A stretch of 23,874 nucleotides of DNA from Candidatus Fraserbacteria bacterium (GTDB lineage: Bacteria > Bipolaricaulota > Bipolaricaulia > RBG-16-55-9). The first letter of the stretch is position 1, and each line of letters opens with the position of its first letter. Made by a program: the position numbers and the translations under genes. Under the pieces are notes generated by a model. The model saw only the letters and a program-made list of their open reading frames with translations, did not search any database and was not told the origin of the DNA. The stretch lies in the NCBI GenBank assembly GCA_037442925.1, contig JBBIPG010000034.1, forward strand, positions 1 through 23,874. The letters run 5' to 3'. Of this stretch, positions 1-23,874 are shown in pieces.

Positions 1-19
1 GCCTCATGGTCAGTTCCAT
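1..19 (-). CDS. 5' end of a gene running off the window (MELTMR...)
   Basis: The minus strand reads AAGGAGG-caacc-ATG GAA CTG ACC ATG AGG, a strong Shine-Dalgarno (SD) at good spacing. Only 6 codons are visible. Confidence 0.6.
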
Positions 20-132
20 GGTTGCCTCCTTGCTCTGAGAGACAACCAAAACCTCCTCTCGGGTTCGAGTACTTTCTTACCTGAGGCAACGATCCCGTTT
101 GGAGTACTTTTTTGATGAGGCAATTCGAGCAC

Positions 133-162
133 TTGACAGCGCAACCATCCACCGAGTATACT
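133..162 (+). promoter_or_regulatory. sigma70-type promoter for the riboswitch/ncRNA transcript
   Basis: TTGACA (133-138), 18 nt, TATACT (157-162). Predicted start is about 168-169. Confidence 0.75.
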
Positions 163-176
163 TTTTTAGACCATCC

Positions 177-334
177 GAACGTCCGACAAAGGCAAACTCC
201 TCGAAAGGGGGGGACGCAAAGCCGTAGGCCTAAAGAGAGTCGGATGAGTCACAAAGTCTAAAGAGTCCAACAGACTCAGAAGACTCCAGCGGCTCAGAAG
301 ACTCCCATGGCGGCTAGGTTGCCGAAGATCGTTC
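177..334 (+). ncRNA. c-di-GMP-I (GEMM) riboswitch aptamer with enlarged P3
   Basis: GGCAAAC-TCCTC-GAAA-GGGGG-GGACGCAAAGCC-GTAGGCCTAAA...ATGGCGGCTAGGTTGCCG matches the class I consensus: GNRA tetraloop, CTAAA receptor, GACGCAAAG junction. G at the G20-equivalent position indicates c-di-GMP rather than c-AMP-GMP. P1 is 177-185/323-334. Confidence 0.9.
237..304 (+). repeat. 9-nt-periodic inverted repeat array (4x GAGTC-like, then 4x GACTC-like)
   Basis: GAGTC at 237, 246, 263 and AAGTC at 254. GACTC at 273, 282, 300 and GGCTC at 291. Confidence 0.85.
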
Positions 335-357
335 TGACATGTTTTCTTGCGATTATA

Positions 358-724
358 GAGCTACCTCCTTGCAGGCAGGGTACGCTTGGCCGAGCGGGGT
401 GCCAGCGTGCACCCAAGCTTCCGATCTCCCAGAGTTTTCTCGTGGGCCCACCTCCTGTTTCAATTCTCGCGAGTTTTTGCTCAGGAATCGAAGAGGTGCT
501 CGGCCAAGCGTTTTCCTCATCTAGCGGTGAGAGGGAGTAGGGGAGAGCCGTAGGCCACGTTCCGTGTCCTTGGGGGTTAAGTTCGGATGGTCCCTCAAGG
601 CCGTGAGCGTGGTCTACGTATTTCACGGGTTCCTTAGGCATGGAGCGAGAAAGTAAAAGGCTGCCAATGAGAGTGTAGCGGGTTCGCTGGGGCCGTTTTG
701 AATCTGCCACCGCGGCTGTAGCTC
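358..724 (+). ncRNA. putative large structured non-coding RNA of unknown family
   Basis: Stems seen by eye: 358-364/718-724, 374-379/703-708, 382-395/498-511 (14 bp perfect), 397-402/409-414, 418-425/487-493, 516-520/527-531, 546-551/712-717, 550-559/608-617, 568-576/592-600, 601-606/623-628, 677-680/685-688. The wobble pairs are G-U on the + strand. There is no ORF with an RBS. Confidence 0.6.
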
Positions 725-810
725 CTTTCCCCCCTGACCCGCGTCCCCTAAGATATTACCACAAATGAGGGCCTTCCGGCAAGGGGACACTTCTAGGGGG
801 ATCGTTTCAT

Positions 811-2013
811 CTACAGCTCCAAAGACTTGGCGATGGTCTCTTTCTGGATCTCGTCGGTCCCTTCGACGATGCGTAAGATTCGAGCGAAGCGAAAGATCCG
901 TTCGATGGGCAGCTCCTTCATTACCCCCATGCCCCCGTGGATCTGCACGGCACGATCGGCCAGGCGGTAGAGCATGTTCGTCGCGTACCACTTGGCCATC
1001 GAACTTTCCGCAATGATTGGCTCTCCTTGATCCATCTTCCAGGAGGCGTTCAAGACCATCTGCTCGGCGGCATAGAGCTCTGCAGCGGATTCAGCGAGCA
1101 TTCCTCGAATATGCTGATACTTGCTAATGGGTTTCCCAAAGGCCGTGCGGAGGTTGGCGTACTCAACCGAGCGCTTCAGAAGATAGTGGGCTAGGCCGAT
1201 GCTCCAGCTGGCAATGTTGAGTCGTCCGATCCCCAGCCAGCTCATGGCGATATAAAAGCCCATGCCCTCCTGACCGATGACGTTCTCGAGGGGGACTTTA
1301 CAGTTTTCAAAGATGAGTTCTGCCTGGGAGCCATCGTCGATGATGCTACGATTGATCTTCCCCATCTGATATCCGGGGGTATCGCGCTCCACGAGGAAGG
1401 CCGTCACGCCCAGATAGCCATGCTCTTTGTACGTCTTAGGATCTGTGATGGCGAAGACCTGGGCGAAGTCGGCATCGGCCGCGTTCGTGATGAAGGTCTT
1501 CATGCCGTTCAGAATATAGAAGTTGCCCTTCTTCTCTGCTCGGGTTTTCAAGTTCTTGATGTCGGAACCGGCTTCGGGCTCTGTGAGCGCAAAGCAGGTT
1601 GTCTTCTCCCCACGGATGAGTGGCTTCAGATACTTTTCACGCTGGAGTTCGTCGAGTTGCAGAAGCATTGGGCTCGGACCTTCCGGGCCGGATAACACGA
1701 CGACATTGAGTCCCAGTCCATGGCGGAAGACTTCCGTAGCGGCATAGAACATGCCGACGCGGTTTATGCCGCCGCCACCGATGTCTGTCGGCATGTGCAT
1801 CGCGTAGTATCCCAACTCAGCGGAGCGGCGGCGCACGTGACTCAAAATTCCTTTGAACTCAGGCACGAGGCTCCCGTCGTCTCGCAGACGGGCGCGCTCG
1901 TCTTCCAAGAATCTCTTATGCTTTTCTTCCAAAGGCCGGACTTCTTTCTCTAAGAACGAGCGGAGTCCGCGACAGATCATCTGGATCTCTTCTGGAACTG
2001 TGAAGTCAACCAT
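811..2013 (-). CDS. acyl-CoA dehydrogenase
   Basis: FALTEPEAGSD, LNGMKTFITNA, RTAFGKPI, VQIHGGMG and IVEGTDEIQK motifs; 400 aa. Confidence 0.95.
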   Translation of the reverse strand: MVDFTVPEEIQMICRGLRSFLEKEVRPLEEKHKRFLEDERARLRDDGSLVPEFKGILSHVRRRSAELGYYAMHMPTDIGGGGINRVGMFYAATEVFRHGLGLNVVVLSGPEGPSPMLLQLDELQREKYLKPLIRGEKTTCFALTEPEAGSDIKNLKTRAEKKGNFYILNGMKTFITNAADADFAQVFAITDPKTYKEHGYLGVTAFLVERDTPGYQMGKINRSIIDDGSQAELIFENCKVPLENVIGQEGMGFYIAMSWLGIGRLNIASWSIGLAHYLLKRSVEYANLRTAFGKPISKYQHIRGMLAESAAELYAAEQMVLNASWKMDQGEPIIAESSMAKWYATNMLYRLADRAVQIHGGMGVMKELPIERIFRFARILRIVEGTDEIQKETIAKSLEL

Positions 2014-2061
2014 GCGCCCTCATCCCCTTTGTCTGATTTCCCGAACTTTACGGTGCGGCCG

Positions 2062-2496
2062 CTAGACGTCTGAATTCTTCCGCTTGCTGAAGTAGATGAT
2101 GTCAGAATGTCTTTGATAACCCAGTCTCTTAAAAACCTCCAGGGACGCCGCGTTCCAGTCTTCGACCAAGCAGGCATAGATCTCGATTCCTAGAGCCGAT
2201 AGACGCTTCTCCGCCTCTTCGACCAGCCTCCTCGCAATGCCGTGCCTGCGATAAGCGGGAGCTACGGCAAGACGATTGATCCATCCCTTTCGTCCATCGT
2301 GGGTGCAGAGAAGAGAGCCAATGAAGGCACCGTCCGTTTCTGCTACCAGATAGATGGATGTCGGCTGCCGAATCTGACGTCCGATCTCGTCTCGGCTATC
2401 GCGACCTTCGGGCTTGTAGGGAAGTCCTGCTTCCTCCCAGAGCGTGATGAGGGCGTTGTAGTCCGCAAGGCGAAGTTCGCGAATCGTGATATCCAT
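2062..2496 (-). CDS. GNAT family N-acetyltransferase (YpeA-like)
   Basis: HDGRKGWINRLAVAPAYRRHGIARRL acetyl-CoA-binding motif A; C-terminal N...F..LGY. Confidence 0.9.
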   Translation of the reverse strand: MDITIRELRLADYNALITLWEEAGLPYKPEGRDSRDEIGRQIRQPTSIYLVAETDGAFIGSLLCTHDGRKGWINRLAVAPAYRRHGIARRLVEEAEKRLSALGIEIYACLVEDWNAASLEVFKRLGYQRHSDIIYFSKRKNSDV

Positions 2497-2521
2497 CACA
2501 TTGTCTTCTGTTTTGATGTTC

Positions 2522-4093
2522 TTATGGTTCTGTCGTCTGCGGCTTCCGTTTCGTTCGGTACTGTTCTCTTAGCGTGCTCTTTAGGATTTTCCCTGTGCCG
2601 CTCTTGGGCAATTCCTTCACAAATTCAACACCCTTGGGCACTTTGTAGGGCGAAAGATGCTTCTTGCAGAAGGACCGCAAGTCTTGCTCTGTCGCGTGAT
2701 GACCTTCGCGCAGCACGACTACAGCTCGAATGGCTTGAATCCATTTTTCATCTGGCACACCGATGACAGCAGCTTCTAGCACAGCCGGATGTCCGTAGAG
2801 CACAGACTCGACTTCTGTGGAATAGACGTTCTCACCGCCGGTGATGATCATGTCATCTTTTCTGTCGACAATGTAGATATAGCCCTCTTCGTCATACTTG
2901 GCCATGTCCTTTGTGTGGTACCAAGATCCACGCAGGGCTATTTCCGTCTCCTCGGGTCGATTCCAGTAGCCCTTCATCACGTTTGGGCCGTGAACGAGGA
3001 TCTCGCCGATCTGGCCCGGCTTTACGTCCCGATCGTTCTCATCTACAATGCGTACCTCGACTCCCAAGATGGGTTTTCCAGCGGAAGCAAGGATCTCTTC
3101 TTTGCCTGCGAGCCCACGCTGATGATCCTCTGCCGTGAGGATACTGACCAGAGGAGAGGCCTCCGTCATGCCATAGCCTTGCTGAAAATGGCAGCGAAAG
3201 ACCTTCATGGCTCGCTTCAAGACCTCGACCGGCATGGGCGAAGCACCGTACAGTATTTGGCTGAGACTACTGAGGTTCCACTTGTCCACGCTGGGATGAT
3301 TGAGCAGCCAGTTGATCATCGTGGGGATCAAGACGACCGTGGTGGCCTTCTTGGTCTCAATCGTCTGAAGAACGGCTTCGGGGTCAAAGCGGGGGACGAA
3401 GGCATGGGTTCCGCCGTTCCAGGTGACGGTGAAGGTGCCGGCCCCATCAGCCAGATGGAACATGGGAGCGGCATGCAAATAGACGCTATCGCCGTAGAAC
3501 TCAAAGGCGAGCTGGGCGTGGTAGGCGTTCATCATGAGGTTCTTGTGGGTGAGCATGGCTCCTTTGGGCTGACCGGTCGTTCCGCTGGTGTAGAAGAGTC
3601 CCACGAGATCATCCTCTGTGATGGATACATCTGGGTCTTCCGCAGAGGATTTCTCCAGAAGTTCCTCGTAAGCGATCATGGCCGGGGGAGCATCTTTCCC
3701 AGCAAAGAGAAAGTGCCGGACACCCAAGAGCGTGAGTTGCTCCATGTGTGGTTTGAGATGTTCGTAGATCGTGGTATCGAGCGCGAAGGCTTTGGGCTGG
3801 CAATCTGCCAGAGCATAAGCGAATTCTTTGGGTCCCCAACGGATGTTAAGCGGCACGATAACCAGCCCTGCAAACATCGAGCCGTAATAGAGCTCGAGAA
3901 AGCGATGGCAGTTGAGCATGAGGACGGCCACCCGGTCACCCTTCTCTAGACCCAGGCCGAGAAGTCCGTTGGCCAGACGCAGGACGCGCTCATAGAACTG
4001 AGCGTAGGTCCACTCTTGTGGGCCGCACGTGGCAGCAATGCGTTTGGGGCACATGCGCACCGGACGTCGTAGGGTATTGCGAAGGTCGAGCAT
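2522..4093 (-). CDS. long-chain fatty acid--CoA ligase (AMP-binding family)
   Basis: YTSGTTGQPKG, GYGMTEASP, DRKDDMIITGGENV and LPKSGTGKILK motifs. Start moved to ATG 4093, which follows a GAGGT SD. Confidence 0.95.
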   Translation of the reverse strand: MLDLRNTLRRPVRMCPKRIAATCGPQEWTYAQFYERVLRLANGLLGLGLEKGDRVAVLMLNCHRFLELYYGSMFAGLVIVPLNIRWGPKEFAYALADCQPKAFALDTTIYEHLKPHMEQLTLLGVRHFLFAGKDAPPAMIAYEELLEKSSAEDPDVSITEDDLVGLFYTSGTTGQPKGAMLTHKNLMMNAYHAQLAFEFYGDSVYLHAAPMFHLADGAGTFTVTWNGGTHAFVPRFDPEAVLQTIETKKATTVVLIPTMINWLLNHPSVDKWNLSSLSQILYGASPMPVEVLKRAMKVFRCHFQQGYGMTEASPLVSILTAEDHQRGLAGKEEILASAGKPILGVEVRIVDENDRDVKPGQIGEILVHGPNVMKGYWNRPEETEIALRGSWYHTKDMAKYDEEGYIYIVDRKDDMIITGGENVYSTEVESVLYGHPAVLEAAVIGVPDEKWIQAIRAVVVLREGHHATEQDLRSFCKKHLSPYKVPKGVEFVKELPKSGTGKILKSTLREQYRTKRKPQTTEP

Positions 4094-4122
4094 GTTCTTC
4101 AACCTCTGTTTCGTCGCTGACT

Positions 4123-5265
4123 CTAGATTACTCTTTCTTGAGTGAGCCGATCAATATCTGCCTGCGAGTACCCAAACTCTGCCAGGATCTCGTGTGTGTG
4201 TTCGCCCAACTCTGGGGCAGAGTGATCTTCCTTTTCTCGACTGCCGCTCACCTGAACAGGTAAGACAATGCCCATTTCATCTTCGTGGATCAGTTTCCGT
4301 TCACGCACATGTGGGTCTCGGACCACTTCAGCTAGATTGAGTACAGGAGCCACTGGAATCTCTTTCGGGTCGAGCTCTTTGAGCCACTCGGCTTGCGTCT
4401 TCGAGCCAAAAGTGGCTTTGAGCGACTGAAAGATCTCTTCGCGCTTGTCTTCCGAGAACTGATGGGGGATGAATTCAGGCTTGCCCAGCACATGGCAGAG
4501 CTTGGCCCAGAATTTCTCTTCTAGCACGCCGACAGCAAGGTATTTCCTGTCTCGGGTCTCGTAGATGTGATAGCACGGGAATCCGCCCGTTAGCACGAGT
4601 TCTTGAGATCGGAGAGGCTTTTTAGTGACCAAATATTCTGCAAAATGGATCGTAAGCCAGGAGACGACGGTATCCGTGAGCGAGACATCGAGATAAGCTC
4701 CCCCTTTGCCCTGCTCTCTCGCGTGCAGGGCTGCCAGTACAGAAACAGTAGCAAACATGGCTCCGCAGAGATCGGCCACCGGCACTCCGGGGATGACAGG
4801 CACTTCGCCCGTCAGACTGAGAAGCCCTGCCCGAGCGATGTAGTTGACATCGTGGCCGACATGATCGCGGTAGGGGCTTTTCTGCCCGTAACCCGTAAGC
4901 GAGCAATAGATGATGTTGGGATTCGCTTCATGCACATGCTCATAGTCAATCCCCAATCGCTGGACTACTCCCGGTCGGAAGCCTTCCATGACAACGTCCG
5001 TCCTCTGGGCCAGCTGAAGAAAGATCTCTCGGCCCTTGGGCGCTTTTAGATCCAGCGTCAGGCTCTTCTTATTGCGATTGAGGGCCAGAAAGGGAGCGCT
5101 CTTCTCGTTGATCAGAGGCGGAACCCAACGTACGGGATCTCCGTGCTGGGGCTCTTCGATCTTGATGACCTCGGCGCCCAAATCGGCCAAGAGGAGCGTG
5201 GCATACGGGCCGGGCAGTAGTCTCGTGAGGTCGAGCACTCGAATTCCAGTGAGAAAATCTCGCAT
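4123..5265 (-). CDS. CaiB/BaiF class III CoA-transferase
   Basis: VLDLTRLLPGP, ADLGAEVIKIE, NRNKKS, FRPGV, GHDVNY and APELGEHT motifs. Confidence 0.95.
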   Translation of the reverse strand: MRDFLTGIRVLDLTRLLPGPYATLLLADLGAEVIKIEEPQHGDPVRWVPPLINEKSAPFLALNRNKKSLTLDLKAPKGREIFLQLAQRTDVVMEGFRPGVVQRLGIDYEHVHEANPNIIYCSLTGYGQKSPYRDHVGHDVNYIARAGLLSLTGEVPVIPGVPVADLCGAMFATVSVLAALHAREQGKGGAYLDVSLTDTVVSWLTIHFAEYLVTKKPLRSQELVLTGGFPCYHIYETRDRKYLAVGVLEEKFWAKLCHVLGKPEFIPHQFSEDKREEIFQSLKATFGSKTQAEWLKELDPKEIPVAPVLNLAEVVRDPHVRERKLIHEDEMGIVLPVQVSGSREKEDHSAPELGEHTHEILAEFGYSQADIDRLTQERVI

Positions 5266-5276
5266 GGGAACCCCTC

Positions 5277-5305
5277 TTGACAGCTGCTTTACTTTGCATT
5301 ATGAT
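5277..5305 (+). promoter_or_regulatory. sigma70-type promoter, probably for hup
   Basis: TTGACA, 17 nt, TATGAT. Confidence 0.65.
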
Positions 5306-5500
5306 CCAGGCACGCGGGGTACGCAAATGCTTCGAAGTCTAGATGGGAAGAGGAATTTATGTCACTGGGCGGGGGAGGGGGGTGGGAAAGAGGATCAACG
5401 GGAGACGAGAAAGCGAGTAAGCACGGGAAACTAACAGTCAGTCGGTGAAACACCCTATGCAAAGATTCGGCCCCTGAGCGAAGGAAGAGGAGAATCTCTC

Positions 5501-5776
5501 ATGAACAAACAACAATTTACCGAGCAACTCGCTCGAAAGACGCAACTCCCTAAGCGGAAGGCTGGGGAGACCTTGGACGCCCTCTTAGGCCTGATCGTGG
5601 AATCTTGCCAACGCAATGAAAAGGTGAGATTAACGGGCTTTGGCACCTTTGAGCCCTATCAACGGAAGGCAGCGCGGCGCATCAATCCCCGCACCAAGCA
5701 GTCGATCCAAGTGCCCGCTCGCTGGGTGCCCAAGTTTCGACCCAGCACAGGCTTTAAGAAAGCACTGGCCAGATAG
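5501..5776 (+). CDS. hup: HU family DNA-binding protein
   Basis: MNKQQF...VRLTGFGTF...RINPRT...PKFRPSTGFK; preceded by a GAGGAG SD. Confidence 0.93.
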   Translation: MNKQQFTEQLARKTQLPKRKAGETLDALLGLIVESCQRNEKVRLTGFGTFEPYQRKAARRINPRTKQSIQVPARWVPKFRPSTGFKKALAR

Positions 5777-5817
5777 ATAGAGGTTGAACTTCGATCTGAA
5801 TCGAACTCTTTCGAGTG

Positions 5818-5853
5818 AAGAGGGGCTCCTCAGGCAGGGCCCCTCTTTTGCTT
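5818..5853 (+). terminator. intrinsic terminator after hup
   Basis: AAGAGGGGC...GCCCCTCTT stem followed by TTGCTTT. Confidence 0.75.
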
Positions 5854-5874
5854 TCAGGATTCGATGGGGAGCCC

Positions 5875-6939
5875 ATGCCCAAATTCGCGAAGAGAAGATC
5901 GCAAAAGGTTGGCCTTTCACCAGGAACCCTTGTCCACATCGGTGAGAAAAAGGCAGAGACAGTTAAGATTACCCTCATCGATTACGATGAATCCCACCTC
6001 CAAGAAAGAGAAGTAGGCGCCGTCGAAGAGTGCTTTCCCTTTAGAGAAGAACCCACCGTCACGTGGATCAACGTCGATGGCCTCCATCAGCCGGACGTCA
6101 TCGAAGCCCTGGGGAAGCACTTCGGCCTGCACCCCCTGGTACTGGAAGACATCTTGAGCACGGGTCAGCGTCCTAAGATGGAAGACTTTGAAGATCATAT
6201 CTTTATCGTCGTGCGGATGCTAAGCTACAACGAAAAGAAGGGTGAAACAGAAGACGAACAGGTGAGTCTGATTCTCGGCCGCCATTTCGTGCTCTCCTTT
6301 CAGGAGACCGAAGGGGATGTCTTCGATTCCATCAGGGCGCGAATTCGCAACGGCAAAGGGCGCATACGAAGAATGGGGGCTGACTATCTGGCCTACGCTT
6401 TGATCGATGCCATCGTCGACCACTATTTCGTCGTCCTGGAGCGGCTGGAAGACCGGATCGAGGCGTTGCACGAGGAGCTGGTAGCCAATCCTGCTCCTAC
6501 AACTTTGCAGGAGATTCAACATTTGAAGAGGGAAATGATCTTCTTGCGAAAGTCAATCTGGCCGTTGCGGGAGGTGATCAGCGGCTTGCAGCGGGGCGAG
6601 TCCACTCTGTTTCAAGAAACGACTCGGATCTACCTCCGAGATGTCTATGATCATGCGATTCAAGTGATCGACACGATAGAGACGTTTCGGGATATGATCT
6701 CCGGTATGCTAGATATCTATCTCTCGAGCCTGAGCCACAAGATGAACGAAATCATGAAAGTGTTGACGATCATTGCGACGATCTTCATCCCGTTGACGTT
6801 CATAGCCGGGGTATATGGGATGAATTTCGAGTACATGCCGGAGCTTCGGTGGCGTTGGGGATACTTTGCGGTCGTAGCTCTTATGTTTGTGATTGCGGGC
6901 TTCATGCTCGTCTATTTTCGAAAGAAGAAATGGATGTGA
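5875..6939 (+). CDS. corA: magnesium/cobalt transporter CorA
   Basis: GLSPGTL N-terminus, QRPKMEDF, GVYGMNFEYMPEL signature, two C-terminal TM helices. ATG 5875 follows a GGGGAG SD. Confidence 0.95.
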   Translation: MPKFAKRRSQKVGLSPGTLVHIGEKKAETVKITLIDYDESHLQEREVGAVEECFPFREEPTVTWINVDGLHQPDVIEALGKHFGLHPLVLEDILSTGQRPKMEDFEDHIFIVVRMLSYNEKKGETEDEQVSLILGRHFVLSFQETEGDVFDSIRARIRNGKGRIRRMGADYLAYALIDAIVDHYFVVLERLEDRIEALHEELVANPAPTTLQEIQHLKREMIFLRKSIWPLREVISGLQRGESTLFQETTRIYLRDVYDHAIQVIDTIETFRDMISGMLDIYLSSLSHKMNEIMKVLTIIATIFIPLTFIAGVYGMNFEYMPELRWRWGYFAVVALMFVIAGFMLVYFRKKKWM

Positions 6940-7089
6940 GCTGTGACCTTTGCTGCTGTCAGGATTGCACCAATGGGGTTATAATAGAACTTGCGGAGGG
7001 CTTGGTTCGGCTGCTTGAGTTTTTCTCCACGCCAGCACCTCCGGCGTGGCTTTTTCCCAACAGCCTCCAAGCCCTCTTTTTCTCGCTCT

Positions 7090-8418
7090 TCAGGGGGCAA
7101 CTTTATCTAGCGTGCTCTCCAGCACATCCAGCCCCTCGTCCAGCTCCTCATCGCTCATGACGAGTGGGATGAGCATGCGGATCACGTTGCCGTAGAGGCC
7201 GGCCTTGGCGAAGATCACGCCCTGCTTGAGTGCTCCGTGAATGATCTCTACGGTTTCCTCACTGGCGGGTTCCTTCGTCTCGTGGTCTCGCACGAGCTCG
7301 ATGGCTTGCATGGCTCCTATGCCGCGCACATCCCCGATGAGTTCGTAGTTCTTTTGCATCTGCTGGAAGCGCTCCTCTAAGTGGGCTCCCAACTGCTCTG
7401 CGCGCTTAAGAAGATCTTCTTCCTCAATCACGTCGAGTACAGCAATACCTGCGGCGCAAGCCACGGGGTTGCCCACGTATGTGCCCCCGATGGCGCTGTC
7501 TGGCACCGTGTCCACCACATCCGCGGCGCCCAAGACGCCGCTGAGAGGCAGGCCCGAAGCAAGAGATTTGCCGATGCAGATGAGATCCGGTTCGATGCCG
7601 AAATGCTCACAGGCAAAGAATCTTCCGGTGCGTCCGATCCCGGATTGGATCTCATCGGCGACCAGCACGATCTCATGCTCATGGCAGAACTTCCGCAAGC
7701 GAGCCAGGAATCCCTCGGAGGGCACGACGAACCCCCCTTCTCCTTGAATGGGCTCTACCACGACCGCGGCAATCTCTTCCGGAGCTACGAGGGACTTGAC
7801 GTGTCTCTCCCATGTGGAGAAACTCATGGGGTTGCGATAGGGATTGGGAAAGGGGACGCGATAGATATCGGCAGCGAAGGGGCCGAAGTGGGCTTTGTAG
7901 GGTGTGGCCTTGTGAGTCATGGTCATGGTGAGGAGCGTCCGTCCGTGGAAGGCCCCTTCGAAGACGATGATGGCGCGGCGTTTGGTGTAGTAGCGGGCGA
8001 TCTTAACTGCGTTTTCTACTGCTTCCGCTCCGCTATTGAAGAAGGCGACCTTCTTGGGGCGATTCCCTGGGGCATACAACACCAAGCGCTCGGCCAGCTC
8101 GACGTACGGCTCGTACATGACGACGCTACAGTCGGTGTGGATGAATCGTTCGGCTTGTGCGCGAATGGCGCGCACGACCTTAGGATGGTTATGGCCGACA
8201 TTGAGGCATCCCCACCCTCCGGTGAAATCGAGATACTCGTTCCCATCTACATCTTTGATGAGTGCACCTTGGCTTTCTGCAATGTAGAACGGGACCAGAG
8301 GCGATACCGCCTGGGCCACGACCTCCTCTTTTCGGCGGGCCAGAGCCTTGGATTTGGGACCGATCTCCTTTGTGGCTTGTCGTTTCATTTCCCCCTTGTG
8401 AACGACCGAGCTTTTCAT
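7090..8418 (-). CDS. gabT: 4-aminobutyrate aminotransferase-like class III PLP enzyme
   Basis: NSGAEAVENAVK, AFHGRT, EPIQGEGG, ADEIQSGIGRTG, GKSLASG and GGTYVGNP motifs. ATG 8418 follows an AAGGAG SD. Confidence 0.85.
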   Translation of the reverse strand: MKSSVVHKGEMKRQATKEIGPKSKALARRKEEVVAQAVSPLVPFYIAESQGALIKDVDGNEYLDFTGGWGCLNVGHNHPKVVRAIRAQAERFIHTDCSVVMYEPYVELAERLVLYAPGNRPKKVAFFNSGAEAVENAVKIARYYTKRRAIIVFEGAFHGRTLLTMTMTHKATPYKAHFGPFAADIYRVPFPNPYRNPMSFSTWERHVKSLVAPEEIAAVVVEPIQGEGGFVVPSEGFLARLRKFCHEHEIVLVADEIQSGIGRTGRFFACEHFGIEPDLICIGKSLASGLPLSGVLGAADVVDTVPDSAIGGTYVGNPVACAAGIAVLDVIEEEDLLKRAEQLGAHLEERFQQMQKNYELIGDVRGIGAMQAIELVRDHETKEPASEETVEIIHGALKQGVIFAKAGLYGNVIRMLIPLVMSDEELDEGLDVLESTLDKVAP

Positions 8419-8567
8419 GACGATCTCCTTTCGTGGATCATTGCGATGGTGACTCCTGATGCTAGCATATTCGTGAGCCTTTCGGCAATGACCGTAATCA
8501 GACAAAGCTTGAGAACGGGAAGAATCTTTGAGTAAGATGTGTGAGGCAGACAGGGGAGTGTATCGTC

Positions 8568-8936
8568 GTGCAACGAGAGCTATTAAAATCGAAAATCCAT
8601 CGCGCACACATTACGGGCAAGAACGTCGACTACGAGGGCAGCCTTACCATTGATCGGCAGCTCATGGACGCTGCGGGGATTCATGACTACGAAAAGGTGC
8701 AAGTGGTCAACGTTCACAATGGATCTCGGTTAGAGACGTACGCCATCCCCGGACGAGCCGGTTCCGGTGAAGTGATCTTAAACGGTGCAGCCGCGCGCTG
8801 GGGCGAGATCGGCGACCCCGTGATCATTCTCACCTTTGCTCAGGTCGAAGAGCGTGAGCTTCCATCCTTCCGACCCAGCATCGTCTGGGTAGATGAGCAG
8901 AATCGCATTACCGCCAAAGAGCCGAGTCTCCGCTAA
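8568..8936 (+). CDS. panD: aspartate 1-decarboxylase
   Basis: [15 protein letters not shown] self-cleavage site, [17 protein letters not shown] start follows a GGGGAG SD. Confidence 0.95.
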
Positions 8937-10699
8937 CTGTGAGCTGCTCTTTTCCGCGCAACCGCTATCAGAGTGAGCACCACAGCCAACCACATGGGGA
9001 GACTGCGAAGCAGATCGGCTTGCCCGCCAAACCACGTGTTGTTCGAACGAATCTCTTCCAACACGGTGCGCTCTGGATCGATGGTCACGCTCTGTAGGGG
9101 CGAAGCTCCTTCTACAATGAACTGTTTTGTGGTCTCTTGCCCATCCCACTCCAGTTTCTGGCTCACTCCTTGGGAATCTATGAGCTGTATGACGACGGGC
9201 ATAGTCGCTTCACCCGTTCGCTGAAGGGTGATGGCATCTTGGTAGCGTCCGTCTGTCTGAGAAAGAGTGCGGACTTCCGAGATAGAAAAATCGAGCGTCT
9301 TTGTGGTTCGTAGCCATTGGTCAAAAAACCAATCCAACTCTTGCTGGCTGATGTCTTCAGCTAACAAAGTGAAATCGCTTGTTGTGACGTTTTGAAACTG
9401 AAACCGTGCGTAGTATTCGCGAAGAAGTTGCTCAAACTTCTCTTTGCCCACTAATCCGCGCAGCATCCACAAGATCCCTGAGCCCTTGGTATAGACGGCA
9501 GCGGCGTAGTTCGACAGCGAAGTATATTCAGAAGCGGGTTGCAGGACGATCTCGCCTGGTTCGTGGTAACGTAGTGAGCTACGGGCAAAATCCTCGGCGT
9601 AGCCCAGCCGCTCCATGAGATAGCGCTCTTCGGAGTAGGTTGTAAACCCCTCGTCGAGCCAAGCTTCATTGAATTCATCATTGCCCACGGCTGCATACCA
9701 CCACTGATGTGCGACTTCGTGGGCAATCTCTCGATCACTGCCAAAGCCGATCATGATGATGCTGGGGTACTCCATGCCGCCCCCGGCTTCCACTTGAGCG
9801 ATCGTGAATACAGAATACGCATATGGGCCAAATTGTTCGCTGTAAAATTGGAGTGCGGTCAGTCCCCGCTCTGCCAAGGCGAATTGATCCAGATAGAGCG
9901 CTCTTACTGTGATGCCCTCCCACTCCAGCTCTTTCACTTGATAGCGTGCGCTCGCCACCCAAGCGAAGTCGTGAACATCTTCGGCAAAGAAGCTGAGCGT
10001 CTTTTTCAGTGAACCGGCTACCTCAAACTCCAGCTTGCCCGTAGCCCCCACTTGAAAAGACGTGGGCACGGTCAGCTCGACGAGGTAATCTGCGAAATCG
10101 CCGTAGAATTCTCCGATGTAGCTATATGGCTCCAGATGCCAGCCCGCTTCATCGTACACGGCCAACTTCGGGTACCAGAGTGAGATGGTGTACACACCGT
10201 TGCGATGGCCGCTACGAATCGCCAGGACGGCTGCCATCCTCCCCTCGAACGGAACTTCCATAAGATCGTAGATAAACTCGATGGTGAGCTTGATCTCAGC
10301 GTCATTGACTAGTGGTTCCGGCAGGCGCACTTTCAGGAGGGTGTCTTGCACGGAGAAGTCGAGAGATCGAGAGTTGCTGGTGATACTCAAGATTTGTATG
10401 AACGCATCGTCGTTCGGGTTCGCATAGATGCGATTGAGGTCGCGGATTCCTGCTATGCTCTGGAGATCGCGTTGATATTGGCTATTGGAGTTTCGTTTGA
10501 AGGCGTTGGGATAGACGTGGAAATAGAGTTCGTTCAGAGTTTGTCCCGTCCGGTTGGTGATCTGGATCGTTTCGCTCCCCGTGATGACGTTCTTCTGCGT
10601 GTCGAGTTCGGCGTCGATCGAGTATCGAACTTCGCTGGGCAGGCCATAGGCAGTCAGAGGAACCAGCAGAATGCCTATACTGGCGATGAGCGTTCTCAT
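8933..10699 (-). CDS. M1 family metallopeptidase, exported, with C-terminal membrane anchor
   Basis: Signal peptide; [14 protein letters not shown]...WLDEG zinc motif; hydrophobic C-terminus followed by RKR. Confidence 0.9.
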
Positions 10700-10802
10700 A
10701 GCGGCCTATTCTAATCAAGGTCAGGGTATGGCCGCAATCGAGGTGAGTCATTCGCGCGGACCTGGGACGATCAGCTAGAATGGCCTGCTGAGGGGGAACG
10801 GA

Positions 10803-12110
10803 ATGCAGGCAGTGGTTTTGGCAGCAGGGGAGTCCTCGCGCTTCTGGCCGCTGTGCGAGGGCACTCATAAGAGTCTCTTCCGGCTGATGGGAAAGCCATT
10901 GATTCAGTGGACGCTCGAGGCTGTTAAGCGAGCAGGCATAGAAGAAGCGATCATAGTCCAGTCTCCGACGAAAGCGATCCAACAGGCACTTAAAGACGTC
11001 TCGCTCAATCTGAAGATGCGCTATATTGTGCAAGAGCAGCCCAAGGGGATGGGAAATGCGCTGCTTGCGGCCAAGAGGGAGCTGGACGAACGGTTCTTCC
11101 TCTTGCATGCTCATGAATTCACAGCAGATCGCTGGATTGGGCTCATCCGTGCGAAGAGTCGTAAGACCGGGGTGAAGACAGTCCTAGCAGGCCAGAGAAC
11201 ACAAGAGCCCTGGAAGTATGGCATGCTGGAACTTAAGGGTGATCGAGTGATAGACATTGTCGAGAAACCCGATCCCAATAAATCCCCCAGCAATATCCGT
11301 GCCCTGGGAATTTATTTATTGTCTCATGAATTCTTGGATGATCTCGCGCAGGTAGCCGAGCAGCCCTACGCGTATGAAGAAGCGTTGGGGCGCCACATGA
11401 GTGAACACGACGTGCGAGTAGTGATGGGAGATGAGGCAAGTCCATCACTCAAGTATCCGTGGGATCTCTTCGCTGCAACACGTCTACTGATGGATGAACA
11501 TCTTAAGGCGTTTCGGGCGCCCACAGCGAGAATCAGTCCGCTGGCTCATATTGAGGGGAAAGTCCACATCGGCGAACGGGTCAAGATCCACGAGTATGCT
11601 GTGATCAAAGGGCCTTGCTATATCGGGAATGACTGTGTGATCGGGACGCACTCGCTGGTTCGAGAGTACACAGATCTTGAGGAAGGAGTTGTGATTGGCG
11701 CGTTTGCTGAGGTAGCACGTTGTCTCTTCCAAGAAGGTGCGAGCACGCATGCCGGTTATTTTGGAGATTCCATCTTTGACCGTGGGGCGCGCGCCGGGGC
11801 GGGGACGGTCACGGCCAACGTGAAAGTGCATCGAGATGAGATCCGGCCCACTGTGAGGGGCGAGCGTGTATCCACGCGGTTGCGCTCGCTGGGTGCGATA
11901 GTCGGAGCCGATACGCAGTTGGGTATCTCTGTCATGACAATGCCGGGGGTGCTGATTGGCGCGCGCTCGTTCGTCGCTCCCGGCATCGTTGTAGATGAGA
12001 ATGTGCCCTCGGATACGCGGGTGTCTTTGAAGCAAGAGCGCGTAGCGAAGAGGAAAAAGGAGCGCCGCCAACGGCCTTCTCCCGTTGACAGAGACGAAGG
12101 GATCTGCTAG
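10803..12110 (+). CDS. GlmU-like bifunctional sugar-1-phosphate nucleotidylyltransferase/acetyltransferase
   Basis: LAAGESSRF, EQPKGMGNAL, IVEKP, YPWDL and C-terminal hexapeptide repeats. Confidence 0.85.
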   Translation: MQAVVLAAGESSRFWPLCEGTHKSLFRLMGKPLIQWTLEAVKRAGIEEAIIVQSPTKAIQQALKDVSLNLKMRYIVQEQPKGMGNALLAAKRELDERFFLLHAHEFTADRWIGLIRAKSRKTGVKTVLAGQRTQEPWKYGMLELKGDRVIDIVEKPDPNKSPSNIRALGIYLLSHEFLDDLAQVAEQPYAYEEALGRHMSEHDVRVVMGDEASPSLKYPWDLFAATRLLMDEHLKAFRAPTARISPLAHIEGKVHIGERVKIHEYAVIKGPCYIGNDCVIGTHSLVREYTDLEEGVVIGAFAEVARCLFQEGASTHAGYFGDSIFDRGARAGAGTVTANVKVHRDEIRPTVRGERVSTRLRSLGAIVGADTQLGISVMTMPGVLIGARSFVAPGIVVDENVPSDTRVSLKQERVAKRKKERRQRPSPVDRDEGIC

Positions 12111-12113
12111 AAT
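12085..12113 (+). promoter_or_regulatory. sigma70-type promoter for the hydrolase gene
   Basis: TTGACA, 17 nt, TAGAAT with an extended -10 TG. Confidence 0.65.
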
Positions 12114-12149
12114 CGGCTCACAAACGAAAAATGCGCTTCAGGAGGGGCC

Positions 12150-12935
12150 ATGACGCTCGCAGCTGAGCCCATACGATATCTCGAGCGTGGGCGAGGAGAA
12201 GCGATCGTCTTACTGCATGGGCTCTTTGGAAGCCCCGACAACTGGACCCCGATTCTCGAAGACCTTTCGAACGAATTTCGTCTGTTGGCTCCGCAATTGC
12301 CATTAGACCGTCAGCCGAATCGCCAGCCCCATGCTTTCCAGTCGATCCATCAACTGACGGACTATATCAAAGATTTCTTTGAGTCTGTCGGCATCGAGAG
12401 GGCTACGATTGGGGGCAACTCCCTCGGTGGACAGGTGGCCATCGACTTCTGCCTGAAACACCCAGAACGAGTGGAACGACTCATCATCACGGGAAGCGCG
12501 GGCTTATTTGAACGAAGCTTGAGTGGAGGTAGCATTCCGAAAGTGACGCGAGAGTTCATCCGTGAAAAGGCCTGTGAGATCTTTTACGATCCACGCCACG
12601 TTACGGAGGAACTGATAGAGGAAGTGCTGGAGATGTTGATGGATCGCGCTTATGTCCGCTTCTTGATTCGCGTAGCCAAAGCCACACGCGACTATAACGT
12701 GAAGAGCGAACTGGGAAAAATCAAGATCCCTACTCTCATCATCTGGGGACGGGATGACAAGATCACCCCACCGGTAGTCGCCGAAGAATTCAAAGAACAC
12801 CTCGAGCATGCCCAGTTGGTCTTCCTGGATCGTTGCGGTCATTCGCCGCCCATCGAACAGCCAGCAGCCTTCGCTCGTATCGTACGGGATTTCTTGAGGA
12901 ATCCCGTCGCTTCCCTCTTTAGCCCTTCGGTCTAG
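12150..12935 (+). CDS. alpha/beta fold hydrolase
   Basis: LLHGLFG, GNSLGG nucleophile elbow, WGRDDKITP, CGHSP catalytic His. Confidence 0.92.
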   Translation: MTLAAEPIRYLERGRGEAIVLLHGLFGSPDNWTPILEDLSNEFRLLAPQLPLDRQPNRQPHAFQSIHQLTDYIKDFFESVGIERATIGGNSLGGQVAIDFCLKHPERVERLIITGSAGLFERSLSGGSIPKVTREFIREKACEIFYDPRHVTEELIEEVLEMLMDRAYVRFLIRVAKATRDYNVKSELGKIKIPTLIIWGRDDKITPPVVAEEFKEHLEHAQLVFLDRCGHSPPIEQPAAFARIVRDFLRNPVASLFSPSV

Positions 12936-13050
12936 ACACTGCTCTTGCGTGAGCGGCTCTTTGCGCTATAATGAGCGTGCTCTCGTGGGGGAACCAGCGC
13001 GCTGAGATCCTTCGTGATGGAACCTGTTGTTGCGATGGAGCCATTCTGCC

Positions 13051-14055
13051 ATGGTGAATCATAGTGAAGTTGCCGTTCGAACGGAAGCGTTGACCCGAGT
13101 CTACAAGTCCAAGCGACGCGAAGCCGGCTCTCATAAAGAGATTGTCGCGTTGGATGGCGTAGATCTTGAAATCCGTCGTGGAGAGTTGTTCGGGTTGCTT
13201 GGGCCGAACGGTGCGGGCAAGACTACGCTGATCAAGATTCTCACGACGCTTCTCGCTCCTTCGGGTGGTCGGGCTTGGGTAGCTGGTGTGGATGTCGCCG
13301 AGAACCCCTGGGAAGTGAGGCAGCATATCAACATGGTCTCCGGAGGTGAATCTTCCGGCTATGGGCTTCTCACCGTGGAAGAGAACCTCTGGATGTTCTC
13401 GCAGTTCTACGGGATCGACTCTAAGACGGCACGGCGACGCATCCAGGAGCTTCTCACGGTGGTAGGCCTTTCGGATCGTGCCAAGACGAAGATCTATCAC
13501 CTCTCGACAGGGATGAGGCAGAAGATGAACTTCGCTCGCGGCTTCATCACGGACCCTGAAATCTTATTTTTGGATGAACCCACGCTGGGGCTGGACGTAC
13601 AAACGTCCCGCGTCTTGCGCGCCTTCATCAAAGAATGGGTGCGAGCACGCCCCGAGAAGACGATTCTACTAACCACACACTACATGCAGGAAGCCGATGA
13701 GTTGTGTGATCGGGTGGCCATCATCGACCAGGGGAAGATCTTAGCCTGCGACACTCCAGCCAACTTGAAGAGGCATCTACAGAGGGCATCGCTCTTTCGG
13801 CTTGAGGTCTCCTCGCTGGGTAACCCGACGGATCTCTTTGCTGGACTGAATGGGATCACTCAGTTCGCCCATGTGGAGCGCGATGGCCATACCCAGCTTA
13901 GCTTCATCTTAGAGAACGAACACGCGCTCCTTGGCATCTTGGCGGCAATCGAACGTTCTGGTGTCCACTTGCTCTCACTCGAGAAGCGCGAGCCAACGCT
14001 GGAAGATGTCTTCGTCAGCCTCGTAGGGCACGGGCTGATGGAGGAGACACAATGA
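13051..14055 (+). CDS. ABC-2 exporter ATP-binding protein (DrrA-like)
   Basis: GPNGAGKTT, LSTGM, LFLDEPT and TTHYM motifs; C-terminal EPTLEDVF. Confidence 0.93.
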   Translation: MVNHSEVAVRTEALTRVYKSKRREAGSHKEIVALDGVDLEIRRGELFGLLGPNGAGKTTLIKILTTLLAPSGGRAWVAGVDVAENPWEVRQHINMVSGGESSGYGLLTVEENLWMFSQFYGIDSKTARRRIQELLTVVGLSDRAKTKIYHLSTGMRQKMNFARGFITDPEILFLDEPTLGLDVQTSRVLRAFIKEWVRARPEKTILLTTHYMQEADELCDRVAIIDQGKILACDTPANLKRHLQRASLFRLEVSSLGNPTDLFAGLNGITQFAHVERDGHTQLSFILENEHALLGILAAIERSGVHLLSLEKREPTLEDVFVSLVGHGLMEETQ

Positions 14056-14876
14056 AGCTCAGGCGGGAAGTCGAAGTATTCTTACGAACCGTCAAGGGGC
14101 GGGCGTACCCGCGGATTGTGGGCTTGCAGCGGGAGAAGAGCTGGCTCTTCTTCGATATCGTGTTGCCACTCTTGCAGGTCGCGGCCTTCGTCTTCATCTA
14201 TCGGGCCATTCAAGCTCCTCCGGAGTTTGCGGGTTTTGTGGTGCTGGGGGGTGCGATGGTGGCGTACTGGATGAACGTGCTCTGGAGCATGGCAACCCAG
14301 CTCTACTGGGAGAAGGAGCAGGGGAATCTTGCTCTCTATATCATGGCTCCGACGTCGAGAATGGCGATTCTCTTAGGGATGGCCGTCGGCGGCATTGTAG
14401 CGACCACGTTTCGCGCGGCCGTTGTGATTCTGGTGGGCTCACTGATCTTTCAGGTGAGCTTTACCATCGAGAGAATTCCGGAGCTGATCGGTGTTTTCCT
14501 CTTGACCCTGTTGGCTCTGTATGGCATGGGAATGCTGTTTAGCTCGCTCTTTCTGCTCTATGGGCGTGAGGCTTGGCACATGGCGAACCTGCTCCAAGAG
14601 CCGGTCTTTTTGCTCTCCGGCTTCTATTTCCCCATCAGGAGCTTGGGGTTCTGGACGGCGCTTGGAGCCTCGATCATCCCCAGTACTTTGGGGTTAGATG
14701 CCATGAGGCAGTTGCTCTTCCCCAGTGCTCCTCAGCTGGGATTCTTGGCTGTGGAATATGAGCTGGCCGCTCTCGGAGTTCTCAGTGTTTTCTTCTTATG
14801 GTTTGCTTACTGGGCGTTACGCTATATGGAAGATCTCGCTCGACGCGAAGGACGGCTCACCGTGAGGGGGCAGTGA
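14052..14876 (+). CDS. ABC-2 type permease
   Basis: Six hydrophobic segments, WEKEQGNL motif, LSGFYFP; coupled to the ATPase by an ATGA overlap. Confidence 0.9.
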   Translation: MKLRREVEVFLRTVKGRAYPRIVGLQREKSWLFFDIVLPLLQVAAFVFIYRAIQAPPEFAGFVVLGGAMVAYWMNVLWSMATQLYWEKEQGNLALYIMAPTSRMAILLGMAVGGIVATTFRAAVVILVGSLIFQVSFTIERIPELIGVFLLTLLALYGMGMLFSSLFLLYGREAWHMANLLQEPVFLLSGFYFPIRSLGFWTALGASIIPSTLGLDAMRQLLFPSAPQLGFLAVEYELAALGVLSVFFLWFAYWALRYMEDLARREGRLTVRGQ

Positions 14877-15727
14877 TGAATCATCAGCGGGAAGGCATTC
14901 GCAGTCTGAGGATGTCGACGTGGCTTGGCTGGCGGATCGAGTCCAACTGGACAGATCCGCTGCTGTTCGCGATCTATTCCATTGCCAAGCCCATAGCCGG
15001 GGTGTTGATCCTCGTCTTCATGTACATGGTGGTGGCTCAAGGAGGTTTGAAGAATCCCTTCTTTCCTCAGATCTTCGTGGGCAATGCGTTTTACATCTAT
15101 GTGGGTTCCGTGCTCATGGGAGTGAGCTGGGCCATCATTGATGATCGGGAGCATTATGGGATGCTCAAGTACATATACACGGCACCTCTGAACATCTACT
15201 TTTATGTTCTGGGGCGAGGGGTTGCCAAGACGCTCACAGCCACCGCGGCGGTGCTGATCACGCTGCTATTCGGAATCTTCGTCCTCGGCATCCAGATCGA
15301 TGTGGCTGGCATAGATTGGATTCTGCTTGTGCTCAGTCTCGCCGTGGGGCTTTTGGGACTCGCGTTCATGGGGATCCTGTTGGGGGGCGTATCGCTCGTC
15401 ACGGCGCGGCACAATTACTTCATTGGCGAAGCCGTGGCGGGGGCACTGTATTTTCTGTGTGGTGCGGTATTCCCTATAGATATTCTTCCCAAGGTTCTTC
15501 AACTCTTCGGCCAAGCGTTGCCGCTCACGTATTGGCTGGAGGCGTTGCGTCGAGCGATTCTGGGCCAAGGCAGCAGCCAGCTGTTGGCGTCGCTCTCGAA
15601 CGAAGCGTTGCTAGGAATTCTAGCTGGTTCGACGCTGGCACTGGGGTTCATCTCGGTGGCGTTCTACCGGTGGGCAGAGCATCGTGCTAAGGAGAAGGGC
15701 TTGATCGACATGCAGACGGCGTACTAG
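14876..15727 (+). CDS. ABC-2 type permease (second subunit)
   Basis: DDREHYGML, LCGAVFPI and LPLTYW motifs. A TGATG overlap places the start at 14876. Confidence 0.9.
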   Translation: MNHQREGIRSLRMSTWLGWRIESNWTDPLLFAIYSIAKPIAGVLILVFMYMVVAQGGLKNPFFPQIFVGNAFYIYVGSVLMGVSWAIIDDREHYGMLKYIYTAPLNIYFYVLGRGVAKTLTATAAVLITLLFGIFVLGIQIDVAGIDWILLVLSLAVGLLGLAFMGILLGGVSLVTARHNYFIGEAVAGALYFLCGAVFPIDILPKVLQLFGQALPLTYWLEALRRAILGQGSSQLLASLSNEALLGILAGSTLALGFISVAFYRWAEHRAKEKGLIDMQTAY

Positions 15728-15917
15728 ACTAGTCTCAGGGAGGTTACAATGCTGCCACGGACGATCACGTTGCTCCCATACGCTAAGGCCATCAGTGATA
15801 CAAGCGATATCCAGGATTTCAGCTGGAACCCCAACGCTCAAGGTCTGAAAGAGGGAGAGATCGGTTTCACGATCCGGACCCGGATGGAACAGTCAGTGAC
15901 CATAGCAGTGACGAATG

Positions 15918-15963
15918 CACAAAGACACCCCGCTAGGAGCATTGCACTCGCTAGCGGGGTGTC
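15918..15963 (-). terminator. intrinsic terminator for the cold-shock gene
   Basis: 13-bp perfect stem GACACCCCGCTAG/CTAGCGGGGTGTC (15924-15936/15951-15963), followed by TTTGT on the minus strand. Confidence 0.75.
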
Positions 15964-15984
15964 GATCTCAGGTTTGAGTCGTCG

Positions 15985-16191
15985 TCAGCCTTTGGGGACG
16001 ACGTTGGCCGCGCGCAGGCCCTTAGCGTCTTTCTCGATGTCGAACTCGACAACCTGGCCCTCGCGCAGGGTCTTGTACCCCTCAGCCTTGATGGCAGAGA
16101 AGTGGACGAACACGTCGGGCTCGCCGCTGTCCTGCTCGATGAAGCCGAAGCCCTTGGCGTCGTTAAACCACTTGACCTTCCCAGTGGCCAT
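15985..16191 (-). CDS. cold-shock protein (CspA family)
   Basis: [15 protein letters not shown] (RNP1), DVFVHFSAI (RNP2); AGGAGG SD. Confidence 0.97.
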
Positions 16192-16349
16192 CGATAAACC
16201 CTCCTGCGATCTGCGTGGGATTTGACCCTCTGGCTGCTCTACCCACGTGCGACGGGTTTACCGTTGGGCACCCTGGGTGACAAGCCGATGAGTCAGAACT
16301 TGCCGGGTTAGCTATACGCCTTCACCTTCAAGTTGCAGATGTCGCCCAA

Positions 16350-16378
16350 ACTGTAGCATAGATTGAATGTTTTGTCAA
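16350..16378 (-). promoter_or_regulatory. csp promoter giving a ~150-nt 5' UTR
   Basis: TTGACA, 17 nt, TACAGT with an extended -10 TG. Confidence 0.7.
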
Positions 16379-16431
16379 GACCTATGGGCGTTTCTGCTGC
16401 CATAATCTGTAGGAGATGGCGAACGGGGAAG

Positions 16432-17256
16432 TCACGGTCTTTGCGGGCTGCTGCCCCAGCCTAGCTTCTGGGCCATCAGGCGAAAGAAGCCTGGACGCCG
16501 GTGAAGTACCACAATTCGCGTAGAGTGAGAAGAGCGACGGATCTTTAGGCTCGACTCCGGCGTAAGCTCAATCGTCTTGATGCCGTCCACGGTCAGTTGA
16601 CTGGGTAACTGTATCTCCGCCCGTAATTCTACTTGTGCTGGCAGCACCAGCGGCCGTAGACCTAAGGCGTGTACATTGAGTGGTGTGACCAGCATGCACT
16701 CCAGGGCGGGAAGGACGATCGGCCCCCCGGCGGCCAGCGAATACGCGGTGGAACCAGAAGGTGTGGCAATGATCACTCCATCTCCGGGGTAGCGGCTGAT
16801 GAATTCTTTACCCCAATAGAGATCGATTCGGGTGAAATCGCGAACATCGGACCTTGCCAGGACAAGCTCATTTAGCGCACTGAAGTGCTGGTTGTTATAC
16901 TCTGCTTCTAAACGTAGGCGCTCTTCCAGTGCGTATTCTCCGGCGAGCACTTGGTCGAGGGCGGGGATGAGTTCCTGAGCCTGGGTTTGAGTCAAGAAGC
17001 CCAAGCTGCCTACGTTGACACCCAAGATGGGAGTTTCGTAGTCCACTACAAGCTTGGCGGTCTTGAGGAACGTCCCATCGCCTCCGAGTGAGATTGCCAG
17101 AAACCCTCCATCGGGCTCTACGGGCAGTGGGTCCGTCAAGGGAATAGTCCAATGCTTTATACGATGGGCCTTGGCCCACTTCTCAAGCTCCTGGACTACT
17201 GTGGGCACCTCAGGTTTATGCGGATGAAAGACGGCAATGATCTTCTTTGGGTACAT
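16432..17256 (-). CDS. nadK: NAD(+) kinase
   Basis: GGDGT, GSLGFL, ALNE and GDGVIIATPSGSTAYSLAAGG motifs. Confidence 0.95.
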   Translation of the reverse strand: MYPKKIIAVFHPHKPEVPTVVQELEKWAKAHRIKHWTIPLTDPLPVEPDGGFLAISLGGDGTFLKTAKLVVDYETPILGVNVGSLGFLTQTQAQELIPALDQVLAGEYALEERLRLEAEYNNQHFSALNELVLARSDVRDFTRIDLYWGKEFISRYPGDGVIIATPSGSTAYSLAAGGPIVLPALECMLVTPLNVHALGLRPLVLPAQVELRAEIQLPSQLTVDGIKTIELTPESSLKIRRSSHSTRIVVLHRRPGFFRLMAQKLGWGSSPQRP

Positions 17257-17257
17257 G

Positions 17258-18058
17258 TCAGATGTACTTCCAGCGGCAGAGCCAGTGCTCCAAAATCTCG
17301 ATCAGAATATAGATTCCGAGGCCCAACAGCCCAATGGCCATGATGCCAGCGAAAACCTTCTCGAAGCTGAACATTCCAAACGAGGCGTTGATATAAGAGC
17401 CCAAACCCAGGGGGGTCTTGATGACCGTCTCAGCAAGGTAGAGGGCGAAGATGCCAAGTCCTAAGCTGATGCGCAGGCTCGTGAAGATGGCGGGCAGCGA
17501 TCCCGGTAGCACCACATGCCAGTAGATCTTCGCATGGCTCACGCCGGCAGCCAACGCACTCAGCACGTAATCTCTGGGGATGTTCGCGGCCGCATCGCGT
17601 GCGGAAACCAGCAATTGAAAGAAGACCACCAACACGATGAAACTGATCTTCGCGGCTTCGCTCTGTACGCCAAGGAGCATAAACAGAATGGGCCAGAAGA
17701 CGACCTTGGGAATGGGATAGGCTGTATACACCAGAGGGGAGAGCAGCGGACGAGCCCAACGCTCATGACCGATGGAGAGCCCCAGTGGGACAGCCAGAAC
17801 GAATGAGATGAGCAGCGAAACAGTCAGGCGCAATCCCGTGGCCAACGAGTGAATTCCAATCTCTTGCCAGTGCGCAGGGAAGACTTGTAAGGCTTCAAGG
17901 GGACCGGGGAGCACCCGCCAGCGAGGATTCGGCTTAAGCTCTCCGGTCCGGGGATCGGGTATGGGAGGAAAAGCCCAATGCATGGCCCAGCTGGCCAGTT
18001 GCCAAAGAACGAGTATGACCAGAATACTCAAGACGTAGCCCAACACTTCTCGTTTCAT
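17258..18058 (-). CDS. NitT/TauT family ABC importer permease
   Basis: Multiple TM segments, PIPKV, EAA-like loop followed by VVLPGSLPAIFTSLR. Confidence 0.9.
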   Translation of the reverse strand: MKREVLGYVLSILVILVLWQLASWAMHWAFPPIPDPRTGELKPNPRWRVLPGPLEALQVFPAHWQEIGIHSLATGLRLTVSLLISFVLAVPLGLSIGHERWARPLLSPLVYTAYPIPKVVFWPILFMLLGVQSEAAKISFIVLVVFFQLLVSARDAAANIPRDYVLSALAAGVSHAKIYWHVVLPGSLPAIFTSLRISLGLGIFALYLAETVIKTPLGLGSYINASFGMFSFEKVFAGIMAIGLLGLGIYILIEILEHWLCRWKYI

Positions 18059-18792
18059 GAGCGTAAGAGTGCCCGGATTTCACTCACTTTCTGGAAGAAC
18101 TGGCTACTTTGCCGATAGGCTTCTTCTCCCACTCCGGCGTTGGTGATGACATCGACGATCTTCGCCGGACGCTGCGAGAGGGCGACAATGCGTTGTCCCA
18201 GGAAGACGGCTTCTTCAATGTCATGCGTCACCAGCAGCAGGGTAAATCCGTGCTTCTTCCAGAGAGCGAGAATCAAGTTTTGTGTGTGCTCTTTTGTGAG
18301 GGTGTCGAGTGCGGCCAGCGGCTCGTCCATGAGCAACAGACGGGCGTTCTGTGCCAGAGCACGAGCGAGGCCCACCCGCTTCTTCTCGCCACCAGAGAGC
18401 TGTGATGGATATCGTTGCTCCATCCCCTCTAGCCCCAGCTCTCGTAGTGCACGTTTGATCCGCTTGAGCCACCCTGTGCCGTGGAGGGGCAGGCCAAAGA
18501 TGGCATTCTGCCAGACGGTCTTCCAAGGGAGCAGCCCCGTATCTTGCAAGATCAGCGCCACATCCGGACGCGGATGGGTGATAGCTTCTCCGGCGATGAC
18601 CACTTGACCGGCACTCGGCCGGATCAATCCCGCCAATATGTAGAGCAGGCTGCTCTTGCCGCAACCGGAGGGCCCAATGATCGCTACGCTCTCACCTGCC
18701 TCCACGCGGAGGCTTATCCCGGCGATGACCTGAGTCTCCCGCGCCCCATGGCCATCGGGATACGCCAAGGACAAGCCATCGACTTCAATCAT
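18055..18792 (-). CDS. NitT/TauT family ABC importer ATP-binding protein
   Basis: GPSGCGKS, LLPWKTV, LSGGE, LLMDEP and VTHDIEEAVFL motifs. Confidence 0.93.
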   Translation of the reverse strand: MIEVDGLSLAYPDGHGARETQVIAGISLRVEAGESVAIIGPSGCGKSSLLYILAGLIRPSAGQVVIAGEAITHPRPDVALILQDTGLLPWKTVWQNAIFGLPLHGTGWLKRIKRALRELGLEGMEQRYPSQLSGGEKKRVGLARALAQNARLLLMDEPLAALDTLTKEHTQNLILALWKKHGFTLLLVTHDIEEAVFLGQRIVALSQRPAKIVDVITNAGVGEEAYRQSSQFFQKVSEIRALLRS

Positions 18793-19832
18793 GAGCCGTT
18801 GAAACGATCCGTGAACGCCAGCTCAAACGGAACGGCAGCACGCAGGTATCCCTTCGAAAGTGCCCAGCTGGAGACGGACTGGAACTCGTCGGCCAGGAGC
18901 GCCCGTGGTTGGGGGAAAGCAGGGATTAGATATTCCCGTAGGAAGTCTTCTGCTCCCGGTGGCAGCTCCTCTCGTTTCACTCCTGGGAAGAAGAACTGCA
19001 GGGCAGCGTTCAAGCCCACCTCGACCACTTGCTCCCTCGGAAGAGTTGCGAGCAGCGAGACGACTTCCCGATATCCCTCATAGAAGCGTTCGATTCGATC
19101 CGAGTCCTCGTCAATGATCCGGTTCTGGAACGCCAATACACTGGGCGTCAGTTTCTGGTTCTTATAGTCGGCCAAGAGGACAACTGGAGATCCCTCGGCC
19201 CCAGTGATGAATTCGAGATACGAGCCCATGGGCTCAGGGAGCACAGCGGCGAGAATGCTTCCTTGCCCCAGGAGTGTGGCCAAGAGCACCAGATCTTCGT
19301 AGTCAGAGTACTGTTTGCTCTCATCCAGGGTGACGCCTTGACTGGTGATCAGGCGATCCGTTTCGTACTCCATGTCCGTCTGTCTGAGAAGTCCGATGGT
19401 GCGACTGTTCTTGCCATCGAGGCGCCGGAGCAAGGTGGTAAGATCCGTGATGCCGGAGAAGTGATGAGTCGTGAGTGAGTATCGGCGGCTGTTGTCGATA
19501 ACTTCGTAGGCCGTGCTCGTGATCTTCACGGGCGCGTCGGCGGCGATGAGCTGAAGTACTGAAGCGACATCCGTGAGGGCTCCATCTACGGCTCCGCTGA
19601 ACAAGTTCACATTTCGTTGAGTGCGGCTGGAAAAGCCGACTAGCTCGACCTCAAGTCCGTGTTTCGTGAAGATCTGTTGGTCGTTGGCGAAGGCGAAGGG
19701 AAAGCTATCGATCATCGGGGGCAGGCTCAGCTTGAGCTTGGAGAGCTGCTGGCTTCGAAGTGCGTCGCCCCAAAAAGAGGCGGCAAGTAGCGCAACCCCC
19801 ACCGACTTTAAGAAGTCTCTTCGTGTGGGAAT
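18789..19832 (-). CDS. NitT/TauT family substrate-binding protein with Tat signal; proposed ATT start
   Basis: FTKHGLEVELV and LPEP motifs. The in-frame upstream extension gives (I/M)PTRRDFLKSVGVALLAASFW. AGGAGG lies 9 nt before ATT, and there is an in-frame stop at 19839-19841. Confidence 0.85.
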   Translation of the reverse strand: MPTRRDFLKSVGVALLAASFWGDALRSQQLSKLKLSLPPMIDSFPFAFANDQQIFTKHGLEVELVGFSSRTQRNVNLFSGAVDGALTDVASVLQLIAADAPVKITSTAYEVIDNSRRYSLTTHHFSGITDLTTLLRRLDGKNSRTIGLLRQTDMEYETDRLITSQGVTLDESKQYSDYEDLVLLATLLGQGSILAAVLPEPMGSYLEFITGAEGSPVVLLADYKNQKLTPSVLAFQNRIIDEDSDRIERFYEGYREVVSLLATLPREQVVEVGLNAALQFFFPGVKREELPPGAEDFLREYLIPAFPQPRALLADEFQSVSSWALSKGYLRAAVPFELAFTDRFNGS

Positions 19833-19857
19833 AACCAGTCACCTCCTGAATGTGTTG

Positions 19858-19886
19858 ATTATAGCTTCTTTGGAAGAGACGGGCAA
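19858..19886 (-). promoter_or_regulatory. promoter for the ABC importer-nadK operon
   Basis: TTGCCC, 17 nt, TATAAT. Confidence 0.65.
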
Positions 19887-19913
19887 TGGTGAGCGCAACG
19901 TAATGGGGAGGGC

Positions 19914-19942
19914 TTGTCTTCCCCATGGTTTGCGATTATAAT
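19914..19942 (+). promoter_or_regulatory. promoter for the small peptide and 211-aa gene
   Basis: TTGTCT, 17 nt, TATAAT. Confidence 0.65.
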
Positions 19943-19973
19943 GGGGCACTTGAAAAGGGAGGTGTGACGTAGG

Positions 19974-20063
19974 ATGATCATCATAGACGCCACGCTCTTC
20001 TTGTTCTTTGCCTTCTGGTTCATCTTCTTGGCTGTGCTCCTGGCTTTCTTGGTTGGCTTCTAG
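19974..20063 (+). CDS. 29-aa hydrophobic peptide MIIIDATLFLFFAFWFIFLAVLLAFLVGF
   Basis: First ORF after the promoter; GGAGG at 19958-19962; single TM helix; too short to appear in the ORF track. Confidence 0.7.
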   Translation: MIIIDATLFLFFAFWFIFLAVLLAFLVGF

Positions 20064-20113
20064 AGGGAGCCTTCGGCTAAGCGCGAGAGCTTAAGAAAAG
20101 AGGAGGGATCGCG

Positions 20114-20749
20114 ATGCGGCGAATCGCCTTGCAGATATTCGTCGTTTTGGGTGTACTGATTGGTCTATTCGGATTTTGGAATCCACTCGGACAGGCTCAG
20201 GATGCCATTGAGGAATGGGCCAAGCAGCAGATCAGCGAAAAGACCGGAATCGATCCCAAACTGCTGGCGACCCTCTTTGTTACCGATGGTTCTGATCAGC
20301 TGATCTTGGCCTTCGTCTACATCACTGCCGAGGTCTTGGAGAGCAACCTCAAGCCGGATCTCAAAGAGGCCATTGCGCCCTTCGTGGGACAGAGAGCCAT
20401 GCTTACCCTCGTCGTCCCCACGCGTCGCTCTCTGTTTAACCCCATGGACATCTCGTTCTCGCAAGATGGGTTCGTCTATCTCATCGGGCCAAACCAGATT
20501 CATCCCATCACGAGCGACTTCCAAGCTGGAGAGCTTGCGGCCAACGTCGTGAGTTCCGGCGTGATCGAGTTGCCCCAAGGTCTGGACATCAACCGCTCCT
20601 TCCAGATCAGTTTTCGAGCCCACTCGACGACCTTTTCGCTCAGCGGCTCTCAAGTTCCGGGATTTAGTACCCCGACATCGGGGTTCTTGCTCTTCTTCTT
20701 ACAGCTCATCTTTCTACTCTTCCTCTTCCCGTTCTTGCTGGGGATTTAG
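20114..20749 (+). CDS. hypothetical exported protein with C-terminal hydrophobic tail
   Basis: AGGAGG SD; signal peptide ending GQA; Ser/Thr/Gly linker then a 21-residue hydrophobic C-terminus. Confidence 0.8.
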   Translation: MRRIALQIFVVLGVLIGLFGFWNPLGQAQDAIEEWAKQQISEKTGIDPKLLATLFVTDGSDQLILAFVYITAEVLESNLKPDLKEAIAPFVGQRAMLTLVVPTRRSLFNPMDISFSQDGFVYLIGPNQIHPITSDFQAGELAANVVSSGVIELPQGLDINRSFQISFRAHSTTFSLSGSQVPGFSTPTSGFLLFFLQLIFLLFLFPFLLGI

Positions 20750-21833
20750 ATCCGCTCGCCTGAAGAGCCTCGATGATCTTCTGATTGGCCCTAGGAAACG
20801 CATATCGAGCCAAGTCGCTGATCTCGACCCAGGCCCAGTTGGTACATCTAAGCGCTCGCGGCGTGCCTTGACGCCAAATGCACTCAAAGGCGTGAAGCAT
20901 CACGCGAAAATGGCTGTAGGCATGGCGCACGCTCGTGAGGCGCCTTTTCACGTCAATGGCGATTCCCAACTCCTCACGAACCTCTCTCTGTACGCATTCT
21001 TCCAAGGTCTCGTTGGGTTTGCGTTTGCCTCCGGGGAACTCCCAGAGCCCTCCGAGCAGTCCTTCTGGAGGTCGTTGTGCAATCAGTAATCTCCCATCCT
21101 TCCAGATGAGTCCAATGGCGACTTCATGTTGAGGGAGCGCACGATGGGGAGCCTTCACGGGAAGCCGATCTTGCATGCCGAGACGGTTGGCATGGCAGAG
21201 CGTTCTTACAGGGCAGACAGTGCAACAAGGCACTTTGGGAAGGCAGATCCTGGCTCCCAGCTCCATGAGGGCTTGGTTGAAGGTTCCCGCTCGCCCCATG
21301 GGGAGAAGTCCTTTGAGCAGGGTCTCCAAGCGACTCTCGACGTGGCGCAAACGGGGATTCTTCGCCACACAAAAAACGCGACAGAGCACACGGCGCACAT
21401 TGCCATCGAGAGCGATCCTATCCTGACCAAAGGCCATGCTCAAAATGGCTCCGGCTGTGTACCGTCCGATGCCGGGCAGCTCCATTAACTCTGGCTGGCT
21501 GCTGGGAATTACTCCGTCATGTTGATTCATGACGACGTGGGCGGCGCGGTGCAAGTTGCGAGCGCGGGCGTAATACCCTAGGCCTTCCCAGGTTTTGAGC
21601 ACTCGATTGAGGGGTGCTTGTGCGAGTCTTCGCACGGTTGGAAATTCTTTGATGAAGCGTTGGTAATAACGCTTGGCTGTGGCCACTCGCGTCTGTTGCA
21701 GCATGATCTCCGCGACCCAGATTCGATAGGGATCCCTCATCTTCCGCCAGGGGAGCGTCCGGTGGTGAGATGCATACCAGCGTAGCAATCTCCTGACGAA
21801 TTGCTCTTGCTGGGCGGGTGTGAGACGCTTCAC
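20706..21833 (-). CDS. mutY: A/G-specific adenine glycosylase with C-terminal NUDIX domain
   Basis: EIMLQQT, WEGLGYYARARNL, LPGIGRYTA HhH, DGNVRRV, and the C-X6-C-X2-C-X5-C FeS motif. Confidence 0.96.
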   Translation of the reverse strand: MKRLTPAQQEQFVRRLLRWYASHHRTLPWRKMRDPYRIWVAEIMLQQTRVATAKRYYQRFIKEFPTVRRLAQAPLNRVLKTWEGLGYYARARNLHRAAHVVMNQHDGVIPSSQPELMELPGIGRYTAGAILSMAFGQDRIALDGNVRRVLCRVFCVAKNPRLRHVESRLETLLKGLLPMGRAGTFNQALMELGARICLPKVPCCTVCPVRTLCHANRLGMQDRLPVKAPHRALPQHEVAIGLIWKDGRLLIAQRPPEGLLGGLWEFPGGKRKPNETLEECVQREVREELGIAIDVKRRLTSVRHAYSHFRVMLHAFECIWRQGTPRALRCTNWAWVEISDLARYAFPRANQKIIEALQASGSKSPARTGRGRVER

Positions 21834-21836
21834 GTT

Positions 21837-22190
21837 TTAGAGTTGCAGATGTGCGGTCCACAACTGCCGTTCACGTTTGAGGGCGTCCCAAAAGCTCTTC
21901 AACTTGTAGCGGCTGTAGCCCCGGAGAGCTTCCTCGAGCTTCCGATGAGCCCGGCGGGTAAGACAGTAGACTGAAGTATCGGGCCCTTGAGGAGAGGGCC
22001 AGAACTCAAAGATGCATTGGCGGTGGATGAGGTCTTCCAAACAGTAGGACAAGATAGGCAACGACCGATGGAGCGTGCCGGAGAGGGTCATGGGAGTGGC
22101 GTGGCTCTCATACCACAGGTAGCGCAGGATCTCTGCCTCGATGTTCCGTTGTTCCTCTCGATCTAGTGTTTGTATCTCCATCACGATCAC
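21837..22190 (-). CDS. hypothetical protein, possible winged-helix fold
   Basis: GAGGT SD 7 nt before GTG; pattern EILRYL...LS..L....CLEDL...YCLT resembles MarR-like wHTH; ends 3 nt upstream of mutY. Confidence 0.6.
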   Translation of the reverse strand: MIVMEIQTLDREEQRNIEAEILRYLWYESHATPMTLSGTLHRSLPILSYCLEDLIHRQCIFEFWPSPQGPDTSVYCLTRRAHRKLEEALRGYSRYKLKSFWDALKRERQLWTAHLQL

Positions 22191-22255
22191 GGTTCATACC
22201 TCGTGGTTTGTTCTGTTTATATCTCAATGGGAGGGGGCAAGTCAATAGGTTTCCC

Positions 22256-23023
22256 TCAGGCTTTAATGCCTTTGAGCAAGCTCTCTACGCCGCTGGCAAA
22301 CAGATTGTTTACACCTGTGCAGAGCCACTGAAATCCTCTCTTCTGCCAATGATGATACTCCTCGGCGGTTCTGGCGATGGTGCCCACGAATTTTCCAGCT
22401 GCGATGGCTTGTTGGCCCAGCTTCTCGATGAGCGAAAGAACATGAGGGTGAGTGGTCTGGCCGGGAAATCCCAGGGCGGATGAGAGATCGGAAGGGCCGA
22501 AGAAGACGAGATCGATGTGCTCGACGGAGAGGATGTCGCTAAAGTGTTTGACGGCCTCTTGTGTTTCTACTTGAACAGCGATGAAGGTCTCTTCGTTCGA
22601 TGTCTTCACATGTGCGGCGAGTCCGCCTGCAATCAGGCCCCACTCGGAGGCGCGGCTGGCAGCCAAGCCCCTCTTGCCAATAGGGGGATACTTCACAGCG
22701 GCGACCACCCGCTCTGCATCTTCTTTGGTGTTGACCAGCGGGATCATCACGTTCCAAGCTCCGCTCTCCAGAAATTTCTGGATCACTTGTGGATGGTTTT
22801 CCCCAATGCGAGTGACACAAGGAAGCCCTCGTACCTCGGCCGCGCGATAGAGTGCTTCCGCCGTTTCTGCCGTGAGGCTCGAGTGTTCCCCATCGAGAAT
22901 GATGAAGTCCATCCCGAGAATGCCCAGCAGTTCCACCAACGCTGGAGAATGAATCGTTGAGAAAGCTCCGACGAGGGCTTCGCCCTTCTTCAGTCTTTCC
23001 TTCATGACATTGACGCATGCCAT
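22256..23023 (-). CDS. HpcH/HpaI aldolase family protein
   Basis: ILDGEHS, KYPPIGKRG, VQVET and FFGPSDLS motifs. Confidence 0.93.
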   Translation of the reverse strand: MACVNVMKERLKKGEALVGAFSTIHSPALVELLGILGMDFIILDGEHSSLTAETAEALYRAAEVRGLPCVTRIGENHPQVIQKFLESGAWNVMIPLVNTKEDAERVVAAVKYPPIGKRGLAASRASEWGLIAGGLAAHVKTSNEETFIAVQVETQEAVKHFSDILSVEHIDLVFFGPSDLSSALGFPGQTTHPHVLSLIEKLGQQAIAAGKFVGTIARTAEEYHHWQKRGFQWLCTGVNNLFASGVESLLKGIKA

Positions 23024-23027
23024 AGGA

Positions 23028-23645
23028 TCATCCTGGCTGGAGAATGGCTTGCAAACCCAATCGTATCATCATGACGGCATACGCCGCCAGGAGCAAGTAG
23101 ACGATTTTCGAGAGGGCGCGAATCCCATCGGTTCCCAAGAACCTCGTAAGTTGCTCTGCACCCAAGAAGGCCACGACCACGATGACGAGATTGGCCAGCA
23201 AGGACAAGACCGTCATCAAAGGACCGTGTAGATCCACCAAGATCAAGATGGTTGTGAGCACAGCGGGCCCAACGAGGAAGGGCAATGCCAGGGGTACAAC
23301 CCCAATGCCGACACTCGGAGCACCCTTGTGTTCCTCCTCCGGAGTTCCCGTCCGCACAAGATCTAAGACAGCTAAGGCCAGAAGCACGATGCCGCCGGCG
23401 ATCTTAAAGTCGTCGACGGTGATGCCCAGCACTCGGAGGATGAATTTGCCGATGAAGGAGAAGGCGATGCTCACGGCAGCCGCCGTCAGCACGGATTGCC
23501 AGATGATCTTCTGTTTCTCGGACGGATGCATCCCGCGGGTCAGGGCGAGATAGAAGGGGATGACGCCCACGACGTCAATCGCTACAAAAAGCGGCAGGAA
23601 CGTGAGAACAAACGCTTTGAGACTCAGCTCAGGCATGCGGTGCAT
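23028..23645 (-). CDS. MarC family membrane protein
   Basis: LFVAID, FKIAGGIVL and VPLALPFLVGPA motifs. The start may instead be ATG 23636. Confidence 0.92.
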   Translation of the reverse strand: MHRMPELSLKAFVLTFLPLFVAIDVVGVIPFYLALTRGMHPSEKQKIIWQSVLTAAAVSIAFSFIGKFILRVLGITVDDFKIAGGIVLLALAVLDLVRTGTPEEEHKGAPSVGIGVVPLALPFLVGPAVLTTILILVDLHGPLMTVLSLLANLVIVVVAFLGAEQLTRFLGTDGIRALSKIVYLLLAAYAVMMIRLGLQAILQPG

Positions 23646-23674
23646 CGCCTCCGTTTGGCATTATACTCTTTCGG

Positions 23675-23703
23675 TTGACTTGGGTGAGGCTTTCCGGTAA
23701 GCT
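23675..23703 (+). promoter_or_regulatory. promoter for the tRNA transcript
   Basis: TTGACT, 17 nt, TAAGCT, ending 15 nt before tRNA-Ile. Confidence 0.7.
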
Positions 23704-23718
23704 AGTTTTCGCGCTTTT

Positions 23719-23871
<153 letters not shown>

Positions 23872-23874
23872 CGG

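Follow-up and report, generated by a model that had tools for sequence, protein, structure and literature searches.

A predicted riboswitch-headed RNA of Candidatus Fraserbacteria with a conserved rod domain and a candidate pairing between its 5' end and a 3' hairpin loop

We analysed a 23,874-nucleotide stretch of DNA from Candidatus Fraserbacteria bacterium (hereafter the window; contig JBBIPG010000034.1). Judged from sequence, positions 169-624 consist of a c-di-GMP-I aptamer, a conserved multi-copy rod RNA with a predicted anti-Shine-Dalgarno loop and a 3' hairpin, and would form one transcript from 169 to about 624, that is, a predicted non-coding RNA of ~450 nt. The aptamer class is already known and parts of the RNA resemble several described systems. 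Our preferred reading, held tentatively, is a genus-restricted 5'-end clamp on a stand-alone RNA that would be stabilised by c-di-GMP and whose rod would act in trans on ribosome-binding sites. Among the sequences compared were this genome (G000), one other genome of the genus (G001) and sequencing runs in the form of contigs (X1, X2, X3, X5 and X6).

Layout of the predicted RNA and its aptamer

The putative transcript lies behind a sigma-70-type promoter on the forward strand (TTGACA-18-TATACT, 133-162; promoter scan score 11/12). The usual spacing places +1 at 169, the seventh base past the -10 box, and promoters like this one also precede the other aptamer-headed copies tested. The first bases, GACCATCCGAAC (169-180), make up the putative 5' docking strand, of which 169/170-176 would be a toehold outside P1 and 177-180 are common to the P1 extension. 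Rfam assigned positions 182-327 to the c-di-GMP-I aptamers (RF03167/RF01051), the call being c-di-GMP-I-GGC, with RF03167 at 60.8 bits against a cut-off of 59 and 66.2 against 35 in a second scan; nothing else of weight was found in window 1-900 at E up to 10. In the covariance-model alignment of the window, G191 and C322 fall on positions G20 and C92 of the Vc2 numbering, the c-di-GMP type; A20 would mean cGAMP. P1 has its core at 184-185/323-324, continues with 182-183/327-328 and can be extended by 177-181/330-334 (177-334 in all), and an alternative hairpin at 331-361 (331-336/356-361) would take up the 3' strand of this extension. P3 carries a variable insertion of ~75 nt, which is shorter in G001, X5 and X6. 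This insertion (window 231-308) is made of short repeats, and a similar one was seen in a second aptamer of the genome (G000:C26, near 3400-3520). Its bases 239-250 are a further near-complement of the 5' end, a match that relatives do not keep. Also absent from relatives is a repeat, GCCGTAGGCC, found at 221-230 and 547-556 of the window.

The aptamer is followed by a first anti-Shine-Dalgarno motif (363-369) preceding the closing stem of the rod, a perfect 14-bp helix (382-395/498-511) found in the inverted-repeat listing. Within the rod, the conserved core of the RNA family (415-499) comprises a U-rich internal loop and an apical stem (439-445/467-473) whose loop holds CACCUCCU at 449-456. 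The region 358-545 folds at z -2.4, and the window's own rod departs from the family consensus when folded as a single sequence. At window 519, one base is missing in all four covering runs, which is likely an assembly error or a strain variant. The 3' hairpin (549-624), a predicted bidirectional terminator, has a 14-bp outer stem, a 9-bp inner stem (568-576/592-600), a 15-nt loop (577-591) and a short pyrimidine tail; the putative loop-side docking strand, GTTCGGATGGTC, occupies 581-592 and is the reverse complement of 169-180. This hairpin is strong and has pyrimidine tails on both strands; the terminator scan did not call it.

The usual expression platform, a terminator or the ribosome-binding site of a downstream gene, was looked for behind the window's aptamer and not found: the terminator scan gave none there, and no frame of at least 100 codons starts within 600 nt of the aptamer. 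An earlier reading made from the sequence alone (the sequence-only reading) had expected an output other than a terminator or ribosome-binding site, and the lack of both a terminator and a reading frame behind the aptamer agrees with this. A sense frame from the ATG at 339 was rejected: an insertion at 342 breaks it in X5, and it is frame-shifted in G001. Elsewhere in the genome, 10 of 15 other aptamers are followed by a long frame (at least 100 codons) starting within 26 nt of the aptamer end. Altogether, the genome has 17 c-di-GMP-I aptamers versus one GGDEF cyclase protein; many of the 17 have a start codon inside or beside P1. The genome, 94% complete, encodes RNase E/G, RNase Y and Rho; searches for RNase J and Hfq found neither.

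Pairing between the 5' end and the 3' hairpin loop

The sequence-only reading had noticed that 169-180 is an exact reverse complement of 581-592. We found the match to be perfect, with 400 nt between its arms, and to begin at the start site predicted from the promoter. The 9-bp stem enclosing the loop-side segment and the P1 extension that overlaps the 5' segment (177-181/330-334) also pair as described, and our hand estimate gave the same chance of about 1% for such a 12-mer in 600 nt. Shuffles agreed with this rarity: 0 of 100 gave a 12-bp helix when the 19 bases ahead of core P1 were set against the 318 bases that follow the aptamer, and 1 of 200 reached the duplex energy of the match. For 13 other aptamers in this genome, the leader gave a helix of 9 bp at best. 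Because C592 doubles as the closing base of the hairpin stem, the register common to all relatives is one of 11 bp (170-180/581-591), which starts at the predicted 5' terminus and ends flush on the 9-bp stem. Given its conservation at the genus level and its exact register, the pairing of 170-180 with 581-591 is likely functional; that the 5' end and the loop pair at all is, in our judgement, clearly probable.

Conservation of the pairing among relatives

The docking pairing is carried by four lineages of one genus, two of which are known from difference tables alone. In G001, 170-176 (7/7) and 581-591 (11/11) are identical to the window; identity elsewhere is 2/4 for the other loop bases, 12/27 for the linker 335-361 and 45/82 for 619-700. 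G001 keeps 12 pairs, which 0 of 100 shuffles match, and 14 of 200 shuffles do as well as its duplex energy when this is counted from the predicted +1. A179G in G001 leaves a G-U pair. G169U/C592A, with the U at the predicted -1, appears to be a compensatory change; it is not a clean case, since 592 closes the hairpin stem and its stem partner 576 changes too, which would explain the substitution equally well. Thus, a search for compensatory changes, which had been suggested as a check, showed that the segments are conserved in the genus but yielded no unambiguous compensatory pair.

X5 and X6, which represent two further relatives, differ from the window at 164-170, 565-569 and 579 or 580. No change was found in 581-592 of X1, X2, X5 and X6, the difference list being complete there for X5 and X6. 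In 171-180, X5 and X6 show none among the changes listed, with one change per run in 171-233 unplaced; a change at 171-180 would likely have shown among the differences listed. In both runs, the predicted transcript begins with a G, which pairs with U591, and the pairing again starts at the predicted +1. Outside the genus, the complementarity is lost. Two of the 13 aptamer-headed copies (G000 and G001) pass the pairing test, and the other 11 are without it though the aptamer is kept; G006 retains five bases of the docking match. A second type of 5' capture, considered for family f3 on the basis of helices in L074 (10 bp, 2/100 shuffles), L075 (10 bp, 5/100) and L102 (8 bp, 28/100), was rejected: the sites in L102 and in L074/L075 occupy different alignment columns, and control leaders in the same test reach 4/100 and 6/100.

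Convergent promoter at the 3' hairpin

A second sigma-70-type promoter, with an extended TG, lies on the minus strand (TTGCCG-18-TAATAT, 753-782) and would direct an antisense RNA that starts at about 746 and reads across the hairpin; the convergent neighbour, an acyl-CoA dehydrogenase gene (811-2013, minus strand), is outside the RNA. Window 700-770 shares 80% identity with G001, a conservation that we attribute to the promoter facing back at the hairpin. It is found in five of the six copies with this hairpin type (the window, G001, G004, G008 and G002; not G006), and weaker convergent motifs without the TG occur at 3 of 25 other loci. The predicted antisense RNA spans the whole hairpin and its loop bases equal the 5'-end bases of the sense RNA, so that both would compete for 581-591.

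An antisense-encoded protein was considered and rejected: frames of 130-162 codons exist at four of five loci, but they are 34-45% identical only where the RNA is conserved, and they shift between relatives. No short hydrophobic toxin frame was found at the window; the 122 loci gave 11 scattered candidates, and one small family at 3 loci. For pairing of the antisense RNA with the apical loop, the shuffle counts (92, 26, 32, 8 and 220 of 300) were not significant overall. In genus g4 (L100 and L069), the 3' hairpin holds a different conserved insert of ~40 nt that does not match its own 5' end.

Relationship between ligand binding and the pairing

The sequence-only reading took the pairing itself for the switch. 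In the form in which we weighed it, a ligand-bound extended P1 would shorten or block the dock and expose the loop to the convergent antisense RNA or to a protein. Parts of this interpretation stood, namely the competition with the P1 extension, the likely function and the lack of a terminator or frame; the step to a switch did not. Only 4 of the 12 pairs are mutually exclusive with the P1 extension. Docking leaves the ligand-binding core of P1 (182-185 with 323-328) intact, 182-183/327-328 survive, and seven to eight bases (169-176) can serve as a toehold whichever state the RNA is in; P1 stems of other aptamers in the genome look equally short by eye. When the aptamer helices are fixed, releasing 169-180 is computed to cost 2.4 kcal/mol and opening the hairpin loop 0.3 kcal/mol, which is cheap compared with about -21.8 kcal/mol of stacking for the 11-bp docking helix before pseudoknot penalties. 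By a hand sum, the full dock is ~6.6 kcal/mol better than toehold-only docking before strain. Moreover, 11 of the 13 aptamer-headed copies do without the pairing, and G004, G008 and G002 have the antisense promoter but no dock.

Other observations speak for a switch. T356C and G360A in X5 and X6 turn both G-U pairs of the hairpin 331-336/356-361 into Watson-Crick pairs, which strengthens it and favours the view that it is a genuine alternative hairpin. The part of the loop that would be freed (577-584) holds UUAA/UUCG motifs of the U-turn type, of which the one at 577-580 is kept by the X5/X6 changes, and most copies of this hairpin type (five of six) face an antisense promoter. In addition, only 4 nt must span 11 bp in the docking pseudoknot, a sterically tight arrangement that leaves room for the switch model, as strain in the dock could narrow the energy gap. 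We consider the switch unlikely, though the strongest of the rival readings. More likely, the 5'-end pairing would clamp and protect the front end of the RNA and would not itself be the switch, and the computed energies suggest that the docking pseudoknot would probably form whether ligand is bound or not. In ViennaRNA, a nested alternative in which the hairpin is broken had a pair probability of 0.0015 at a cost of 4 kcal/mol, and cost 9.5 kcal/mol with the aptamer folded (the P3 constraint being partly mis-specified in that fold). Since this form is disfavoured, the pairing, if formed, would be a pseudoknot.

The complementarity could also be accidental, the loop being kept for antisense contact and the 5' bases for initiation and P1, without any long-range pairing. 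The lack of a clean compensatory change, the loss of the pairing outside the genus and its absence from the predicted ensemble all fit such an accident, for which the prior is about 1% per 600-nt window. However, 171-176 are invariant in the relatives although they have no other known partner there, every loop change in the relatives falls in the 4 non-docking bases, and the register stops precisely at the stem on one side and at +1 on the other. Coincidence appears somewhat less likely still than a switch.

The rod RNA family

To place the rod, we built one covariance model from 12 homologues and a second from 35. In the first, 9 of 19 pairs show double changes, whereas 0 of 500 shuffles do as well. 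The second model gave 180 matches in all 35 genomes searched from this Bipolaricaulota order, with 2-9 copies each and nine in this genome; in the rest of the phylum, matches were found in 3 of 117 genomes, one of them strong. We examined 122 copies, of which 119 belong to the 180, two come from G036 and one from a metagenome contig. Over 96 distinct rows, 17 of 19 pairs have double changes (474 cells vs 175 in shuffles), in an alignment that was fitted to the model and whose related rows are not independent. In the core, short invariant helices flank a U-rich internal loop. Of 122 copies, 101 have in their apical region a C-rich motif that resembles the 3' end of 16S rRNA and is hence anti-Shine-Dalgarno-like; 81 of 120 have a similar motif no more than 130 nt ahead of the core, both counts coming from loose patterns with no control. 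An aptamer precedes the rod in 13 of 119 copies, in four families; the remaining 106 have none. Past the core by 10-15 nt, 26 of 122 copies carry a canonical tRNA T-arm (vs 2 of 352 control windows), and in these a small GG-loop (D-loop-like) hairpin precedes the core; the window's copy has neither. Together, T-arm and D-loop-like hairpin resemble a cloverleaf with a long arm at the anticodon position. Members with a T-arm include L073, L074, L075, L087, L102, L118, L119, L126, L130, L136, L141, L151 and L185.

The lengths of insertions and deletions between the two halves of the core are not divisible by three, and a crude count found a sense frame within 250 nt of 31 of 117 copies; in G006, a sense gene follows the core by 240 nt. 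At relaxed thresholds, Rfam gave nothing over the rod in the window, nor in 14 and 15 paralogue loci. Our literature search, which covered mostly open-access main text, found no description of the rod RNA family; supplementary tables of RNA-motif surveys could list it. One search of viral contigs gave 0 matches and another gave 1 that looks like chance. Four look-alikes from a pattern scan (L053, L055, L057 and L062) were dropped by eye as chance. For anti-Shine-Dalgarno targets, predicted over 1296 crude start sites for seven of the nine genome copies, none was better than flank-shuffled controls.

Several known RNAs were compared with the rod. The anti-Shine-Dalgarno sibling sRNAs RsaE/RoxS, LhrC and csRNA occur as several paralogues per genome with C-rich loop motifs. 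The same holds for the cuckoo family (PMC4615179), and the rod family is alike in this respect. Where these sRNAs have 2-4 small hairpins, the rod is one long structure whose U-rich internal loop is invariant. The rod family also differs in that some members carry a tRNA T-arm and in having no Rfam match. An identity as cuckoo RNA was rejected, as the alignments show no 2-4 adjacent hairpins each with CCUCCUCCC. Bacterial Y RNA/YrlA is marked by a Ro60 (TROVE) partner gene and a tRNA-like T-arm; a Ro60 (TROVE) gene was found in 0 of the 35 genomes searched, and the rod was not taken as Y RNA. We also rejected tRNA (ARAGORN calls none over the rods in 12 loci) and 6S RNA (RF00013 matches 0 of 1 and 0 of 101 genomes, with a model that also misses 9 of 14 control genomes).

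Some members have distinctive neighbours. L094 (G036) immediately precedes the gene for RNase P RNA, and L078, L083, L088 and L101 lie beside tRNA genes. L139, L140 and L178, a paralogue of genus g8, have a conserved 28-residue Trp/Phe-rich hydrophobic frame ~180-250 nt past the core.

Comparison with known systems and possible mode of action

Few riboswitches head a non-coding RNA, and the output of these few (merRNA, RCd11 and Vc2) is largely unsettled. Bdellovibrio merRNA is reported to be a stand-alone RNA of about 445 nt that holds a c-di-GMP riboswitch and has no conserved reading frame (PMC3627812). The window's aptamer likewise sits in a predicted ~450-nt RNA without a conserved frame, a likeness of layout with predicted ends; unlike merRNA, which is reported from Bdellovibrio only (PMC3627812), it belongs to a multi-copy structured family of which the aptamer heads 13/119 members. 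In Clostridium difficile, the c-di-GMP-I riboswitches cdi1_4/cdi1_5 precede the antitoxin RNAs RCd11/RCd12, with a long form of about 400 nt (PMC7699646). Both cases combine a c-di-GMP-I riboswitch upstream of a small RNA with a convergent partner transcript (predicted here); however, the C. difficile riboswitch is described as terminating at about 140 nt and the partner as encoding a membrane toxin, whereas in the window no terminator follows the aptamer and no conserved toxin frame was found. RNA I of Enterococcus par(pAD1) is reported to sequester its extreme 5' end in an intramolecular helix for stability (PMC7472228). RNA I/RNA II and the window share convergent promoters (motifs here), a common hairpin and a U-turn motif in the terminator loop; unlike par(pAD1), the window has no Fst-like peptide, the 5' end of its RNA would pair into the loop of the predicted terminator itself, and a riboswitch heads the RNA. 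Finally, the Vc2 aptamer of Vibrio cholerae (c-di-GMP-I) is reported to control a non-coding RNA via stability and not termination; Vc2 lies at the 3' end of its own sRNA, and the window's aptamer at the 5' end (bioRxiv 10.1101/617340). The window RNA works like parts of each compared system; of these groups, the aptamer class is the only one to which it belongs.

By analogy with Vc2, on which the ligand-stability step rests, c-di-GMP likely sets the lifetime of the RNA and does not toggle the 5'-end pairing. In the clamp reading that we prefer, a single transcript would run from 169 to about 624. After synthesis of the hairpin, 170-180 would pair with 581-591, and the resulting pseudoknot would stack on the 9-bp stem and place the 5'-terminal base at the junction; with a free 5' end, this could happen without threading. 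The buried end would be hidden from 5'-dependent decay by RNase E/G, as with the upstream helix of par RNA I. Ligand would compact the aptamer domain and shield the RNA both while it is being made and from cleavage by RNase E/G or RNase Y, and the level of the RNA would therefore follow c-di-GMP. The rod would offer its C-rich loop to mRNA ribosome-binding sites in trans, and the clamp would shield the hairpin loop, for which the convergent RNA, complementary to the whole hairpin, would compete.

The RNA might instead be an abundant store of ligand, stable with the help of the clamp, that buffers c-di-GMP in the manner of merRNA and is not ligand-regulated. A near-consensus promoter, the predicted ~450 nt and the lack of a reading frame, as in the Bdellovibrio RNA (PMC3627812), are consistent with this idea, as is the excess of aptamers (17) over cyclases (one) in the genome. 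However, the 106 of 119 family members without an aptamer indicate a separate function for the rod, and we rate a ligand store as quite improbable. Antitermination, in which the free 5' end would capture the emerging 581-592 and break the 549-618 hairpin while ligand favours termination, would explain why the complement sits inside a hairpin and could suit the sense gene of G006, 240 nt past the core; with a cost of 4-9.5 kcal/mol for hairpin breakage, an untouched 14-bp outer stem, no sense gene behind the RNA in the window and no dock in G006, it is very improbable. DNA inversion between the 12-bp repeats, whose perfect match adjoins a promoter, is scarcely credible: an inversion of 169-592, which the sequence-only reading had wished to see excluded, left no strand-change joint among the contigs of X1, X2, X3, X5 and X6 (contigs drop rare variants), G001 has the same orientation, and A179G breaks the DNA repeat but keeps the RNA G-U pair.

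The bolder proposal is that the order has tRNA-derived, trans-acting anti-Shine-Dalgarno RNAs that work without Hfq, some under c-di-GMP control through a 5' aptamer, and that in this genus ligand-gated capture of the 5' terminus by the terminator loop would decide antisense attack, giving a riboswitch platform that is neither a terminator nor a ribosome-binding site. As a whole, this seems doubtful to us, much as the switch does. The clamp reading aside, the rod family is a candidate Hfq-independent system of translation control in an uncultured phylum. One family offers natural comparisons with and without aptamer, 5' clamp, antisense promoter and tRNA elbow, and all parts of the RNA are short enough for testing in vitro.

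Additional features of the window

Window 1-127 is the end of a repeated element, with other copies on contigs C22, C32, C35 and C37 of G000 and at L017, L021, L023 and L036. In every copy seen, the element ends 5 bases short of a TTGACA-like -35 box, which is followed by a -10 box, and it looks like an insertion sequence that would target sigma-70 promoters. On the minus strand, a frame with a strong Shine-Dalgarno sequence begins near 19 and continues past the contig end; no transposase was identified. At the other end of the contig, window 23719-23868 holds two tandem tRNA genes.
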